This document shows, piece after piece, positions 1 through 64,000 of a stretch of DNA of 64,000 nucleotides. Source of the DNA: a virus. The notes under the pieces were generated by a model, which was not told where the DNA came from, made no database searches, and worked only from the letters and a program-made list of their open reading frames with translations. The translations under genes and the position numbers were made by a program. The stretch lies in IMG/VR virus record IMGVR_UViG_3300044611_001420; one strand, given 5' to 3'. Positions within the stretch are counted from its first letter, which is position 1. Each line of letters opens with the position of its first letter.

Positions 1-1
1 G

Positions 2-247
2 AGTGGTCTTGCATTTACTTGTTCAAGTCAGTTTATAGGACTTACTACTACAATTTTTCCATCACCTCAAAAGTCTTTTGTTATAGATTCTATTATTGGG
101 AGTGTAGGAACATCAAAAACGTTTGTGACCAATTCTGGTATAACCATTGGTATTGCACACACTTATGTAAGTGGTGGTCAAGTGGGTCCGTTGCAAATGG
201 AATTCCTTTGTAGCATTCTTGAAACTAATGTATCTGGCATTGTATAA
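2..247 (+). CDS. 3' end of small virion-associated protein, paralog of 6633..6986 and 24819..25148 (partial)
   Basis: Frame 2 is open from the window start to TAA at 245-247 (SGLAFTC...HTYVSGGQV...CSILETNVSGIV). The SILETN ending matches SVLETAKG and SILETLN of the paralogs. Confidence 0.75.
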   Translation, partial: SGLAFTCSSQFIGLTTTIFPSPQKSFVIDSIIGSVGTSKTFVTNSGITIGIAHTYVSGGQVGPLQMEFLCSILETNVSGIV

Positions 248-249
248 TT

Positions 250-2298
250 ATGACAAAGTATTTAAGTGGAAGAGTAAAAAGAAGGTCACAGTCCGATTTA
301 ACAAGTGATAGATATAAGTACTTAGCAATAAATCAAGCAGAACCAAATCTTGGAGATCCTTCTTTACTGGAACAATCTCTTCCTTTTGGTCAACCATATC
401 AAGTTGTTTCAGTACCTGGATATCCAGGACAACGATATTGGATTCCACCTGGAGGTGGATTGATACCTGGTTCTATTAGTGTTTATGATGAAAATATTAT
501 TGTCCCCAGTAATGCTGGTGTGAGTAGCATTACTCAAATAAATTTTGTTGGATCTGCAATTAGTGTAACTGGTTATTTAAATGCAGATAATTCCCCAGGA
601 ACTGGAGTTACTGTTAGAGTTTTTGCTCCAGGAAATAATCAACAAATATTTTTTAATAATAACAATGAGTTTGGAACTTCTTCATTATTGATTTTTGATA
701 ATGTTACTGGAATTTTAACAGCAGGAAAATCCATTAATGTTGGTATTGGTGCCACTGTTTTGACTGCAACTTTAGATGGTTTAGTTGGAATTAGAACTGC
801 AACCCCAACAGACCCATTAGACGTAAATGGAAATATAAGACTTCGTTCTGGTCTTAAAGATTTTAATAACAATGTAGGTATTGAAAGTTCTATTCTTGTT
901 TCTACAGGTGCTGGAGTTTCTTGGACCTCCCCTTATGCTGCTGGTCTTCAGGGTCTTCAGGGACTTCAGGGCACTCAAGGAACACAGGGAACTCAAGGTA
1001 CTCAAGGAACACAGGGAACACAGGGAACTCAAGGTACTCAAGGAACACAGGGAACTCAAGGTACTCAAGGAACACAGGGAACTCAAGGTACTCAAGGTAC
1101 TCAAGGTACTCAAGGAACACAGGGAACTCAAGGAACACAGGGAACTCAAGGTACTCAAGGTACTCAAGGACTTCAGGGAACACAAGGAACTCAGGGCACT
1201 CAAGGCATCTCTGGGGAAGGAGGTGCTCAAGGAACTCAAGGAACTCAAGGAACACAGGGTACTCAGGGAACTCAAGGTACTCAAGGTCTTCAGGGAACAC
1301 AAGGAACTCAGGGCACTCAAGGCATCTCTGGGGAAGGAGGTGCTCAAGGAACTCAAGGAACTCAAGGAACACAGGGTACTCAGGGAACTCAAGGTACTCA
1401 GGGAACTCAAGGTACTCAAGGTATCTCTGGTGGAGGAGGTGCTCAAGGAACACAGGGTACTCAGGGAACTCAAGGTACTCAAGGTATCTCTGGTGGAGAA
1501 GGTGCTCAAGGAACACAGGGTACTCAGGGAACTCAAGGTACTCAAGGTATCTCTGGTGGAGGAGGTGCTCAAGGAACACAGGGTACTCAAGGAACTCAAG
1601 GTACTCAAGGTACTCAAGGAACACAGGGTACTCAAGGAACTCAAGGTACTCAAGGTCTTCAGGGACTTCAAGGAACACAGGGTACTCAGGGTACTCAGGG
1701 TACTCAAGGAACTCAAGGTACTCAAGGAACTCAAGGTACTCAAGGCACACAAGGTACTCAAGGTGCTACAGGAACAGGTACTCAAGGTACTACAGGAACA
1801 GGTACTCAAGGTACTCAGGGCACTCAGGGCACTCAAGGAACTCAAGGTGCTTCAGGTGTTAGTGTTAGTGGAAGTATTATACAAGTTGCATATGCAACAT
1901 CTAGTTTAACGAACTCAACAACATCAACATCTTTTCAGGCATCAAGTTTAGCAGTTTCAATCATCCCAAACTCTACTTCTAGTAAAATACTTATAATTTC
2001 ACATTTCTCAGCAAATCAAGAAACTCAAGCATCAAGTGGAGATGGTGGATATTTTTCTATTTTTAGAAGTGGTACTAATCTTGGAGATGCAACTTATGGT
2101 ATGATATTTGTAGGTACGAATTCACCACCAGTTTATTCAGGTGCATCGCTCACTTGGATAGATTCTCCAAGTACAACATCTTCTGTAGAATATAAACTTT
2201 ATTTTAGAAGTAAATTGGGAGGAACTGTAAGTGCTCTAACTGGAACTGGTGGTGAAACTAGAGCAGCATCAATTACGGCAATGGAGATAGTAGCATGA
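250..2298 (+). CDS. Collagen-like tail fibre protein with C-terminal globular tip domain
   Basis: N-terminus (KYLSGRVK...SDRY...NQAEPNLGDP) is shared with 6992..8434; central G-X-Q tract; tip domain GSIIQV...DSPSTTSSVEYKL...SITAMEI. Confidence 0.85.
   Translation: MTKYLSGRVKRRSQSDLTSDRYKYLAINQAEPNLGDPSLLEQSLPFGQPYQVVSVPGYPGQRYWIPPGGGLIPGSISVYDENIIVPSNAGVSSITQINFVGSAISVTGYLNADNSPGTGVTVRVFAPGNNQQIFFNNNNEFGTSSLLIFDNVTGILTAGKSINVGIGATVLTATLDGLVGIRTATPTDPLDVNGNIRLRSGLKDFNNNVGIESSILVSTGAGVSWTSPYAAGLQGLQGLQGTQGTQGTQGTQGTQGTQGTQGTQGTQGTQGTQGTQGTQGTQGTQGTQGTQGTQGTQGTQGTQGTQGLQGTQGTQGTQGISGEGGAQGTQGTQGTQGTQGTQGTQGLQGTQGTQGTQGISGEGGAQGTQGTQGTQGTQGTQGTQGTQGTQGISGGGGAQGTQGTQGTQGTQGISGGEGAQGTQGTQGTQGTQGISGGGGAQGTQGTQGTQGTQGTQGTQGTQGTQGTQGLQGLQGTQGTQGTQGTQGTQGTQGTQGTQGTQGTQGATGTGTQGTTGTGTQGTQGTQGTQGTQGASGVSVSGSIIQVAYATSSLTNSTTSTSFQASSLAVSIIPNSTSSKILIISHFSANQETQASSGDGGYFSIFRSGTNLGDATYGMIFVGTNSPPVYSGASLTWIDSPSTTSSVEYKLYFRSKLGGTVSALTGTGGETRAASITAMEIVA
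943..1863 (+). repeat. Gly-X-Y (GTQ/GLQ) 9-nt tandem repeat with GISGEGG-type and GT interruptions
   Basis: ggNacNcaR units visible directly. Confidence 0.95.
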
Positions 2299-2603
2299 CA
2301 ATAGAATCAAACTTTTTTTATAAGGCAATTTCATCTTTAGCACCAAAATCACAATGGTTTTGTATTGATTGTGATTATGAACAATTAAAGTGGTTTTCTG
2401 AAGATATTCCAAAACCAACTTTTGAAGAAATTGAAGCAGAGATGCAACGACTTCAAGCAGAATATGATCACAATGAATATCAAAGACTTAGAGCAATAGA
2501 ATATCCATCTTTTGCTGATCAATTTGATCTCTTATATCATGGTGGTTATGATGCTTGGAAAGCAGAGATTGATAAAATAAAGCAAAAATATCCAAAACCG
2601 TGA
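2295..2603 (+). CDS. XkdW-like small tail-fibre-associated protein
   Basis: AISSLAP...W...KPT.EEIEAE...YQRLRA.EYPS..DQ.DLLYH...KYPKP pattern; overlaps the fibre stop codon. Confidence 0.7.
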   Translation: MTIESNFFYKAISSLAPKSQWFCIDCDYEQLKWFSEDIPKPTFEEIEAEMQRLQAEYDHNEYQRLRAIEYPSFADQFDLLYHGGYDAWKAEIDKIKQKYPKP

Positions 2604-2632
2604 TATAATATATACTGAAGATACTTTTTATT

Positions 2633-3059
2633 ATGAGATTTCATGTTCTTGGTTTACCGCACACGGTTTCTAGTAAAGATTTTAATGCCTGTGCATATAC
2701 TCAAAAAGTAGTTAAATTTTGTAAGATGATGAGTGCTCGTGGGCACTATATTATTCATTATGGTCATGAAGATTCTGATGCAATTTGCAATGAGCACGTT
2801 TCAGTCATTACAAATGAGGACTGGCAAACTTGTTATAGGAACTCCTGTTGGATATTTTGAAGAAAATGGAAAACATGGTGGAGGAATTTTAGTTCCTTTA
2901 GATGAATTAGGATTTCTAAACGAAACTAGAAAAAATTTACTATACTATAAAGATAATCCAAAGGAATATAAAGAAAAATGTGAAGAGATACAACATTATG
3001 CAAGAGAGCATTATGACTGGGGTAAAACCATACATTCTTGGGTTGAACTGTTTTCTTAA
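2633..3059 (+). pseudogene. Internally deleted, frameshifted GT4-type glycosyltransferase remnant
   Basis: N-terminal piece MRFHVLGLPHT...HYGHEDS joins out of frame near 2830-2840 to a C-terminal piece VIGTPVGYF...AREHYDW...WVELFS; far too short for a GT-B enzyme. Confidence 0.65.
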
Positions 3060-3208
3060 GAATTGAATTGGTTGACAGGACCCCAAATTGGTTCTATAGA
3101 TATAAATTAGAAAAATATCTTCTTCTACTGTTAATATTGGAACTGTTTAAAAATGCTCCATAGAATGAAACCTATATATTATAAGAAAAAAAGTACCAGC
3201 AATAAGTA

Positions 3209-6200
3209 ATGACGGACAGATTTCCACTTATAGCAAATCCAACAACTCAACAGATTGAGGAATTAGCACCTGGAGATAATCTCAATTTACAGAATAGTGG
3301 AATAGTTGGTGCTACAACTATAACCGCAGATAAGTTTGTTGGAACTCTACAAGGAAACGCAGCAACTGCTGATAGATTAAATAATGCTGCGAATATAACT
3401 GGTGGATTTATTAGTAGTTCTAGATTATCTGGTTATTATGGAATTGATGTAAATAGTGCAAATATACTTACGAATGCTGCAAATATTGCTGCAGGAACAA
3501 TCAGCAGTGCAAGATTATCTGGTCATTATCCAATTTCTGTTGATTCTGCTTCTTCTTCTGATGCTTTGACTGATGCATCAAATATTACAGGTGGTATAGT
3601 TCCTTCCGAAAGGTTAGAGGGATTTTACGACATTAATGTAGGAACAGCAAACACTGCAAACATTATTACTCCTGGAAGTTTTCAGAATATTAGTATTGGA
3701 GGAAATGCTGCTACTGCTACTACAGCAGTCAATCTTTCTGGTGGAACAGTTTCTGGTGTTGATTTAAATATTAGTGACATTGGTACAATTGGAACTTTAG
3801 GTGTTTCTGGTTTAACAACAACAACTAACTTAAATGTAACCAATTTAGCATCAATTGGGTTTGCTTCTGTAGGAGTTGCAACGATTGGATTTGGAACATT
3901 TACAAATGTCAGAATATCAGGTGCTGCTACAATTGGGTTCTTAACAGCAACTAATGCTCGTGTTTCTGGAACTGCTACTGTTGGATTTTTAACTGCAACT
4001 AATTTAAATTCACCCAATGCAACTTTGGGAATTGTTACTGCAAATACACTCACTGGTCTTAATACATTATCTTCGTATGATGCAACCCTTGATTTTATTA
4101 ATAATACTAGGATTACATCGGGTTTATTGGTTGGAACTGCAGCATCAATTGGAATTGCAACAATAGGATTTGGAACTTTTACAAATGTACGAGTATCGGG
4201 AATATTAACTGCAGGTACATTTTCTGGTAATTTTAGTGGAGGAATAGTTGCTGCTGCTGCTTCTATTGGAATTGCAACAATTAGTTATGCAAATGTCGGA
4301 CTTGCATCAATTGGTATTGCAACTGTAGGATTTGCCTCTGTTGGTATTGCTACTATAGGATTTTTAACCGCAACTGATGTTCGTGTTTCTGGAACTGCTA
4401 CTGTTGGTCTTTTAACTGCAACAACAATTTTCACTAATAATTATCTTGGAAATGGGGAATCCATAGTAGGTATTGTAACTCAAATTAATATTGGGACCGG
4501 TCTTACTTTAACATCTACACAAACAGCAGGAAAGGGAATAGTTAATGTAGGAATTCGCACTACTATAGGAAAAACAATCTTTGTTTCCTTTGAAGGAAAT
4601 GATTCAAACACTGGATTGTTGAATAATGATGCAAAGAAAACTATAAAAGCAGCAGCAGCACTTGCTTTACCTGGAGATACAATTAAAGTTTTTCCAGGAA
4701 CTTATGTTGAAAATAATCCAATAGTTTTATCAAAAGATGTTTCAGTGGAAGGAACAGAGTTGCGTAACTGTTTAGTTTCACCACAAAACACTGGACTTGA
4801 TTTATTCCACGTTAATAATGGATGTCATTTAACAGATTTAAGTTTTGTTGGTGCTCCATCAACAAATGGTGCATCGGTAGTATCATTTCAACCACTTGCT
4901 GGAGTTTCTACTCATAGATTTTTTGATGCTGCAAGAATGATTCGTATGAATCTTGATTTTATTTCTGAAGAAACTGTAGGATATTTAACCAGCACAGATT
5001 ATAAAAATCCTATATTTAATTCTGGAATAAGTACAATTAGAAAAGGTGTTGTATCTGCATTAAAGGCAGTATGCCATGACATTACAAGGGGTGGAAATTC
5101 TAAGTGTGTGGTTGCAGGAAAATCATATTACACTGCAGGAGGAGCACTTCAGAATATTGTTGGATTTAAAACCGAAACAATAGATGCCTTTAATTATGCA
5201 GTAGGAATTGCAAGGTCTTGTATTAATAATGTTTCTTTTGCAAAAACAAGTGGTGGAAATTATCAGTCTTATTATACACAAGTAAAGGATGTTTCCATTC
5301 AAGCAGATTCTGCAACTGGATCTAATACTAATTTAAATTCTTGTTCAAATGTAATTTCTGCATTATATTCTTGTGTTGGAATTGTGACTACAATAATTAA
5401 TGATGGTTTGAGTGCTCTTGGTGGAGCAGGAATTAATACAACACTACCATCAGCATATGATGGACAATCAAGTAACAATTGGTCCAGCACAAAACTTGAA
5501 GGAACAACGTTCTCACCTGGTGTCGGAATTATTTCAAAAGGTCCTTATATTCGCAACTGCACAAATTTTATACCAAATAGCATTGGATTAAAGGTAAATG
5601 GTTTTGATGCAGAACCTGGAGATGAAATTGATAATGGCATTCAAGGTTCTATGAGTGTTGATTCTTATACACAATATAATCAAGGTGGTATTGGAGTGTC
5701 AATTACCAATGGTGGTTATGCTCAATTAGTTTCTATCTTTACAATTTGTGATGATATTGCGATTTATACATCTTCTGGTGGTCAGTGTGATATTACCAAT
5801 TCTAACAATTCATTCGGAACTTATGGATTATATTCAAATGGTGTAGGGGATTACTCTAGTAGATCAATTTTTAGATATACTGGAACTGCAAATACAAATG
5901 CTACTATAGGTCAAAATATAATTACAGTTTCTGGTTTGGGAACCAATAGACCATATCAAGGGCAAGCAATTTATTTTGGAAACTTATATTATTCTGTTGA
6001 ATCTATAAGTGTCACTGATGGTGGTTCTGGTTATACATCGGAACCAACTGTTACAATTAGTTCTCCAACTGGTCCAAATGGAATTACTGCCGAGGCATTT
6101 CCTGTAATTGAAAATGGAAAAGTAGTTTCAATTAATGTTATTAGTACTGGTAATCAATATGTAACTGCACCAACTGTAACGATCAGTGGTCCTGGTGCTG

Positions 6201-6631
6201 GGGTTACGGCAACTGCTTCTGCAAATCTTGCACCAATATATTATAAAGTTGATGGTGCAACTTTACCATCTGCTGGCATTTCAACTATCACATTAACTGA
6301 AAATCTAAATAATACAGTCAGTGCAGGAACTACTGCTTATTTCTCTAGAATGAGTTTGCAGGTTGCATCTACAATATCATTTGAATATATAGGAGCAGGC
6401 AATGCAATTGAATCTGCAAGACCATCTAAAGGTGGTGTGACAAGACAACAGAATGAAGTCGTTAGGATAAATGGAGGAGAAGTTGTTTATACTAGTACTG
6501 ACCAGTCAGGAAACTTTAGAATTGGTGAGGGAGTAGTTATCAATCAATTAACTGGAACCATTAGTGGAAGATCCTTCAGTCAAAGTTTGTTAAATACAGT
6601 AACACCTTTACTCATTGCATTAGGAAGATAA
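3209..6631 (+). CDS. Large virion structural/fibre protein with pectin-lyase-like parallel beta-helix
   Basis: GNDSNTG...TIKAAAA...GDTIKVFPGTYVE beta-helix start; GIATIGF repeats; C-terminal half paralogous to 23002..24816. Confidence 0.8.
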   Translation: MTDRFPLIANPTTQQIEELAPGDNLNLQNSGIVGATTITADKFVGTLQGNAATADRLNNAANITGGFISSSRLSGYYGIDVNSANILTNAANIAAGTISSARLSGHYPISVDSASSSDALTDASNITGGIVPSERLEGFYDINVGTANTANIITPGSFQNISIGGNAATATTAVNLSGGTVSGVDLNISDIGTIGTLGVSGLTTTTNLNVTNLASIGFASVGVATIGFGTFTNVRISGAATIGFLTATNARVSGTATVGFLTATNLNSPNATLGIVTANTLTGLNTLSSYDATLDFINNTRITSGLLVGTAASIGIATIGFGTFTNVRVSGILTAGTFSGNFSGGIVAAAASIGIATISYANVGLASIGIATVGFASVGIATIGFLTATDVRVSGTATVGLLTATTIFTNNYLGNGESIVGIVTQINIGTGLTLTSTQTAGKGIVNVGIRTTIGKTIFVSFEGNDSNTGLLNNDAKKTIKAAAALALPGDTIKVFPGTYVENNPIVLSKDVSVEGTELRNCLVSPQNTGLDLFHVNNGCHLTDLSFVGAPSTNGASVVSFQPLAGVSTHRFFDAARMIRMNLDFISEETVGYLTSTDYKNPIFNSGISTIRKGVVSALKAVCHDITRGGNSKCVVAGKSYYTAGGALQNIVGFKTETIDAFNYAVGIARSCINNVSFAKTSGGNYQSYYTQVKDVSIQADSATGSNTNLNSCSNVISALYSCVGIVTTIINDGLSALGGAGINTTLPSAYDGQSSNNWSSTKLEGTTFSPGVGIISKGPYIRNCTNFIPNSIGLKVNGFDAEPGDEIDNGIQGSMSVDSYTQYNQGGIGVSITNGGYAQLVSIFTICDDIAIYTSSGGQCDITNSNNSFGTYGLYSNGVGDYSSRSIFRYTGTANTNATIGQNIITVSGLGTNRPYQGQAIYFGNLYYSVESISVTDGGSGYTSEPTVTISSPTGPNGITAEAFPVIENGKVVSINVISTGNQYVTAPTVTISGPGAGVTATASANLAPIYYKVDGATLPSAGISTITLTENLNNTVSAGTTAYFSRMSLQVASTISFEYIGAGNAIESARPSKGGVTRQQNEVVRINGGEVVYTSTDQSGNFRIGEGVVINQLTGTISGRSFSQSLLNTVTPLLIALGR

Positions 6632-6632
6632 A

Positions 6633-6986
6633 ATGGCAGTAGTAGCACTTAATACATTTAAAACTGTAAGAAAAAATTTAACCACTTCCAACGTTGGAAT
6701 TTATACTTGTCCATCTGGAGTTGCTTCAATTGTAATTTTGGCACAAGTAACAAATGTCTCAACAGGATCAACCACTTATACAGTGACTGCTGTTCATTCT
6801 AGAAGCACAGAATCTCCCACTGATTATAAATTTGCAAATAATGTTTCTGTTCCCCCCAATGATTCTGTAAATTTAATTCCAGACGGAAGACTTGTGTTGG
6901 AAACTGGTGATGTAATTAAAGTTTCGGCAAATTCTGATGATAATTTAAATATTGTGTTGAGTGTTTTAGAAACTGCAAAAGGATAA
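6633..6986 (+). CDS. Small virion-associated protein (~117 aa)
   Basis: LNTFKTV...YTCP.G..SIVILAQVTN...GRLVLETGD...SVLET; paralog of 24819..25148. Confidence 0.8.
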   Translation: MAVVALNTFKTVRKNLTTSNVGIYTCPSGVASIVILAQVTNVSTGSTTYTVTAVHSRSTESPTDYKFANNVSVPPNDSVNLIPDGRLVLETGDVIKVSANSDDNLNIVLSVLETAKG

Positions 6987-6991
6987 TATAA

Positions 6992-8434
6992 ATGTATAAT
7001 TACACTTCCGGAAGAGTTAAAAAAGAAACAAGAACAGGAATCACATCCGATAGATATGAATTTTTAGGATTAAATCAAGCAGAGCCAGATCTCGGAGATC
7101 CATTGGTTGGTCCTTCTTCAGTTGGTGCAAATCCAGCACCACCTTCAATATCTGGTGATCAATATTTACTCGTTGCCAATAAAAATAATCCGGGAAAAAG
7201 ATATTGGATTGCATCTTCTCAGGTATTGACTGGTGGTTTAATTCCCGGTTCTTTCACTATTTTTGATGATAATATTCAAGTAGGAGCAGCAAATAGTTTT
7301 AATGTTTTTAATTTAGTTGGTGATATTGTGTCAGTAGATCCAGTTGGTTCTGGGGTTTCCGATCAAACTGGAATTGCGACAATTAGATTTTCACTAAAAG
7401 CGCCTGGTCAAGCAAATCAAATAATGTATCACGGAAGTGGTAATTTAATTAGAGCAGCAAGTGGATTTGTATATTCTTCAGGAAATATTGGAATTGGAAG
7501 TAATTCTCCAACTGAAATACTGGATGTAAGTGGAAATGGTAAGTTTCTTGGATCTGTAAGTGCTTCAAGTTTTGTAGGTAACTTAACAGGTACAGCAACT
7601 ACTGCTTCTGGATTAACTGCAACATCAAATATAAACACTACTGGTATTATAACTGCTTCAAGTTTTGTAGGTAACTTAACTGGAACAGCAACCACTGCTT
7701 CTGGTGTTTCCACAGAAATAAACATTAACACTACTGGTATTATAACTTCTTCAAGTTTTGTAGGTAACTTAACAGGCACAGCAACCACAGCAACCATAGC
7801 ATCTACAGCACTTGGAGTATCAACATCAATTAGCATCAATACCACAGGAATTATAACTTCTTCAAGTTTTGTAGGTAATTTAACTGGAACAGCAACTACA
7901 GCAAATAATGTAAGTTCTAGTATTAATATAAACACTAGTGGAATTATAACTGCTTCAAGTTTTGTAGGTAACTTAACAGGCACAGCAACTACAGCAACAA
8001 ATGTAATTAGTGGTTTTGCATCTGTTTCTTCATTGAATGTCTCTGGCATAACTACGATTGGAAGTGCAACAACTTCCACAAATACACCATTACAAGTTGA
8101 AACTTATGGAGTAAAAACAGGAACTGGTAATTTTATTGCTTCAGTTGGAATTACTACATCCATAGATAGTTTTTCCATTACAACTACAGACTTCAAATTA
8201 GTTGAGTATTCTGTTCATATTGGATTTAGTAGCAGTATTCAAGTTCAAAAAGTTTTAATTATGCAAGATGGCATTATTGCAAATGCTGAATCTTATGGCA
8301 TTATGTATAACAAAAATGCTTTGGTTGCAATTGGAGCAACTTTGGATGGGACTGACTGTAAATTGCAAGTTACACCTCAGTCTGGAGTAAATGGAGTGAC
8401 CACATATAGATTCGTAAGAGGAAGTTTATTATAA
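6992..8434 (+). CDS. Tail fibre-like protein with Thr/Gly-rich shaft repeats
   Basis: N-terminus shared with 250..2298; about six ASSFVGNLTGTATTA repeats. Confidence 0.8.
   Translation: MYNYTSGRVKKETRTGITSDRYEFLGLNQAEPDLGDPLVGPSSVGANPAPPSISGDQYLLVANKNNPGKRYWIASSQVLTGGLIPGSFTIFDDNIQVGAANSFNVFNLVGDIVSVDPVGSGVSDQTGIATIRFSLKAPGQANQIMYHGSGNLIRAASGFVYSSGNIGIGSNSPTEILDVSGNGKFLGSVSASSFVGNLTGTATTASGLTATSNINTTGIITASSFVGNLTGTATTASGVSTEININTTGIITSSSFVGNLTGTATTATIASTALGVSTSISINTTGIITSSSFVGNLTGTATTANNVSSSININTSGIITASSFVGNLTGTATTATNVISGFASVSSLNVSGITTIGSATTSTNTPLQVETYGVKTGTGNFIASVGITTSIDSFSITTTDFKLVEYSVHIGFSSSIQVQKVLIMQDGIIANAESYGIMYNKNALVAIGATLDGTDCKLQVTPQSGVNGVTTYRFVRGSLL
7561..8000 (+). repeat. 81-90 nt tandem repeats encoding NTTGIITASSFVGNLTGTATTA
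   Basis: Repeated gcttcaagttttgtaggtaacttaac units. Confidence 0.9.
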
Positions 8435-8458
8435 TTAATTTATCATTTCAAATGAAAA

Positions 8459-8466
8459 CATAAATA
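8459..8466 (+). promoter_or_regulatory. Putative T4-type late promoter (CATAAATA)
   Basis: One mismatch to TATAAATA; 13 nt before ATG 8480. Confidence 0.55.
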
Positions 8467-8479
8467 CTTAAAAACTCTC

Positions 8480-11400
8480 ATGGCAGATAAAGGTTTCGGT
8501 TTAAATCAACTAAATTTTACTGGAATAGCAGGAACTTCATTAATTGAGAGTGGAGATACTCTGCAGGTAAATGCTCCTTTATTTTCTGTTAGCACAGATT
8601 TTTCTGTCGGTGGGAAGGTAAACTCAAATATAATTCTCTCAAGTTCTTATTCTATTGGTATTGGTTCTACTCAACCAAAAGAAAAACTTGATGTTTTAGG
8701 GAATATAAATGTTTCTGGTTCAGTAACTGCAACATCTTTTGTGGGATCTGGTACTGATCTCATTGGAGTAGCAAAAAATACAATATCTGCAATTGACGAG
8801 AATAATTATTATTATCCAATTCTGACTCCATCTTCAGCAAATGCTGGTACTTATTCAACAGTTGTAGTTCCATCCAGTAAACTTGTTTTTAACCCATCAG
8901 GTTTGTTGGGAATTGGAAGCACGACTCCAAATTATAATTTAGATGTTGTTGGTACTGGAAGATTTACAGGAAATTTAATTGCTTCAAGTTTTGTAGGTAA
9001 CTTAACAGGTACAGCAACTACTGCTTCTGGATTAACTGCAACATCAAATATAAACACTACAGGAATTATAACTGCTTCTAGTTTTACTGGAAATCTTACA
9101 GGTACAGCAACTACAGCATCCAATGTAAGTTCTACTATTAACGTAAACACTACAGGTATTATAACTGCTTCTAGTTTTACTGGAAATCTTACAGGTACAG
9201 CAACTACAGCATCCAATGTAAGTTCTACTATTAACGTAAACACTACAGGTATTGTAACTGCTTCTAGTTTTACTGGAAATCTTACAGGTACAGCAACTAC
9301 AGCAACAACAGCACTTGGTGTATCAACAACAATTAGCATTAATACTACAGGAATTATAACTGCTTCTAGTTTTACTGGAAATCTTACAGGTACAGCAACT
9401 ACAGCAACTACAGCAAATAATGTAAATTCTAGTATTAATATAAACACTACAGGAATTATAACTGCTTCAAGTTTTGTAGGTAACTTAACTGGAACAGCAA
9501 CTACTGCCTCAGGATTAACTGCAACATCAAGTGTAAACACTACTGGAATTGTAACTGCTTCTAGTTTTGTAGGTAACTTAATTGGAACAGCAACTACAGC
9601 AGTTGGTTTAGGTACAACATCAAGCATTAACACTACAGGAATTATAACTGCTTCAAGTTTTGTAGGTAACTTAACAGGTACAGCAACTACAGCAACTACA
9701 GCACTTGGTGTATCAACAACAATTAGCATTAATACTACAGGAATTATAACTGCTTCAGTTTTAAGAGTTGGAACTAGTGTAACTGAATCAATTGGAATTA
9801 CTACAAATATTATTAGTGGTGGAAATTTATTACTCATAAATCCTGCCACCGTAGGAGTTTCTACAGGAACAGTTAGAATCCTTGGCAACTTGATTGTTGA
9901 GGGAACAACATCCACTACCCAAGAATTAGTATTAACTTCTTCAGATAAACTTATAGCAGTTGCAAGTACAATAGGAAATGATATTGACTTAAATGGAGCT
10001 GGAATAGGGATTGGTTCTACATCTGTAAGAAAATTTATACGATGGCATTATGCATCTAACACATTAAAGAGTTCCGAGAATTGGAATTTAGAATCAGGAA
10101 AGACTTATCAAATCAATGACACTTCGGTTCTTACATCAACAACATTAGGTTCTGGTGTTACTATCTCCAGTATTAGAAGTGTTAGTTCTGGAATCATAAC
10201 TGATAGAACAGAACTTACTTCTGGTCAGGTATCTGGTAGTGACTATTTGTTAATTTACGATGTAAGTGACCCAACAAACTTAAAGAAAGCAACAATTCAA
10301 AATGCTGCTCTTCAAGGTCTTCAGGGAACTCAGGGTACTCAGGGTCTCCAGGGACTTCAAGGTACTCAGGGAACTCAAGGTACTCAGGGAACTCAAGGAA
10401 CTCAAGGCACTCAAGGTCTTCAGGGAACTCAAGGCACTCAAGGTCTTCAGGGAACTCAAGGTACTCAGGGAACTCAAGGAACTCAAGGTCTTCAAGGTCT
10501 TCAGGGAACCCAAGGTACTCAAGGTGCTCAAGGTCTTCAAGGTCTTCAGGGAACCCAAGGTACTCAAGGTACTCAGGGATCTCAAGGTCTTCAGGGTACT
10601 CAGGGAACTCAAGGTACTCAAGGACTTCAGGGTACTCAGGGAACTCAAGGTACTCAAGGACTTCAGGGTACTCAGGGAACTCAAGGTACTCAGGGTACTC
10701 AAGGACTTCAGGGTACTCAGGGAACTCAAGGTACTCAGGGTACTCAAGGACTTCAGGGTACTCAGGGAACTCAAGGTACTCAGGGAACTCAAGGTCTTCA
10801 GGGAACTAGTGGAACTAGTGGAACTAGTGGTTCTTCCAATTGGACTGCAGTTTTAGTTAATGTGACGAGAGATTCCTCCGACCCAACAAAATTCACCAAA
10901 ACTGGTGGTTCTGATTCTACTTGGGACTCATCTGTTTATTCAGAACAAGGTTTTGTTCTTGGTGCTTACATATCATCAAGAATATCATCAACAAGTGGTA
11001 GTGCTATAGTTGGTCTAGGAACAAATCCATCAGCATCTAGTAATCAAAATTTTGATTACGGTATGTATTTGGATAATGGTGACATCAAATCAATTGAAAA
11101 TGGTTCTGTTACTGGTCTTGGCACTACATATGAAATTAGTGATTATCTTTCAGTTACTTATGATGGTGCAAATATTAGATACTATAAAAATTCATCTTTA
11201 CTGAGAACTGTTGCCCGTTCTACAGGAAATGCATTATATCTTGATAGTTCAATTTTTACATCCAATCTTGCATTTGAAGACCTTGTATTTGGTCCTATGG
11301 GACCTCAAGGTACTCAAGGATTACAAGGATTACAAGGAACACAGGGAACTCAAGGTACACAGGGAACTCAAGGTACACAGGGAACACAAGGAACTCAGGG

Positions 11401-12940
11401 CACTCAAGGTATTCAAGGACTTCAAGGAACACAAGGTACTCAGGGACTTCAGGGAACTCAAGGTACTCAGGGACTTCAGGGAACTCAAGGTACTCAAGGT
11501 ACTCAAGGTCTTCAGGGAACTCAAGGTACTCAAGGTACTCAAGGTCTTCAGGGACTTCAAGGACTTCAAGGAAGACAAGGTACTCAAGGTCTCCAGGGAC
11601 TTCAAGGAACTCAAGGTACTCAAGGTACTCAAGGTACTCAAGGAACTCAGGGTACTCAGGGTACTCAGGGTACTCAGGGTACTCAAGGTCTTCAGGGTAC
11701 TCAGGGTACTCAGGGTACTCAAGGTCTTCAGGGTACTCAAGGTCTTCAGGGACTTCAAGGAACTCAAGGTACTCAAGGAACTCAGGGCATTCAAGGTACT
11801 CAAGGTACTCAAGGTACTCAAGGTACTCAGGGTACTCAAGGAACTCAAGGAACTCAGGGTACTCAAGGAACTCAGGGTACTCAGGGTCTCCAGGGACTTC
11901 AAGGTACTCAGGGAACTCAAGGTACTCAGGGAACTCAAGGAACTCAAGGCACTCAAGGAACTCAGGGTACTCAAGGAACTCAGGGTACTCAGGGTCTCCA
12001 GGGACTTCAAGGTACTCAGGGAACTCAAGGTACTCAGGGAACTCAAGGAACTCAAGGCACTCAAGGTCTTCAGGGAACTCAGGGAACTCAAGGTACTCAG
12101 GGAACTCAAGGAACTCAAGGCACTCAAGGTCTTCAGGGAACTCAAGGCACTCAAGGTCTTCAGGGAACTCAAGGAACTCAAGGTACTCAGGGAACTCAAG
12201 GAATTACTGGACCAGTAGCAGGTTCTTCAAATCAAATTGTCTATAAAGATTCCTCTAATACAGTAACTGGGTCAAGTAGTTTAACATATACTGGTCCAGT
12301 TTCTGGAATTGGAACATTAGGAATTGGAACAGTTATTACTATCAAGCACAATGATACTTTAAATTTTGGAACTTTAACCTTTGAAGGTTCTGCAGGTCAA
12401 TTATTTACAATTACAAATAATCTTACCAGTGGTTCTATATTCTCTGTATCCGATTCTTCTGGTATTCCAAGTATTGATGTAAATGCAGATGATACCGTTC
12501 TATTAGCACCTTATAATGGCAATGTTGGTATAGGAACCACAAATCCAACCTCAAAACTTTTTGTGGGTGGTGAAATAAGAGCGACAGGAAATGTTATTGC
12601 TTACTATTCATCAGATATTAAACTAAAAAACAATATTGAAAATATAAAAAATCCAATCAAAAAACTGATGCAAATAAATGGAGTTGAATTTGATTGGACC
12701 GATGAATATATTCAAAATAAAGGAGGAGTTGATGGTTATTTCATAAAAAAACATGATATTGGTGTCATTGCTCAAGAAATAGAAAAAGTTCTTCCTGAAG
12801 CAGTGGCAACAAGAAATGATGGTGAAAAAGCAGTTAAGTACGAATTGATTGTTCCATTGTTGATTGAAGCAATTAAAGAACAACAAATTCAAATAAATAT
12901 TCTTAAAGAAAAACTAACTTTAATTATTGGAGAAGACTAA
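8480..12940 (+). CDS. Long tail fibre with shaft repeats, two collagen tracts and C-terminal peptidase S74 intramolecular chaperone
   Basis: YYSSDIKLKNNIENI...GVEFDW...DIGVIAQEIEKVLPEAV...VKYE.IVPLLIEAIKEQ is the S74 signature. Confidence 0.9.
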   Translation: MADKGFGLNQLNFTGIAGTSLIESGDTLQVNAPLFSVSTDFSVGGKVNSNIILSSSYSIGIGSTQPKEKLDVLGNINVSGSVTATSFVGSGTDLIGVAKNTISAIDENNYYYPILTPSSANAGTYSTVVVPSSKLVFNPSGLLGIGSTTPNYNLDVVGTGRFTGNLIASSFVGNLTGTATTASGLTATSNINTTGIITASSFTGNLTGTATTASNVSSTINVNTTGIITASSFTGNLTGTATTASNVSSTINVNTTGIVTASSFTGNLTGTATTATTALGVSTTISINTTGIITASSFTGNLTGTATTATTANNVNSSININTTGIITASSFVGNLTGTATTASGLTATSSVNTTGIVTASSFVGNLIGTATTAVGLGTTSSINTTGIITASSFVGNLTGTATTATTALGVSTTISINTTGIITASVLRVGTSVTESIGITTNIISGGNLLLINPATVGVSTGTVRILGNLIVEGTTSTTQELVLTSSDKLIAVASTIGNDIDLNGAGIGIGSTSVRKFIRWHYASNTLKSSENWNLESGKTYQINDTSVLTSTTLGSGVTISSIRSVSSGIITDRTELTSGQVSGSDYLLIYDVSDPTNLKKATIQNAALQGLQGTQGTQGLQGLQGTQGTQGTQGTQGTQGTQGLQGTQGTQGLQGTQGTQGTQGTQGLQGLQGTQGTQGAQGLQGLQGTQGTQGTQGSQGLQGTQGTQGTQGLQGTQGTQGTQGLQGTQGTQGTQGTQGLQGTQGTQGTQGTQGLQGTQGTQGTQGTQGLQGTSGTSGTSGSSNWTAVLVNVTRDSSDPTKFTKTGGSDSTWDSSVYSEQGFVLGAYISSRISSTSGSAIVGLGTNPSASSNQNFDYGMYLDNGDIKSIENGSVTGLGTTYEISDYLSVTYDGANIRYYKNSSLLRTVARSTGNALYLDSSIFTSNLAFEDLVFGPMGPQGTQGLQGLQGTQGTQGTQGTQGTQGTQGTQGTQGIQGLQGTQGTQGLQGTQGTQGLQGTQGTQGTQGLQGTQGTQGTQGLQGLQGLQGRQGTQGLQGLQGTQGTQGTQGTQGTQGTQGTQGTQGTQGLQGTQGTQGTQGLQGTQGLQGLQGTQGTQGTQGIQGTQGTQGTQGTQGTQGTQGTQGTQGTQGTQGLQGLQGTQGTQGTQGTQGTQGTQGTQGTQGTQGTQGLQGLQGTQGTQGTQGTQGTQGTQGLQGTQGTQGTQGTQGTQGTQGLQGTQGTQGLQGTQGTQGTQGTQGITGPVAGSSNQIVYKDSSNTVTGSSSLTYTGPVSGIGTLGIGTVITIKHNDTLNFGTLTFEGSAGQLFTITNNLTSGSIFSVSDSSGIPSIDVNADDTVLLAPYNGNVGIGTTNPTSKLFVGGEIRATGNVIAYYSSDIKLKNNIENIKNPIKKLMQINGVEFDWTDEYIQNKGGVDGYFIKKHDIGVIAQEIEKVLPEAVATRNDGEKAVKYELIVPLLIEAIKEQQIQINILKEKLTLIIGED
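8980..9760 (+). repeat. 81-90 nt tandem shaft repeats (same unit as 7561..8000)
   Basis: About nine to ten NTTGIITASSF(V/T)GNLTGTATTA units. Confidence 0.9.
10316..10837 (+). repeat. GTQ/GLQ collagen-like tract
   Basis: 9-nt periodic repeat. Confidence 0.95.
11291..12217 (+). repeat. GTQ/GLQ collagen-like tract
   Basis: 9-nt periodic repeat. Confidence 0.95.
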
Positions 12941-13267
12941 ATGAGTAATATAGAATATTCTTGGAAAATAAATTCTTTAAATAAAAAGAATACAGAATTG
13001 CATAATGATGTAATTTATAATGTAGTCTGGACAATAAGTGGATTGGATTTAGAAACCAATATTGCAACCTCATTGACTTCTAATTTGCAACTTGAAATTC
13101 CAATTGAATCTGAAGTATTTGTTCCTTACTCAAATTTATCAGAAAATATAATTATTGAATGGATTCTGAGTAAAATTGATATTGAAAAAGTTGAAGAAAA
13201 TATTCAAAAACAAATTGAATATAATAAATCATTAGTTGTTGAATCTCAATTTCCCTGGAACTCATAG
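12941..13267 (+). CDS. Small acidic fibre-associated protein (possible assembly factor)
   Basis: YSWKI..L...DVIYNV.W...FVPYSNL.E..IIEWI...PW pattern; directly follows the S74 fibre. Confidence 0.6.
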   Translation: MSNIEYSWKINSLNKKNTELHNDVIYNVVWTISGLDLETNIATSLTSNLQLEIPIESEVFVPYSNLSENIIIEWILSKIDIEKVEENIQKQIEYNKSLVVESQFPWNS

Positions 13268-13278
13268 ATTTAACAAAT

Positions 13279-13791
13279 ATGGTTCTTCCCCTCTCTGGTC
13301 AAATTAGTTTGTTATCTCTCCAAGATGAATTTGGAGGGTCAAATCCAATTGGAATTGATGAGTATTATTCAAGTGGTGGTGCTCCTGGTTCTGGTCAAAT
13401 TGGAATTAATACTTTTTATGGTCGGTTTGCAAATTGGACCACTTATATGATGGGTAATGGTAATTTATTTGATGTGTATTCAGGAAACATTGTAGTTCCT
13501 GGTTCATCCCGTAGTCCAACAGTTTTTACTATTAATTTTAACAGACCTACAATAGATTTCACGGGGACTTTAAGTATCTATGTAAATGAAGTTTTGAATT
13601 CTACTTACACCAATGGTGCGGTTGGAAATATAAACGTAGCGAACCCAAGTATAAGTTTTGGGAGTTCCAATATAAGATTTTCTTCTATAATAGTAGATGC
13701 AAGTAATGAAACCGCTCCTTCACTATCAGAGTGGAAAGTGTCTGTTGGTAGCACTTTAGTGTATTATCAGTCTTATGATAATACTACATAA
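13279..13791 (+). CDS. Putative distal fibre adhesin/tip protein
   Basis: LP.SGQISL..LQ.EFGGSNPI.I.EYY...P.SGQI....FYG N-terminal motif, typical of small genes after S74 fibres. Confidence 0.55.
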   Translation: MVLPLSGQISLLSLQDEFGGSNPIGIDEYYSSGGAPGSGQIGINTFYGRFANWTTYMMGNGNLFDVYSGNIVVPGSSRSPTVFTINFNRPTIDFTGTLSIYVNEVLNSTYTNGAVGNINVANPSISFGSSNIRFSSIIVDASNETAPSLSEWKVSVGSTLVYYQSYDNTT

Positions 13792-14503
13792 TAATTTGAA
13801 CATACATTATCAAAAAAAAGTTTTAGATTCAATAAATCAAATATCAGAAGAATATAGTTATTTTTTATCTACTGATGAGCACCCAAAGATGTCTCTTATT
13901 GGAGATGTTTCCTCTGATTTAAAATATATTTTTCCAAGTCCATTCAGTAAAGAAGAATTATATGAAAATTTGTTTAAGCAGTTTGAAATACAATATTCGT
14001 TGATAGATAAACCAAAAGACCCATATCTGAAATTTAACTTCAAAAAAGAAAAAAAATTAACTTTTACTACTGGTTATGGAATTATAGTTTCAAATAGTAA
14101 TCTATTAGTTTTAGATGTTGATAATCAATATCAACTTGAAGAGCTGAAATCAATATGCTCAAATATTATAACCGATTGTAAATTCAAAAGAATAAACACC
14201 GATAATCAGAATAGACTTCATTTATATTATAAAAAACCTAAAGATTTTAATCCTTCTGAAAAAATTAGAAGAATTAACTTGAAAAAGACAAATTTGTGGG
14301 TGTGTGGAATGAATTGTACTAAAGATTTGATATTTGGATTAGACACTGCACATTTTTTTCGCAATCCACATTTTAACTATGAGTTAGTTGGACATATGGA
14401 CGATATAACTGAGTGTCCATCGGAAATTATTCATAGAATTATTGAAAGTGAAAAACGATACGATTATTTTCACAGCAATAGTAGGGGCAAAATTACCACT
14501 TGA
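13775..14503 (+). CDS. Putative Prim-Pol (AEP-family) domain protein
   Basis: K.P...GYGII....LLVLDVD...RLHLYY resembles bifunctional primase/polymerase motifs I (DxD) and II (H). Confidence 0.5.
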   Translation: MIILHNNLNIHYQKKVLDSINQISEEYSYFLSTDEHPKMSLIGDVSSDLKYIFPSPFSKEELYENLFKQFEIQYSLIDKPKDPYLKFNFKKEKKLTFTTGYGIIVSNSNLLVLDVDNQYQLEELKSICSNIITDCKFKRINTDNQNRLHLYYKKPKDFNPSEKIRRINLKKTNLWVCGMNCTKDLIFGLDTAHFFRNPHFNYELVGHMDDITECPSEIIHRIIESEKRYDYFHSNSRGKITT

Positions 14504-14528
14504 CAACCAAAAGTTTTTGTGCTATGAT
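14500..14528 (+). promoter_or_regulatory. Sigma70-type early promoter
   Basis: TTGACA (14500-14505), 17 nt, TGc-TATGAT (14523-14528). Confidence 0.85.
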
Positions 14529-14553
14529 AGTAGAGACCTAATATTACTACAAA

Positions 14554-14727
14554 ATGCAAATTAGTCGTGAAACTCTTCGTGAACTTCAAGGAATGCAGGA
14601 GGACGTTGCATCTCATTTCACTGAAGAGTTTTTTCCCATTAGTGGTGAAACATATTGGACTTGCGTTCAATGTCTTGCGGAAGCAAAATTGGCAGAACTT
14701 CGTGGTGAATTGACATATTCAAATTGA
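14554..14727 (+). CDS. 57-aa hypothetical protein (MQISRETLRELQGMQEDVA...), absent from ORF track
   Basis: ATG 14554 to TGA 14727, directly below a consensus promoter. Confidence 0.7.
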   Translation: MQISRETLRELQGMQEDVASHFTEEFFPISGETYWTCVQCLAEAKLAELRGELTYSN

Positions 14728-14757
14728 ACTCTAAATAAAGAAAATTAGGTTCGTTCT

Positions 14758-15030
14758 ATGAAATACCACATAGACACTACGTATTGTTGGTATAATTGTG
14801 GAACAGAAATTGTTCTTATGTATTTTATAAATGGTATTCCGTTTACATTTGATGAGTTGCCCCACAGTGGTCTTTACACAACAGAAATTGTAGAACACGC
14901 AAACAATGAATTATCCTATGAACCTGAGGACTTATACCAATCTTCTTATTACTTAATGCTTGAGGAATGCCATCCACTTATGTTTGAATTAGAGTTAGAG
15001 AACCCAGAGATGCTTCCATGTGATGACTAA
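14758..15030 (+). CDS. Acidic 90-aa hypothetical protein
   Basis: YCWY...VLMYFINGIPFTFDE; preceded by TCTAAATA (14730-14737). Confidence 0.7.
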   Translation: MKYHIDTTYCWYNCGTEIVLMYFINGIPFTFDELPHSGLYTTEIVEHANNELSYEPEDLYQSSYYLMLEECHPLMFELELENPEMLPCDD

Positions 15031-15140
15031 AACCAAAATTGACCTTTGATTACAAAAATGGTCAAAAAAAATTTCCCCAAATTTTTTTATCGTAAGGTTT
15101 TTGACTAAATACAACTATAAAAGATTATAGTGCTAATAAA

Positions 15141-18100
15141 ATGCCTCTGTCAAGATTAGAGAATTTTTTAAAGAATGCTGAAGGAAATATTCTTTATGTA
15201 AATCCATCAGATTTTGATGCTACAGATAGTTACGAAAATCAAGGCAATTCTTTAACTCGTCCATTTAAGACAATTCAAAGAGCATTAATAGAAGCTGCAA
15301 GATTTTCATATCAAAGTGGCAAAAACAACGATAGAATTGACAGAACGACTATATTAGTCTATCCGGGAACTCATTACATTGATAATAGACCTGGTTTTTC
15401 AATCGCAAAGCAAGGTTCCAATGCGATTTATAAAAAAAGAACAGGTACATCAACTTGGACTGAAGTTAATTTACCAGAACTAAATGAAAATTCAAATTAT
15501 AATATTTTAGATACAAATAACGATTTATATAAATTTAACTCAGTTCTTGGTGGTGCAATTCTACCTCGTGGAACTTCAATTATTGGATATGATTTAAGAA
15601 AAACAAAGATTCGTCCTCTTTATGTACCAAATCCTGAGGATTCTTCTGTTGATAACACAAGCATTTTTAATGTAACTGGTACTTGCTACTTCAGTACCTT
15701 CACATTCTTAGATGCAGACCAAACAAAGACGGTATTTAGTGATTATACAGACAATCGTTTTGTTCCTAATTTTTCACACCATAAAGTAGTTTCGTTCGCT
15801 TATGCAGATGGTGTGAATAAAGTTGCTCTTGGTACGGAGCAGACTGATTTAACTGACCTTGATATGTATTATTACAAGGTCGCAAAAGCATATGGTGATA
15901 TTACAGGACGAGGAGTTCTTGATTATCCAACTCTTGATGATTTTGAACCATCTAAAGATGAATTTAGAATTGTTGGTGAATTGCAGGCAAATCCACTTGG
16001 CATTTCAAGTATCAGTGGTGGAGATGGAGTTACACAAGCAACTAATGTAATTAAAGTTACAACTAAAAATCTTCAAACTGGAGAGGAACTTCCTCACGGT
16101 CTTTTTGTGGATAGTCCTGTTTTAATTTCTGGAATTACCACAGATGCTTCTGCATTTAACGGTTCATTTACAGTTAGAGAAGTCGTTGGAGTCTCTACTT
16201 TTACTTATACTTCAACGTCTTCCCCATCAAATCCGAACCCCGATGTTGCAGATTATGAAACTGGAATCGTAACAATTGAATCAGATAGTGTAAGTTCTGC
16301 GTCTCCTTATGTTTTCAACTGTTCAATTCGTTCTGCATATGGATTGTGCGGAATGTGGGCAGATGGCAACAAGGCAGATGGTTTCAAGAGTATGGTTGTT
16401 GCCCAATTTACTGGAGTTTCTCTTCAAAAAGATGATAATGCATTTATTGTTTATAATAAAACAACAGGAAAATATGAAGGTAATGATGTTCTAGCACTAA
16501 CAAGTAGTGAAAGACCATTACACACTAATAGTAACGCAATTTATAAACCAGATTATGAAGGTTTTCACATTCGTGTATCAAATAATGGTTTTGTTCAATG
16601 TGTTTCTATTTTCGCAATTGGATTTGCAAAACACTTTATAACTGAATCTGGTGGTGATATGAGTATCACCAACTCCAATTCAAACTTTGGTGCCATTTCA
16701 CTTGAATCTGTTGGTTATAGAAACGAATCATTTGATAGAGATGACGTTGGTTATATTACTCATATTATACCACCAAAAGAAGTAGATGAACTAGAAAGTA
16801 ATATTAACTGGATTTCTTTTGATGTTCCAAAAACTATTTCTGTAGGATTGACAGAAAGATTATATCTTTATAATTACAAAAACAAAGAAGTTTCACCATC
16901 AAAAGACGTAGATGGATTTAAAATTGGTGCAAAAACAAACGATACTTTAAATCTTAATATAGTAATTGGAACTGCACAAACAGTTTATAGTTCTCCAATA
17001 TTAATGCCAGTTGTTTCTGGTGTAGGAGTTACTGCAAGAAAGTCATACACCGTATCAAGATCTGGAAATTTAAATCAAATTTCAAACAATGTTTTAACTT
17101 TGAATGCAAATCACCAATTAATTAATGGTGAAAGTGTTAGAATTTTCTCAGATACTGGTGAAGTTCCAAATGGATTAACTGCAGGAGTTGTTGCTTATGC
17201 AATCACAACAGGTTTAGCAGTAAATCAGGTTAAACTTGCATATTCATTGAATGATGCAATTGCAGAAAATGAGATTGAGGGAATTAATGATAGAGGTGGT
17301 GTTCTTACCATTGTAAGTTCTGTAACTGACAAAAAACCTGGAGATATTGGAAGTCCAATCCAATATGATGATGTAAATGGACAATGGTATATTTTAAGTA
17401 GCAATTCATCAGATAATCAGATATTTCCAGCAATTGTTGGTTTTGGAACAACTTCTTTGGGAAATGAAACATCTTCAACTTTCGTAAAACGTAAATTGGA
17501 CAATCGTTCAATACAAGATAGAATTTATAGACTAAGATACGTAGTTCCCAAAGAATATACTAATGCCAGACCACCACAAGCTGGATTTGTATTGCAAGAA
17601 TCCAAGACTGTTAATATTAGTCCGATTTCCTTTGATTATACCCAATCCATTACTGAGCAAACACCACCAGCATATTTAAGAAACGAAAAAATAATTAAAA
17701 ATGCTACTGTTGGTGCTGTTTCTGGTGGAAAACAAACAGTAACTATCACTACCGAAAAACCTCATAAGTTTTTTACTGGAGACAAAGTTAAAGTCCAAAG
17801 AATCAAAAGTGAAAATAATCCTACTGCAGTTGGAATCACTTCAACTTATAATGGTTCTTACGTTATTGCTTCAGTTCCAAGTTCCAAAACATTTACATAT
17901 GAAATTTCTGGAGTGAAAATCAATCCAGGAACATTTACTAATCAAGTTGATGAACGTGATACCAATCAAGAAAGAAGTCAAATTCCTTTGGTATCCAGAG
18001 AAGAATATGAAAATGATTTTTATATCTATAGAGTAGATACAATTAAATCTCATATTCCAGGACTAAATGGTCAAGATGGAATTTATCATTTGATTGTTTT

Positions 18101-21100
18101 ATCATCTAATGTTTCTCCATCTTCTGATATTGGATATAATCTTTCTTCTAAGTCGTTTAATCAAGATGTTAGAAATTTATATCCACAAATTGATCGTGAT
18201 AATTTCAATTCCGATCCATCTGAATCAGTTACTTATGCTGATGCATCTGTAATTGGAAAGGTTGTAACTGATGATAAAAGAAAATCAGTCACAAGAGAAA
18301 CCATAAACACGTTTTTAAAGAATTCAAATGTTGGATTTGGAATCACTGGAGTAGTTGTAAGTGGAACTGGAAATACTACGGTTACTATTCATACAAATGT
18401 TGAACATAACTTCAATTCAATCAAATCAATATCAGTAAAAAATCCTACTGGTGCAGGAACATCAGGAGCAGGATATGGAAATACCACAATTTATTCGTCT
18501 AATTTAATTGGAGGTACTGGTCAGGGTGCTTCTCTTTACGTTCCTGTTATTGGTTCTACTGGTACAATTAATACAAGTTCAATTAAAATAGTTGATGTTG
18601 GTTCAGTTTATTCTGTTGGAGATGTACTTGATATTTCTGGTCCATCTGGAATCACTCCAACAATTTATGCAAAAGCAGAAGTATTAGAAATCAACAATAA
18701 TATTGGAGATGCCCTTGAAATACGTGGTTTTAATACGACAAATTTAGATGGAGTTTATAGAATTACAAACGTTCCATCATCAAAATCTATTGAAATTTAT
18801 GTTCCAAGTGGTGTTCCATCATATCAATCAAATACAAATGGAAGAATCCCTGTAGCAGTTTTATCGGCCGAAGGAATTGGAATCAATTCGTTTAGATTTG
18901 ACAGCACTGTTACAGGAATAGTTACAGTCACAACGAATAATTCTCACGGATTACTTAGAGGAAATAAATTTACAATTGTTGGTAGTGGTCATACCATATA
19001 CGATAAAACATTTGTTGTAAAAGAAAATGTTGGATTGAATACCTTCACTTTTAATGTTGGAGTTGTAACACAAACTAAATCCTCAACGACTGGAACATTA
19101 CTTAAGCACTCTATAAGTTCAAACGAACTTGTACTCTCAAGAGGTGAAGATACTCTTGGTTCTAGAGCATCTTATTTTTATGCTGGTATTACAACAACAC
19201 TTTCGTCAACAATTCTTGTAGATAGCACATCAATTACTCTGACAAGTTCCAAAGGTTTTGATCGTGGTGATTATGTAGTCATTAATAATGAAATTATTCG
19301 TCTTGCTAACTCAACAACTTCAAATACATTTAATGCTCTTCGTGGTAGATTTAGCACTTTCAAAACCACTGCTGAAGCAGGAACACAAGTCAAAAAGATA
19401 AATGTAATGCCAATGGAGGTTCGCAGACCTTCATTTATGAGAGCATCTGGTCATACCTTTGAATATCTTGGTTATGGTCCAGGCAACTATTCAACTGGTA
19501 TGCCACAAAAGCAGACTAGAATTTTAACAGAAGATGACGTTCTTGTATCTCAAGCAAGAAAGCAAAAAGGTGGTGTAGTTGTTTATACTGGAATGAATGA
19601 TGTTGGTGAATTTTATTCTGGTGCAAAGAAACTAAGTTCATCCACTGGTGAAGAAAAAATTGTTGAGGCACCAATCCTCAGTTATACTGGAGATGATGCA
19701 GAAGGAACTAATACCAATAAGTTAGATGTAACATTTGATAATATTCTAGCAAGGGGAAGAATTACTGTTGAGGGTGGTGATGGAGCAAAAGAGACAAGTC
19801 AATTCTATGGACCAGTAAGTTTCAATAAAAAAGTAGTAAGCACTTCTGATGAAGGTGTTAATGTTAAAAATCTTTATGTAAAAGGTGACACAACAACTTA
19901 TAAATTAGTTACAGTAGGAATATCAACCCCAACTGATGCAAATTTAGTAAATCGTGGTAATATTTCCCTAAAATCCCTTCCAAACGAAGGTTACATTGGA
20001 CAAGTTTATGTCGATGGAGAGTGGAAGAAATTTGGTCCAATCAGTCAATCTAAAGATATTTTAGATTTTAAAGTTGATAAAATTGGAATTGGTAATTCCA
20101 ATGATTTTGCAAATACTTCAGATCCTGGAGTTAATGATGTTGCATTTTACGTTGGTGGAAAATCAAAATTTAAGGACGTAGTATTTTCTGGTCAAGTTGA
20201 AATTGAATCTGGAATTACCTTAAATAATGTCAATTTTAATAATATTAATATCAGAAAAACTGCATTTTTTAGTGGAGCAGGTGCTGGTGGCACAAGTTAT
20301 GCCATTTATGTTTATAATCCAGGAGACCTTGTTGATAGTCAAACTGTACCAAGACTTAGAAGTAGATTTTATGATTTAGAAGTTGCTGGGGTTTCTACAT
20401 TTAGTGGTCTTGTAGGAATCGGAACAACAATTTTTACGGGAACTTCCAATCAATTGTTACAGATCAATAGTGGTGCTTATATAAGTGGGTCTGTAGGTAT
20501 AGGAACCACAAATCCAACAGATAAATTGTCTATAATTGGTGATGTTGGAATTCAAACTAGTTTGAATTTATATTCCTCAAATCAAGTCAAAAAAGGAACA
20601 ATACAAGCAGTAGAGACAACTGAAAAATATCAATCCGGTTTAGTAATTAACGTTCCTAATGGTAATGAAATTGCATTTTCTGATGGTGATTCAAGAAATG
20701 TTGTTATAACTGGTGATGGAAATCTTGGAATTGGAACTACAACTCTATCATCAAAATTACAAGTTCACGGAACAATTGGAATATCTTCTATTGGAGACAG
20801 TGAAGATCTTGTGCCTGGTGGAAGAACACAATTTAGTTCAAGTAGCACCTCTGGATTTGTCTTAAATCACAATCACAGCACCGATATAGTTTTCCAAAAT
20901 CAAGGAATTGAAAGATTTAGAGTTGGTAGTGGAATAACAGCAACTTATACAAGTCTTAGTGCTGGATCTGACTTGACTGGAAGTCATTTCAAACTTAAAA
21001 ATGATGGACCTGGAGACGTTGTTCTTTCTTGGTTCTCAAATGATTCAGGTAATCGTAGATGGTATGCTGGTATTGATGTAAGTGATTCTTATTCTTGGAA

Positions 21101-22673
21101 ATTAGCAAGTACAAATAGTTCTGTTTCACCAGGACAAGAAAGTTTTGATTCAGTTGGTGAGAATACAGCAAGAAATCAAATTGAAACTAAACTTAAACTC
21201 AATCAAGATGGTGATTTAAGTGTTCTTGGTGCATTGACTCTAAATGGTTTGAACACACCATCAAGATTTGAAGTCGGAAGTGTTGGAGTTTCAACCATTA
21301 GAGGAAATTTAAATCTTTTCAATCTTGTTAATACTAGTGGACAAACAGTAACTGTTTCTGATTTTAACATTAATACTGACAAATTTACTGTTGCAGGAAA
21401 TACTGGAAATGTTACTACAAAAGGAACAATTGTTTCTGATGGAATTTTAACTGTTAATTCTCAAGGAAATTCATCTTTTAATGGTACTCTTGGAGTTAGT
21501 GGTAATGTAACTTCTTCTGGATTTGCTGTGAATGGAAGTCCATCGACATCTGGCATTCCAAATATACTAAGAGCAGATGGGTCAAATTCAAAACTGGAGT
21601 CACAAGATGTGGTAAATGCTCTTGGGTTTGTCCCTCAACCTCCAATTGCAACATCAAATTTACCAACAGGAAATTCCGAAGTATTGAAGGATATTAGTGG
21701 TTTATTTAATGGAACTGGAACATCATTCCAATTGTTTAGAACTTCAAATGCAGCATTTGTACCACTTGGTCCTGATAATTTAATTGTTTCTCTTGGTGGT
21801 GTAATACAAAAACCATCTACTGACTATATAATCCGACAGGTTAGTGGTGCTTATACAAATATAATTGACTTCAGTGAAGCTCCCCCTTCTGGAATTCCTT
21901 GTTTTATTCTTGCTCTTGGTGGGCAGGGAAGTCTCAAATCTAATCAGGATTGGAACAATAAAGGTGAAATTCTTGTTGCAACAGGAGATAATGCAGCAAC
22001 AACACTTGCTGTCGGTGCCAATGGAACAATATTAACTGCTGATAGTAATGAAGCTGGTGGTGTTGAGTGGAAAAACTCTCTGAATCTTAATGGTTCTATT
22101 ACTGGAACTTCATTAAGTGTTGGGACTGGTTCTGTTACTGCTGGTTCATTTGTTGGAAATGGAACTATTCCAGTTGGTGGAATTATTATGTGGTCTGGAA
22201 CTACGGTTCCAACAGGATGGGCATTATGTAATGGGAGTAATGGAACTCCAGATTTGAGAAATAAATTTATTGTTGCTGCAGATAGTCTTACTAAGACTGG
22301 AACTACATCCCAAAGTGGAAGTTCTCCATATGATCCTGGAGATATTGGTGGTAGTGCAGATGCCACTTTGGTTTCTCATAGTCATACAGCATCAACATCA
22401 GACACCAGTAAAGTATTAACGGGTGACATTTGGCCAATTGCAGAATCTTATGGTGCTAGTACAGTATTTAATGAAGGTATTTTATCTCGCTCAGACCGTT
22501 CTGCATTTCAAAATGCGACGCCATCACAAACAGATAGTCAATTTGTTGATGGTGGTATTGCTATTGATGCAACACACGGGCATAATGTTTCTGTCAGTGT
22601 AGAAGGTTCAGTAGCAACAAATGCAAACTTACCTCCGTATTATGCACTTGCATTCATTATGAGAACTGCATAA
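15141..22673 (+). CDS. 2510-aa cyanomyovirus fibre/baseplate-associated protein with C-terminal tail-collar domain
   Basis: MPLSRLENFLKN...PFKTIQRAL beta-helix start; IPVGGIIMWSG...GWALCNG..GTPDLRNKF and NLPPYYALAFIM collar motifs; ACTAAATA at 15104-15111. Confidence 0.85.
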   Translation: MPLSRLENFLKNAEGNILYVNPSDFDATDSYENQGNSLTRPFKTIQRALIEAARFSYQSGKNNDRIDRTTILVYPGTHYIDNRPGFSIAKQGSNAIYKKRTGTSTWTEVNLPELNENSNYNILDTNNDLYKFNSVLGGAILPRGTSIIGYDLRKTKIRPLYVPNPEDSSVDNTSIFNVTGTCYFSTFTFLDADQTKTVFSDYTDNRFVPNFSHHKVVSFAYADGVNKVALGTEQTDLTDLDMYYYKVAKAYGDITGRGVLDYPTLDDFEPSKDEFRIVGELQANPLGISSISGGDGVTQATNVIKVTTKNLQTGEELPHGLFVDSPVLISGITTDASAFNGSFTVREVVGVSTFTYTSTSSPSNPNPDVADYETGIVTIESDSVSSASPYVFNCSIRSAYGLCGMWADGNKADGFKSMVVAQFTGVSLQKDDNAFIVYNKTTGKYEGNDVLALTSSERPLHTNSNAIYKPDYEGFHIRVSNNGFVQCVSIFAIGFAKHFITESGGDMSITNSNSNFGAISLESVGYRNESFDRDDVGYITHIIPPKEVDELESNINWISFDVPKTISVGLTERLYLYNYKNKEVSPSKDVDGFKIGAKTNDTLNLNIVIGTAQTVYSSPILMPVVSGVGVTARKSYTVSRSGNLNQISNNVLTLNANHQLINGESVRIFSDTGEVPNGLTAGVVAYAITTGLAVNQVKLAYSLNDAIAENEIEGINDRGGVLTIVSSVTDKKPGDIGSPIQYDDVNGQWYILSSNSSDNQIFPAIVGFGTTSLGNETSSTFVKRKLDNRSIQDRIYRLRYVVPKEYTNARPPQAGFVLQESKTVNISPISFDYTQSITEQTPPAYLRNEKIIKNATVGAVSGGKQTVTITTEKPHKFFTGDKVKVQRIKSENNPTAVGITSTYNGSYVIASVPSSKTFTYEISGVKINPGTFTNQVDERDTNQERSQIPLVSREEYENDFYIYRVDTIKSHIPGLNGQDGIYHLIVLSSNVSPSSDIGYNLSSKSFNQDVRNLYPQIDRDNFNSDPSESVTYADASVIGKVVTDDKRKSVTRETINTFLKNSNVGFGITGVVVSGTGNTTVTIHTNVEHNFNSIKSISVKNPTGAGTSGAGYGNTTIYSSNLIGGTGQGASLYVPVIGSTGTINTSSIKIVDVGSVYSVGDVLDISGPSGITPTIYAKAEVLEINNNIGDALEIRGFNTTNLDGVYRITNVPSSKSIEIYVPSGVPSYQSNTNGRIPVAVLSAEGIGINSFRFDSTVTGIVTVTTNNSHGLLRGNKFTIVGSGHTIYDKTFVVKENVGLNTFTFNVGVVTQTKSSTTGTLLKHSISSNELVLSRGEDTLGSRASYFYAGITTTLSSTILVDSTSITLTSSKGFDRGDYVVINNEIIRLANSTTSNTFNALRGRFSTFKTTAEAGTQVKKINVMPMEVRRPSFMRASGHTFEYLGYGPGNYSTGMPQKQTRILTEDDVLVSQARKQKGGVVVYTGMNDVGEFYSGAKKLSSSTGEEKIVEAPILSYTGDDAEGTNTNKLDVTFDNILARGRITVEGGDGAKETSQFYGPVSFNKKVVSTSDEGVNVKNLYVKGDTTTYKLVTVGISTPTDANLVNRGNISLKSLPNEGYIGQVYVDGEWKKFGPISQSKDILDFKVDKIGIGNSNDFANTSDPGVNDVAFYVGGKSKFKDVVFSGQVEIESGITLNNVNFNNINIRKTAFFSGAGAGGTSYAIYVYNPGDLVDSQTVPRLRSRFYDLEVAGVSTFSGLVGIGTTIFTGTSNQLLQINSGAYISGSVGIGTTNPTDKLSIIGDVGIQTSLNLYSSNQVKKGTIQAVETTEKYQSGLVINVPNGNEIAFSDGDSRNVVITGDGNLGIGTTTLSSKLQVHGTIGISSIGDSEDLVPGGRTQFSSSSTSGFVLNHNHSTDIVFQNQGIERFRVGSGITATYTSLSAGSDLTGSHFKLKNDGPGDVVLSWFSNDSGNRRWYAGIDVSDSYSWKLASTNSSVSPGQESFDSVGENTARNQIETKLKLNQDGDLSVLGALTLNGLNTPSRFEVGSVGVSTIRGNLNLFNLVNTSGQTVTVSDFNINTDKFTVAGNTGNVTTKGTIVSDGILTVNSQGNSSFNGTLGVSGNVTSSGFAVNGSPSTSGIPNILRADGSNSKLESQDVVNALGFVPQPPIATSNLPTGNSEVLKDISGLFNGTGTSFQLFRTSNAAFVPLGPDNLIVSLGGVIQKPSTDYIIRQVSGAYTNIIDFSEAPPSGIPCFILALGGQGSLKSNQDWNNKGEILVATGDNAATTLAVGANGTILTADSNEAGGVEWKNSLNLNGSITGTSLSVGTGSVTAGSFVGNGTIPVGGIIMWSGTTVPTGWALCNGSNGTPDLRNKFIVAADSLTKTGTTSQSGSSPYDPGDIGGSADATLVSHSHTASTSDTSKVLTGDIWPIAESYGASTVFNEGILSRSDRSAFQNATPSQTDSQFVDGGIAIDATHGHNVSVSVEGSVATNANLPPYYALAFIMRTA

Positions 22674-22708
22674 TAACATAAATACCCTCATAGTTATTCT
22701 ATAAAATT

Positions 22709-22879
22709 ATGACTAAACAAGAAATGATTAGTTCTTTAACACAAAAGGCAGTTCAAATTCGTGATGAACTTGTTGCACTTGAGCAACAATTTAATGTCAA
22801 AAAAGAAGAATTTCTTAAAGTTCAGGGAGCATTAGAAGCATTGGATGAGTTAGAAGAAGGAAAGCAAGAAGAAGAATAA
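22709..22879 (+). CDS. 56-aa coiled-coil protein (MTKQEMISSLTQKAVQIRDEL...), absent from ORF track
   Basis: CATAAATA (22677-22684) upstream and a terminator downstream; heptad pattern. Confidence 0.7.
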   Translation: MTKQEMISSLTQKAVQIRDELVALEQQFNVKKEEFLKVQGALEALDELEEGKQEEE

Positions 22880-22881
22880 AT

Positions 22882-22908
22882 AAAAGGGACAAAGATATTG
22901 TCCCTTTT
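22882..22908. terminator. Probable bidirectional intrinsic terminator
   Basis: AAAAGGGACAA-AGATA-TTGTCCCTTTT. Confidence 0.8.
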
Positions 22909-23001
22909 GTAATTAGAAATTGAAGTTCCTACCATTACCTTAGTAATTATAGAACAGGGAAAATATCTATAAATTCTGAGGTTATTTTCTCTCAATACCA
23001 G

Positions 23002-24816
23002 ATGGATAATATTAAAGTAAGAGTAGGAACAAATAATACTAAGGTAAGAGTTGGAACTAATAATGCTATAAAAGTAATTTCAGCAAATCTTGCTGACGCA
23101 GTACAAGTAAACTCTGATTATGTAGTTTCAAATATTTTATATGTCACAGAAGACGGAAACGATTCAAACACAGGAAAAAAACTCGGAGAAGCAAAAGCAA
23201 CTATCGCAGCAGCAGTTGGAATTGCAACAGAGGGAACTGTTATTAAAGTTAGTGCTGGAACTTACATAGAAAATAATCCAATTTCTTTACCAAAACAAAT
23301 TAGTATTGTTGGAGACAACCTAAGAGAAGTTACAGTTGTCCCACAGAATTCAAATACTGATTTCTTTTATGTTAATAATGGAAATTATGTTTCCAATATG
23401 TCTTTTTCTGGAAGTTTAAATTCAGGAAAGGCAGTTTTTGCTTTCAATCCAACCAAACCTGTTTATATAAATCAATCACCTTATATTCAAAATTGTACTA
23501 ATTTTATTCCAAATAGTATTGGATTAAAAGTTGATGGTTCTAAAGCAATAGGACCAACTAAAAGTATGGTTTTGGATTCTTATACGCAATACAATCAGAA
23601 TGGAATTGGAGCATCCATTACAAATGAAGGATACGCACAGTTAGTATCTATGTTTACTATTTGTAATGATATTGCTGTTTATTGTGGTTCTGGTGGTGGT
23701 TGTGATTTAACTAATTCCAACTCATCCTTTGGAAATTATGCTCTAGTTGCAGATGGAGTAAGTGCTAAAAAATATACAGGAATAGTTACAGTAGCAGCAT
23801 CTGAAAATTCTGATACTTTTGTTTTAGATTTAAATATACCAACGTTAAATGTCACAAACGCAGTTTATGATAATGCAACTGGTTTAACGACTATTACTGT
23901 CAGTCAAAATCATAATTTCAGTGTTGGAATGGGAGTCTCAATTAATAATCTTACTTTTACTTGTTCCTATGGAGAGGGAACTTCTATATTTCCTTCGGGA
24001 AATAATGGATATGTTTTTGAGGTTGCAAATTTACCATCATCAACATCATTTGAAGTTTATGTTGGAGTTTCCACCATTCAGCACACTTATTCATCTGGAG
24101 GTGCTGTAAAAATAAATGTAGTTCGTCCATTTGATGGTCAAGTTGTTTATTTTGGGCAACCGTATTATACAATTGGAAGTGTGAACGTAAGTGCTGGTGG
24201 AACTGGTTACAGTGGAAATACATCAATTACATTTTCTTCACCAGAAACTTCTTGGGGAATATCTGCTTCTGGAATTGCTGAAGTTGAAAATGGATCAGTA
24301 GTTTCTGTTCAAATGGTTTCAAGTGGAAGAGGATATGGTTCAACTCCACCAACAGTTACTTTTGGTTCTCCTAATGTTGGAATAAATACTGCAATAGGGG
24401 TTGCTAATTTGATTCCATCTTATTATTCAATTCAAAGTTCTACTCCAATTGTATCTGGAATTTGTACAATTATTTTAAATGATAGTGTTCCATTTTCCGT
24501 TGGAGTTGGAACTACAACTTTTTTCTTTAAGCAAAGTCGTATTTTAGCATCTGGTCATTCATTTGAATATATTGGGTCAGGAACAAACATCGCATCTGCT
24601 TTACCTGTAACTGGTGGTGTTGCAATTCAAGAAAATGAAATTGATATGAGAAATGGTGGATTAGTTGTTTATACAAGTACAGACCAATCTGGAAATTTTA
24701 GAATAGGAGATGGTGTTACCATTAACCAACAAACAGGAACAATTAGTGGAACAATTTATTCTAAGAGTTTGTTTTCATCAATGACACCATTCATTTTAGC
24801 ACTTGGAGGAGAATAA
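23002..24816 (+). CDS. Beta-helix virion protein, paralog of the C-terminal part of 3209..6631
   Basis: PYIQNCTNFIPNSIGLKVDG, DSYTQYNQ, YTSTDQSGNFRIG and TPFILALG are shared with 3209..6631. Confidence 0.85.
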   Translation: MDNIKVRVGTNNTKVRVGTNNAIKVISANLADAVQVNSDYVVSNILYVTEDGNDSNTGKKLGEAKATIAAAVGIATEGTVIKVSAGTYIENNPISLPKQISIVGDNLREVTVVPQNSNTDFFYVNNGNYVSNMSFSGSLNSGKAVFAFNPTKPVYINQSPYIQNCTNFIPNSIGLKVDGSKAIGPTKSMVLDSYTQYNQNGIGASITNEGYAQLVSMFTICNDIAVYCGSGGGCDLTNSNSSFGNYALVADGVSAKKYTGIVTVAASENSDTFVLDLNIPTLNVTNAVYDNATGLTTITVSQNHNFSVGMGVSINNLTFTCSYGEGTSIFPSGNNGYVFEVANLPSSTSFEVYVGVSTIQHTYSSGGAVKINVVRPFDGQVVYFGQPYYTIGSVNVSAGGTGYSGNTSITFSSPETSWGISASGIAEVENGSVVSVQMVSSGRGYGSTPPTVTFGSPNVGINTAIGVANLIPSYYSIQSSTPIVSGICTIILNDSVPFSVGVGTTTFFFKQSRILASGHSFEYIGSGTNIASALPVTGGVAIQENEIDMRNGGLVVYTSTDQSGNFRIGDGVTINQQTGTISGTIYSKSLFSSMTPFILALGGE

Positions 24817-24818
24817 GA

Positions 24819-25148
24819 ATGGCACTACCGTTAAATGTATTTCAGACAGTTACTGCAGTTGTATCTGCAAGTCCAACAGAAGTTTATACTGCTCCAGTTG
24901 GTTATACTGGAGTTGTACTTTTAGCACAAGTCACAAATATCGGAACAACTTCTCAAGATATTACAGTTTTTCATCGCAGAAGTTCTACTGACACAGAAAT
25001 GTTAAAGCAATATCCAGTTGCTGGAAATGATACAATAAATCTTCTTTCTGGAAAATTAGTTCTTGAAAGTGGAGATAAATTAGTTATATCTGGTAGTAAT
25101 GCAACTAATCTGAAACTTGTCGCAAGTATTTTAGAAACACTTAACTAA
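24819..25148 (+). CDS. Small virion-associated protein, paralog of 6633..6986
   Basis: LNVFQTV...LLAQVTN...GKLVLESGD...SILETLN. Confidence 0.8.
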   Translation: MALPLNVFQTVTAVVSASPTEVYTAPVGYTGVVLLAQVTNIGTTSQDITVFHRRSSTDTEMLKQYPVAGNDTINLLSGKLVLESGDKLVISGSNATNLKLVASILETLN

Positions 25149-25156
25149 TACCAAAA

Positions 25157-28100
25157 ATGGCAAAGTACCTCAGCAATCGTCAAAAAAACTTTAAGATTGG
25201 TATAAGTTCTTATACAGAAGGGAAAACAGTACTTGAAGTTATTGGAAATGTAGGAATAGGAACTACAACTTCTGAGGGTAGAAGTTTATATGTAATTGGA
25301 GATGGTGAATTTACTGGAATTCTTACTGCTAAGGGTTTTTATGTTGATGGTGAATTAATTGGTTCTGCGACATCACTAAGTAGTTTATATGTTTCTGGAA
25401 TTTCAACTTTTAATAATAATGTAGATATTAATGCATCTGCAGACATTTTAAATGACTTAGTTATAAATGGTAATTTAAAAAGTATTGGAGTAACAACCTT
25501 AGCATTTGGTGGTGGCATTACTACAACTGGCGGAAACTTATATATCGGTGGAAATTTAGAAGTTGCTGGAAGTTCTAACTTTATAGGAACAGCAATTTTT
25601 AGGGGTGGGACAATTGGAATTGGTGACTCTACTTCTGATGATATTAATGTTGGTGGTGAATTTGTATCAAATTTAGTTCCAAAATATGACAATACGTATG
25701 ATATTGGTTTAGAAAGTAATAGATGGAGAAACGCAAGATTTTCTGGTTTAACAACAACTGGTAATCTTTATGTATCAGGTGTTGGTACTATTACATCGTT
25801 AGATGTTACTACTGGTGTTATTGACTATCTTTCTGGTATTGACCTGTATTATAGTGGAATTAGTACTCTTGGTATCACATCTGCAACACAATTAACTGCC
25901 CAAAGTCTTACTGTTTCTGGGAATAGTAATTTTGGAATCACTGATATAACAGTTAACAGTTCCAGTGATGCTCTCAAAATCACTCAAACTGGAACTGGGA
26001 ATGCATTAGTTGTTAGGGATGCTAATCCAGATTCCAGCCCTTTTGTAGTTACTGGTATTGGTTCTGTTGGTGTTGGTGTTGAAAATCCATTAGAAAAACT
26101 TCAAGTTGATGGAAATATCAGATTAGGTTCTTCTGATTCAAATTATATTGCGTTTAAAGGTACAACTGGAGATTCTCCTAATGGAGGATTTACTCACACC
26201 TTTATTGGAGAAAGAATTTACACTCCTGCAACAGAAGAATCCGAACTTCTTATATTTAAAGGGAACGACCACGATTTATCAGTTGAAGGACCAGATAGAA
26301 TTCGATTAGCAGCAGCAGAAATTAGATTTGATACTTATACAATTCCAACTTCAGGTTCTTTTGAAGAAGTTGCTACTTCTGGAAATTTAGATACGAAATT
26401 TATAATAATAAATAGTGGTTTTGTTGGTGTAGGAACTACAAATCCAACTTCAAAACTTGATGTCTATGGTGATTTTAAGGTTAGTGGCATTGGGACTGTT
26501 GAAACATTAGATGCCAATACAGGTACTATCGATTACCTAACAAATACCAACCTCAACACTTCTGGTATTGGAACTATCATTACTTTAGATGCCACTACAG
26601 GTACTATTGATTATTTGACTAATACTAATCTCTATGTCTCTGGGGTTTCTACATTTATTGGAATAGCTACTTTCTCTGGTGACATTTATGTTGGTGGTGA
26701 CCTGTATGTTGCTGATGATATTACTTTTGATGAACTTATTGCTCGTAATATCAATGTAACTGGTATTGGAACAATCGAAACCCTTGACGTAACAACAGGT
26801 ACGATTGATTATCTTTCAGGTACTAATTTATCTTATATTGGAATTTCCACTTTAGCAACCTTGGGTGTTACTGGTCTTACCACAACTAAAAATCTTCAAG
26901 TTATCGGAGTATCAACACTCGGAGTCACCAGTGTTACTAATTTAACGGCTCAAACTATTAATTCCTCAGGTGTTGTAACTGCTTCAAGTTTTGTAGGTAA
27001 CTTAACAGGTACAGCAACTACAGCAACAAACCTTGAAACTGCAAGAACTTTTGAAATTACTGGAGATATTGTTGCTTCACCAGTCAGTTTTGATGGAACT
27101 GGTAATGTATCTTTAGCAGCAACAATTCAACCAAATAGTGTTGCTCTTGGTTCAGATACTACTGGTGATTATATTCAGTCAGTTTCTGGAACTTCAAATC
27201 AAATTACTGTTACTGGTGGAACTGGTGAAGGTTCAACTCCAGTATTAAGTCTTCCAAATAATCTAGTTGTTCCTCAAGATTTAACAGTAACTAGAGATGT
27301 TCAAATCAATCGTAACTTAAATGTAACTGGAAATATCACAATTGGTGGTACAACTGCATTTGTTAATGTTCAAGAATTGGTTGTCACAGACCCTGATATT
27401 ATTCTTGGTTATAGAACTGATGCATTTGGTAATGATGTTTCTAACGATAATACTGCAAATCATGGTGGTGTTGCTCTTGCTTCAACAGAAGGAAATCCAT
27501 TAGTTAATTTATTTGTTACTGGAATTGAGACAGCACCTTCCACATATAAGAAAATTATGTGGTTCAAGGAAGGCACTTTTGCTGGACTTGGAACTGATGC
27601 TTGGTTAATCAATTATGCAGTCGGTATTGGTTCAACACAATTCCCAACTGGAACAAGACTTGCTGCTGGTAATGTACAATTTACTGAAAATGATTTAGCA
27701 GTTGTTAGAAATATTAATTCTTCTGGACTTATAACAGCAACCAGATTTATTGGAACAGCAACAAATCTTGATATTAATGGTCTTACGACAATTAATGACC
27801 CACAAAGTAATGATTTTATAGCACTTTATGATGTGAGTGGAGCAGTTGTAGGAAAAGCAACTATTCAAAATGCTGCTCTTCAAGGAACTCAAGGTCTTCA
27901 GGGAACACAAGGTACACAGGGAACACAAGGTACTCAGGGAACTCAGGGAACACAAGGTCTTCAGGGTCTTCAAGGCACTCAGGGAACACAGGGAACACAG
28001 GGAACTCAAGGCACTCAGGGAACACAAGGTACTCAAGGCACTCAGGGAACTCAAGGAACACAGGGAACTCAAGGTACTCAAGGTCTTCAGGGAACCCAAG

Positions 28101-31100
28101 GTACTCAAGGTACTCAGGGAACACAAGGTACTCAAGGTACTCAAGGTACTCAAGGTACACAGGGCACACAGGGAACTCAAGGTCTTCAAGGTCTTCAGGG
28201 AACCCAAGGTACTCAAGGTACTCAGGGAACACAAGGTACTCAGGGAACTCAAGGAACACAGGGAACTCAAGGTACTCAAGGTCTTCAGGGAACCCAAGGT
28301 ACTCAAGGCACTCAGGGAACTCAGGGAACTCAGGGAACTCAGGGAACTCAAGGTACTCAAGGTCTTCAGGGAACCCAAGGTACTCAAGGTCTTCAGGGAA
28401 CCCAAGGTACTCAAGGTACTCAAGGTACTCAAGGTACACAGGGCACACAGGGAACTCAAGGTCTTCAAGGTCTTCAGGGAACCCAAGGTACTCAAGGTAC
28501 TCAGGGAACACAAGGTACTCAAGGTACTCAGGGAACACAAGGTACTCAGGGAACACAGGGAACACAAGGTACACAAGGTACTCAAGGTGCTCAAGGAACA
28601 CAGGGAACTCAAGGTGCTCAAGGTCTTCAAGGTACTCAAGGTACACAGGGCACACAGGGCACTCAGGGAACTCAAGGAACTCAAGGGACTCAAGGTCTTC
28701 AAGGACTTCAAGGAACACAGGGAACACAGGGAACTCAAGGCACTCAGGGAACACAAGGTACACAAGGTACTCAAGGTACTCAAGGAACTCAAGGTCTTCA
28801 AGGACTTCAAGGAACACAGGGAACACAGGGAACTCAAGGCACTCAGGGAACACAAGGTACACAAGGTACACAAGGTACACAAGGTACACAAGGTACTCAA
28901 GGAACTCAAGGACTTCAAGGAACTCAAGGTCTTCAAGGTCTTCAAGGTCTTCAAGGACTTCAAGGAACACAAGGTACACAAGGTACTCAAGGAACACAGG
29001 GAACACAGGGAACACAGGGAACTCAAGGCACTCAAGGCACTCAAGGTCTTCAAGGTCTTCAAGGTCGTCAAGGAACACAGGGAACTCAAGGTACTCAGGG
29101 AACACAAGGAACTCAGGGAACTCAAGGCACTCAAGGCACTCAGGGAACTCAAGGTACTCAAGGTCTTCAAGGTCTTCAAGGTCTTCAAGGTACTCAAGGT
29201 ACTCAGGGAACACAGGGCACTCAGGGAACACAAGGAACACAAGGAACACAAGGAACTCAGGGAACACAAGGAACTCAGGGAACTCAAGGCACTCAAGGCA
29301 CTCAGGGAACTCAAGGTCTTCAAGGTCTTCAAGGTACTCAAGGTACTCAGGGAACACAGGGCACTCAGGGAACACAAGGAACACAAGGAACACAAGGAAC
29401 TCAGGGGTCTCAGGGAACTCAAGGCACTCAGGGTACTCAAGGTCTTCAAGGTCTTCAAGGTACTCAAGGTACTCAGGGAACACAGGGCACTCAGGGAACA
29501 CAAGGAACACAAGGAACACAGGGAACTCAAGGTCTTCAAGGACTTCAAGGTACTCAGGGAAGACAAGGAACTCAAGGAAGACAGGGGACTCAAGGTCTTC
29601 AGGGAACACAAGGTACTCAGGGAACTCAGGGTATTCAAGGCACTCAGGGAACACAAGGTACACAAGGTACACAAGGAACTCAAGGAACTCAAGGAACTAC
29701 TGGACCTGTTGCTGGTTCAGCAAATCAAGTTGTTTATAAAGATGGCTCTAATAATCCAACTGGTTCTGCAAACTTAACTTTTGATGGAACGACTCTGAGT
29801 GCTTATAATGTTAACATTACTAATAATTTAAGTATTGGTGGAACAACAACAATTGTTACTGCTCAAGATTTAAGAGTTCTCGATGCTGATATTATTCTTG
29901 GTTTCACAACCAATGCTTTAGGGCAAGATGTTTCTACAGATATAACAGCAAATCACGGTGGCATTGCTGTTGCTTCTACTGAAGGTAGTCCATTAGTTAA
30001 TCTGTTTATTGCTGGAATTGAGACATCACCTTCAACATATAAGAAAATTATGTGGTTTAAGTCTGGAGCATTCTCTGGACTTGGCACTGATGCTTGGTTA
30101 ATCAATTATGGTGTTGGTATTGGTTCAACTCAAGTCCCATTTGGTGTAAGACTTGCTGCAGGGGGAATGCAAGTTACTGATAGTAAAATATCTTCTCCAA
30201 ATCTTGACATAACTGGAATTGCAACTATCAATAAACTTGATGTCAATCAATTATCTCCAAATGGTACTGATTTTGGTACTGCTTCTTATGTTCCAATTGC
30301 AGATGGTACAGGAAATTGGAGTTGGGGAACAGTAAGTGCTGCTGGTGCTGCGACAACAAATGCAATTAATATTAGAGATGAGAATTCTCCGCAAGGAAGT
30401 GCAACAATACTAAACTTTACTGGAGATGCCATAAGTGCCACAGTTGCTGGAAGCACTGCAACTATAACTGTTAGTTCTCTTCAAGGATTGCAGGGAACTC
30501 AAGGTACTCAAGGTCTTCAGGGACCTTCATTTGCAGTTGGTGGATTAAACTATTCGCAAACTTTAGGTACAAAAGTAACAGTATTAAGTAGTGCTTCTTT
30601 CCCAGTTGGTATTGTTACAACTACTATTACAACTAATGGAAATCCAGTTCAGGTCACTGTAACTGGAGATGCTGAAAATCTAGCTGCTGGTGTTTGGGGT
30701 CGTCTGCAATTATACAGAGATAATACCCCAATTGGAAACGACATTCAGTTTGAAGGTTCTGCTGGAAGTGAAAACTCCCCATATGCCCTTTCTGTAATTG
30801 ATACTCCTTCTGCTGGAACATATTCATATAATTTAAAAGTTGTAACTTTAGCTGGAGGTAATGTTGCCTTTGGTGAAAACACTGGTCCAGTCCTTTATGC
30901 TTATGAACTTGCAAATGTTTTAGGAGTTCAAGGACTTCAAGGTACACAAGGTACACAAGGTACACAAGGTACACAAGGTACACAAGGAACTCAGGGTACT
31001 CAAGGAACTCAAGGAACTCAAGGAACTCAAGGAACTCAGGGTACTCAAGGTCTCCAAGGACTTCAAGGAAGACAAGGAACTCAGGGCACTCAGGGTACTC

Positions 31101-33427
31101 AAGGAACTCAAGGTACTCAAGGACTTCAGGGCACTCAAGGAACTCAAGGTCTCCAAGGTCTTCAAGGAACTCAGGGCACTCAAGGAACACAGGGTACTCA
31201 AGGAACACAGGGTACTCAAGGTCTTCAGGGTCTTCAAGGAACTCAAGGTACTCAAGGTCTTCAGGGAACACAAGGAACACAAGGAACTCAAGGTACTCAA
31301 GGAACACAAGGAACTCAAGGTAGTCAGGGCACTCAAGGTCTTCAAGGAACTCAAGGAACACAAGGAACTCAAGGTACTCAAGGAACACAAGGAACTCAAG
31401 GTAGTCAGGGCACTCAAGGTCTTCAAGGAACTCAAGGAACACAAGGAACTCAAGGTCTTCAGGGAACACAAGGTACACAAGGTCTTCAGGGATTGACTGG
31501 CCCTATTGCAGGATCTAATACTCAAGTTATTTTTAATAATAACAATGTTTCTGCTGGAGCAACTAATTTTGTTTATGATGCAACAAATCAAAGAGTTGGT
31601 ATAGGAACCACAAATCTAGGAGCAACTTTAAATGTAGTCCCAACATCTACAAGTATTGCTGGACTCTTCTCTGGAACCACATCAAGTGATATGGTTCGTA
31701 TTACTCAACTTGGTTCTGGTAATGCTCTGGTTGTTGAAGACGAAACAAATCCCGATTCTACTCCATTTGTTATTAATGCAAGTGGTTCTATTGGTGTAGG
31801 TACTAACAATCCAACAAGAAAACTTCATGTTCGTGCTGGATCTAATGATGGTCTTTATTTAGATTCTTCTGATCAAACTGGTAATAGTGGTTCCCCAACA
31901 GTAAGAGTTCGTGGTCAGAGGGTTGATAGTAATTCATCACAATCTTTTGCGGGAACTCTGGTTCTTGAAAAATATAACATGAACCTTCCCACTCCAAGTG
32001 GGAATATGCTCGGAAACATAATCTTTGGTGGTAACTTCTCAACAGCACCAGGAATTACAACTGGAATTACTTATGGTGCTTCTATATCTGGTATTTCAGA
32101 AGGAACATTCTCCGATATTAATACAGCACCAACTGCAATTGTTTTCAATACTGGAACGGTTGGATTGGGAACAATTTTACTTCCCAACTTAACTTATGGA
32201 ACAGAAGCAGCAAGAATTACTAGCAACAGAAATCTGTTAATTGGAGCAACATCAGAAACAGGAACTGCATCACAAAAACTTCAAGTTACTGGTGGTGCTT
32301 ATGTTTCTGGTTCTGTTGGTATTGGAATCACAAATCCAGGATACAAATTATCAGTATATGGTAATGCAATAAAGACTTCTGCTGATGGAAGTCCTTTTGC
32401 ACTCAGTTCTAATGATGCAACAAATCCATTCCAATTATTAATAGCAAGGAGTAGTTCTTCAGTAACTAAACCATATTGGTCAATTGAATCTGTTGAACAA
32501 AATGTTGCTTATAGAAATCTTTCTCTATTACCTTCTGGTGGAAATATAACGATTGGAAGTACATTAGATACTGGAACAGCATCACAAAAACTTCAAGTTA
32601 CTGGTGGTGCTTATGTTTCTGGTTCTGTTGGTGTAGGAACAACAAGTCCAGGTGAAAGACTTCAAGTTGATGGTAATTTAAGACTTGGAATTTCGACAAC
32701 TTCAAACTATATTGCATTTTATGGAACCACTGGAGATCTTCCTGGTTCTTATAATCACACTTATATTGGTGAAAGAATTTGGAGCACTGGAACAGAAAGA
32801 TCTGAATTATTCTTATTCAAAGGAAATGATGCTGATGCAAGTGGAGGACAAGATAGAATCCGACTTGCAGCAGGTCAAATTAGAATTGATACATTTCCAA
32901 GTGGAACATTCGTTGGTGGTGCTTCTTTTGAATCGGTTGCTACATCTGCAAATTTAATCAATAGAGTTGTAGTTCATTCTACTGGAGAAGTTGGAATTGG
33001 AACTGATGTATTAACCGGAACATCATCGCAAAGACTTCAGGTGACTGGTGGTGCTTATGTTTCTGGTAATCTTGGAGTTGGAACCACAAATCCAGGAGCA
33101 ACTTTAAATGTAGTTCCAACAGCAACAAGTATTGCTGGATTATTCTCTGGAACTACATCAAGTGATATGGTTCGCATTACTCAACTTGGTTCTGGTAATG
33201 CTCTTGTAGTTGAAGATTCTGCTAATCCCGATAGTAGTCCCTTTGTTGTGACTGGTATTGGTTCAGTTGGTATTGGAACTGCAAGTCCAGCATTTACCGC
33301 AGATATTGCAGGAGATGCCCGAGTAACCTCCACAAATAAAATGAGATTCGGTGGAACCGCAGGAACCACAAACTTCTATATACAGTACAACTCAACTGCA
33401 AATAGTTTGGACTTTGTAGCAGGATAA
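25157..33427 (+). CDS. 2756-aa collagen-like long tail fibre
   Basis: VGIGTT.P fibre motifs, duplicated globular modules and two long G-X-Q tracts. Confidence 0.85.
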   Translation: MAKYLSNRQKNFKIGISSYTEGKTVLEVIGNVGIGTTTSEGRSLYVIGDGEFTGILTAKGFYVDGELIGSATSLSSLYVSGISTFNNNVDINASADILNDLVINGNLKSIGVTTLAFGGGITTTGGNLYIGGNLEVAGSSNFIGTAIFRGGTIGIGDSTSDDINVGGEFVSNLVPKYDNTYDIGLESNRWRNARFSGLTTTGNLYVSGVGTITSLDVTTGVIDYLSGIDLYYSGISTLGITSATQLTAQSLTVSGNSNFGITDITVNSSSDALKITQTGTGNALVVRDANPDSSPFVVTGIGSVGVGVENPLEKLQVDGNIRLGSSDSNYIAFKGTTGDSPNGGFTHTFIGERIYTPATEESELLIFKGNDHDLSVEGPDRIRLAAAEIRFDTYTIPTSGSFEEVATSGNLDTKFIIINSGFVGVGTTNPTSKLDVYGDFKVSGIGTVETLDANTGTIDYLTNTNLNTSGIGTIITLDATTGTIDYLTNTNLYVSGVSTFIGIATFSGDIYVGGDLYVADDITFDELIARNINVTGIGTIETLDVTTGTIDYLSGTNLSYIGISTLATLGVTGLTTTKNLQVIGVSTLGVTSVTNLTAQTINSSGVVTASSFVGNLTGTATTATNLETARTFEITGDIVASPVSFDGTGNVSLAATIQPNSVALGSDTTGDYIQSVSGTSNQITVTGGTGEGSTPVLSLPNNLVVPQDLTVTRDVQINRNLNVTGNITIGGTTAFVNVQELVVTDPDIILGYRTDAFGNDVSNDNTANHGGVALASTEGNPLVNLFVTGIETAPSTYKKIMWFKEGTFAGLGTDAWLINYAVGIGSTQFPTGTRLAAGNVQFTENDLAVVRNINSSGLITATRFIGTATNLDINGLTTINDPQSNDFIALYDVSGAVVGKATIQNAALQGTQGLQGTQGTQGTQGTQGTQGTQGLQGLQGTQGTQGTQGTQGTQGTQGTQGTQGTQGTQGTQGTQGLQGTQGTQGTQGTQGTQGTQGTQGTQGTQGTQGLQGLQGTQGTQGTQGTQGTQGTQGTQGTQGTQGLQGTQGTQGTQGTQGTQGTQGTQGTQGLQGTQGTQGLQGTQGTQGTQGTQGTQGTQGTQGLQGLQGTQGTQGTQGTQGTQGTQGTQGTQGTQGTQGTQGTQGAQGTQGTQGAQGLQGTQGTQGTQGTQGTQGTQGTQGLQGLQGTQGTQGTQGTQGTQGTQGTQGTQGTQGLQGLQGTQGTQGTQGTQGTQGTQGTQGTQGTQGTQGTQGLQGTQGLQGLQGLQGLQGTQGTQGTQGTQGTQGTQGTQGTQGTQGLQGLQGRQGTQGTQGTQGTQGTQGTQGTQGTQGTQGTQGLQGLQGLQGTQGTQGTQGTQGTQGTQGTQGTQGTQGTQGTQGTQGTQGTQGLQGLQGTQGTQGTQGTQGTQGTQGTQGTQGSQGTQGTQGTQGLQGLQGTQGTQGTQGTQGTQGTQGTQGTQGLQGLQGTQGRQGTQGRQGTQGLQGTQGTQGTQGIQGTQGTQGTQGTQGTQGTQGTTGPVAGSANQVVYKDGSNNPTGSANLTFDGTTLSAYNVNITNNLSIGGTTTIVTAQDLRVLDADIILGFTTNALGQDVSTDITANHGGIAVASTEGSPLVNLFIAGIETSPSTYKKIMWFKSGAFSGLGTDAWLINYGVGIGSTQVPFGVRLAAGGMQVTDSKISSPNLDITGIATINKLDVNQLSPNGTDFGTASYVPIADGTGNWSWGTVSAAGAATTNAINIRDENSPQGSATILNFTGDAISATVAGSTATITVSSLQGLQGTQGTQGLQGPSFAVGGLNYSQTLGTKVTVLSSASFPVGIVTTTITTNGNPVQVTVTGDAENLAAGVWGRLQLYRDNTPIGNDIQFEGSAGSENSPYALSVIDTPSAGTYSYNLKVVTLAGGNVAFGENTGPVLYAYELANVLGVQGLQGTQGTQGTQGTQGTQGTQGTQGTQGTQGTQGTQGTQGLQGLQGRQGTQGTQGTQGTQGTQGLQGTQGTQGLQGLQGTQGTQGTQGTQGTQGTQGLQGLQGTQGTQGLQGTQGTQGTQGTQGTQGTQGSQGTQGLQGTQGTQGTQGTQGTQGTQGSQGTQGLQGTQGTQGTQGLQGTQGTQGLQGLTGPIAGSNTQVIFNNNNVSAGATNFVYDATNQRVGIGTTNLGATLNVVPTSTSIAGLFSGTTSSDMVRITQLGSGNALVVEDETNPDSTPFVINASGSIGVGTNNPTRKLHVRAGSNDGLYLDSSDQTGNSGSPTVRVRGQRVDSNSSQSFAGTLVLEKYNMNLPTPSGNMLGNIIFGGNFSTAPGITTGITYGASISGISEGTFSDINTAPTAIVFNTGTVGLGTILLPNLTYGTEAARITSNRNLLIGATSETGTASQKLQVTGGAYVSGSVGIGITNPGYKLSVYGNAIKTSADGSPFALSSNDATNPFQLLIARSSSSVTKPYWSIESVEQNVAYRNLSLLPSGGNITIGSTLDTGTASQKLQVTGGAYVSGSVGVGTTSPGERLQVDGNLRLGISTTSNYIAFYGTTGDLPGSYNHTYIGERIWSTGTERSELFLFKGNDADASGGQDRIRLAAGQIRIDTFPSGTFVGGASFESVATSANLINRVVVHSTGEVGIGTDVLTGTSSQRLQVTGGAYVSGNLGVGTTNPGATLNVVPTATSIAGLFSGTTSSDMVRITQLGSGNALVVEDSANPDSSPFVVTGIGSVGIGTASPAFTADIAGDARVTSTNKMRFGGTAGTTNFYIQYNSTANSLDFVAG
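27884..29710 (+). repeat. Apparently uninterrupted Gly-X-Y tract, about 203 triplets
   Basis: 1827 nt in frame; X is T, L, A, R, S or I; Y is Q except at the very end. Confidence 0.9.
30923..31507 (+). repeat. GTQ/GLQ collagen-like tract
   Basis: 9-nt periodic repeat. Confidence 0.95.
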
Positions 33428-33431
33428 GATT

Positions 33432-34964
33432 ATGGGTGTTGTAGGAAGATTAGACCAATATGCATCAATGCTCGCAACTGAGTTTGATGATTACTCTATG
33501 AGTGAGAATTTACTTCTTCGTAGCAATAGTTTTAATACTGGTACTTGGACTCCAGTTTCTGCAACTTGTGTTTTTGCACAGAATGTAACAGGACCTGATA
33601 ATATATCCAATAGTGCTTGGACTATTGATGACCAATCAACTGCTTCTGATGGTGCTGGATTTGAGCAAACAAAATCAATAACTCCAAGTACAACAACTAA
33701 CTATTGTTTATCAATTTTTGTAAAACAGGGTACAGCAACTATCCTTGATTTTTATGCATTTTTTACAGGTACTAGTACCAGAGGAAGTTATCTTAGATAT
33801 AATTTTTCCACAGATACACTTACTGCAAATGCTGCAGAAGGACCAGGAATTACTCCCACAATTTTTGGAAAAGTATTATATCCAAATGGGTGGATAAGAA
33901 TATATTTTGTCGTAAATGATGCAAATAATGGATTGAATAATAACCTCCGGTACAGAATTTATCCAGCATCAAGAGATGCTGGTCCCATAGGAACTACTTT
34001 GTTTTATGGAGCACAATTAGAAATTGGTTCAGTAGCAACAGATTACACACCAACAACAACCACAGCAATATCCAGAGTTTTATCATCAACAACCAACACA
34101 AATATCACAGGACTTGGGACATACTATAGTTCTGGATTTGATGAGAATGTTGGTTTTACTACTTTTCTTTCTGCGAATGTTTTTGCTCCTTATGACCCTG
34201 TATATGATGAGTTTTCGGGAACTTCATTTGGTGCAGGACAAGGAAGATATATGAGACAAAATACTGATAAGTCGGTGATTGTTTATAATGAGATTGATGA
34301 AATCAGTGATTTTAGAGATATTGTAAGAAGTGGATTGGTTTTAGATTTAGATGCTGGAATGAATGCTTCTTTCAATAATACTGGAACTACTTGGACTGAT
34401 TTGATAGGGAATAGACAAGGAACGATAAACAACTCTCCAGTATTTAATGGAAATTATTTTAGTTTTGATGGTGTAGATGAAAATGTATCTTTTTCATCAC
34501 CGGTAGAAGTATCAACAGCAGGATTTACGATGGGATTTTTGATGAGAGTTCCATCCACACAAGTAAATGGTGTGAATTGGTGTCATATGCTTGCGGATAG
34601 AGATTTTGGTGCTGGAGATTATGAGATTGGAATTTATGGAACAAATAACACAACTTTTATTTTTAAAGAAAATTCTTCAACACCAGATTCAGCAACTGCT
34701 TCTCTTGGAACAGGATGGAACTATTTGGTATTTGGAATGAATTCAAATCTTACCCCCTTTATATACATTAATGGTTCTTTGGTAACACAACTTGCTACTC
34801 CTTTTGTTTCTTCAACATTAGATTTTACTCGTTTGTTTAGTAGTCCAGGCAATACAAATTATTTCAAATGTGATTGTTCTTACATCAACCTTTACAACAG
34901 AGCACTCTCCGCAGCAGAAATCTCACAAAACTATAATGCTCTAAAACATAGGTTTGGACTATGA
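33432..34964 (+). CDS. Virion protein with carbohydrate-binding-like domain and C-terminal LamG/ConA domain
   Basis: ENLLLRS...NGWIRI...GAQLE.GS.AT.Y.PTT module; GLVLDLDAG...TWTDL...YNRALSAAEI.QNYNA LamG-type ends. Confidence 0.75.
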   Translation: MGVVGRLDQYASMLATEFDDYSMSENLLLRSNSFNTGTWTPVSATCVFAQNVTGPDNISNSAWTIDDQSTASDGAGFEQTKSITPSTTTNYCLSIFVKQGTATILDFYAFFTGTSTRGSYLRYNFSTDTLTANAAEGPGITPTIFGKVLYPNGWIRIYFVVNDANNGLNNNLRYRIYPASRDAGPIGTTLFYGAQLEIGSVATDYTPTTTTAISRVLSSTTNTNITGLGTYYSSGFDENVGFTTFLSANVFAPYDPVYDEFSGTSFGAGQGRYMRQNTDKSVIVYNEIDEISDFRDIVRSGLVLDLDAGMNASFNNTGTTWTDLIGNRQGTINNSPVFNGNYFSFDGVDENVSFSSPVEVSTAGFTMGFLMRVPSTQVNGVNWCHMLADRDFGAGDYEIGIYGTNNTTFIFKENSSTPDSATASLGTGWNYLVFGMNSNLTPFIYINGSLVTQLATPFVSSTLDFTRLFSSPGNTNYFKCDCSYINLYNRALSAAEISQNYNALKHRFGL

Positions 34965-35010
34965 CCTCTTATTTCTACTCTAATAAATATAACAAAGGTA
35001 TTCATTAATT

Positions 35011-38000
35011 ATGGCAAGAAAGGCAATACTGGAAACTGGATATACATTTACCCCTTCCACAAATACCATAGTTATTCCTCGTGTCATACCGAGAGAACGA
35101 TTAATTCTGATTACCAATGTAACGACGAACACGGTAATCTATAATTTTTCTGACTCAAACCTAAAGGCAAATACTTATACTGTTTCAACTTCTGGTGGTA
35201 CAACTACAACCACAGTCGTATTAAATTATAATACTGCTGGAATGAGTAGTACTGATAAACTTCAAATCACCGTAGATGAGTATGATGAGAAGTTTACACC
35301 TTCTGAAGCATATACAGACCCTGTAAATAAATTTAGAGTTTCAACTCCACAAGCACTGATTGATACTGACTTTGAATATGGTAGTCAGATTACAAAGTGG
35401 GAAAATCTTGCGATGATTAATAATCGTCCTTTTGCTTATCCTTCTTCAGTTGGCATAACTGGAATCGGCACAATTACATTACCTACTAACTCAAGAACAG
35501 TCACAGTTGTAGTTTCTGGTGGAGCTCCACCTGGAATTGGAACAGCAATTACGGTTCAAGATGCTTATCTGAATATTGCGAACGGAAACTTTATTGTAGA
35601 ATCTGTTGGTGCTGGTAGTACAAACTTTACTTATACTGCAAGAGCAACAAATACAACAACAGTTACAAATATTTTTGACTCCAATAAGACTGGTATATTT
35701 TCTGGAACCACATATACAAATGCTCAGATTGGTGGAACACCAACATTCTCTTGGACTTCTGGAACTGCAATTCCTGTAACAACTACAGTTCCTCATGGTC
35801 TTGCCATTGGTAATGAGGTTTCGGTTGTCGGAACATCGCAGGTAAATGCAAATGGTTCTTTTGTGGTTGCTACAATTACCAGTTCAACTGCATTTACTTA
35901 TTATTCAACTACTGCACCAGCAGCAAACCCAACTGGTGGAAGAATCTTCGTAAGACCTCAAGGACAATTTTTGCACAGACCATTTGATGGTGGAATTATT
36001 TTCACATCAAACTCAAATGGAAACTTTGAGCAAGCAATTCGCCAAACCAGAAGATATTTTCGTTATCAATCTGGTAAAGGTATTCAAGTCAGTTCTGGTA
36101 CTATTTTAAAACCAAGTTTGCAGATTGATAGTTTAACTTCTTCTGGAACAACTGTTACTGTTCAAACAAAAGAACAACATAATATTCAGGCAGCAACACC
36201 AGGAACTCAAGTTACAATTTCTGGTGCAAATGAATCTGCGTATAATGGAACTTTTACAATTACTTCTGTTACTGGATACAATACTTTCCAATATACTGCA
36301 TTATCAACTCCTTCCGCATCACCAGCATCTGGAACTTATAATTGTTCTGTTTCAAGTTGGTATGGATGCTCAAACCGTCTTGGAAGTTTTGATGCTCAAA
36401 ATGGAATATTCTTTGAGTTTGATGGGCAAACACTTTCTGCGGTTCGTAGAAGTTCTACTTATCAACTTGCAGGAAAAGTGAGTGTTACAAACGGAAGCAA
36501 TACTATAACACAAACTAATGCAACATTCCCAACTGTATTTTCAAAACAACTAAACATTGGAGATTTTATTGTTCTTCGTGGTCAGTCATATCGTGTTGTT
36601 GATATTGCAAGTGACACTTCTATGACGATTTCTCCTTCATATAGAGGAGCAACGGCATCGTTTGTAATCATTTCAAAAACACAAGACACAAAATATCCAC
36701 AATCATCTTGGAATATTGATAAGTGTGATGGTACAGGTCCTTCTGGATATAATATTGACCTCACCAAGATGCAGATGTTTTATATTGATTATTCTTGGTA
36801 TGGTGCTGGATTTATTCGTTGGGGATTTAGAGGTCCAACTGGCGATGTAATTTACTGCCATAAAGTACCAAATAATAATGTCAATACAGAAGCATATATG
36901 CGTTCTGGAAACTTACCAGCACGATATGAATCTGAAAGTCTTCCACCAACAACTAAAATTACTGGCAATGTGGGAGCATCCGATACAACTATTGGTATTG
37001 CAAGTACTGCAGGATTCCCAACTGCCGGTACAATCGTAGTTCGTAATGCAAATACTTATGAGTATATGAATTATGCTGGTATTGGTACAACAGCATTTAC
37101 TGGAGTTACAAGAGCAAGATCTGGTAGTACTTCTCTTGCACTTACGGTTGCCTCTGGTTCTAATGTGGCAACTGCAACCACCACAAATTTACAAGTAGGT
37201 CAGAGAGTTATTGGTGGATTCCCAGAAGGAACATACGTCAGTGCAATTGGTGTTGGAAATATTACGTTAAGTCAAGCAGCAACAACGGCAAACCCAACAG
37301 TAATTATTCCCCCAATGGGGGCATCAACGGGTCAGGCATTTACTTTCTCTGCTACAGACCCAGTTGCCGTTGAACTTGCATTCCCAACTTATGGACCTTC
37401 TATATCACACTGGGGTACAAGTGTGATTATGGATGGTCGATATGATGATGATAAATCTTTGGTCTTTACTTATGGTCAAAGAACTGCTACTACTATTTCT
37501 CCTGGTGCAACACGGGCACTACTTGCAATTCGTGTTGCACCATCGGTGGATAATGGTATTGCTGCGGCATTCGGACAAAGAGAATTAATTAATAGAATGC
37601 AATTGGTTCTTAGAAATCTGGGAATTTCAATTCGTGGTAGTAATACATCAAATATTCTTGTGCAAGCATTTTTAAATGCGACTCCATCAACTACAAATAC
37701 TTGGACGAATGCTATTGGTAATGCTACGGGACAACAAAATTCCAGTTTGGCACAAATTGTTGATTATGGTGGTGGTTCTACCACAGTAACAGGTGGTGAA
37801 GTTACTGCAGGAATATTTTCTGCTGGTACTGACACACTTGATTTAAGTACTGTAAGGGACTTGGGTAATTGTATTCTTGGTGGAGGTGGCACCACTTCAA
37901 ATAGTGGAATATTCCCAGACGGTCCTGATACATTAACGATTACTGTAACTAATATTGCCGCCACTGGTGATGTTAATGTAACTGCAAGAATTTCTTGGAC

Positions 38001-38016
38001 GGAGGCACAAGCATAA
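35011..38016 (+). CDS. 1001-aa virion structural protein
   Basis: YTFTPS...ERLILITNVT..VIYNF, RVSTPQALIDTDFEYG and RQTRRYFRYQSGKG motifs; AATAAATA at 34982-34989. Confidence 0.75.
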   Translation: MARKAILETGYTFTPSTNTIVIPRVIPRERLILITNVTTNTVIYNFSDSNLKANTYTVSTSGGTTTTTVVLNYNTAGMSSTDKLQITVDEYDEKFTPSEAYTDPVNKFRVSTPQALIDTDFEYGSQITKWENLAMINNRPFAYPSSVGITGIGTITLPTNSRTVTVVVSGGAPPGIGTAITVQDAYLNIANGNFIVESVGAGSTNFTYTARATNTTTVTNIFDSNKTGIFSGTTYTNAQIGGTPTFSWTSGTAIPVTTTVPHGLAIGNEVSVVGTSQVNANGSFVVATITSSTAFTYYSTTAPAANPTGGRIFVRPQGQFLHRPFDGGIIFTSNSNGNFEQAIRQTRRYFRYQSGKGIQVSSGTILKPSLQIDSLTSSGTTVTVQTKEQHNIQAATPGTQVTISGANESAYNGTFTITSVTGYNTFQYTALSTPSASPASGTYNCSVSSWYGCSNRLGSFDAQNGIFFEFDGQTLSAVRRSSTYQLAGKVSVTNGSNTITQTNATFPTVFSKQLNIGDFIVLRGQSYRVVDIASDTSMTISPSYRGATASFVIISKTQDTKYPQSSWNIDKCDGTGPSGYNIDLTKMQMFYIDYSWYGAGFIRWGFRGPTGDVIYCHKVPNNNVNTEAYMRSGNLPARYESESLPPTTKITGNVGASDTTIGIASTAGFPTAGTIVVRNANTYEYMNYAGIGTTAFTGVTRARSGSTSLALTVASGSNVATATTTNLQVGQRVIGGFPEGTYVSAIGVGNITLSQAATTANPTVIIPPMGASTGQAFTFSATDPVAVELAFPTYGPSISHWGTSVIMDGRYDDDKSLVFTYGQRTATTISPGATRALLAIRVAPSVDNGIAAAFGQRELINRMQLVLRNLGISIRGSNTSNILVQAFLNATPSTTNTWTNAIGNATGQQNSSLAQIVDYGGGSTTVTGGEVTAGIFSAGTDTLDLSTVRDLGNCILGGGGTTSNSGIFPDGPDTLTITVTNIAATGDVNVTARISWTEAQA

Positions 38017-38019
38017 AAA

Positions 38020-39546
38020 ATGGCAAAACTTAAGTCTGGCACTAGAGTTTATGGGAATTTTAAACTTGATGGTGGTCTTTATGATTTTAATAATCAAGTA
38101 GGGTCTGCAAGTTCGGTTCTTATTTCTACTGGTGCTGGAGTTAGTTGGACTCCAATTTCAACAGCAGCACTTCAAGGTCTTCAGGGACTTCAAGGAACTC
38201 AGGGAACTCAAGGAAGACAAGGTACTCAGGGAACAACAGGTACAGGTACTCAAGGTCTTCAGGGACTTCAAGGTACTCAAGGCACTCAAGGCACTCAAGG
38301 TACTCAGGGAACACAAGGTACTCAGGGAACTCAAGGTACTCAAGGTACACAGGGCACACAGGGAACTCAAGGTCTTCAAGGTCTTCAGGGTACTCAGGGA
38401 ACTCAAGGTACTCAGGGAACACAAGGTACTCAGGGAACTCAGGGAACTCAAGGTACTCAAGGTCTTCAGGGACTTCAAGGAACAACAGGTACAGGTACTC
38501 AAGGTACTCAGGGAACACAAGGAACACAAGGAACACAGGGCACTCAAGGTACTCAGGGAACTCAAGGCACACAAGGAACACAAGGTACTCAGGGAACTCA
38601 AGGCACACAAGGAACCACAGGAACAGGTACACAAGGTACACAAGGAACCACAGGAACAGGCACACAAGGTACACAAGGTACACAAGGAACCACAGGAACA
38701 GGTACTCAAGGTCTTCAGGGAACTCAAGGTTCTAGTGCTGCAGGTGGTGGAGGTGGTTCTGGAACTTTTGACACTGGAATTACAACTTCTGTTTACATCT
38801 CTGCTATTTCTGGAGTTGGTATAAATACTGCACAAAATAACGACATTTTTACTGGTCCTGGAGTTGCTGGAACTTCTTTTGGAATTGGTCTTTCATTCCC
38901 ATCAACAGCAAGTAGAGAATATGTAATTGAATCAATTCACGTCACCAATACATATTCAAATGAATTATATTTAACTGCAAGACAAGATTTTTATGTTTCT
39001 GGAACTACTTGGAGAGCAGTTCCGATTACGCAAAGACTTATAGTTCCTTATCAAGGTTCTGTGGAACTTATTAATCAACCAATGATTGCTTCACCGAATG
39101 ACCACCTAAGATTCCAAGCACTTTCTGGAACTGGTTCAACTGCAACAGGAATTGATGGTGGTTTGGATGTATTTACCGTTTATTCCACAAAAACTGATAC
39201 AAACTTTGTTGGTGTTGGTTCAACAGTAGCAAGTACAACTGGTGCAGAAGTTTATCGTTCAATAACTTATCCTTCAGTTGTTCAATCTATTCGTCTTTGT
39301 AATTATAATTTGAATATTGATGTTGATGCATCTGTTTCTATCTATCGTGGAGGAACTGCAGGTTCTGTTGTATCTACCGGAGTACGACTTGGATACTTGA
39401 CATATAATATGACTATACCTAAAAACAGTGTTGTTGAAATACTTGATAAACCAAAATATCTTGCAATAAATGATACGATTGTTGCCGTTGGTTCTACAAT
39501 TAACTCACTCTCTGCCTGTGTTGCTGCAAAACAAATAACATCGTAA
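38020..39546 (+). CDS. Collagen-like fibre protein
   Basis: SVLISTGAGVSWT precedes the tract, as in 250..2298; globular C-terminus. Confidence 0.85.
   Translation: MAKLKSGTRVYGNFKLDGGLYDFNNQVGSASSVLISTGAGVSWTPISTAALQGLQGLQGTQGTQGRQGTQGTTGTGTQGLQGLQGTQGTQGTQGTQGTQGTQGTQGTQGTQGTQGTQGLQGLQGTQGTQGTQGTQGTQGTQGTQGTQGLQGLQGTTGTGTQGTQGTQGTQGTQGTQGTQGTQGTQGTQGTQGTQGTQGTTGTGTQGTQGTTGTGTQGTQGTQGTTGTGTQGLQGTQGSSAAGGGGGSGTFDTGITTSVYISAISGVGINTAQNNDIFTGPGVAGTSFGIGLSFPSTASREYVIESIHVTNTYSNELYLTARQDFYVSGTTWRAVPITQRLIVPYQGSVELINQPMIASPNDHLRFQALSGTGSTATGIDGGLDVFTVYSTKTDTNFVGVGSTVASTTGAEVYRSITYPSVVQSIRLCNYNLNIDVDASVSIYRGGTAGSVVSTGVRLGYLTYNMTIPKNSVVEILDKPKYLAINDTIVAVGSTINSLSACVAAKQITS
38176..38736 (+). repeat. 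GTQ collagen-like tract with GTTGTG interruptions
   Basis: 9-nt periodic repeat. Confidence 0.95.
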
Positions 39547-39579
39547 ATATATAGTATAATAATATAAAATGGAGAAATT

Positions 39580-40239
39580 ATGTCTATCTTGATTGCGATG
39601 CCTTGTTATGGTGGATTAGTAAGTGATAAGACAGCAAAGGGACTATTTAATCTTGGAAAGGAATTAAGAACTGCTGGATTAGACCACGGATTATTGACAA
39701 CTGCAAATGATAGTTTGATTACTCAAGCACGTTCAAGAATTGTTAATTTCTTTATGAACAATACAGAATATGAAAGAATTCTGTTTATTGATGCTGATAT
39801 TGGATTTACACCAGAAGATGTTTTCAATCTCTTAAGACAAGATAAAGATATTGTATGTGGTGCTTATCCTATGAAAGGAATTCCATTGAGATATAATTAT
39901 AATATTACAAAACCAGAAGTTGTTGAAGGTGAACTGGTAAAGATTGAAAATATTGGATTTGGATTTTCTCTAATTAAAAGAAAAGTATTTGAAGATATTG
40001 TAAAAAGATATGGAGAAGAGTTGAAGTATTATCCACCAACAGATAATAGTTCAACTCCACCAACAGAAAAAGAATATCATAATTCTTATCATTACTTTTT
40101 GGAACTCAAGAAAGAAATGAGATATTTACCAGAAGACTTTTCATTCTTTGAAAGAGCAAGAAGTGTTGGGTATGATGCTTGGTTAAATACTAATATTAGA
40201 TTAGCACACGTTGGTTCTCACGTTTATCAAGAAGGATAA
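39580..40239 (+). CDS. GT-A fold (GT2-like) glycosyltransferase
   Basis: ILIAMPCY...SLITQAR...LFIDAD (DxD)...EDFSF...LAHVG. Confidence 0.8.
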   Translation: MSILIAMPCYGGLVSDKTAKGLFNLGKELRTAGLDHGLLTTANDSLITQARSRIVNFFMNNTEYERILFIDADIGFTPEDVFNLLRQDKDIVCGAYPMKGIPLRYNYNITKPEVVEGELVKIENIGFGFSLIKRKVFEDIVKRYGEELKYYPPTDNSSTPPTEKEYHNSYHYFLELKKEMRYLPEDFSFFERARSVGYDAWLNTNIRLAHVGSHVYQEG

Positions 40240-40243
40240 TTAA

Positions 40244-42097
40244 ATGGCAACTGGGGTCTTCAGTCTTCGTAAGGTTTATATTAAACAATACCAAAATGTA
40301 ACTAATAATAATTTTGCGAGTTGGCCTGAATATTCATCAGATTATGGGTATTATGGTGGAGGTTACTCTGTCAATTTTGATAGTACTATTGCAGCGCATG
40401 ATTATTCTACTTCAACAGTCTATAGCGTTAGTTCTAGTCTTTCAAATACTAGAGATATGGGAACAACATCAAATTCTAATTATGGTTACTTTGTAGGAGG
40501 TACAGCAACTTCTTCATCTTTTATAACATATGCAGTACAAAGATTTGATTTTTCATCCAGAACAGTCAGTCTTCCTGGTAAAAATTTACCACCAACTTCA
40601 CAAGCAACATCAATGGGTTCAACAGAAAATGATTCCTATGGATATTTTGTTGGAGGGCAAACTTATGTTTTTCCTGGGTTATTTCCTACATTTAGTACTG
40701 TTTTAAGATTTGATTTTTCTAGTGAAAATATAAGTCTTCCTGGAAAAAATTTACCTGGAGGAATTACACGGACAAAAACATCCTGCAAAAATCAAAACTA
40801 CGGTTATTTTGCTGGTTCTGCTAATTCCACTTCCGCCATATTTAGACTTGATTTTTCAAGTGAAACAATAAATAACCCCGGAAAAAATTTATCAACAGCA
40901 ACAACTAAATTAGGAGCAGTTTCAAACAATTCTTATGGTTACTTTGGTGGTGGATACACCCCCACACTACCTAATCTAAGTACAATCACAAGACTTGATT
41001 TTTCAAGTGAAACTATAAGTGATCCTGGAAAAAATCTACCTGAAGGTTTAGCATTTGATGCTGATGGCAATTCTTCAATAAGTTATGGTTTTCTTTATTC
41101 ACGAACTCTATTATGTCGATTAGATTATTCTACAGAAAATATAACACCAGTAATTTCAAACATAACACTATCTCCAGGATCACAAAGCAGAGACATAGGA
41201 ACATTTGATGGTCCAAGGAAGATATTTAGGGGTTCTAAGACTTATGGATATTTTGGTGGTGGTCTCACACCTTTTGTAATAAATACGATCATAAGACTTG
41301 ATTTTTCTAATGAAACTGTAAGTTTTCCTGGAAAAAATTTACCAACATTAAGAGGGTATTTAGCAACAACATCAAGTAATTATTATGGTTACTTTGGTGG
41401 TGGATTTGCACCTCCTTTTATTAATACAATTTCAAGACTTGATTTTTCGACAGAAAATGTAAGTAATCCTGGAAGAAATTTGCCAACATCAAGAGCATAT
41501 TTGGCAGCAACCTCAAGTAGTTCTTATGGTTACTTTGGTGGTGGTTCTACACCTACTATAATTAACACAATTACAAGACTTGATTTTTCGAATGAAACTA
41601 TAATTGATCCAGGAAAAAATTTACCAGGATCAAGAGAAAGATTGGCAGCAACCTCAAGTAGTTCTTATGGTTATTTTGGTGGTGGAAGCACTGGTACTGC
41701 AATTAATACTATTAGTAGACTTGATTTTTCGAATGAAACCACAAGTGATCCAGGAAAGAATTTATCAGTTGCAAAATTTAGTTTAGCAGCAACCTCAAGT
41801 AGTTCTTATGGTTATTTTGGTGGTGGATATGCTCCTCCACTTGTATTTTATAACACTATAACGAGAATTGATTTTTTTAATGAAACTGTTAGTGATCCAG
41901 GAAAGAATTTGCCAACAGTAAGATCAAATTTAGCAGCAACCTCTAGTGCTTTTTATGGTTACTTTGGTGGTGGTTTTATACCTCCTTATATTTGTACAAT
42001 CACAAGACTTGATTTTTCGAATGAAACCACAAGTGATCCAGGAAAAAATTTACCAACGGTAAGAGCAGATTCAGCAACAGTTTCAAACTCAAACTAA
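40244..42097 (+). CDS. Kelch-like repeat protein A (12 blades, 6+6)
   Basis: 12 YGYFGGG...RLDFS.E...PGKNLP units; RGSKT linker after blade 6. Confidence 0.85.
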   Translation: MATGVFSLRKVYIKQYQNVTNNNFASWPEYSSDYGYYGGGYSVNFDSTIAAHDYSTSTVYSVSSSLSNTRDMGTTSNSNYGYFVGGTATSSSFITYAVQRFDFSSRTVSLPGKNLPPTSQATSMGSTENDSYGYFVGGQTYVFPGLFPTFSTVLRFDFSSENISLPGKNLPGGITRTKTSCKNQNYGYFAGSANSTSAIFRLDFSSETINNPGKNLSTATTKLGAVSNNSYGYFGGGYTPTLPNLSTITRLDFSSETISDPGKNLPEGLAFDADGNSSISYGFLYSRTLLCRLDYSTENITPVISNITLSPGSQSRDIGTFDGPRKIFRGSKTYGYFGGGLTPFVINTIIRLDFSNETVSFPGKNLPTLRGYLATTSSNYYGYFGGGFAPPFINTISRLDFSTENVSNPGRNLPTSRAYLAATSSSSYGYFGGGSTPTIINTITRLDFSNETIIDPGKNLPGSRERLAATSSSSYGYFGGGSTGTAINTISRLDFSNETTSDPGKNLSVAKFSLAATSSSSYGYFGGGYAPPLVFYNTITRIDFFNETVSDPGKNLPTVRSNLAATSSAFYGYFGGGFIPPYICTITRLDFSNETTSDPGKNLPTVRADSATVSNSN

Positions 42098-42100
42098 TTT

Positions 42101-42928
42101 ATGAAAACTTTTTATTTTATGTCTGGACTTCCACGTTCAGGTTCAACTTTATTAACAGCACTACTCAATCAAAATCCAGAGATACACGCATCTACAAACT
42201 CACCACTTCTGGATACGATACATTATACGGAAGAGTATCTTTTATATAAATCCGAACAATATAAAGCACATCCAAAACCAGAGTGTGCTCATAAGGTCTT
42301 GTCTTCTATTGCTCCCAACTATTATTTTAATACATCACAGAATATTATTGTAGATAAATCAAGAGGTTGGGTGAATCAAATACAACATATTCAAGATTAT
42401 ATTACATCAGAACCAAAGATTATTTGTCCTGTAAGAAGTATTCCTGATATTATATCTTCATTTTTAAATCTCATTTATCATTCCAAAACAACTTCATTCA
42501 TTGATGAAGGACTTATAGCAAACAAGTTGGAAATTAGTAATGATAATCGTGCTGACTATTTAATGTCCCCCCAAGGTATTATCGGACAATCTCATCACGC
42601 ACTTGCTGAAGCATTTCGTAAAGGTAATGATAAGTATTTGTTATTGGTTGAGTATGATGATTTAGTTCAAAATCCACAACAAGAACTGAACCGAATTTAT
42701 GACTTCTTACAACTTCCAAGATTTACTCATACTTTTGAGAATGTAAAACCAAAGTTTGATGAGAATGACGATGTTTATAAGTTAGAGAATATGCATACTG
42801 TAAGAAGCAAAGTAGAAAAAATACATCGTGACAATTCAAAGTTTTTAAGTGACTATGTAATCAATAAATATAAGCATATGGAGTTCTGGAAAAAGGGGAC
42901 TCAAAGATATTCTATTTTTGGTTTATAA
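42101..42928 (+). CDS. PAPS-dependent sulfotransferase
   Basis: GLPRSGSTLL (5'-PSB loop); DKSR.W; KIICPVR...IISS (3'-PB); VEYDDLV.NP. Confidence 0.85.
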   Translation: MKTFYFMSGLPRSGSTLLTALLNQNPEIHASTNSPLLDTIHYTEEYLLYKSEQYKAHPKPECAHKVLSSIAPNYYFNTSQNIIVDKSRGWVNQIQHIQDYITSEPKIICPVRSIPDIISSFLNLIYHSKTTSFIDEGLIANKLEISNDNRADYLMSPQGIIGQSHHALAEAFRKGNDKYLLLVEYDDLVQNPQQELNRIYDFLQLPRFTHTFENVKPKFDENDDVYKLENMHTVRSKVEKIHRDNSKFLSDYVINKYKHMEFWKKGTQRYSIFGL

Positions 42929-44739
42929 TGCCAGTATTTTCTCTAAAAGAAGCAAAAGAACTTCAAGTAAAAAATGTTTCTGAAAATACTTTTAAGTATT
43001 GGGGAGAAAGTGCGATTTATGGGTATTTTGGTGGTGGTGGGCCATTTCCTTATATGAATACAATCACAAGACTTGACTTTTCCAGTGAAACTATAAGTCT
43101 TCCTGGAAAAAATTTACCTTCGTCAAGAGGTAATTTAGCAGCAGTCTCAAGTAGTTCTTATGGATACTTTGGTGGTGGATATAATTTTCCAGGAATAGTT
43201 ATATCTACAATCACAAGACTTGATTTATCTAATGAGACTATAAGTGATCCAGGAAAAAATTTACCAGTAGCAAATATTAATATAGCAGCAACCTCAAGTA
43301 GTTCTTATGGTTATTTTGGAGGAGGTGGATCGGGAATAACTGCATATCTTTGTACAATCACAAGACTTGACTTTTCCAGTGAAACTATAAGTCTTCCTGG
43401 AAAAAATTTACCAGCAATAAGAAATAATCTAGCAGCAACCTCAAGTAGTTCTTATGGTTATTTCGGTGGTGGATTTGATCTTAGTATTAGATTGTGTGTA
43501 ATATCAAGACTTGATTTTTCAAGTGAAACTATAAGTGATCCTGGAAGAAATTTACCAACATCCAGACAAACTCTGGCAGAAACCTCAAGCAATTCTTATG
43601 GATACTTTGGTGGTGGATTTGCACCTCCTATAATTTGCACAATCACAAGACTTGATTTCTCTAATGAAACCGTAAGTGATCCAGGAAAAAATTTACCAGG
43701 ATCAAGAGAAAGATCAGTAGCAACCAAAAGTAGTTCTTATGGTTACTTTGGTGGTGGTTATACTCCTGGTGCAATTTCTACAATTACAAGACTTGATTTT
43801 TCAACCGAAAATGTAAGTAATCCTGGAAATAATTTTTCAACAGGAAGGGCATCTTTGGCAGCACTTTCTGGAGGTCAATCAATCTATCGTGGTTCAAAGA
43901 CTTATGGGTATTTTGGTGGTGGAGGATCACCATACATCAATACAATCACAAGACTAGAGTTTTCTAATGAAACTGTAAGTGATCCTGGTAAAAATTTACC
44001 AGGGCAAGTGTCTTTATCTGCAGCAGTGGCAAGCAATTATTATGGGTACTTTGGTGGTGGATATATACCCTATATCTGTACAATTACAAGACTTGATTTT
44101 TCTAATGAAACCATTAGCAATCCTGGTAAAAATTTACCAACAGCACGAGGTTATTTAACATCAGTTTCAAGTAGTTCTTATGGTTATTTTGGTGGTGGTG
44201 AAACTTCTGGTGGTAATATCTCTACAATCACAAGACTAGAGTTTTCTAATGAAACTGTAAGTGATCCTGGTAAAAATTTACCATCAATAAGACGTAGTTT
44301 AACAGCAACCTCAAGTAGTTCTTATGGTTACTTTGGTGGTGGATTCCCAAATATCAACACAATTACAAGATTAGAGTTTTCTAATGAAACTGTAAGTGAT
44401 CCTGGTAAAAATTTACCATCAGCAATAAATTCTTTAGCAGCAGCATCAAGTAATTCTTATGGTTACTTTGGTGGTGGGTTTAATATTAATACAATCACAA
44501 GACTTGATTTTTCAAATGAAACGATAAGTCTTCCTACAAAAAATTTACCAACACAAAGATTTTCTTTAACTGCAACTTCAAGTGCTTTTTATGGTTATTT
44601 TGGTGGGGGATATTCTGGTTCTTTCTCTCTTGTTAATACAATATCAAGACTTGATTTTTCTAATGAAACGGTGGGTAATGCGGCAAATAATTTACCAACA
44701 GCAAGAAGCAATTCAGCAACACTTTCGAACTCAAACTAA
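42928..44739 (+). CDS. Kelch-like repeat protein B (12 blades, 6+6)
   Basis: 12 highly regular repeats; RGSKT linker; ends SNSN. Confidence 0.85.
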   Translation: MPVFSLKEAKELQVKNVSENTFKYWGESAIYGYFGGGGPFPYMNTITRLDFSSETISLPGKNLPSSRGNLAAVSSSSYGYFGGGYNFPGIVISTITRLDLSNETISDPGKNLPVANINIAATSSSSYGYFGGGGSGITAYLCTITRLDFSSETISLPGKNLPAIRNNLAATSSSSYGYFGGGFDLSIRLCVISRLDFSSETISDPGRNLPTSRQTLAETSSNSYGYFGGGFAPPIICTITRLDFSNETVSDPGKNLPGSRERSVATKSSSYGYFGGGYTPGAISTITRLDFSTENVSNPGNNFSTGRASLAALSGGQSIYRGSKTYGYFGGGGSPYINTITRLEFSNETVSDPGKNLPGQVSLSAAVASNYYGYFGGGYIPYICTITRLDFSNETISNPGKNLPTARGYLTSVSSSSYGYFGGGETSGGNISTITRLEFSNETVSDPGKNLPSIRRSLTATSSSSYGYFGGGFPNINTITRLEFSNETVSDPGKNLPSAINSLAAASSNSYGYFGGGFNINTITRLDFSNETISLPTKNLPTQRFSLTATSSAFYGYFGGGYSGSFSLVNTISRLDFSNETVGNAANNLPTARSNSATLSNSN

Positions 44740-44764
44740 ATAAAATCACCTACATCATTTTGAT

Positions 44765-46468
44765 ATGAAATCTGGAGCAACTGAAAGTTCTTTTTATTAT
44801 CTCAATCAATATTATTCATTTCCAAATAATGTTGAAGTTTCAAGAAGCATAGAAGTCTTAGCACAATCAAATAAGCAATATAAAATACTCTGGGCACACG
44901 ATAATTGTGACCAACCACAACTTTTAAGACTTCCAGAACTTGTATCGCAGATTGACTTGATTGTCTGTGTATCAAACTGGGAAGCAGAGCAATACATTAA
45001 ATACAACAGAGCACCCGCAGAAAAGATTGTAGTTATTCCAAATGGTGTTGCGGATATTTTTCATCTCAAAACACCAAAATCAAAGACGGCAATTTTCTTT
45101 TCTGGACCACATAAGGGCATCACACCACTTCCAAAAATCTGGAAACAAGTCATTAAAAATCATCCAGATGCAAAATTAAAAGTATTTTCTTCTCATAATC
45201 TTTATGGGGAACAATACGAACAGCATTTTAAAATACCAGAACACTTAGAAGCAATTGAAGAACTTAAGTCTCTTCCTGGAGTAGAATATTCTCCTTGCAT
45301 TGACCGAGAACAACTTCTTCCACACATACAAGATGCTGCATTCTTCGTGCATCCTAATGTCTGGGAAGAGACCTTCTGCGTGTCTATGGCAGAAGCAATG
45401 GTTTGTGGTTGCTACCCCATCACGAGTGATATAGGGGCACTGAGAGAGGTCTCATTCAATCGTGGTAAGTATATTCCAATGACTGGAAAAAATACCCAAG
45501 TTGGTTGGGAACCATCTCCAAAGTTTATTAATGAGTTCGCACAAGAACTTTCAAGATGCTTTGAGTTTTTTGATAAGGAACCTCAAACATTTTATGCTGC
45601 GACAAAAGAACTTTCACAAATCACCAAAGAAACTTATGATTGGAAAAAGATTGCAGTTGGTTGGGAAAAACTTATTCAAGGTCTTCAAGGTTCAACTCAG
45701 CAAAGACCAAGATATTATTGTATGACGACAATGCAGTCTTCTGAAAAATACACTCATTATGCTTTAGATACATTCTTTAGAAATAGTATTTTCGGAAAAC
45801 AAGATAAGTTTTTCTTAATTGATAATGACAAAACATTTTCAAAAGACTATGATAATGTTACAGTGGTTTCAAATTCTTCATCAAAATCATTTGCCGAGAA
45901 TATGAACTTTATTCTTAAGCAAGCAATTATGGATGGTGCCGATTTTATCGGATTGAATAATGATATTATCTTTACAAAAAACTGGAATCAAAATTTAGGA
46001 GATTTAAATTCAGTTTCTATTCCTTTATGCAATCAACACTTGCAGGGTGATTGGATAAAGGGGGAAATGGAACTTGAAGAATTTATTGGTAAAGAAGAAT
46101 CATTAAATCAAATTGCTTCTCAAATTACATCTCAACTACAGAACGTGGCACCAAACTTAATCAAAGCATTCTATTGTTTTTATGTTCCTTATGAAGTCAG
46201 TTCAAAGGTTGGTTTATTGGATGAAGAGTTTGGAAAGGGTGGTGGTGAAGATATTGATTATGGACTAAGAGCAGAACAACTTGGATTTGAAACAAAGTTT
46301 AATCATCAGTCTTATCTTCTTCATTTTTCTCATAGAACTTTAGAGCACGAAACTAAAGAAGAGAAAGATAAAAGAACAGAGCAGTTATACTTACACTTCT
46401 GTAAAAAGTGGGGAAAGGAAATTGCCGATAAAAGATTGTCTCTTGCAGTAACGCAAAGGTTTTCTTGA
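44765..46468 (+). CDS. GT4 + GT2 fused glycosyltransferase
   Basis: VCVS...VIPNGV...EETFCVSMAEAMVCG.YPITSDIGAL.E (GT4); LNNDI...GLLDEEF..GGGEDIDY (GT2). Confidence 0.85.
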   Translation: MKSGATESSFYYLNQYYSFPNNVEVSRSIEVLAQSNKQYKILWAHDNCDQPQLLRLPELVSQIDLIVCVSNWEAEQYIKYNRAPAEKIVVIPNGVADIFHLKTPKSKTAIFFSGPHKGITPLPKIWKQVIKNHPDAKLKVFSSHNLYGEQYEQHFKIPEHLEAIEELKSLPGVEYSPCIDREQLLPHIQDAAFFVHPNVWEETFCVSMAEAMVCGCYPITSDIGALREVSFNRGKYIPMTGKNTQVGWEPSPKFINEFAQELSRCFEFFDKEPQTFYAATKELSQITKETYDWKKIAVGWEKLIQGLQGSTQQRPRYYCMTTMQSSEKYTHYALDTFFRNSIFGKQDKFFLIDNDKTFSKDYDNVTVVSNSSSKSFAENMNFILKQAIMDGADFIGLNNDIIFTKNWNQNLGDLNSVSIPLCNQHLQGDWIKGEMELEEFIGKEESLNQIASQITSQLQNVAPNLIKAFYCFYVPYEVSSKVGLLDEEFGKGGGEDIDYGLRAEQLGFETKFNHQSYLLHFSHRTLEHETKEEKDKRTEQLYLHFCKKWGKEIADKRLSLAVTQRFS

Positions 46469-46505
46469 TAAATACAAACAACACTATTAGTTAAATTGGA
46501 TAAGT

Positions 46506-47345
46506 ATGTCTAACAATTATGAAGCAATTGCACTTGCAACATCTAAAGAAGTTTTAGGTGATGATAATGAGTTTATGCTTAAGGTTCTTCAAGAGGCAAC
46601 TCGTTGGGAACAAAGTGAAACTGAACTCGCACAAGGTCGTTCAGATTTCCAGATTGAAAAGTTTATCATTCACGATAATTTCACAATTCCATCAGCATTT
46701 AAGGCAGCACTTGTCAATCGTAGAAGTGTAGCAGAAGGTCTTCTACAGCAAGTCATTGATGCAAAAAGAGCAGCAAGAGAATTTCATTATAAGTGGGACG
46801 GAAAAGATAAGACACAACCAATTTGGTGGAAAACAAGACAAGGTGGTGAAGAATTATCTTGGTATGATATTGATGAGTTTCATTTTCATCGTATGCTTGA
46901 GGGTTTGAATCGTGGGTTCAAAGCTTGTGTAGAAGAACTGGAGTGCTTTGATAAACTCATTAATCGTTTGGTTGAACTGAATGGTGGTAAGTTAATTACC
47001 AGAGAACAATATAATGAAGACCAACCAAACTACTGGGAACGCAGACTTGCGAATCAATCACTTGATGATTTACTTGCCGCAAGAACTGGAGTAAATGCTG
47101 GTAATATTCGTTCAATGAGACGTGCAAGTGCTCCTACGGTTCTTACAGATGATGTCAATCGTACCAAAGGAACTTTTGGTGATCCAAATAATCCTATGGA
47201 TTTCCTGAATAGTCTTCAGCAGGCAGTTGCTTCTGGTATTGAGGAGATTACTGGTATGGATCAACAACTTCTTCGTGGTGTTGAAGAACAAGAGCAAAAG
47301 CAAATTCCTCAATCGTTATTCAATCCAGACCTTAAGATAGAGTAG
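46506..47345 (+). CDS. Helical protein of unknown function within the Kelch cluster
   Basis: Clean 279-aa ORF (SDFQIEKFI...YWERRL.NQ); GATAAATA at 46467-46474. Confidence 0.7.
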   Translation: MSNNYEAIALATSKEVLGDDNEFMLKVLQEATRWEQSETELAQGRSDFQIEKFIIHDNFTIPSAFKAALVNRRSVAEGLLQQVIDAKRAAREFHYKWDGKDKTQPIWWKTRQGGEELSWYDIDEFHFHRMLEGLNRGFKACVEELECFDKLINRLVELNGGKLITREQYNEDQPNYWERRLANQSLDDLLAARTGVNAGNIRSMRRASAPTVLTDDVNRTKGTFGDPNNPMDFLNSLQQAVASGIEEITGMDQQLLRGVEEQEQKQIPQSLFNPDLKIE

Positions 47346-47352
47346 AAACCAA

Positions 47353-49236
47353 ATGCCTTTTGTAGGAGATGTTTTTGGATTAAATTCTGTTTATGACAGA
47401 CAGTCTTTAAACGTAGAGCAAAGAAATTTATCAAATTGGCCCGAATATCCTACTTATGGGTATTTTGTTGGTGGCACTACGGTCAATGCTCCTACTCAGT
47501 CAAGTACGATTACGAGATTAGATCTTGCAACCAATACAACAGGTAACCCGGGAAAAAATCTTCCAGTAGCAAGAGTTCAAATAGCAGCAGTCTCAAACAA
47601 TTTTTATGGTTATTTTGGTGGTGGATATTTAAATACTTTAGTGAGAATTGATTTTTCAAATGAAACATTAAGTCTTCCTGGAAAGAATTTTACTGCTGTC
47701 TCAAGAGCATCTCAAGCAGCAGTGTCAAATAGTCTTTATGGATTTTTTGGTGGAGGATATGCTCCCGGTCTAGCATCTATTATATCAAGACTTGAATTCT
47801 CCAGTGAGACGGTAAGTAACCCAGGCACTAATTTTTCCCCAAGTAGAGCAAGGTTTGCAGGAGCATCAAGTAATCTTTATGGATATTTTGGTGGTGGATA
47901 TACTCCAACTCTTGTAAGTACAATCACAAGACTTGATTTTTCCAATGGAACTTTAAATCTTCCCACAAGAAATTTGCCTGCTGGAGTTGGTGACCATTCT
48001 GCAGTATCAAATATATCTTATGGATATTTTGGTGGTGGAACTGGTGTTTGTTTAATATCAAGACTTGATTTCTCTAATGAAACTGTAAGTGCTCCTGGAA
48101 AAAATTTACCATCGGTAAGAAGGGGACCACTTGCATTTTCAAGTTCTCCGGCAACCAGTTCTTTAAATGGTGCTTATGGTTATTTTGGTGGTGGTGGAAC
48201 TCCTGGAGGTAGTGGTATTATCAATACTATACAACGACTTGATTTTGCAAATGAGACTATATCTACCTTAACCGCAACGTTGTTAAATCAAAGTAGATCA
48301 GGTTCTGCAGTTGCAAATAGTGGGTCATCTTTTAGAACAAGTTCTAAGACTTATGGGTATTTTGTCGGTGGATATTCACCTACTTTTTCTGGAAATACTT
48401 GTACTATTGATAGATTGGATTTCTCAAATGAATCTATATCAGCATTGTCAAATACATTAACTATTGCAAAAAATAGACTTGCATCATTTTCCAATAATTA
48501 TTATGGTTATTTTGGTGGACAATATTCTACAAATATTGATCGTTTAGATTTTTCTAATGGAACTACGGCACCCAGTGGAAAAAATTTACCTCAAGCAAGA
48601 ATTGACCTTGGTGGATCGGAATTAGGAGGTTTATCCAATTCAAATTATGGTTATTTTGGTGGTGGTTATGGTACTTGCAAAATTGACCGTTTAGATTTTT
48701 CCAGCGAAACTATATCAGAACCAACAACAACTATGTTAAACGTTTGTTCAAGTTTTGGTGTAGTTTCCAATTCAATATATGGGTATTTTGGTGGTGGATA
48801 TTCAAATTCTGTTGTAACTTGTTCTTTTAAAAGACTTGATTTTTCTACAGAAATTGTTTCCTTCACACCAACAGCAAATTTTCCATTATCAAAACAAAAA
48901 ATGGGAGCAACATCAAATAGTAATTATGGATATTTTGGTGGAGGCGTAACTGCAACAAATAATATATCTAATATGAGCCGACTTGATTTTTCAAATGAAA
49001 CTGTGGGTGATCCAGGTTCAAAATTAGGAAGTAATCGATATTGGTTAGCAGCAGTTTCAAGTATTTCTTATGGTTATTTTGGTGGTGGATATCGTGCTCT
49101 TCCTCCACTTGTAATTGGATATTTTTCTACTGTTATGAGACTTGATTTTTCAAGTGATACTACTTCTACTCCAACATTGACAGCAAGGTTGACTGCTGCT
49201 AAATCTGAATTAACAGCAGTTTCAAACTCAAACTAA
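47353..49236 (+). CDS. Kelch-like repeat protein C (12 blades, 6+6)
   Basis: 12 more divergent repeats; RTSSKT linker; ends SNSN. Confidence 0.85.
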   Translation: MPFVGDVFGLNSVYDRQSLNVEQRNLSNWPEYPTYGYFVGGTTVNAPTQSSTITRLDLATNTTGNPGKNLPVARVQIAAVSNNFYGYFGGGYLNTLVRIDFSNETLSLPGKNFTAVSRASQAAVSNSLYGFFGGGYAPGLASIISRLEFSSETVSNPGTNFSPSRARFAGASSNLYGYFGGGYTPTLVSTITRLDFSNGTLNLPTRNLPAGVGDHSAVSNISYGYFGGGTGVCLISRLDFSNETVSAPGKNLPSVRRGPLAFSSSPATSSLNGAYGYFGGGGTPGGSGIINTIQRLDFANETISTLTATLLNQSRSGSAVANSGSSFRTSSKTYGYFVGGYSPTFSGNTCTIDRLDFSNESISALSNTLTIAKNRLASFSNNYYGYFGGQYSTNIDRLDFSNGTTAPSGKNLPQARIDLGGSELGGLSNSNYGYFGGGYGTCKIDRLDFSSETISEPTTTMLNVCSSFGVVSNSIYGYFGGGYSNSVVTCSFKRLDFSTEIVSFTPTANFPLSKQKMGATSNSNYGYFGGGVTATNNISNMSRLDFSNETVGDPGSKLGSNRYWLAAVSSISYGYFGGGYRALPPLVIGYFSTVMRLDFSSDTTSTPTLTARLTAAKSELTAVSNSN

Positions 49237-49261
49237 ATAAAAACATCTACAGTATTCTACT

Positions 49262-49921
49262 ATGAATGATATTCTTGCGAATGTTTTGATTCAACCTAAA
49301 GTTGTTACACCAGAAGGGTTGAAGTTTTTAACGGATTATATGAGAAAATCTCATAAAGAACAAATGTCCGTTTTTGATGCTGAAAATAGTGATAAGACTA
49401 GAGAAAGACAATCAAAAATTGACTTATCGGCAAGAAATGTAAAGTGTGCCGATTTACTTCCAGTTTTTCCACAAGTCAAAGAGTTACTTGATAATGTGGT
49501 AAAAAATGTAATCAATCCTTTTTATGGATTTGAAGTGAGAGATAGTGAAGAACCACAACTACTTTGCTATGAACCAGGAGGACACTATAAACCTCACAAT
49601 GATGCCGAAGGTTTATGGACAAATCCAGATGGAACTCAGGTTTGGAAGAAGACAATAGACCGTGATGTATCTACTGTTCTTTTTCTAAATGATGATTTTG
49701 AAGGTGGATATTTTTCTTTTCCAGATTTAAGAATTAAAATTAAACCAGAACCAGGTCTTCTTGTTTGCTTTCCATCTTCAAGGTGGTTTACGCATATGGT
49801 AGAACCTGTGATTTCTGGAAATCGTTATACTCTTGTAACTTGGATGAGAGTCAAAGGATTTAAAACAAAAGATGAGATGGACAAAGAGATTGCCGATAAA
49901 TATAACATAGAGGTTTATTAA
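49262..49921 (+). CDS. 2OG-Fe(II) oxygenase, prolyl-4-hydroxylase-like
   Basis: QLLCY..GGHY.PHND (HxD)...R.VSTVLFLNDDFEGG...FPS...HMVEPV.SG.RY. Confidence 0.9.
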   Translation: MNDILANVLIQPKVVTPEGLKFLTDYMRKSHKEQMSVFDAENSDKTRERQSKIDLSARNVKCADLLPVFPQVKELLDNVVKNVINPFYGFEVRDSEEPQLLCYEPGGHYKPHNDAEGLWTNPDGTQVWKKTIDRDVSTVLFLNDDFEGGYFSFPDLRIKIKPEPGLLVCFPSSRWFTHMVEPVISGNRYTLVTWMRVKGFKTKDEMDKEIADKYNIEVY

Positions 49922-49923
49922 AG

Positions 49924-50631
49924 ATGTCTCAACTTCTTAAGCACTATTGGATTAATCGTGATACTGGTGGATGGGCAACAGATACACCTTATGGTTTAAT
50001 GATGCCCAATATTAAGGGGTTGGAGGTTAAGTATAATTTATTTACTGAAGATAATATACAATATTGTTTATCCACTATTCCTGAGTATTTTGAATATGAG
50101 GTTACAGTTTCTCAAGAGCAATTAACTGAATATCAAAACAATTCAAATATCACAGTAGTTAGTTTCACAGAAAAACAAGTTGAAGTTCCTAATCGTCCTG
50201 GTTTAGAATCAACTGAAGAAACAAGAACAGAAACTGTTTATGATGTTGTCTACCAAGAATCATACATTATTCAAGAAACTGAAGGTGAAGGTCTTAAAAT
50301 TATCACTCAACAAGAATGGGATACTGAAATTGAAGAATTTGATAATCGTCAGCAAGAAAAAAGATATGACATTTTAAGAGAAATTCGTGATAAAATACTT
50401 GAAATTACTGATTGGATGGCAATTAAATCCTTAGAGCAAGAAACCCTTTCAGCAGAATTTAAAACTTGGAGACAAACTTTAAGAGATTTGCCAAACTCAA
50501 GTACATTCCCAACAAGTTTTCCAACTCTTCCAACTGAACTTCAAAATCATACAGAAATTCAAGAACTTTATAATAGATTTGATGAGGTTAGATCTATTTT
50601 TATGATTCAAGATCCATTGAGTAGGTCATAA
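49924..50631 (+). CDS. Protein with C-terminal tail assembly chaperone-like domain
   Basis: LREIRDKIL..TDW...WRQTLRDLP....FP..FP.LP. Confidence 0.65.
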   Translation: MSQLLKHYWINRDTGGWATDTPYGLMMPNIKGLEVKYNLFTEDNIQYCLSTIPEYFEYEVTVSQEQLTEYQNNSNITVVSFTEKQVEVPNRPGLESTEETRTETVYDVVYQESYIIQETEGEGLKIITQQEWDTEIEEFDNRQQEKRYDILREIRDKILEITDWMAIKSLEQETLSAEFKTWRQTLRDLPNSSTFPTSFPTLPTELQNHTEIQELYNRFDEVRSIFMIQDPLSRS

Positions 50632-51188
50632 CATTTTTGATTTTTATCATACGCATACTCAGCACAAGGACCATTTTTTCTTACAAAGTGCAGAAAGAGT
50701 TGCATAAATCTATCATTCTTGTGAGTCCTCATAGGACTTCTCCAATGAGGAACGGTCATTCCAAGATAAGCAAGACCACAACCAACAGGAGTTACAACTG
50801 ATTGTTTGTTGCCTTCTAAATCTTTAAGTTTAATTGGCCAAGCAGCATCACCACAGATATTCATTGTGACTGATATTTCACAGGAAGGACGGTCGGTATG
50901 GCAATTCATCCATCCTTTATTGTGATATGTTGTAGAAAACCAGTATGATGGTATAAGTTCTTCACCAACTAATTGTTCTAATGTTGGTTGAATTCTTTTC
51001 ATAACAAAAGCACAAGCAGGTGGTGCATAACAAGTTAATACATTTCCTCTTTCTGGGTCAAAGTGAGTTTTTAATCCTCCTAAATCTTGTATCGCGCCCA
51101 TTAAATTTTTATATTTGACTTGCAATGCGTCTTCTTTTGTAATTATATCTGGTATATAATACCAACCCTTTCTTAAAAATTCACTCAT
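50607..51188 (-). CDS. 2OG-Fe(II) oxygenase
   Basis: HTDRPSCEISVT (HxD)...WPI...HWR...QLFLHFV; the only convincing minus-strand gene. Confidence 0.85.
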   Translation of the reverse strand: MSEFLRKGWYYIPDIITKEDALQVKYKNLMGAIQDLGGLKTHFDPERGNVLTCYAPPACAFVMKRIQPTLEQLVGEELIPSYWFSTTYHNKGWMNCHTDRPSCEISVTMNICGDAAWPIKLKDLEGNKQSVVTPVGCGLAYLGMTVPHWRSPMRTHKNDRFMQLFLHFVRKNGPCAEYAYDKNQKCYDLLNGS

Positions 51189-51236
51189 TTTATCTATGTT
51201 AAATAGTCATATATTTCATATTTATTTTGATAGTTT

Positions 51237-52211
51237 ATGAATAATTTTGTTAAACTCGCACTAGAAAATGGTGGAATAATAAAACCTTTAATATTTGATT
51301 CAAAGGATTTTACTGGTCCTTCTTTAAATAATCCTTCTATTTTAATTTTAAATGAAAAAATAATAGTTAATATTAGAAATGTTAATTATACTTTATATCA
51401 TTCGGAATTGGATAGGTTTGAGCATATCTGGGGTCCCTTAACATATGTTCACCCTGAAGATGATATGCATCTTAGAACTTGGAATTATATTGCACAACTA
51501 GATGATGATTTAAATGTAGAATACTATTCAAAAATAGATACTTCCAAATTTCCAGATCAAGAACTTTGGGAATTTGTTGGTCTTGAAGATGGTCGTTTGG
51601 TAAATTGGGAAGATAAAATTTACTTATGTGGTGTCAGAAGAGACACAACATCTAATGGTGTTGGGAGAATGGAAATGTGCGAACTTGAATTTGATGATGA
51701 ATCTGTAAGGGAGGTATCAAGATACCGAATTCCAGGACCACCACCAGACGATGAATATTGTATGAAAAATTGCACTCCAATAGAAGGAAAACCATTTCAT
51801 TTAATTAAGTGGACGAATCCAACTTGTATTATGAAATTTGACCCAAATGGAGGTGAAACAATAGTCCAAGAAACTACTTCTTATGTTCCTGGATATAATG
51901 ATATGAGAGGTGGTTCTCAAGTTATTAAATACAAAGATGGATATTTAACGATAATTCACGAAACTGATTTATATGATTCGGTTCAAGGTAGGAAGAACGG
52001 AACATATAGGCATAGATTTGTATATTGGAATCATGATTTTACAGAACAAAAATTTTCTAAATTATTTTCTTTCTTAAACATGAAAATAGAATTTTGTTGT
52101 GGTTTGACAAAATATAAAAATGATTACCTAATTACATTTGGTGCATCAGATAATGCTGCATATATTTTAAAAATTTCTGAGTCTTTTCTGGAGGATTTTA
52201 TCAATGAATGA
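51237..52211 (+). CDS. Glycosidase/phosphorylase-like five-bladed beta-propeller (GH130/GH43-like)
   Basis: NPSI...GLEDGRL...KN..P...RGGS...IHE...YRHRF...IEFCCGL...ITFG..D. Confidence 0.6.
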   Translation: MNNFVKLALENGGIIKPLIFDSKDFTGPSLNNPSILILNEKIIVNIRNVNYTLYHSELDRFEHIWGPLTYVHPEDDMHLRTWNYIAQLDDDLNVEYYSKIDTSKFPDQELWEFVGLEDGRLVNWEDKIYLCGVRRDTTSNGVGRMEMCELEFDDESVREVSRYRIPGPPPDDEYCMKNCTPIEGKPFHLIKWTNPTCIMKFDPNGGETIVQETTSYVPGYNDMRGGSQVIKYKDGYLTIIHETDLYDSVQGRKNGTYRHRFVYWNHDFTEQKFSKLFSFLNMKIEFCCGLTKYKNDYLITFGASDNAAYILKISESFLEDFINE

Positions 52212-54090
52212 ACTAATTGATTTTTGTTTGGATACAGAAAATCCTGAAAAAAATTATAAACTAGCTCAGTGGTATGAGAAGCAAAATCATACCGCATCAG
52301 CACACGTTTATTATTTTAGAGCAGCAGAAAGGACAGAGAATAAAAATTTTGCATATACTTCACTTCTTCGTTCTTCCGTTTGCTATAAAAGTCAAGGAAA
52401 ACGAGATGCAACTGAAAAATTATTAATTCATGCTGCTTTATCTTTTCTGACAGAAAGACCAGAGGCATACTATTTTCTTTCTTTGTTTTATGAAAGAAAA
52501 GAAGAATGGGACCAATGTTATTTGTATGCAGACTTTGGATTGAAATGTTATGAAAATGAGGTTGAATCAATAGATTTGCCAGAATATCAAGGAAAGTATG
52601 CACTTATTTACCAAAAAGCACTTGCCTCCTGGTGGTGGGGACGAGGAGAAGAAAGTAAAAAACTTTTTCAATCTCTTAAGAATGATTATTGGAATGTGAT
52701 GAATGATAATTATAAAAATCTTGTTAATGAAAAATTATTTACTTTTTTTAAGCAAGAAAGTGCAAAATACTCCAAGGAAGTAATAAACGTTGATAATGCA
52801 ATTTTAGAAAAATATACTCTTGAAAATAAAGATTTAAAGGTCAGCAATAATGAAGAAGTCGTGGAACCAAATACAATAAGAAAAAAAATAGGTTTTGATG
52901 TTGGAGCATGTGTTGGTGAAACAATCTCTAAATTTGATGGGTTTGATAAAATCTATGCATTTGAACCAGCTCCTCATGTATTTAATATTCTTGTTGAAAA
53001 ACATAAAAATGATCCAAGAATTGAATTTTATGAGATGGCAATATCTGATGAAGATGGGGTAAAATCTCTAAAGTATCATTACAATTATGGTTATTCTTCA
53101 TTTTTAGAAATTGATAAAGAAGGAGAATTTGCAAAAAAATGTCAAGAGTTTGATCCAGGTTTTGATAATATCGTATCAATAATTGATGTCCAAACGAAAA
53201 GGATTGATACTTTTATGCAAGAAAATTGCATTGAACATATAGATTTTCTCAAAATAGATACACAAGGAAATGATTTAAATGTAATTAAATCTCTTGGTAA
53301 AATGATTGATAAAGTTGATACTATAGAGTTGGAAGTTCAGATTAAACCTTTGTATAAAAATTCAAGTTCTAAAGAAGAAATTGTAGATTTTATGCAAAAG
53401 AATAATTTTAATCTCATATCAGAAGAATCAAATAATTTTTTACTAAAAGATTATGAAGAACGACTAACTTTTAAACAAAAAAAAGATAAATCTTGTTTTT
53501 CTATTAATGAATATAAAAAATCAACTTCTTGGATTGTAGATAATTTTTATGATAACCCTGATGAGATTCGTAAATTTGCTTTGGAACAAGAATTTGGAGA
53601 TGAAAGTGTAATTACTGGATTTGTTGGAAGAAGAACATTTAATCAATTCTTATTCCCTAAATTAAAAGAAGCATTTGAATCTGTGATGGGTAAAAAGATT
53701 ACAAAATGGGAAGAACACGGAATGAATGGAAGGTTTCAAATTTGCTGGTCTGGAGAAAGATTGGTCTATCACTGTGATAGTCAAAGATGGGGAGGTATGA
53801 TTTATCTCACACCCAATGCTCCATTTCAATGTGGAACTACATTATATGCTGATAAGAAAAATAGAGCAAGAACTTATTATGACCAAGGATGGGATGAATA
53901 TTGGGCTAATACCCCAGGAGATTGTCATTTAGACAGAACACCATTTGAACCTGTAGATGTATTTGGAAATGTATATAATCGTCTTGTAATTTTTGATGCA
54001 AGTTGTATTCATTCTGCTTCAGAATACTTTGGAACTAATAAGGAAAATGCAAGACTATGGCAAATGTTCTTCTTTGATACGGAGGATTGA
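52204..54090 (+). CDS. TPR + FkbM methyltransferase + 2OG-oxygenase-like fusion
   Basis: RPEAYY.L (TPR); FDVGACVG...AFEP...IDFLKIDTQG (FkbM); IVDNFY..P...HCD...YLTP...YNRLVIFD...HSA...R..Q.FFF (oxygenase). Confidence 0.8.
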   Translation: MNELIDFCLDTENPEKNYKLAQWYEKQNHTASAHVYYFRAAERTENKNFAYTSLLRSSVCYKSQGKRDATEKLLIHAALSFLTERPEAYYFLSLFYERKEEWDQCYLYADFGLKCYENEVESIDLPEYQGKYALIYQKALASWWWGRGEESKKLFQSLKNDYWNVMNDNYKNLVNEKLFTFFKQESAKYSKEVINVDNAILEKYTLENKDLKVSNNEEVVEPNTIRKKIGFDVGACVGETISKFDGFDKIYAFEPAPHVFNILVEKHKNDPRIEFYEMAISDEDGVKSLKYHYNYGYSSFLEIDKEGEFAKKCQEFDPGFDNIVSIIDVQTKRIDTFMQENCIEHIDFLKIDTQGNDLNVIKSLGKMIDKVDTIELEVQIKPLYKNSSSKEEIVDFMQKNNFNLISEESNNFLLKDYEERLTFKQKKDKSCFSINEYKKSTSWIVDNFYDNPDEIRKFALEQEFGDESVITGFVGRRTFNQFLFPKLKEAFESVMGKKITKWEEHGMNGRFQICWSGERLVYHCDSQRWGGMIYLTPNAPFQCGTTLYADKKNRARTYYDQGWDEYWANTPGDCHLDRTPFEPVDVFGNVYNRLVIFDASCIHSASEYFGTNKENARLWQMFFFDTED

Positions 54091-54092
54091 TA

Positions 54093-54863
54093 ATGAACGA
54101 AAAATTAATAAATTTTCCCCCAGTTTATTATATTTCTTTAAGTGATTCTACCGACAGACAACAATCATTTGAAAATCAATTTATTTTAAATGGAATTGAA
54201 AATGTAAAAATGATTGAAGCATATGATGGTAGGAAAGAAGATTATAGGAATAAACCCGATATTGTTGATGGTCTTCATTTTGAGTCTATGGATTCTGGTG
54301 CAATTGCTGCTACAATTTCCCATTTAAAAGCAATATCAGAGTGGTATTATAATTCAGATTCTGATTATGCAATCTTTTTTGAAGATGATATGGCAATAGA
54401 ATCTATAAATTATTGGAATTTCAATTGGCAAGAATTTGCTAAAGAATTACCAAAAGATTGGAATGTAATTCAATTATCATTAATTAAATCAGAGATTCAA
54501 GAAAGTGATATGAAATTGAATCATAGAAATTGGGATATAAATTGGTCTGCAGGAAGTTATTTAATTAAAAAAACTTATGCTAAAAAATTAATAGATTTAT
54601 ATTTTAATAATGAAAAATATTTTTTAAAAGTTGAATATAATGAGGAAACAATTCCTTATATAGAAACTATTTTGTTTTCTCCTGCAGTTAAAAATGCATA
54701 TACAATTCCCTTATTTTATGAAAATATAAATTTTGCTTCAACTTTTTACCCACATTTTATTCAATCAACTCATAAAGGAACTCAAATTGACTCTTCAAAT
54801 TATGTTCGTTATTGGTGGAAAATAAAAGGGAAAGAATTAACTTTAAATGATTTAAAGTTATAA
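54093..54863 (+). CDS. GT25-family glycosyltransferase
   Basis: YYISL....DR...AYDG...GAIA..ISHLKA...IFFEDD; ATG at 54093 (track uses TTG 54087). Confidence 0.8.
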   Translation: MNEKLINFPPVYYISLSDSTDRQQSFENQFILNGIENVKMIEAYDGRKEDYRNKPDIVDGLHFESMDSGAIAATISHLKAISEWYYNSDSDYAIFFEDDMAIESINYWNFNWQEFAKELPKDWNVIQLSLIKSEIQESDMKLNHRNWDINWSAGSYLIKKTYAKKLIDLYFNNEKYFLKVEYNEETIPYIETILFSPAVKNAYTIPLFYENINFASTFYPHFIQSTHKGTQIDSSNYVRYWWKIKGKELTLNDLKL

Positions 54864-54887
54864 TTTATCTTCAAACCTAACAGAGTG

Positions 54888-54916
54888 ATTTTAGTTAGAT
54901 TTTTATGTCTTGTCAA
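54888..54916 (-). promoter_or_regulatory. Putative sigma70 promoter firing antisense into the glycosylation island
   Basis: Minus strand: TTGACA (54916-54911), 17 nt, TAAAAT (54893-54888). Confidence 0.55.
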
Positions 54917-54919
54917 CAC

Positions 54920-54948
54920 TTGACACTCAAAAGTTGTTGATGTATGAT
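54920..54948 (+). promoter_or_regulatory. Sigma70-type early promoter
   Basis: TTGACA (54920-54925), 17 nt, TATGAT (54943-54948). Confidence 0.85.
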
Positions 54949-54953
54949 GAAAA

Positions 54954-55050
54954 GGTCTTCGCAACTTCGTAGCTTTGAGTTGCAAGACCCGTCCTGTGGT
55001 GGGGACGGATTTCAAGGTGGAACAACGGGGGTCTCTGACCCCTTTTTTTT
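54954..55050 (+). ncRNA. Putative structured small RNA, family unassigned
   Basis: Begins at the expected TSS. Stems GGTCTT/AAGACC plus GCAACTT/GAGTTGC, then CGTCCT/GGGACG, then a terminator. GC-rich island in AT-rich DNA. Confidence 0.65.
55028..55050 (+). terminator. Intrinsic terminator
   Basis: GGGGTC-TCT-GACCCC followed by T8. Confidence 0.85.
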
Positions 55051-55057
55051 ATAAATA
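55050..55057 (+). promoter_or_regulatory. T4-type late promoter
   Basis: Exact TATAAATA upstream of the endonuclease. Confidence 0.7.
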
Positions 55058-55080
55058 ATAGTGTATAGTGTGTGTCCCTG

Positions 55081-55776
55081 ATGAAAAATACTTATTATAC
55101 TTATGCTTGGTTAAGAGAAGATAAGACCCCTTACTATGTTGGTAAAGGTATTGGTAATAGAGCATATCGTTCTCATAAAAGAGGCAATAAATATATGCCT
55201 TCTCCACCAAAAGATAGAATAATATTTTTAAAGAAAAATCTAACGGAGTTTGATGCATATAAGCACGAAAATTATATTATCACTATTTTGGGTTTAAAAA
55301 GTGAAGGTGGTTTATTGATTAATATGTCTTATGGTGGAGAAGGAAGTTCTGGAAGAAAACCTAGTGAATATTGTATTGAAAGAACTAAACAAGCAAATAT
55401 AGGGAAAACTCTTACCGAAGAACATAAGAAAAAGGTTTCGCAACAAGTATCTCAAAGGAGATGGTGGAATAATGGAGAAATAGACAAGCATACTATTGAA
55501 TGTCCTGGTGATGGATGGGTTCTTGGTAGATTATTTAATTCTAAAAGTGAGAAATACAAAACAAAAGATTTTGCTGAAAAGTCAAGAAGAACCAATTTGG
55601 GGAAAATTGTTAGTGATGAAACAAAAATGAAACAAAGTCAAAAAAGAAAAGGAAGAAAGTGGTGGAATAATGGAGATAAAACAAAGTTATGTTATGAATG
55701 TCCTGGTGATGGTTGGGTTCAAGGAAGACCTGGACCACTTTTCCAAGTGTCCATTCGGGAATCCCAAGAGCAGTAG
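55081..55776 (+). mobile_element. Free-standing GIY-YIG-like homing endonuclease with NUMOD3-like and duplicated WWNNG..CPGDGW..GR repeats
   Basis: YYTYAWLRED.TPYYVGKG..NR...E...L.N...GGEG; GKTLTEEHKKKVS; ATG at 55081. Confidence 0.8.
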
Positions 55777-55802
55777 TCTCTGGTATGATTACGGAGTAGT
55801 CA
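55733..55802 (+). promoter_or_regulatory. Dyad-box / extended -10 promoter of the VWA-peptidase gene
   Basis: GACCACTT-TTCC-AAGTGTCC, 31 nt, TGg-TATGAT (55784-55789); no TTGACA. Confidence 0.7.
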
Positions 55803-55814
55803 AAAGCAAACCAG

Positions 55815-58004
55815 ATGTCGGTAAATCTAGAAGTTAAAGGAATGCTGGCTAAATGCCTTGCGATGGAAAATATTATCATTGAGCATAAAAAAGTTCCAAC
55901 TGCTATGTTTGATGTTGAACGTAGGGTATTGACTTTACCGACTTGGGACAAAGCAAGTGATACGGTATATACACTTTTGGTTGCCCACGAAGTGGGCCAT
56001 AGTTTGCATACCGATAATATTGACTGGACAAAAGATTACCCAGAAGTGCCCAAAGACTTCGTAAATGTTCTGGAAGATGTTCGTGTAGAACGTCTGATGA
56101 AGAAGAAGTATCCTGGTCTGTCTAGGACTTTCTATAATGGTTATAATGAACTCAACAACGATGATTTCTTCTCCACCAAAGATGAGAAACTGGATGATTT
56201 GAGTTTTATTGACCGAATTAATCTCTACTTCAAGATTGGTGCATTTCACAACATTGCCTTCAATGATGAAGAAAATGAGTTTCTGACTCGTGCTTCATTG
56301 ACGGAAACCTTTGATGAAGTTCTGCAACTTTCCCGTGATATTGTTGAGTTTGTAAAATACAAAAGGCAAAAAATCAGCAATATGCCCACTCCTGGTGGTA
56401 GTGAAGAAATGTCTGGTCCTGGTGGGGAAGAAGTAGAAACTCCTCAACAAACGTCTTCATCTGAAGATGGTGATAATTCTAACGGAAAGAACAAAACTGA
56501 ATTGGATCAAGACTCACAGGGACAGTCTCAATCTGAAGGTGAATCTTTCGGTGAAGAAATGTCCAAGTCTATTGAAGCACCAGAGGGTGGTGGATTCGGG
56601 CAAGACCCAAGTGATAAGCACGGAAAAACTCTTGAAGATGAACTGTCATCTAAAACTTCTCGTTCTTTTGATGAAAAGTCTAAAGATTTGGTGGATAAGT
56701 ATGCTCAAGAAACTCATTATGTGGAACTTCCTAAGATGAATCTTGAGACAATGATTATTCCCAATAATTATATTCATTATAAAGCAAAAGAGCATTACGC
56801 AAGTGTTGGTTCTTGGGTTCGTGATGCTTATGACCTTGCTTGTAAGGAATATAATACCTACAAGAAATCAGCAGAGAAAGAAGTTTCTTATCTGGTAAAG
56901 GAGTTTGAGTGCAAGAAGTCTGCTGACCAGTATGCTCGTTCTAGTGTTGCTAGAACTGGTGTTCTTGATACACAGAAACTTCATACTTACAAGTTTAACG
57001 AAGACCTGTTTAAGAAAGTTTCTGTAGTCCCTGATGGCAAGAATCACGGTCTTATCTTCATTCTTGACTGGTCTGGTTCAATGGGTGAATTCATTCTGGA
57101 TGCATACAAGCAACTTCTAAATCTCATTTGGTTCTGCCGTAAGGTGAATATTCCTTTTGAGGTTTATGCTTTTACTCTTGATTGTCATTCTTATGCAGAA
57201 CTTCAACCAAATCATCCTCCTGTCTATGAAAGGGTTGCAAATGTTCTATCACCTGAGAATTCTTTCCGTTTGATGAACTTCTTCACCAGCAAAACAAATA
57301 CTCGTGTTCTTGAAGAACAACTGAAAAATATTTGGGTTGCTTGTTACTTCTTTCAAAAGAAAATGGGTTCTGTTCCTCGTCATCTTGACCTTTCTGGTTC
57401 TCCTATTGGTGAATCTCTGATGGCACTACACTCTTTGATTCCTGATTTCCAGGCAAAGAATAAACTACAAAAGGTCAATGTCATCTTTCTGACTGACGGG
57501 GAAGGGTATCAGAATTCAGTGACAACTGAAAGAAAACTTGGAGATGGTACAACCAGAATTGGTCATACCAAACACTCTCGGACTTCAATTCGTGATCGTA
57601 AGACTGGTAGAATCTATCAACCTTTGAATTACGATAACTTCCCTTTGTATGCTAAAGTTCTTCTTCAAACAGTCAAAGATAAGTTCCCTATGGTGAATGT
57701 GATTAACTTCCGTATCACCCCTAGTCGTGATTTTTCAAACTGTTATCGTTGGTATGGTGGGGGTCAGTCTTCGGAATACGAAAAAATCAAAACTGATTAT
57801 CGTAAGGAAGGTTGTGTTCAATTTCAAAACACTGGGTTTGACCAATTCAATGTGGTTCTTGCATCTTCTCTTGCTCAAGATGAAGAGTTCTCTGTTCCTG
57901 AGAATGCAACAAAGTCCCAGATTAAATCATCATTTGTGAGGATGTTGGGTAAGAAGAAAACTAACAAGAAACTGCTCAGCAATTTTATTACTCTAGTTGC
58001 CTGA
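55815..58004 (+). CDS. CobT-like metallopeptidase + VWA protein (partner of CobS-like ATPase)
   Basis: HEVGH (HExxH), NVLED.RVE; MIDAS DWSGS and FLTDGE. Confidence 0.85.
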   Translation: MSVNLEVKGMLAKCLAMENIIIEHKKVPTAMFDVERRVLTLPTWDKASDTVYTLLVAHEVGHSLHTDNIDWTKDYPEVPKDFVNVLEDVRVERLMKKKYPGLSRTFYNGYNELNNDDFFSTKDEKLDDLSFIDRINLYFKIGAFHNIAFNDEENEFLTRASLTETFDEVLQLSRDIVEFVKYKRQKISNMPTPGGSEEMSGPGGEEVETPQQTSSSEDGDNSNGKNKTELDQDSQGQSQSEGESFGEEMSKSIEAPEGGGFGQDPSDKHGKTLEDELSSKTSRSFDEKSKDLVDKYAQETHYVELPKMNLETMIIPNNYIHYKAKEHYASVGSWVRDAYDLACKEYNTYKKSAEKEVSYLVKEFECKKSADQYARSSVARTGVLDTQKLHTYKFNEDLFKKVSVVPDGKNHGLIFILDWSGSMGEFILDAYKQLLNLIWFCRKVNIPFEVYAFTLDCHSYAELQPNHPPVYERVANVLSPENSFRLMNFFTSKTNTRVLEEQLKNIWVACYFFQKKMGSVPRHLDLSGSPIGESLMALHSLIPDFQAKNKLQKVNVIFLTDGEGYQNSVTTERKLGDGTTRIGHTKHSRTSIRDRKTGRIYQPLNYDNFPLYAKVLLQTVKDKFPMVNVINFRITPSRDFSNCYRWYGGGQSSEYEKIKTDYRKEGCVQFQNTGFDQFNVVLASSLAQDEEFSVPENATKSQIKSSFVRMLGKKKTNKKLLSNFITLVA

Positions 58005-58011
58005 CCACCTG

Positions 58012-58035
58012 GGGGAGTATTTAATACTCCCCTCT
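58012..58035 (+). terminator. Hairpin, probable terminator
   Basis: GGGGAGTAT-TTA-ATACTCCCC; short T tail. Confidence 0.65.
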
Positions 58036-58043
58036 TATAAATA
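58036..58043 (+). promoter_or_regulatory. T4-type late promoter
   Basis: Exact TATAAATA, 19 nt before ATG 58063. Confidence 0.75.
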
Positions 58044-58062
58044 ACTAAAAAGTATTTGTAAA

Positions 58063-58890
58063 ATGGACGCTAAAGACATTCGCAATCTTCATGAAGCATA
58101 TTTGGAAGTTTATCAAGAACAGCAACTTGATGAAGGACTCAAAAAGGCATTTATAAAAGCATATGGTAGAGCATATGCTACTGCGGGTGATGATTATGCG
58201 GATGAAGATGATTTTGAACGAGAAGCAAAAATTAGATCACATATTGAAAGAAGATATGGACCTGAAACTGCAAAACACGCAGATGAACATGGATATGTTC
58301 AAAGCACAGGAAGAAGATATGGAAGACCTGAACCAAGAATTCAACCAAATAGAAAGTTTAAGACTACAAAAGCAGGAAAAATGCCTAAAAATGCTCAAAA
58401 AGCATTTAAGAATGAGTTGATTCTTAATAAATCCGAAAGAGATAGTCCAACGATTGGTGGAGTACGTAAACCCAAACATTGGGGTAAAGTTGGTGGGGAA
58501 AAAGGACTTCCTGAACAAGTAGACCTCTACGACATCATCCTCTCACACCTTCTTGATGAAGGGTATGCTGAAACTCAAGAAGCAGCAGAAGCAATCATGG
58601 TGAATATGAGTGAAGATTGGAGAGATAGTATTTGTGAAGCAATGGTTGATTCTGGACTAAAAGGTCAAGAAAAGAAAAAAATTAGAAATGAAAGAAACTT
58701 TGAAACAAATACATTATCTAAATCCAAATCCACCAAAGAAAGACATAAAAAGCATAGAGAAATACGAGGTATGAAAAAAATAAAAGGTGATAAAACTGGA
58801 GAAAAAGAATCTTCAATTTTAGCACAAAGTTCTAGGGTTCATAAGTCATATAATAATGGATATAATAGAGATGGTAGTTATATGGGTTGA
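58063..58890 (+). CDS. Late-expressed charged protein with YDIIL.HLLDEGYA.T.EAA.AIMVNMSE.W module
   Basis: Clean ORF with its own late promoter and a downstream hairpin plus T-run (58913-58937). Confidence 0.75.
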   Translation: MDAKDIRNLHEAYLEVYQEQQLDEGLKKAFIKAYGRAYATAGDDYADEDDFEREAKIRSHIERRYGPETAKHADEHGYVQSTGRRYGRPEPRIQPNRKFKTTKAGKMPKNAQKAFKNELILNKSERDSPTIGGVRKPKHWGKVGGEKGLPEQVDLYDIILSHLLDEGYAETQEAAEAIMVNMSEDWRDSICEAMVDSGLKGQEKKKIRNERNFETNTLSKSKSTKERHKKHREIRGMKKIKGDKTGEKESSILAQSSRVHKSYNNGYNRDGSYMG

Positions 58891-58960
58891 GACCACTCCC
58901 CAAACTGTCCCAAGGTGTCCCAGAGGCACCTTTTTTTGTGCTATGATTACGAAGTAATCA
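58891..58960 (+). promoter_or_regulatory. Dyad-box / extended -10 promoter of cobS
   Basis: GACCACTC-CCCA-AACTGTCC, 31 nt, TGc-TATGAT (58942-58947). Confidence 0.7.
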
Positions 58961-58969
58961 AACAAACCG

Positions 58970-60103
58970 ATGCCTACAAAATCTAACATTATGACTGACC
59001 AAGCAATCTCTATTCTGAAAGAAAAGTTTGGCACCGAGTTTGGTGTCGATGCTGTAAAAGAAGTGGCAGCAGAACTGGGCACTTCGTATGCGACTCTTTC
59101 TAAGTATCTGAATCAATACAAGACTGGTCGTGGTAAATGGAATCTGGAGGCAACTGTGCAAGAACTTGAAGAAACTTACAACTCTCCTGCTGCAGAAGGT
59201 TCCGATACGGTTCCTGGTGTGGCAACTATGAATTCTGTTGTTCAAAATCTTATTCCTAAAAAAGATGATACCTTCGTCAGCTTTGGTAATTTCTCTGATA
59301 TTAAGAAAGTTATTCAGTCTGGTCTATTCTATCCTGCTTTCATCACTGGGCTTTCTGGTAATGGTAAAACTTTTGGTGTTGAGCAATCTTGTGCCCAACT
59401 GAAACGAGAACTTATTCGTGTTAATATCACGATTGAGACTGATGAGGATGACCTGATTGGTGGTTTCCGACTCGTCAATGGGGAAACCGTGTGGCACAAT
59501 GGTCCTGTTGTGGAAGCAATGGAACGTGGTGCAATTCTTCTGCTTGATGAGATTGACCTGGCATCTAATAAGATTATGTGTCTGCAATCTGTCCTGGAAG
59601 GCAAAGGTGTCTTTCTGAAGAAAATTGGTAAGCACGTTGTTCCTAAAGCAGGATTCAATGTGATTGCAACTGCAAATACCAAAGGTAAGGGTTCTGATGA
59701 TGGACGTTTCATTGGCACCAATGTTCTCAATGAGGCATTTCTAGAACGATTCCCAATTACCTTTGAGCAGGATTATCCTACTCTTGCAACGGAAACCAAA
59801 ATTTTGACAAAGGTGGCAGAATCACTTAACATTCCTATGATTGGTGAGCATACTGATTTCATCAAGCATCTCTGTACTTGGTCTGAGATTATTCGTAAGA
59901 CCTTTACTGATGGTGGTATTGATGAAGTAATTTCTACTCGTCGTCTGGTTCATATTATCAAAGCATATTCTATCTTTGGTAAGAAAGACAAAGCACTAAA
60001 AGTTTGTCTGAATCGTTTTGATGATGAGACTAAAAGTACCTTTGTTGAACTTTACGACAAGATTGATGCTGAATTTCAGCAAAATAAAACAGAAGAGGGG
60101 TGA
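58970..60103 (+). CDS. cobS: CobS/MoxR-like AAA+ ATPase
   Basis: Walker A GLSGNGKT, Walker B LLLDEID, ATANTKG, NEAFLERF, STRRL. Confidence 0.9.
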   Translation: MPTKSNIMTDQAISILKEKFGTEFGVDAVKEVAAELGTSYATLSKYLNQYKTGRGKWNLEATVQELEETYNSPAAEGSDTVPGVATMNSVVQNLIPKKDDTFVSFGNFSDIKKVIQSGLFYPAFITGLSGNGKTFGVEQSCAQLKRELIRVNITIETDEDDLIGGFRLVNGETVWHNGPVVEAMERGAILLLDEIDLASNKIMCLQSVLEGKGVFLKKIGKHVVPKAGFNVIATANTKGKGSDDGRFIGTNVLNEAFLERFPITFEQDYPTLATETKILTKVAESLNIPMIGEHTDFIKHLCTWSEIIRKTFTDGGIDEVISTRRLVHIIKAYSIFGKKDKALKVCLNRFDDETKSTFVELYDKIDAEFQQNKTEEG

Positions 60104-60119
60104 AACTCCCCTTTTCTTT
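60091..60119 (+). terminator. Intrinsic terminator
   Basis: AGAAGAGGGG-TGAAACT-CCCCTTTTCT. Confidence 0.7.
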
Positions 60120-60158
60120 GATATATAAGAACAAGTCCTCTACCCCTATTGATTTTCT

Positions 60159-60287
60159 ATGACTTCAATTTTTTTGGAAAAAGATTCGGACACAATTTAC
60201 GAAGAATTTCAAGATACAACTGAAGACACTCAAGAGGAAGAATATAGAGAGGATAGGTTGGATCAAATGATTTCTAAGTACGGTTGA
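60159..60287 (+). CDS. 42-aa acidic hypothetical protein, absent from ORF track
   Basis: MTSIFLEKDSDTIYEEFQDTTEDTQEEEYREDRLDQMISKYG. Confidence 0.55.
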   Translation: MTSIFLEKDSDTIYEEFQDTTEDTQEEEYREDRLDQMISKYG

Positions 60288-60298
60288 TATGAGGTCTT

Positions 60299-60439
60299 AT
60301 GATTCAAAATATGGAACAAATTATCAAAAAAGAACATATTGAAGAGCTTGAAAATTTTGCTAATTATTTGGGAGTTGATTTTGAAGATTACATAGAGTAT
60401 CTTCATCCAGATGTAGATTTTGATGACTATTCTAGATAA
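60299..60439 (+). CDS. 46-aa acidic hypothetical protein, absent from ORF track
   Basis: GAGGT RBS; MIQNMEQIIKKEHIEELENFANYLGVDFEDY...; next ATG follows after 1 nt. Confidence 0.6.
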   Translation: MIQNMEQIIKKEHIEELENFANYLGVDFEDYIEYLHPDVDFDDYSR

Positions 60440-60440
60440 A

Positions 60441-60611
60441 ATGGAAGAATCACAAATTGATGGGTACATTAGTTCAGATAGAATGTGGGCAGCAGTGCCC
60501 TGGCACAAAAATAAGTATATCTCCATTTATAATGGACAACAAATATGTGTTCATCATTCCCTTGAAACCGCAAAGAAATTCATTCAAAAGGAAACTCGTA
60601 GAAAAAAATGA
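60441..60611 (+). CDS. Hypothetical protein
   Basis: ATG 60441; GYISSD.MWAAVPW...NGQQ. Confidence 0.65.
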   Translation: MEESQIDGYISSDRMWAAVPWHKNKYISIYNGQQICVHHSLETAKKFIQKETRRKK

Positions 60612-60871
60612 TTAGTGCAATTGAAACCTTTCAACAAAACGAAAATCACATCTATGTTCGTGGTATTGTGGAAGATATGGTGGAAGTATATCCTCCGACT
60701 CTTTATGACCCACCAGAATATGGTCCAGCACTTTGTGAAGCAAGTTTTGAATTGGATGAAGATGAAGTTCTTCCTGAAGGTGAAGATGCTTTGCTTGATT
60801 ATCTAAATGAACTTTACCTTGATTGGAGGATTATAGATACTAGTGATTATAATCTTGGTTTTACTGAATGA
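60608..60871 (+). CDS. Acidic hypothetical protein
   Basis: VEDMV...T.YDPPEYGPALC; ATGA-coupled at both ends. Confidence 0.7.
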   Translation: MISAIETFQQNENHIYVRGIVEDMVEVYPPTLYDPPEYGPALCEASFELDEDEVLPEGEDALLDYLNELYLDWRIIDTSDYNLGFTE

Positions 60872-61098
60872 CTTCCTACTATTTTTGGTTTGGAATTTTT
60901 ATGTTTGTTGGATACTTGATAGCAACAGATGATAGTGTTGCTTATGCTGTTGTATTAGTATCTAAAATTGTAAAGTTCCAATACGAAAAAACAAAGTGGT
61001 GGATACTCCATAATCCTGCAAATCCAATTGTGAAGTACCTAATATGGCGTCGTGCATTAAGACTTGCGAAGGAACTTGAAAAAGAATTCAAGAAGTGA
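60868..61098 (+). CDS. Small membrane protein
   Basis: Hydrophobic N-terminus; WWILHNP.NPIVKY. Confidence 0.7.
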   Translation: MTSYYFWFGIFMFVGYLIATDDSVAYAVVLVSKIVKFQYEKTKWWILHNPANPIVKYLIWRRALRLAKELEKEFKK

Positions 61099-61130
61099 TA
61101 TAATTAGTATTGTGTTTATTCGCACACATT

Positions 61131-61361
61131 ATGGCTAGAACTCATCGCAATCTTGAAGGAATGCATAGGGGAGCACTTCGTTTTCCACATACCTTCAACG
61201 AAATTAAACAGTTGGATGGAATCTTACACGAAGAAGACTTGGAGGGTCTTCCAGTTTCTGGATTGAATCATATGAAAGCACGAGAGCACCAGTTGCCGAC
61301 TGCTTGGGATGATAGAGTTGTAAGTGGGTATTATCAAGAAGATTATGAAACAGACACCTAA
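61131..61361 (+). CDS. Hypothetical protein
   Basis: MARTHR...LR.PHTFNE...LPTAWDD; ATG at 61131. Confidence 0.65.
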   Translation: MARTHRNLEGMHRGALRFPHTFNEIKQLDGILHEEDLEGLPVSGLNHMKAREHQLPTAWDDRVVSGYYQEDYETDT

Positions 61362-61408
61362 TTAAGTGTCCTTCACCCTTTCCCAAGAACGGGGAAGGGT
61401 GTTATAAT
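61352..61408 (+). promoter_or_regulatory. Dyad-box / extended -10 promoter
   Basis: AGACACCT-AATT-AAGTGTCC, 31 nt (containing an 11-bp hairpin), TGt-TATAAT (61403-61408). Confidence 0.7.
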
Positions 61409-61431
61409 ATGGAGAGAACACAGGAGCATCT

Positions 61432-61554
61432 ATGACCGAGGAACATCCCACCCACGAAGAAATGTTGGAAATCGCAGCACAACGAGAAGCAGAAAACAAA
61501 GAGCAAAAAGAAGAACAACAAAACACAGAAAACCTTGTTATTCATACACTCTAA
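61432..61554 (+). CDS. 40-aa hypothetical protein, absent from ORF track
   Basis: AGGAG RBS; MTEEHPTHEEMLEIAAQRE...; TAATG-coupled to the next gene. Confidence 0.65.
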   Translation: MTEEHPTHEEMLEIAAQREAENKEQKEEQQNTENLVIHTL

Positions 61555-61802
61555 TGGCATCCAAAAAAGAAGAAACAAAACCAGATTTTCCTCATATACA
61601 GTTTCCTATTCTTGTTATACATAAAGATGGAAAAGAATTGAAAGACACTAAAAAGTGTTATTTTCAAAATATGAATCACGCAGAGAAATACATCTCTAAG
61701 TGCAATTTCAAACAAAAAGATTATCAACTATTCATTAAACCTGGAACAAATGTGGAGACTGTGGTGCAAGGCACTGGGAGAAAAAGTAGGAAAAAACAAT
61801 AA
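61554..61802 (+). CDS. Basic hypothetical protein
   Basis: FP..QFP...HKDGKELKDTKKCYFQ..HAEKY. Confidence 0.65.
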   Translation: MASKKEETKPDFPHIQFPILVIHKDGKELKDTKKCYFQNMNHAEKYISKCNFKQKDYQLFIKPGTNVETVVQGTGRKSRKKQ

Positions 61803-61956
61803 AGAGGCAGATAAGATTGCACTAATTAGAACAATTCTGTTCGCAACCTATTTGATTACTAATTTATTCATATGTGCTGGTGTAATTCGTCATTGGAATG
61901 ACAGCACAGAAATTTATATTCAAGTTGATGAAGTTAAAAGTGGAACAACTTTATGA
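61750..61956 (+). CDS. Small membrane protein
   Basis: MWRLWCKALGEK...ADKIA.IRT, a hydrophobic segment, then RHW. Confidence 0.6.
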   Translation: MWRLWCKALGEKVGKNNKEADKIALIRTILFATYLITNLFICAGVIRHWNDSTEIYIQVDEVKSGTTL

Positions 61957-62149
61957 TGATTGCTTTTATGTAAAGCAAATGAAATGGGGAACTTGGGACA
62001 GTTACGATAAAGATGGCAGACCAATTATTACTTCATTGACTGAAGATAATTGTGTTAGGGCAACAAGACAATACTTGAAGTGGAAACAAGAAGGTATCCT
62101 AAATGATGTAGGAGTTTCCTACGAGGGCACAGTAGGTGGAAAACTTTAA
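61898..62149 (+). CDS. Hypothetical protein (start may be ATG 61928)
   Basis: DD.FYV...WGTW.S.DK.G...ITSLTE..C..ATR.YLK...Y.G.VGGKL. Confidence 0.65.
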   Translation: MTAQKFIFKLMKLKVEQLYDDCFYVKQMKWGTWDSYDKDGRPIITSLTEDNCVRATRQYLKWKQEGILNDVGVSYEGTVGGKL

Positions 62150-62345
62150 ACATGGAGATAAAGTAATTTACATTGGTTGTACTCAAGAACAAATTAATTG
62201 GGGGACCAATGATGATCCAAGAAAAATCTTATTTGAAAATACTGTGTATTACGTAGAAAAAGTCAACGTTCGTTCTCAACATACAAAATTGACTTTAAGG
62301 GGGGTTTGTGGTAATTTTAATAGTGTCTGCTTTAGGAAAATATGA
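62136..62345 (+). CDS. Hypothetical protein
   Basis: GD.V.YIGCT.EQI.WG.NDDP...HTK...FNSVCF. Confidence 0.65.
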   Translation: MENFKHGDKVIYIGCTQEQINWGTNDDPRKILFENTVYYVEKVNVRSQHTKLTLRGVCGNFNSVCFRKI

Positions 62346-62479
62346 CTAAAAGAACTTATACGCAAAAAGATGGAACAATTTGGGAATGGAACGAAACTGC
62401 AGAACTTTCTAAGTTCATTAAACAACTACACACAAAAGAGCCAATTCCCCCAATTAGACCCAACAACACCGTGGTTTGA
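62342..62479 (+). CDS. 45-aa hypothetical protein, absent from ORF track
   Basis: ATGA-coupled; MTKRTYTQKDGTIWEWNET... Confidence 0.5.
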   Translation: MTKRTYTQKDGTIWEWNETAELSKFIKQLHTKEPIPPIRPNNTVV

Positions 62480-62582
62480 ATTTAATAGTTACATTGAATG
62501 TTGTAACAGTTTGGGAAGACCAGTAAGAGTTGGTGGGTTTATGAGGTATCAAGCATATCTTAAAGAAATAGGAGTAATATGA
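62370..62582 (+). CDS. Hypothetical protein (true start uncertain)
   Basis: LDPTTPW.EF..Y.E.C..L...FMRY..YLK; ATGA-coupled to the next gene. Confidence 0.5.
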   Translation: MEQFGNGTKLQNFLSSLNNYTQKSQFPQLDPTTPWFEFNSYIECCNSLGRPVRVGGFMRYQAYLKEIGVI

Positions 62583-62806
62583 GTGATTCTTATTGGTTTA
62601 ATAAAAAATGGGGTCTTAAACAGAATACTCCTATGGATGATGTTTATGAACGTTTAACTCAACTTGAAAATGAAGTCAACAAACTAAAAGAAGAAAATAT
62701 AGAATTGACAAATTCGTTGTATGAGGTTGAACACAGATTACAAGCAAAGATTGACAATATTCATCCAGTAACCTACAATTTAAGTAATTATACTCTAGAC
62801 AAATGA
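62579..62806 (+). CDS. Coiled-coil hypothetical protein
   Basis: Heptad segment [28 protein letters not shown]. Confidence 0.7.
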
Positions 62807-63093
62807 CTTTTAATGTAACTCTCCGTTCCGCTGACGGAACCGAACAAACTATTCAATGCCCCGAAGACCAATACATTCTTGATGCTGCCGAATACGCAGG
62901 CATCGACCTTCCTTCGTCCTGCCGTGCTGGTGCTTGCTCTGCTTGCGTTGGTAAAGTTGTGGAAGGTGAAGTGGATAATTCCGAACAATCCTTCCTTGAT
63001 GATGACCAAATGAATGAGGGGTTCTCTATGCTTTGTGTTGCATATCCTCTGAGCGATTGTGTGATTGAAACAGAGCAAGAGGAGAATCTCTGA
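62803..63093 (+). CDS. petF: Plant-type [2Fe-2S] ferredoxin (auxiliary metabolic gene)
   Basis: [24 protein letters not shown]...QSFLDDDQ...LCVAYP.SDC.I.T..EE.L. Confidence 0.95.
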
Positions 63094-63293
63094 TGTACAA
63101 TGACCTCACAGAATATGAACGGGCACTCGCACGATTTGGTGATAAAGTTGGACTCATTGCAGGACTTGAAATTGCAGATAAAATCTCACCAGAGGATGCT
63201 TATCAACAAATTCGTATCCTCTTTAAAGAACTTAAGAAACTTCGTAAAGTTGAAAAGAAATCTTGGGAATCTGATATTCATATTGATATGTGA
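63093..63293 (+). CDS. Small conserved-looking hypothetical protein
   Basis: L..FGDKV..I.GLE...KISPEDAYQQI..L.KELKK. Confidence 0.7.
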   Translation: MYNDLTEYERALARFGDKVGLIAGLEIADKISPEDAYQQIRILFKELKKLRKVEKKSWESDIHIDM

Positions 63294-63451
63294 TGGAAGA
63301 TACTCTAAAAATCACTCAAAATGAAGATGGGTCTTATACAGTAGATTGGTCTCCAGATGATCCCAAATGGAAGTTTATGAATAATCTTACTAGTAAAGAG
63401 GTGCAGATTATTATTGAGCAAGCGATTCAAGATTATCTTGCCAATAAATAA
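63293..63451 (+). CDS. 52-aa hypothetical protein, absent from ORF track
   Basis: TGATG-coupled; MEDTLKITQNEDGSYTVDWSPDDPKWKFMN... Confidence 0.65.
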   Translation: MEDTLKITQNEDGSYTVDWSPDDPKWKFMNNLTSKEVQIIIEQAIQDYLANK

Positions 63452-63453
63452 TA

Positions 63454-63512
63454 TTGCTTTTGTTTGTGGTTATTCAGAAGCAAAGAGTGGGAGCAGAAAT
63501 GCTCCTTTTCTT
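63454..63512 (+). ncRNA. Putative ~60-nt RNA or leader element complementary to the downstream nuclease 5' UTR
   Basis: AATAAATA (63443-63450); hairpin TTGCTTTTG/CAGAAGCAA; terminator GGAGCA-GAAA-TGCTCC-TTTTCTT; 63455-63470 complements 63527-63543. Confidence 0.5.
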
Positions 63513-63513
63513 G

Positions 63514-63521
63514 TATAAATA
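63514..63521 (+). promoter_or_regulatory. T4-type late promoter
   Basis: Exact TATAAATA. Confidence 0.75.
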
Positions 63522-63544
63522 CTATTACCACAAACAAAAAGCAG

Positions 63545-64000
63545 ATGGAATACTACACTTACGCTTATTTGCGTGAAGATGGCACACCTTATTATATTGG
63601 TAAGGGGAAGGGTAATAGAATGTATAAAAAAGGAAAGGGTGAAGTTTATCCACCAAAAAATAAAGGTAAAATAATTAAATTAAAACAAAATCTAACTGAA
63701 AAAGAGGCATTTAAGCACGAAAAGTATATGATTTCCGTGTTTGGTAGAAAGGATTTAGGGACTGGTATTTTAAGAAACAAAACTGGTGGTGGAGATGGAC
63801 CTTCTGGTTATATTATGAGTGAGGAGCAAAAAATGCTTTTAAGTAGGATACACTCTGGTAAAAATCTTACAGAAGAACATAGAAAAAAAATAAGTGAAGC
63901 AAATAAAAGACGAGATGCTGGAAAATATAAAAGAACTCCAGAAACTTTGTTAAAGATGAAAAATTCCAGAAAACTTATCAAGTATTACTTAAAACATAAG
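63545..64000 (+). mobile_element. Second GIY-YIG-like homing endonuclease (runs off the window)
   Basis: MEYYTYAYLREDGTPYYIGKG.GNR...EAFKHE...LRNKTGGGDG...GKNLTEEHRKKIS. Confidence 0.8.

Follow-up and report, generated by a model that had tools for sequence, protein, structure and literature searches.

What does the short stretch between a glycosyltransferase gene and a homing-endonuclease gene of an uncultured cyanophage encode, and if it encodes an RNA, how might that RNA act? The stretch occupies positions 54954-55050 of the DNA analysed here (the window, 64,000 nucleotides of IMG/VR virus record IMGVR_UViG_3300044611_001420). The whole record comprises 122,923 bases and is estimated to be 59% complete; the window also encodes large structural and glycan-modifying proteins. 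The flanking genes code for a family-25 glycosyltransferase (54087-54863) and a GIY-YIG-like, homing-endonuclease-like protein (55081-55776), followed by a cyanophage 'peptidase'/cobT-like protein (55815-58004; phrog_459, E = 4.7e-246) and cobS (58970-60103). The peptidase is at most 45% identical to any cultured-phage homologue and its best matches all belong to Synechococcus or Prochlorococcus myoviruses, which places the phage in an uncultured lineage of T4-like cyanomyoviruses.

A complete predicted transcription unit was found on the plus strand. Its sigma70-type promoter (54920-54948) consists of a -35 element TTGACA (54920-54925), a 17-nt spacer and a -10 element TATGAT (54943-54948); with 11 of 12 consensus matches, it is the joint best within 6.5 kb. 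The predicted transcript of ~97 nt (54954-55050) would start at a purine (54954/54955) and run through the whole T-run. A bulged hairpin, P1 (54955-54988), has 13 bp in the minimum-free-energy fold and carries a 15-nt apical loop (54965-54979), here CUUCGUAGCUUUGAG and in the family consensus CUUUGUNNCUUUGAG. It is abutted by hairpin P2 (54989-55008), with 7 bp in the fold and 6 bp in the family consensus, whose loop GUGGUGG (54996-55002) corresponds to the family motif GGUGGUG or GUGGUG. A single-stranded linker of 18 nt, AUUUCAAGGUGGAACAAC (55009-55026), contains a second G/U motif, GGUGGAAC (55016-55023), and leads into an intrinsic terminator (55027-55050) made of GGGGGUC-UCU-GACCCC (55027-55043) and T8 (55043-55050). 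An earlier reading of the letters alone (the sequence-only reading) had described a consensus promoter, a bulged 13-bp stem from the predicted transcription start, an abutting 6-bp stem, a linker and a GC terminator with T8, and all of these parts were recovered. Compared with shuffled sequences, the fold of 54954-55050 had a z-score of -2.41, and 5 of 200 shuffles were equally stable. The window fold is thus modestly unusual by itself; it is conservation and covariation in relatives that raise it above chance.

The same reading had found the RNA neither tRNA-like nor assignable to a family, and both statements agree with our searches. No match was obtained for the whole window with Rfam 15 (4227 models) at gathering thresholds, and ARAGORN predicted no tRNA or tmRNA genes in the window. 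When positions 54850-55150 were searched at E up to 10, the only matches, mir-1814 (15 bits vs 90) and bxd_2 (11 vs 80), were attributable to chance. Structured RNAs of T4-like cyanophages have been described before: wcaG, manA, glnA and PhotoRC-II (RF01761, RF01745, RF01739 and RF01717), which are 5'-UTR cis-regulatory candidates (Weinberg et al. 2010, PMC2864571). Like them, the present element is a conserved structured RNA of T4-like cyanophages that came to light through comparative genomics; unlike them, it has its own terminator and changing neighbours, and it matched none of these models at E up to 10.

In the literature searched, the only cyanophage RNAs of this sort were the S-PM2 psbA-region RNA (named in PMC10690425) and a few cis-regulatory motifs. 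The motif may be listed under a number among the 10,006 viral candidate structured RNAs of PMC10690425, an IMG/VR-built catalogue of 2023, and no paper describing the RNA family was found in the literature searched. The element appears to represent a new RNA family of the phage-sRNA kind. As for the S-PM2 psbA-region RNA, we take it to be CfrI.

Relatives of the element were collected by synteny, by sequence pattern and with a covariance model. Blastn detected it, promoter included, at 73-100% identity in about 25 peptidase-syntenic loci. A covariance model (R1) built from 15 such loci matched 54954-55050 with 111.6 bits. It detected the element over its full length in 32 of the 80 loci gathered by synteny and in 63 of 95 viral loci gathered with a P1-loop pattern; a stricter pattern applied to metagenomes added 93 further stretches. 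The resulting family comprises 98 distinct variants, 87-109 nt in length, recovered from contigs of uncultured cyanomyoviruses and from metagenomes; a copy also lies in one cultured phage, S-SRM01. A single R1 match was present in the 123-kb record and a single one in the 241-kb S-SRM01 genome, indicating a copy number of one.

S-SRM01 is a cultured freshwater phage (Kyanoviridae, Serangoon Reservoir). Its copy (MW015081.1:10976-11078; 52.8 bits, E = 2.6e-10) lies in an unannotated gap before a glutaredoxin gene and is unmentioned in the S-SRM01 paper, which reports no transcriptome data (PMC8557907). When four family variants were compared with 50,697 phage records by blastn, all matches were of terminator size; the S-SRM01 copy surfaced with a fifth query that carried flanking genes. 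When this copy was used as the blastn query, no other isolate was found. Phages DSL-LC02, S-PM2 and B3, searched with R1, contained no true member; the two weak matches obtained (18-19 bits) represented a gene end plus terminator in one case and coding sequence in the other. A search of 151 genomes sampled from the picocyanobacterial family with R1 yielded nothing, and a pattern scan of bacterial genomes gave no true member among the 120 matches listed. With no homologue in the 151 picocyanobacterial genomes, the RNA would not seem to be a copy of a host-derived sRNA.

Some close relatives have kept only part of the element. In seven loci whose peptidase is about 80% identical (L011-L014, L016, L019 and L069), the promoter, P1 and P2 are absent, and a linker-like remnant, GACAGTTGACATAGTGGCACAGTAG, is retained together with the terminator. 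In locus L063, the 5' half is swapped for unrelated sequence. Loss of the 5' two-thirds in such close relatives suggests that the gene is dispensable.

Structure conservation was assessed in a 53-sequence alignment (A2). In this alignment, which was fitted to the model and whose sequences are mutually related, 96.5% of pair cells were paired vs 83.5% in shuffles, and compensatory cells numbered 168 vs 51 +/- 6. Both sides had changed at 19 of 23 pairs, so that the compensatory changes the sequence-only reading had proposed to look for do occur, and pairing fell to 40-61% in controls in which the partner strand was slid. The lower stem of P1 (GUCUU/AAGAC) is conserved and its middle covaries: each pair between A2 columns 13-21 and 40-45 was doubly changed in 14-29 sequences, and in several lineages the middle has been replaced wholesale. 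In P2, all cells were paired (100% in the 53 sequences), compensatory changes occurred at 6 of 6 pairs, and at least six versions of the stem exist, e.g., CCGUCC/GGACGG, CUGUCC/GGACAG, CCUCUUC/GAAGAGG and CCUUUCC/GGAAAGG. The terminator stem covaries in the same alignment. When folded alone, 73 of the 98 members formed the three hairpins. In addition, the frequent U-G pairs would read as C-A mismatches on the other strand, which identifies the plus strand as the RNA strand.

The predicted transcription signals are conserved as well. All 52 variants scored had TTGACA, exactly 17 nt, TAnnnT and 5 nt to the RNA start; the spacer sequence drifts while this geometry stays identical, and the first RNA base is a purine followed by GUCUU. 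The T-run was 6-8 nt long in 51 of 53 sequences. The sequence-only reading had seen no start codon with a plausible RBS inside the transcript, and no open reading frame is conserved across the 98 variants: stops occur in each frame in 72-100% of them, and the spacing between conserved anchors falls in all classes modulo 3. A promoter at a fixed distance, an intrinsic terminator and the lack of coding potential point to an independently transcribed bacterial-type sRNA gene. The comparative evidence shows an uncatalogued conserved RNA family of T4-like cyanophages, of which the window would hold an autonomous gene of ~97 nt, and we regard it as very probable that this is a real, independently transcribed, structured noncoding RNA gene. 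The earlier picture of a stand-alone structured RNA with its own host-type (early-type) promoter and terminator therefore holds to the extent that comparative evidence can carry it.

The RNA promoter is one half of a conserved divergent pair. On the minus strand of the window, a second promoter, TTGACA, 17 nt, TAAAAT (54888-54916; 11/12 consensus score), stands back to back with it, and the two share a -35 palindrome region. GTCAA was present at most 12 nt upstream of the TTGACA of the RNA in 62 of 89 distinct upstream regions, all 62 of which had a minus-strand TAnnnT at 16-18 nt. This second promoter points away from the RNA gene and is followed by about 28 conserved nt (CACTCTGTTGGGTTTGAAGATAAATTATA), a leader that runs antisense into the 3' end of whichever gene is upstream; in the window, this minus-strand module lies at 54866-54916. 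The same module was seen on the plus strand downstream of the RNA in loci L240, L249 and L232.

The promoter spacer itself shows complementarity to the RNA in some members. In loci L044, L050, L266, L240, L282 and L062, the spacer just after the -35 element is perfectly complementary over 9-11 nt to the 5' arm of P1, with which it changes (CCCTCAAGAC/GTCTTGAGGG, ACCTCAAGA/TCTTGAGGT, TCCTCAAGAC/..GGA and CCTTCAAGA/TCTTGAAGG). Such pairing could provide an alternative fold in read-through transcripts from upstream; it is absent from the window (-4.9 kcal/mol). In S-SRM01, the spacer contains CCACCAC (L417 2489-2495, MW015081.1 about 10947-10953), the exact complement of the GGUGGUG of the P2 loop; this is a single observation.

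The sequence-only reading had placed the RNA at a boundary between late and early genes. This location is not a property of the family: most members precede the cobT-like peptidase gene, and others are found elsewhere. In one lineage, which includes S-SRM01, the RNA stands before a late-type TATAAAT promoter and the glutaredoxin gene, and in another it is followed by a second sigma70-type promoter unit. Among the 67 distinct variants of the metagenome scan, 61 had a promoter-like site within a few bases after the T-run. The changing gene neighbourhoods, and the fact that the next gene nearly always has a promoter of its own, speak against a riboswitch or other leader.

The short gap that separates the T-run from the peptidase promoter is a hotspot for free-standing homing-endonuclease genes. 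In the window and in loci L001, L010 and L463, a GIY-YIG-like gene with a late-type promoter, TATAAATA, lies between the T-run and the extended -10 of the peptidase gene; in the window, the gene occupies 55081-55776 and its promoter 55050-57. At the same spot, L029 (2973-4000), L048, L467 and L474 carry an unrelated gene for a 288-aa HNH-type endonuclease. A cobalamin riboswitch was suspected in the L029/L048 insertion, which had no Rfam match and proved to be this endonuclease gene. The peptidase gene of the window has an extended -10, TGGTATGAT (55781-55789), without a -35 element. In relatives that lack an endonuclease gene, this extended -10 abuts the T-run of the RNA, so that the terminator hairpin occupies the -35 position. 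In locus L240 (6235-6345, minus strand of the locus), a second TTGACA-17-TAAAAT promoter was observed between the RNA and the peptidase gene; the about 85 nt that follow are closed by a long-range helix, CUGUGGGUU...GAACCCCACAG, without a terminator, and this unit may be another structured RNA or a leader.

While the stems change, three unpaired G/U-rich patches are almost invariant: the 15-nt loop of P1 (CUUUGUNNCUUUGAG), the GGUGGUG of the P2 loop, and a further copy of the GUGGU type. Because two collection patterns required the P1 loop, one of them together with GTGGTG, invariance there is partly by construction and counts as independent evidence only in the synteny-collected set. Of the 98 variants, 97 have two or more GUGG-type motifs (2-3 copies) 3' of P1. 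About 40 variants hold the second copy in the linker, as GGUGGAAC or GGUGGUAU, and about 43 hold it in the terminator loop, e.g., within GGGGAG-GUGGUG-CUCCCC; about 13 have it at both sites. Variants with a degraded linker copy (AGUGUAC) carry the motif in the terminator loop. Nearly all motif copies have the core UGG(U/A) in common. Fixed loops on changing stems point to a trans-acting RNA whose function resides in the patches.

Partners for these patches were sought by complementarity. The P1-loop complement was not enriched in the window, and in 401 picocyanobacterial genomes its counts equalled those of a reversed-pattern control; CCACCACA was not enriched in the window either. Pairing with the leader of the adjacent peptidase gene did not covary (own -16.6 vs permuted -16.5 kcal/mol, p = 0.31), and pairing between the P1 loop and the conserved minus-strand leader gave p of about 0.08-0.10. 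Loop pairing with Yfr1, the 16S anti-Shine-Dalgarno sequence or the Ro/Y-RNA helix was considered by eye and rejected, as matches were inconsistent between lineages.

On this basis, a mechanism can be proposed. Host RNA polymerase would start at the near-consensus sigma70-type promoter, which implies a predicted early transcript. P1 would form the very 5' end of the RNA, and transcription would stop at the intrinsic terminator of the unit. The RNA would then act in trans through the three exposed G/U-rich patches, with the covarying stems serving only to present them. By short antisense pairing with single-stranded, C/A-rich partners (mRNA leaders, for instance, or a small RNA of the host), the patches would alter translation or stability early in infection. 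We tentatively judge this trans-acting early sRNA to be the most likely mechanism and place titration of a protein second. Pairing is favoured because most known phage and bacterial sRNAs act in this way; however, the invariant 15-nt loop exceeds the typical seed length, and protein binding would account about equally well for a motif that is repeated and can shift its position.

Two bacterial RNA types illustrate these possibilities. GcvB of enterobacteria is a trans-acting sRNA with G/U-rich seeds and resembles the cyanophage RNA in having its own promoter, an intrinsic terminator and conserved G/U-rich single-stranded patches for C/A-rich sites. The two have no sequence or Rfam relationship, and the cyanophage RNA differs in being phage-encoded and in carrying its patches in hairpin loops; in addition, no Hfq-type context is known from cyanobacteria. 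CsrB/RsmZ RNAs present repeated GGA loops to CsrA. The cyanophage RNA likewise has a short repeated motif in loops and linkers with flexible copy position, but its motif is GGUGGUG rather than GGA and is present in only 2-3 copies, two being the minimum for a sponge.

The alternatives to pairing differ in which of these features they explain. The RNA is possibly, though with lower probability than pairing, a decoy that titrates an RNA-binding protein of host or phage through its two or three exposed GGUGGUG-type motifs, perhaps with the U/G-rich P1 loop binding it as well. The retention of two or more copies in 97 of 98 variants fits this reading, and the movement of the second copy between linker and terminator loop indicates that number and exposure matter more than position. 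Also in its favour are the lack of an extended complementary target in the phage window or the 401 host-family genomes and the preference of the RRM-type Rbp proteins of cyanobacteria for poly(G) and poly(U). However, no conserved neighbouring gene could encode the partner, and base-pairing sRNAs also carry repeated seeds. The UGG(U/A) core in nearly all copies has suggested another target, the 3' ends of host tRNAs, whose NCCA tails would be captured or sensed by the exposed UGGN of GUGGU; UGGN-NCCA pairing occurs in the T-box antiterminator bulge and the RNase P L15 loop. In its linker form, GGUGGAAC / GGUGGUAC, the motif presumably resembles the T-box sequence GGUGGNACC, and GGUGGNAC, which contains UGGN, lies just upstream of the terminator as in a T-box. 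This short GGUGGNAC resemblance is all that is left, since the T-box model RF00230 found nothing at E up to 10, Stem I, a specifier-like element and an alternative antiterminator are missing, and the downstream genes are not aminoacyl-tRNA related. In addition, a tRNA tail has only 4 free nt whereas 7 nt are invariant, and the invariant P1 loop would be left unexplained; we consider tRNA-end binding improbable. A broader version, a multivalent trap in which UGGN motifs capture tRNA NCCA ends or G/U loops titrate host RRM-type RNA-binding proteins, is unlikely as well, if a little less so.

Two further readings deny the RNA a role in trans. It might be a cis-acting leader of the peptidase/cobS mRNA, i.e., a riboswitch, an attenuator or an antitermination RNA of the HK022 put kind, and its terminator does usually end about 35 nt before the peptidase start codon in most syntenic relatives; two stem-loops right after a promoter also resemble HK022 put RNA. 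However, the downstream gene varies by lineage, a 0.7-kb homing-endonuclease gene intervenes in the window, and a separate promoter comes after the T-run in 61 of 67 contexts. Antiterminator pairing of the P1/P2 junction with the terminator 5' arm is weak, with hardly any lineage specificity (own -7.8 vs cross -7.4 kcal/mol), terminator stems are far stronger (-11 to -15 kcal/mol), and the terminator loop itself bears the conserved motif in about half of the family, all of which makes a cis-acting leader highly improbable. The last reading, to which we assign the smallest chance, is that no RNA function exists and that the element is a PeSL-like terminator-promoter junction for recombination or insulation, or simply a conserved target region for the homing endonucleases that insert next to it. 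PeSL (promoter-early stem-loop) cassettes of T4-type phages are multicopy units of a terminator plus promoter that are dispersed in hyperplastic regions (Arbiol et al. 2010, PMC2839356), and like them the present element joins stem-loop terminators to a strong early promoter of sigma70-like type where gene modules meet and gene content varies. Insertion of two unrelated homing-endonuclease genes exactly after the T-run, and absence or truncation of the element in some close relatives, would also suit such a junction. Unlike PeSLs, however, the element occurs once per genome (two genomes) and not as a dispersed repeat, its promoter precedes the hairpins instead of following them, and about 70 nt of covarying, loop-conserved RNA are enclosed between promoter and terminator. 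It is P1 and P2, which are not terminators, that covary strongly around fixed loops.

Only very few small RNAs encoded by phages have been assigned a role. The family described here is widespread in uncultured relatives, its promoter is conserved almost perfectly, its structure has strong covariation support and its loops are apparently under strict selection. The cultured pair of S-SRM01 and Synechococcus KCZYC6 makes expression, partners and phenotype directly testable. Should the multivalent trap prove true, a cyanophage would seize core host translation or mRNA handling early in infection by means of a small RNA and not a protein. More generally, if the RNA turns out to reprogramme translation or RNA handling in the host, the takeover of abundant freshwater phototrophs by cyanophages would gain an RNA layer.

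Follow-up and report, generated by a model that had tools for sequence, protein, structure and literature searches.

T4-like cyanophages have no MotA/AsiA switch of the kind found in T4, and it is therefore understood only in part how they steer the host polymerase towards their first genes. In T4, the MotA box at -30 has no dyad symmetry and requires remodelling of sigma by AsiA. Doron et al. 2016 (ISME J 10:1437) reportedly described a 'novel regulatory element' of early genes in T4-like cyanophages, Syn9 and P-TIM40, the motif of which was not found described in the other literature searched. The promoter class analyzed here is very probably that element, and the suspicion of the first-pass annotation that similar motifs had already been reported for marine cyanomyoviruses is probably right. 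The promoter type itself is therefore already known before small early-type genes of T4-like cyanobacterial viruses; the present analysis shows it to copy the host Yfr2 promoters in sequence and spacing.

Two further described systems frame the comparison. CGRE1 is a motif of the yfr2 promoters of Prochlorococcus and marine Synechococcus that is responsive to PMM1637/PlmA (Lambrecht et al. 2018, PMC6191309). As published, it is a 21-22 nt inverted repeat, (C/T)AACTGTCAC-N1-2-GTGACAGTT(G/A), with its proximal edge at -55 to -57 of yfr2; PMM1637 binding was found by pull-down and EMSA, and the yfr5 promoter, which has the half motif only, was not shifted by PMM1637 (PMC6191309). The promoter-early stem-loop (PeSL) cassettes known from T4-type phages, in turn, join an early promoter to a stem-loop terminator; the promoters are close to the sigma-70 consensus (TTGACA-N17-TATAAT) and have A/T-rich sequence upstream (Arbiol et al. 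2010, PMC2839356; Comeau et al. 2014, PMC4122927).

Three boxes and their promoter class

The window is a stretch of 64,000 nucleotides of viral DNA, and it contains three related boxes: CACTTTTCCAAGTGTCC at 55736-55752 (site 1), CACTCCCCAAACTGTCC at 58894-58910 (site 2) and CACCTAATTAAGTGTCC at 61355-61371 (site 3). Exactly 31 nt separate each box from a downstream -10 hexamer (TATGAT, TATGAT and TATAAT, respectively) that is directly preceded by TGG, TGC or TGT, precisely as the first-pass annotation had claimed. Its further observations, that TTGACA is missing and that two of the spacers contain hairpins, were likewise confirmed: none of the three sites has TTGACA at -35, the nearest sequence being TTCCCA at site 3, and hairpins are present at sites 2 and 3, with no significant one at site 1. 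The pattern CACYY-N4-AASTGTCC matches the window three times as compared with 0.00 times in 100 dinucleotide shuffles, which rules out a chance origin of the boxes; the looser pattern TGTCC-N31-TANNNT was seen 3 times against 3.2 expected and has no power alone, its three matches being sites 1-3. The features of the three promoters are as follows.

55732..55753, + strand: upstream element 1, left arm GGACCACTT, N5, right arm AGTGTCCA (pattern, host-model match)
55781..55789, + strand: extended -10 of promoter 1 (TGG TATGAT), 31 nt after the box; would serve the peptidase gene 55815-58004
58890..58911, + strand: upstream element 2, AGACCACTC, N5, ACTGTCCC (pattern, host-model match)
58912..58938, + strand: terminator-like hairpin and T-run within the 31-nt spacer of promoter 2 (folding)
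58939..58947, + strand: extended -10 of promoter 2 (TGC TATGAT); would serve cobS 58970-60103
61351..61372, + strand: upstream element 3, CAGACACCT, N5, AGTGTCCT (pattern, host-model match)
61374..61401, + strand: stable hairpin in the spacer of promoter 3, 11 bp, -20.5 kcal/mol (folding, z = -3.0)
61400..61408, + strand: extended -10 of promoter 3 (TGT TATAAT); would serve small ORFs from 61432 onward

Element 1 lies inside the last codons of a homing-endonuclease ORF (55072-55776), element 2 begins directly 3' of the stop of ORF 58063-58890, and element 3 overlaps the stop of ORF 61110-61361; the gene downstream of promoter 1 encodes a phrog_459 peptidase (E 5e-246). In the spacer of site 2, an 8-bp stem is followed by a run of seven T and was called terminator-like. 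In related cassettes (loci L028 and L053, and the genome's own copy at 69043 in the window's coordinate frame), the stem is replaced with pairing kept and the 31-nt length unchanged.

The 123-kb T4-like cyanophage record contains at least 12 promoters of this type, all on the strand of the window and from 55.7 kb onward. Their upstream element has the 22-bp two-armed consensus GGACA(C/G)TT-N5-A(G/C)TG(T/G)CC, and its left arm ends 43 nt before the -10 in 10 of 12 copies and 42 nt before it in the other 2. An extended -10 is present in 9 of the 12, and the -35 is not conserved. The random spacing of other copies that the first-pass annotation had named as counter-evidence was not seen: the nine copies beyond the window's three have 31 or 30 nt between box and -10, and among IMG/VR loci with AAGTGTCC-N24-38-TGNTATGAT, TATGAT follows at 30 or 31 nt in 44 of 114, compared with 1-10 loci at each of the other 13 spacings. 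Positional 5-mer enrichment upstream of all genomic TGnTAnnnT was dominated by a repetitive coding region. With a transcription start about 7 nt downstream of the -10, the element would span about -64 to -44 with its centre near -54. The earlier proposal of a distinct promoter class thus holds, with an upstream dyad at a fixed distance, a frequently extended -10 and no conserved -35.

The geometry recurs at orthologous genes. In Syn9, the cultured T4-like cyanophage by which this was judged, the same box precedes the gp150 peptidase and gp153 cobS, the orthologues of the genes at window sites 1 and 2; the gp150 orthologue has the box plus TGCTATAAT upstream, the cobS promoter has the layout of window promoter 2, and further boxes stand before several small ORFs between 43 and 53 kb. 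The genes that the class would serve, namely small ORFs, cobS, the peptidase and a tRNA array, are early-type, and the predicted promoters are probably read early and activated rather than repressed by the element. The first-pass allusion to marine viruses does not extend to this phage, which comes from lakes: all 24 datasets that contain the sequence are lake-water DNA metagenomes.

The element of host Yfr2 promoters

The arms of the phage element have a counterpart in the host. In 41 promoters of Yfr2 (Rfam Cyano-1) genes from 61 Cyanobiaceae genomes, a host arm GTG(A/C)CAGTT or AGGACAGTT ends 43 nt before the -10 in 21 cases, 44 nt in 14 and 42 nt in 4. The phage left arm is this CGRE1 half-site in matching register, 42-43 nt before the -10 as compared with 43-44 nt in 35 of the 41 host promoters. 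When a 9-mer model of the host arm was applied to phage promoters that had been picked by right arm and -10 only, it matched 14 of 53 at one single offset, as against 0-2 matches at any one of some 100 further offsets. A 22-nt model derived solely from host promoters, run across the 123-kb phage genome, placed 13 of its top 14 matches on 11 boxes of the class, with a top score of 21.3 versus 15.0 in the reversed-sequence control. Within the window, element 1 ranks sixth genome-wide by this model (C1 32716) and element 2 eleventh, the right arm of the latter matching the host half-site model at p = 1.6e-5; the host model shows weak agreement with the left arms of sites 2 and 3. In Syn9, raw scores of the 22-nt model did not rise above the reversed-sequence control and are informative only for matches that also have a correctly spaced -10.

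The exact CGRE1 half-site AACTGGCAC also forms the right arm of five phage copies (74089, 79294, 82554, 85272 and 86097). The inverted-repeat form of CGRE1 does not occur in the phage, where the arms are everted with a gap of 4-5 nt and nothing lies upstream of the left arm. This everted layout is common to the phage and to Yfr2 promoters of high-GC Cyanobiaceae, which read GGACAGTT-N5-AGCGNCC, or AGTGTCC in locus L246. Rfam identified no Yfr2 (Cyano-1) gene in the phage early region.

Candidate factors and alternative readings

The available data are compatible with a model, which we consider rather probable, in which host RNA polymerase reads -10-only promoters aided by a host factor bound near -54. 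Unmodified host RNA polymerase would recognize the strong, usually extended -10 without a -35, and a host protein bound to the 22-bp two-armed element between about -64 and -44 would make up for the missing -35, so that the small early-type genes, cobS, the peptidase and the tRNA array would switch on at DNA entry. Since the same element, with the same internal spacing and -10 distance, occurs at host Yfr2 genes, the phage most likely borrows a pre-existing host DNA-binding protein. The prime candidate is the predicted binder PlmA, a GntR-family regulator represented by PMM1637 in Prochlorococcus MED4; the Yfr2 match thereby points to one named host regulator. A terminator belonging to the upstream gene would additionally be fitted into the 31-nt spacer of many copies in a PeSL-like manner and, because it sits there, each unit would end one transcript and start the next.

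Could the phage instead supply the activator itself, synthesized very early or delivered with the virion, as a functional analogue of T4 MotA? The abundance of the class in phage genomes, with at least 12 copies here, and the everted order of the half-sites, unlike the published host CGRE1, would fit such a protein, and with 59% of the genome searched its gene could lie outside the searched part. We nevertheless regard this as unlikely. No GntR domain was found in that 59%, nor were MotA or AsiA domains, although the latter negatives are weak because the same searches matched no control genome; motA and asiA are also reported missing from marine T4-like cyanophages (PMC5780444). Moreover, the genes served look first-expressed, ahead of any phage protein, and a host factor would suffice, since the same element in the same register, phage-like layout included, precedes the host Yfr2 sRNA genes. 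Of the earlier proposal of a dimeric activator site near -53 with MotA-like function, the two-fold-symmetric, protein-type site at a fixed distance stands, with its centre near -54, but the analogy with MotA does not: the box occupies about -64 to -44, the host has the same element in the same register, and the genes are early-type.

It appears improbable that the repeats are mainly PeSL-type recombination cassettes that shuffle small genes, with promoter geometry secondary. Whole cassettes including the spacer are indeed near-identical between loci (window site 2 and 69043; L053 and L028), small ORFs are flanked, and a terminator is joined to the promoter as in PeSLs (PMC2839356), a combination that site 1 lacks but that sites 2 and 3 share with the copies at window-frame 69043 and 77900. 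Against this, the arms and the 31-nt distance are kept where spacer sequences are unrelated (sites 1 and 3 versus site 2), the element is common to host promoters, and the near-consensus sigma-70 -35/-10 of PeSLs is absent, no TTGACA-like -35 being found. Shuffling of cassettes is, in any case, compatible with a promoter role.

We give equally little credence to a direct contact in which, without any dedicated factor, the C-terminal domains of RNA polymerase alpha touch the element in UP-like fashion at host Yfr2 and phage promoters alike. UP elements do act over the same region, about -64 to -44, and promoters without a -35 need some compensation; UP elements, however, are A/T-rich and not two-fold symmetric, whereas this is a G/C-containing dyad, and its half-site comes from a motif to which a GntR protein was shown to bind (PMC6191309). 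That the dyad acts in RNA, as a 3'-end hairpin (terminator or processing site) of the upstream transcript, is very improbable and was rejected on the weak folds at the window sites, where stems of 3-5 pairs are not more stable than shuffled sequences (site 1 z = +0.3), changes in one arm are not compensated in the other (CACTC versus AACTG) and the distance is fixed to the -10 rather than to the upstream stop codon, even though the dyad at window-frame 77900 forms a perfect 8-bp stem followed by T7 directly after the tmRNA gene.

Returning to a borrowed host factor, a further-reaching version, which we put forward tentatively and hold to be possible rather than probable, is that the infection programme of T4-like cyanophages begins at copies of host Yfr2 promoters. 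Early genes and the tRNA array would then be under a PlmA-type regulator of nitrogen and high-light stress, and the everted layout would represent a second, undescribed binding mode of PlmA. The Yfr2 match further hints at a start of infection gated by the nutrient and light status of the host. To our knowledge, a link between Yfr2/PlmA and cyanophage early promoters is unpublished.

Comparison with known systems

The results extend an early-type promoter class to freshwater relatives, a class with a geometry kept to the base that serves a conserved peptidase, cobS and a tRNA array and matches the host Yfr2 element. With the PeSL cassettes, it shares a repeated intergenic early promoter with a terminator stem-loop before small ORFs in a plastic region, the stem-loop often placed, as in PeSLs, in the gap that separates the upstream promoter element from the -10; it differs in having no -35 and a specific dyad at about -54. 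With the T4 MotA middle promoters, it shares the missing -35, the need for another upstream word and the extended -10, yet the MotA box is centred at -30, non-dyad and AsiA-dependent, and MotA promoters belong to the middle class whereas the genes served here belong to the early class. The element of Doron et al. reportedly also belongs to T4-like cyanophages, to small early-type genes and to a host-type -10 with an upstream element and no MotA/AsiA; the present record differs as an uncultured freshwater relative with a right arm that is mostly A(G/C)TGTCC.

The comparison with CGRE1 concerns both sequence and register. Both have the 9-base half-site GTG(A/C)CAGTT / AACTG(G/T)CAC, a proximal arm that ends 42-44 nt before the -10 with an edge near -56 (assuming the phage start site given above) and a -10-only promoter downstream. 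In CGRE1, however, the second arm lies upstream, whereas in the phage it lies downstream, in everted order, with half-site centres about 13 bp apart as compared with 10; a single GntR dimer may be unable to contact the two arms together.

Promoter layout in the window

Each of the three window promoters consists of a two-armed upstream element (the box), a spacer and an extended -10, and they would serve the peptidase gene (site 1), cobS (site 2) and small ORFs (site 3).

Boxes and -10 elements of the three window promoters
Box 1: CACTTTTCCAAGTGTCC, 3' end at 55752; 31 nt, then TGG and TATGAT
Box 2: CACTCCCCAAACTGTCC, 3' end at 58910; 31 nt, then TGC and TATGAT
Box 3: CACCTAATTAAGTGTCC, 3' end at 61371; 31 nt, then TGT and TATAAT

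The first-pass annotation had described these boxes, their 31-nt distance to the TGn-preceded -10, the lack of TTGACA and hairpins in two spacers. Boxes, distance and -10 sequences are borne out exactly at all three sites, none of which has a TTGACA-like -35, and hairpins do occupy the spacers of site 2 (8-bp stem and T7 run, called terminator-like) and site 3 (11-bp stem, -20.5 kcal/mol, z = -3.0), with none at site 1. The box pattern matches three times in the window versus 0.00 in 100 dinucleotide shuffles.

Further copies follow past the window end on the same strand, with -10 elements at 69043, 69936, 73994, 74089, 77947, 79294, 82554, 85272 and 86097 in window numbering continued beyond its end, for a total of 12 in the record; an extra candidate at 64166 is doubtful. 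The right arm lies 31 nt from the -10 in ten of the 12 copies and 30 nt in two, and TGn precedes the -10 in nine. An IMG/VR scan with AAGTGTCC-N24-38-TGNTATGAT returned at least 114 loci; among the 114 listed, TATGAT follows at 30 or 31 nt in 44, each other spacing accounting for 1-10. Both in this genome and at the IMG/VR peak, other copies thus keep 30-31 nt and are not randomly spaced. In related cassettes the whole spacer hairpin has been swapped (GGTGTC/GGCACC versus GACCCC/GGGGTC) with pairing and 31-nt length retained, which, on sequence comparison, argues for a distance constrained at the DNA level.

Two other signals accompany the class. One is another dyad, TGATTAC-N3-GTAATCA. It overlaps the -10 and likely start site at 55786-55802 and 58944-58960, and recurs at 69938-69954 (continued numbering), Syn9 cobS and four further loci (L038, L040, L053, L102). 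It occurs only in a subset of box promoters, at non-orthologous genes, with a 16-20 nt leader without Shine-Dalgarno downstream, and may serve as a shut-off operator or mark a conserved mRNA 5' end. Canonical sigma-70-type promoters (TTGACA or TTGAAA, 17 nt, then TATGAT, TATAAT or TACAAT) at 54920-54948, 61076-61104 and 62751-62779 precede a small RNA region at 54954, an ORF at 61110 and the ferredoxin gene at 62803.

Genomic setting

The window corresponds to bases 24469-88468, minus strand, of a 122,923-bp IMG/VR record estimated to be 59% complete. Its only DNA matches are Synechococcus myoviruses (75-79% identity over cobS), and the local order of homing endonuclease, peptidase (phrog_459), unknown gene, cobS, then small ORFs and ferredoxin is syntenic with Syn9 gp150-gp153. 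The record's DNA occurs in 24 lake-water metagenome runs and in no RNA run; it therefore represents a freshwater T4-like cyanophage. Upstream of Syn9 cobS lie CACCT-AAAT-AACTGTCC, a terminator hairpin and then TGCTATAAT, at a spacing of 30, and the box layout also precedes the peptidase gene gp150 and several small ORFs at 43-53 kb. At the sequence level, conservation of sites 1 and 2 at orthologous genes thus spans marine and freshwater phages.

Neighbouring features (G000:C1, the full record)
55072-55776: ORF with HNH/homing endonuclease match (phrog_10820, phrog_314), flanked by the late region and the peptidase gene; box 1 lies in its last codons
G000:C1:17256-17507: Rfam group I intron match (58.7 bits), adjoining three tRNA genes at C1 17537-17720
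G000:C1:10636-14317, window strand, past the window end: about 25 tRNA genes and a permuted tmRNA

A tandem pair of box promoters, whose -10 elements are at C1 14475 and 14380, stands directly ahead of the tRNA array, which is closed by a perfect dyad, GGACACTTTATCAAGTGTCC, plus T7; the same dyad forms the box of the next promoter.

Relation to host Yfr2 promoters

CGRE1, the motif of host yfr2 promoters, is a palindrome of 21-22 nt with its edge 55-57 nt before the yfr2 start, and is bound in pull-down and EMSA by the GntR regulator PMM1637 (PlmA family, Prochlorococcus MED4); the yfr5 promoter, with a half motif only, gave no shift (Lambrecht et al. 2018, PMC6191309). Rfam Cyano-1 marked the Yfr2 genes of 61 Cyanobiaceae genomes; 41 promoters were read. 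In these, the host arm, GTG(A/C)CAGTT or AGGACAGTT, stops short of the -10 by 43 nt in 21 promoters, 44 nt in 14 and 42 nt in 4; for the left arm of the phage the distance is 43 or 42 nt. Low-GC hosts carry the inverted repeat as published, AACTGTCAC-N-GTGACAGTT. Most high-GC promoters (L238-L265, L213, L220, L224, L226) lack this repeat and have one arm with a downstream word, GGACAGTT-N5-AGCGNCC, which is the phage layout; one host locus, L246, has AGTGTCC itself. Some Synechococcus Yfr2 copies instead place a full palindrome over the -35 region.

Host models built without any phage information recover the phage element. Specifically, on phage promoters picked by right arm and -10 alone, the host-arm 9-mer model peaks at one offset (14 of 53; 0-2 elsewhere), and a 22-nt model applied to the two strands of the phage genome places 13 of its 14 top matches on 11 boxes of the class (top score 21.3; reversed-sequence control, 15.0). 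In five phage copies, furthermore, the right arm equals the CGRE1 half-site, AACTGGCAC, exactly. The phage box is probably the same element as that of host Yfr2 promoters. It differs from CGRE1 in that its half-sites are everted and about 13 bp, not 10, separate their centres.

When the copies are lined up by their -10, the element comprises 22 bp: its left arm reads (G/A)G(A/G)CCA(C/G)TT, five bases follow, and the right arm reads A(G/C)TG(T/G)C(C/A)N. The dyad GGACA-N10-TGTCC is made up of its outer bases; CACTT-N4-AAGTG, noted in the first-pass annotation, is real but only the inner part of this larger dyad. If transcription starts about 7 nt past the -10, the element would run from about -64 to about -44, with its centre close to -54.

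Proposed mechanism and known systems

Most likely, the host polymerase reads a promoter that has a strong -10 but lacks a -35, aided by a host protein that would sit at about -54, as at Yfr2 promoters. PlmA itself is a tentative candidate for this protein; the everted order of the phage half-sites and the unshifted half-motif yfr5 promoter count against it. No GntR, MotA or AsiA domain was found in the available part of the genome (59% by estimate). That the dyad acts in RNA is unlikely, given its weak stems, arms without covariation and a fixed distance that runs to the -10.

Beyond initiation by the host polymerase, a spacer terminator would turn each unit into a terminator-promoter cassette, as in the promoter-early stem-loop cassettes (PeSLs) of T4-type phages. 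Near-identical cassettes occur at different loci, a pattern compatible, on sequence grounds, with cassette-mediated shuffling. Doron et al. 2016 reportedly described a "novel regulatory element" of early genes in Syn9 and P-TIM40, which, from the Syn9 sites found here, we take to be the box class. The record extends the class to a freshwater phage and a tRNA array; mimicry of a host promoter element, if that reading holds, is what makes the case interesting.

Follow-up and report, generated by a model that had tools for sequence, protein, structure and literature searches.

Approximately 105 bases in front of a homing endonuclease gene of a T4-like cyanophage form a compact control cassette, which we found in the analysed stretch of DNA (64,000 nucleotides, hereafter the window). 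We consider it probable, at roughly three chances in four, that this is a portable cassette of free-standing cyanophage homing endonuclease genes that silences them except when they are transcribed from one late promoter. Its elements follow one another in the order box, 5 nt, hairpin, terminator, box, 5 nt, leader and ATG, and its core corresponds, at the level of sequence, to the known T4-type translational mask. The arrangement lies far above chance, and compensatory changes accompany its recurrence in 54 distinct cassettes. The window belongs to an IMG/VR record of 122,923 bases, and the relatives and neighbours of this phage are Kyanoviridae. The features discussed below are as follows.

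63290..63451, plus strand: upstream ORF of 53 aa (phrog_10020), ending within the P1 box with the stop codon TAA (63449-63451)
63443..63450, plus strand: P1, a box resembling a late promoter (AATAAATA), with which the inserted DNA begins; it overlaps the stop of the 53-aa ORF
63456..63481, plus strand: hairpin 1, stem 63456-63462 with 63475-63481, loop 63463-63474
63456..63470, plus strand: anti-leader arm, which forms the 5' side of the long-range helix, from fold and co-variation
63456..63512, plus strand: predicted RNA1 of approximately 55-57 nt, from the predicted P1 +1 to the terminator U-tract
63489..63512, plus strand: intrinsic terminator, stem 63489-63506, GAAA loop 63496-63499, tail TTTTCTT
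63514..63521, plus strand: P2, a consensus late promoter box (TATAAATA) between the two arms
63527..63544, plus strand: late mRNA leader of 18 nt, beginning ACCAC; 63527 is the predicted +1 of P2
63527-63542, plus strand: 3' arm of the long-range helix, with A63540 bulged
63545..64000 (part within the window), plus strand: homing endonuclease gene, GIY-YIG/NUMOD3, Seg-like, with 152 of its 198 codons inside the window

An earlier note on this DNA had listed a late-like box, a hairpin, a GAAA terminator, an exact TATAAATA, a leader and an ATG, and all of these lie where it had placed them.

Judged from its sequence, the regulated gene of this T4-like phage encodes a homing endonuclease. It starts with the ATG at 63545 and ends 141 nt past the window end (L001:1360-1956 on the minus strand in the whole record). 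The product combines a GIY-YIG N-terminus (YTYAYL...YYIGKGKGNR) with repeats resembling NUMOD3 and with a DNA-binding part at the C-terminus. It matches phrog_314, 'homing endonuclease' (E = 3e-15), and phrog_15526 (E = 2e-28). The N-terminal GIY-YIG motif aligns with GIY-YIG proteins in the PDB (E = 0.003), the NUMOD3 match falls slightly below the Pfam cut-off, and the tblastn matches carry annotations as Seg-like or group I intron endonucleases. The phrog, PDB and tblastn matches agree that the gene encodes a GIY-YIG homing-endonuclease homologue; a homing endonuclease had been supposed before. In several GenBank records, the start codon of the nuclease has been put inside the terminator, or the nuclease is called 'translation initiation factor 2'; knowledge of the cassette helps the annotation of such misplaced start codons and misnamed nucleases.

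The two arms of the cassette, 63456-63470 and 63527-63542, can form a helix of 15 bp with one bulged A, and this helix ends 2 nt before the AUG. A repeat search returned the arm and the leader as an inverted repeat of 16 nt at 94% (63455/56-63470 with 63527-63542/43). The complementarity with one bulge that had been pointed out before is real, and what was then given as 16 bp is counted here as 15 bp. In the minimum free energy fold of 63440-63570, the long helix encloses the terminator hairpin (-35.9 kcal/mol); shuffles of the same segment reached -21.2 +/- 3.5 kcal/mol, and none of the 200 was as stable (z = -4.16). The mean unpaired probability of 63527-63550, which covers the leader, is 0.25 on read-through RNA versus 0.79 on P2 mRNA. 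Both modelling results speak for masking in cis, and an RNA helix that covers the translation-initiation region is predicted for transcripts started upstream. The masked leader (AAAAAGCAG before the ATG) contains no clear Shine-Dalgarno sequence; the hidden site is therefore an assumed one, namely an A-rich standby or S1 site. The 5' arm also takes part in hairpin 1, whose loop (63463-63474) holds the complement of the first 8 leader bases. On longer transcripts, this hairpin extends to 63454/63483, with arms at 63454-63462 and 63475-63483 forming 9 pairs, one of which is G-U.

Comparison with related loci yielded the strongest support for the long-range helix. The set comprised 80 related loci from viral contigs, to which cultured phages and three extra cassettes located in flanks were added, and contained 54 distinct cassettes of the same architecture from viral contigs and cultured Synechococcus phages (B3/B23, S-SRM01 and S-B68). 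These represent 22 leader types (distinct leader 12-mers), each of which has its own matching arm, and all of the 31 loci with the window-type leader possess the exact arm together with the exact leader. In an alignment-free test, cognate arm-leader duplexes had an energy of -19.9 kcal/mol (range -24.2 to -16.0), versus -8.8 +/- 4.3 kcal/mol for non-cognate ones. In alignment A3, which was fitted with the covariance model R1 and leans towards that model, 94.2% of the cells are paired, and changes on both sides are found in 21 of the 22 pairs, including all 15 pairs of the long helix. The covariation score of A3 is 0.678 versus 0.222 after shuffling (0/500 shuffles reached it) and is at most 0.135 when the partners are slid by 1-3 columns; the alignment-free duplex comparison nevertheless yields the same answer as this model-leaning alignment. 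RNAalifold found no structure in the plain MAFFT alignment A2, where arms of differing length classes are misaligned, a defect that was remedied by the use of R1 and of the alignment-free duplex energies.

The terminator stem behaves similarly, with 97% of the cells paired in related cassettes and double changes in six of the seven pairs. Phage B3 carries the same layout before a nuclease of 46% identity in another genomic context; relative to the window, three pairs of the long helix and one of the terminator stem are changed on both sides in a compensatory manner, and the local hairpin is preserved. Compensatory evolution is seen in both helices. The earlier note had proposed to look for co-variation of arm and leader across homologous loci, and the outcome is positive, with 22 leader types and all 15 long-range pairs compensated. 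As far as sequence comparison can tell, the pairing of arm and leader is under strong selection; pairing in cis and pairing in trans are inseparable by co-variation. A scan against Rfam 15 returned only chance-level miRNA/sRNA matches on the opposite strand (15-18 bits, versus cut-offs of 76-171).

The cassette moves between genomic contexts. The arm type of the window occurs on 37 contigs in 21 distinct upstream contexts. The same architecture precedes an HNH endonuclease (L058:2574-2674) and also a second GIY-YIG family, the latter just after a tRNA gene (L077:380-480). In an endonuclease-free allele of phage DSL-LC02, the homologue of the 53-aa ORF directly overlaps the next gene. At the locus of the window, the original ORF end (MMEQAIEDFINGL and stop) persists after the stop codon of the nuclease, and a diverged duplicate (IIIEQAIQDYLA) is located before the cassette. 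These two observations indicate that the inserted DNA starts at P1, which supplies a new stop codon, and the cassette is, on this reading of the sequences, inserted into the 3' end of the 53-aa ORF. The genome of the window contains a single full cassette; the remaining endonuclease paralogues lack the anti-leader arm and possess either a late box or a box together with a terminator.

The position of P2 fits a late promoter nested in the mask. P2 is TATAAATA in 50 of the 54 cassettes, the known late motif of cyanomyoviruses is NATAAATA (PMC2984593), and in the same phage NATAAATA and NCTAAATA boxes are located 13-31 nt before genes for tail fibres, tail-fibre assembly and virion proteins. When the +1 is set by the T4 spacing rule as the sixth base after the box, the duplex begins at leader base 1 in 49 of 51 cassettes, and the two exceptions are doubled-box artefacts. 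P2 is therefore predicted to be so placed that late transcripts lack the 5' arm. For I-TevI, I-TevII, I-TevIII and segB of T4 and for mobE of Aeromonas phage Aeh1, it is established that a structure with a late promoter nested in it sequesters the ribosome-binding site, and the hairpin that acts in cis on I-TevI is indeed the precedent as which it had been cited (PMC2988022). The cassette resembles these systems in that it serves a homing endonuclease gene of a T4-like phage, in that a helix would hide the start on transcripts begun upstream, and in that late transcripts from TATAAATA would lack the 5' arm. It differs from the T-even masks in four respects. Its arms are 56 nt apart, and the loop between them contains a complete intrinsic terminator. 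Its 5' arm also supplies stem and loop bases to a local hairpin that is conserved. At a distance of exactly 5 nt, that hairpin is preceded by another late-type box, which is invariant. Finally, the cassette is mobile as a whole and comes in at least 22 arm-leader specificities.

We infer promoter activity, start sites, termination and translational repression from these sequence features, and the cassette would work in the following way. Transcription that comes from upstream or starts at P1 would meet the terminator at 63489-63512, and the nuclease gene would be insulated from its neighbours. Transcripts that leak through would hold both the arm (63456-63470) and the leader (63527-63542), and the resulting 15-bp helix would hide the ribosome-loading region. 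The P2 mRNA would have the first base of the masked arm as its 5' end, would lack the anti-leader and would be translatable late in infection. Conservation in 54 cassettes, co-variation, the position of the predicted +1 at base 1 of the masked arm, mobility and the T-even precedent all argue for such a mask in cis. Besides the lack of a clear Shine-Dalgarno sequence, three conserved features of which a mask in cis has no need stand against it: the invariant TAAATA of P1; the co-varying hairpin 1, which competes with the long helix for one arm; and a terminator located within the mask instead of ahead of it. Because the arm is followed by the terminator, most transcripts that contain the anti-leader would never get to the leader.

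The terminator within the mask, the invariant upstream TAAATA and the co-varying 5' hairpin at the predicted P1 +1 are the new elements of this cassette. Together, they look like a separate small-RNA gene. The idea that the upstream half, set apart by the terminator, is a unit of its own had already been put forward, and it now has its sequence marks in the invariant TAAATA, the 5-nt spacing, the co-varying hairpin and the terminator. The TAAATA hexamer of P1 is invariant in all 54 distinct cassettes and also in all 37 loci picked by arm sequence alone, which represent 21 upstream contexts. Around it, the two preceding bases, the 5-nt spacer and the arms are variable. Since the stop codon of the upstream ORF lies outside the P1 box in at least 12 cassettes, the supply of a stop codon fails to explain this conservation. 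The spacing from P1 to hairpin 1 is fixed at 5 nt, and the predicted +1 is a purine in 54 of 54 cassettes and is always the base that opens the stem of hairpin 1 (or the one after it). The model of hairpin 1 (R2) aligned the variable stems poorly (64% paired), and this hairpin was therefore assessed by per-sequence folds and stem-swap energies. The stems co-vary, with -5.7 kcal/mol for cognate versus -2.1 kcal/mol for non-cognate (swapped) stems, and the window-type hairpin 1 has five 3'-arm variants that differ solely by A/G opposite U.

The predicted RNA1 folds (RNAfold) into a 5' hairpin and the terminator hairpin with -23.7 kcal/mol, and this two-hairpin fold is predicted for every cassette, with lengths of 49-64 nt (median, 54 nt). 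At locus L034, a strong terminator is located directly before a perfect TATAAATA at P1; the arm is bracketed by two terminators and is thus a promoter-to-terminator unit by itself. Judging from these marks, we lean slightly towards the view that the 5' half (P1, hairpin 1 and terminator) is released as a discrete RNA of approximately 55 nt.

A more far-reaching reading is that this P1-driven RNA pairs in trans with bases 1-16 of the P2 mRNA, in addition to the cis mask, and damps or thresholds translation of the nuclease. It would then be a cognate antisense RNA whose gene lies in tandem with that of its target and on the upstream side; this is a plausible form of the 'antitoxin-like' idea of the earlier note. 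We regard this action in trans as a serious possibility but would give it somewhat less than even odds. The invariant TAAATA amid variable flanks, the fixed spacing with a purine +1 and a co-varying hairpin starting there, the arm between two terminators at L034 and the use of NATAAATA and NCTAAATA boxes before tail-fibre and virion genes in the same phage are all consistent with it. Furthermore, a dimer of RNA1 and the late mRNA is favoured by -10.6 kcal/mol with the opening of hairpin 1 included (ddG), and 8 bases that can pair with the 5' end of the mRNA lie open in the loop. The order of arm before terminator is also conserved, so that the terminated product would carry the anti-leader. 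However, the RNA is known here from predicted sequence marks, and co-variation is equally explained by pairing in cis. P1 is mostly sub-consensus (TATAAATA in 6 of the 54 cassettes, versus 50 of 54 for P2), and the antisense RNA may therefore be a minority species. Both promoters are of the late type, and the RNA would thus be present just when the nuclease is due. A variant cassette (L048 group and phage Sf-CH5) has the mask without the P1 box, which indicates that masking in cis alone is viable.

The search for stand-alone copies also bears on this reading. Few orphans of the P1-hairpin-terminator type were found, all of them cut right after the terminator stem, and a structural scan that detected 98 complete copies returned no intact orphan except for one copy cut by a contig end and one unrelated match that the filters of the scan let through. 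The orphans are truncated remnants rather than maintained stand-alone genes. When a divergently transcribed upstream gene was sought in the cassettes, which would have left P1 as the sole promoter able to transcribe the arm, the candidate minus-strand ORFs had no PHROG match. 'Antitoxin' is in any case a loose label, and two late-type boxes fit dosage damping better than the logic of an antidote. In its fullest form, the proposal is that each cassette encodes a cognate antisense RNA from a dedicated late promoter, that populations carry at least 22 orthogonal pairs of small RNA and leader that set nuclease dosage, and that in mixed infections a resident cassette could silence an incoming endonuclease of the same specificity; we put this forward tentatively and think it less likely than not.

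For action in trans, the c4 antisense RNA of phages P1 and P7 would be the closest analogue, and type I antitoxins are looser ones. c4 is a small structured RNA located upstream of its target in the same orientation, and its loop pairs with the ribosome-binding region of the downstream gene. Related phages differ in specificity through matched changes in the RNA and its target. c4 is processed out of an operon transcript and controls an antirepressor in a temperate phage; it belongs to the immI operon and was reportedly described by Citron and Schuster in 1992 (a paper listed among the references of PMC8546580). Like c4, the predicted RNA1 is co-oriented with its putative target, lies upstream of it and would form loop-target pairs that are matched by type. 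In contrast to c4, the cassette has a predicted dedicated promoter and a terminator, and its putative target is a nuclease in a lytic phage; the two share no sequence or Rfam relation. Among type I pairs, short complementarity in trans to the toxin leader is known for RalR/RalA, TisB/IstR-1 and ZorO/OrzO. These share with the cassette, as predicted here, a pairing of approximately 16-20 nt between a small terminated RNA and the mRNA leader of a potentially harmful protein encoded by an adjacent gene. However, the antitoxin genes of those pairs are antisense or divergent and constitutive, whereas the two halves of the cassette are in tandem and both of the late type.

Another reading places the function mainly at the level of DNA, either as a recombination or insertion cassette or as operators bound by the endonuclease in the manner of I-TevI autorepression. 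Promoter-stem-loop cassettes have been proposed as mediators of module shuffling in T4-type genomes. The movement of the cassette among at least 21 contexts, the remnant copies cut exactly after the terminator stem, and the direct repeats of approximately 14 nt formed by P1 and P2 with their spacers (e.g. TAAATA-NTAATGC in the MVNP... subgroup) would fit such a function, and I-TevI binds an operator that overlaps its own late promoter (PMC2988022). Nevertheless, three separate helices show compensatory changes, which indicates that selection acts on RNA (or single-strand) structure and not on duplex DNA. A nuclease-specific operator is further contradicted by the use of the same boxes by the unrelated GIY-YIG and HNH families and by the variable DNA-binding C-termini, which do not track the constant boxes. 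We therefore regard a function mainly at the DNA level as improbable.

Weakest of all, and in our view highly improbable, is a true type I toxin-antitoxin (addiction) system with a stable nuclease mRNA, a labile antisense RNA and killing of the cell upon loss of the locus: the resemblance is a formal one (a nuclease gene, a structured RNA with approximately 16 nt of complementarity to the leader, and a terminator between them), and it is opposed by the lytic phage setting with late-type boxes, by the nature of the protein as a homologue of site-specific homing endonucleases whose spread is explained by homing, and by genes of the same family that have no cassette (L033, L039, L045, S-N03 and ACG-2014f), which argue against an obligatory antidote. 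Type I systems with nuclease toxins do exist, as in RalR/RalA and SymE/SymR.

The portable cis mask also has a counterpart in environmental sequences. The available text of Dassa et al. (2009, PMC2677866) describes, in marine metagenomes, hairpins with TATAAATA before GIY-YIG and Vsr-like endonucleases at 'fractured gene' loci, and these hairpins consist of two mutually complementary motifs. As described there, those loci and the cassette have in common environmental, probably cyanophage-like, free-standing endonucleases and a 5'-UTR hairpin that holds a late promoter element. Unlike the cassette, they are presented in that available text as a translational hairpin alone, and it mentions no terminator, second upstream box or separate RNA (PMC2677866). 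A non-coding RNA of a T4-like cyanophage that is physically linked to a homing endonuclease gene has been described in S-PM2: according to a recent review, CfrI is a true antisense transcript of approximately 225 nt that spans the psbA/F-CphI junction (Millard et al. 2010, in PMC12197685). The predicted RNA1 shares this linkage but differs from CfrI, as portrayed there, in being co-oriented, upstream and aimed at the nuclease leader (PMC12197685). In the same review of phage small RNAs, from 2025, CfrI is the sole entry tied to a cyanophage endonuclease (PMC12197685). Our search of the available literature found no small RNA that controls a homing endonuclease.

In T4-like cyanophages, the control region described here is a compact mobile module common to GIY-YIG and HNH nucleases, and its arms and leaders have co-evolved into dozens of specificities. 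Phage genomes abound in homing endonucleases, selfish genes whose expression must stay low and late. If the upstream half of the cassette is a small RNA, homing endonucleases would have their first known antisense-RNA regulator, the cassettes would constitute a natural set of orthogonal RNA repressors, and they may provide a means of competition among co-infecting phages.

The neighbours of the endonuclease gene that starts at position 63545 of the window are as follows.

Window 62803-63093: phage ferredoxin (petF-like)
Window 63093-63293: DUF7219 protein
L001:848-1303, minus strand (L001 carries the continuation of the window): downstream neighbour of 152 aa, whose C-terminal domain is MazE/AbrB-type (SpoVT) and scores slightly below the Pfam cut-off (24.1 vs 24.7 bits)

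Beyond the endonuclease stop codon, the 53-aa ORF's original 3' end (…MMEQAIEDFINGL, stop) persists and overlaps the start of the next gene (L001:1300-1362, minus strand, just past the window end), and a diverged duplicate of this end (…IIIEQAIQDYLANK, stop) lies 5' of the cassette (window 63410-63451). In phage DSL-LC02, which has an endonuclease-free allele, the arrangement is uninterrupted (L130:1100-1200, compared with both regions). The endonuclease insertion thus resembles a target duplication of ~25-30 nt. The homing site may lie within the duplicated EQAI(Q/E)D segment.

The further endonuclease genes of this phage were located at window 55052-55776 and in the G000 regions outside the window.

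Window 55081: 231-aa GIY-YIG gene, preceded by hairpin, terminator and TATAAATA box
183-aa GIY-YIG paralogue: only a CCTAAATA box
HNH/NUMOD3 gene

No anti-leader was found at the 231-aa gene, and among the endonuclease genes of this phage, the full cassette is present only at the gene starting at 63545. Cassettes and orphan copies identified at other loci include the following.

L058:2574-2674: cassette (box-hairpin-terminator-box-leader), 5' of a 247-aa HNH endonuclease
L077:380-480: cassette of the same order, 5' of a 206-aa endonuclease from another GIY-YIG family, which immediately follows a tRNA gene
L107: orphan copy, with its arm at about 4627
L049, minus strand (reverse-complement coordinates 262-367): orphan copy

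Different nuclease families, as at L058 and L077, thus have this control module in common. The orphan copies (L107, L108, L112 and L124, and L049 on its minus strand) retain the first box, the hairpin and the terminator stem, lack the U-tract, second box, leader and nuclease, and in both kinds end directly behind the terminator stem. Such copies are probably scars left by endonuclease loss.

L048, L051, L055, L059 and phage Sf-CH5 (L091, upstream of 395) carry a variant of the mask that lacks the first late box; here, the anti-leader (e.g. GTAGGGGTAT) lies within a large terminator-like hairpin, followed by a TATAAATA box and a complementary leader. At L034:1340-1400, the upstream gene has a strong terminator with a UUCG loop that leads directly into a perfect TATAAATA first box, and the anti-leader hairpin is flanked by two terminators.

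The annotated start of QPX48040 in S-SRM01 (MW015081; L087:326-1027) is a GTG inside the cassette terminator rather than the ATG ~60 nt downstream, and the endonucleases of B3/B23 (MN695334/5, gp45) and Sf-CH5 (PV340852, SfCH5_200) are labelled 'translation initiation factor 2'; both the GTG start and this name are likely annotation errors.

When all endonuclease ORFs of loci L007-L086 were compared with protein P0001, the N-terminal catalytic 95 residues showed 64-88% identity throughout, and the C-terminal DNA-binding part was mostly unrelated (24-50% over short stretches). The cassette, with the catalytic domain, forms a constant module coupled to exchanged targeting domains.
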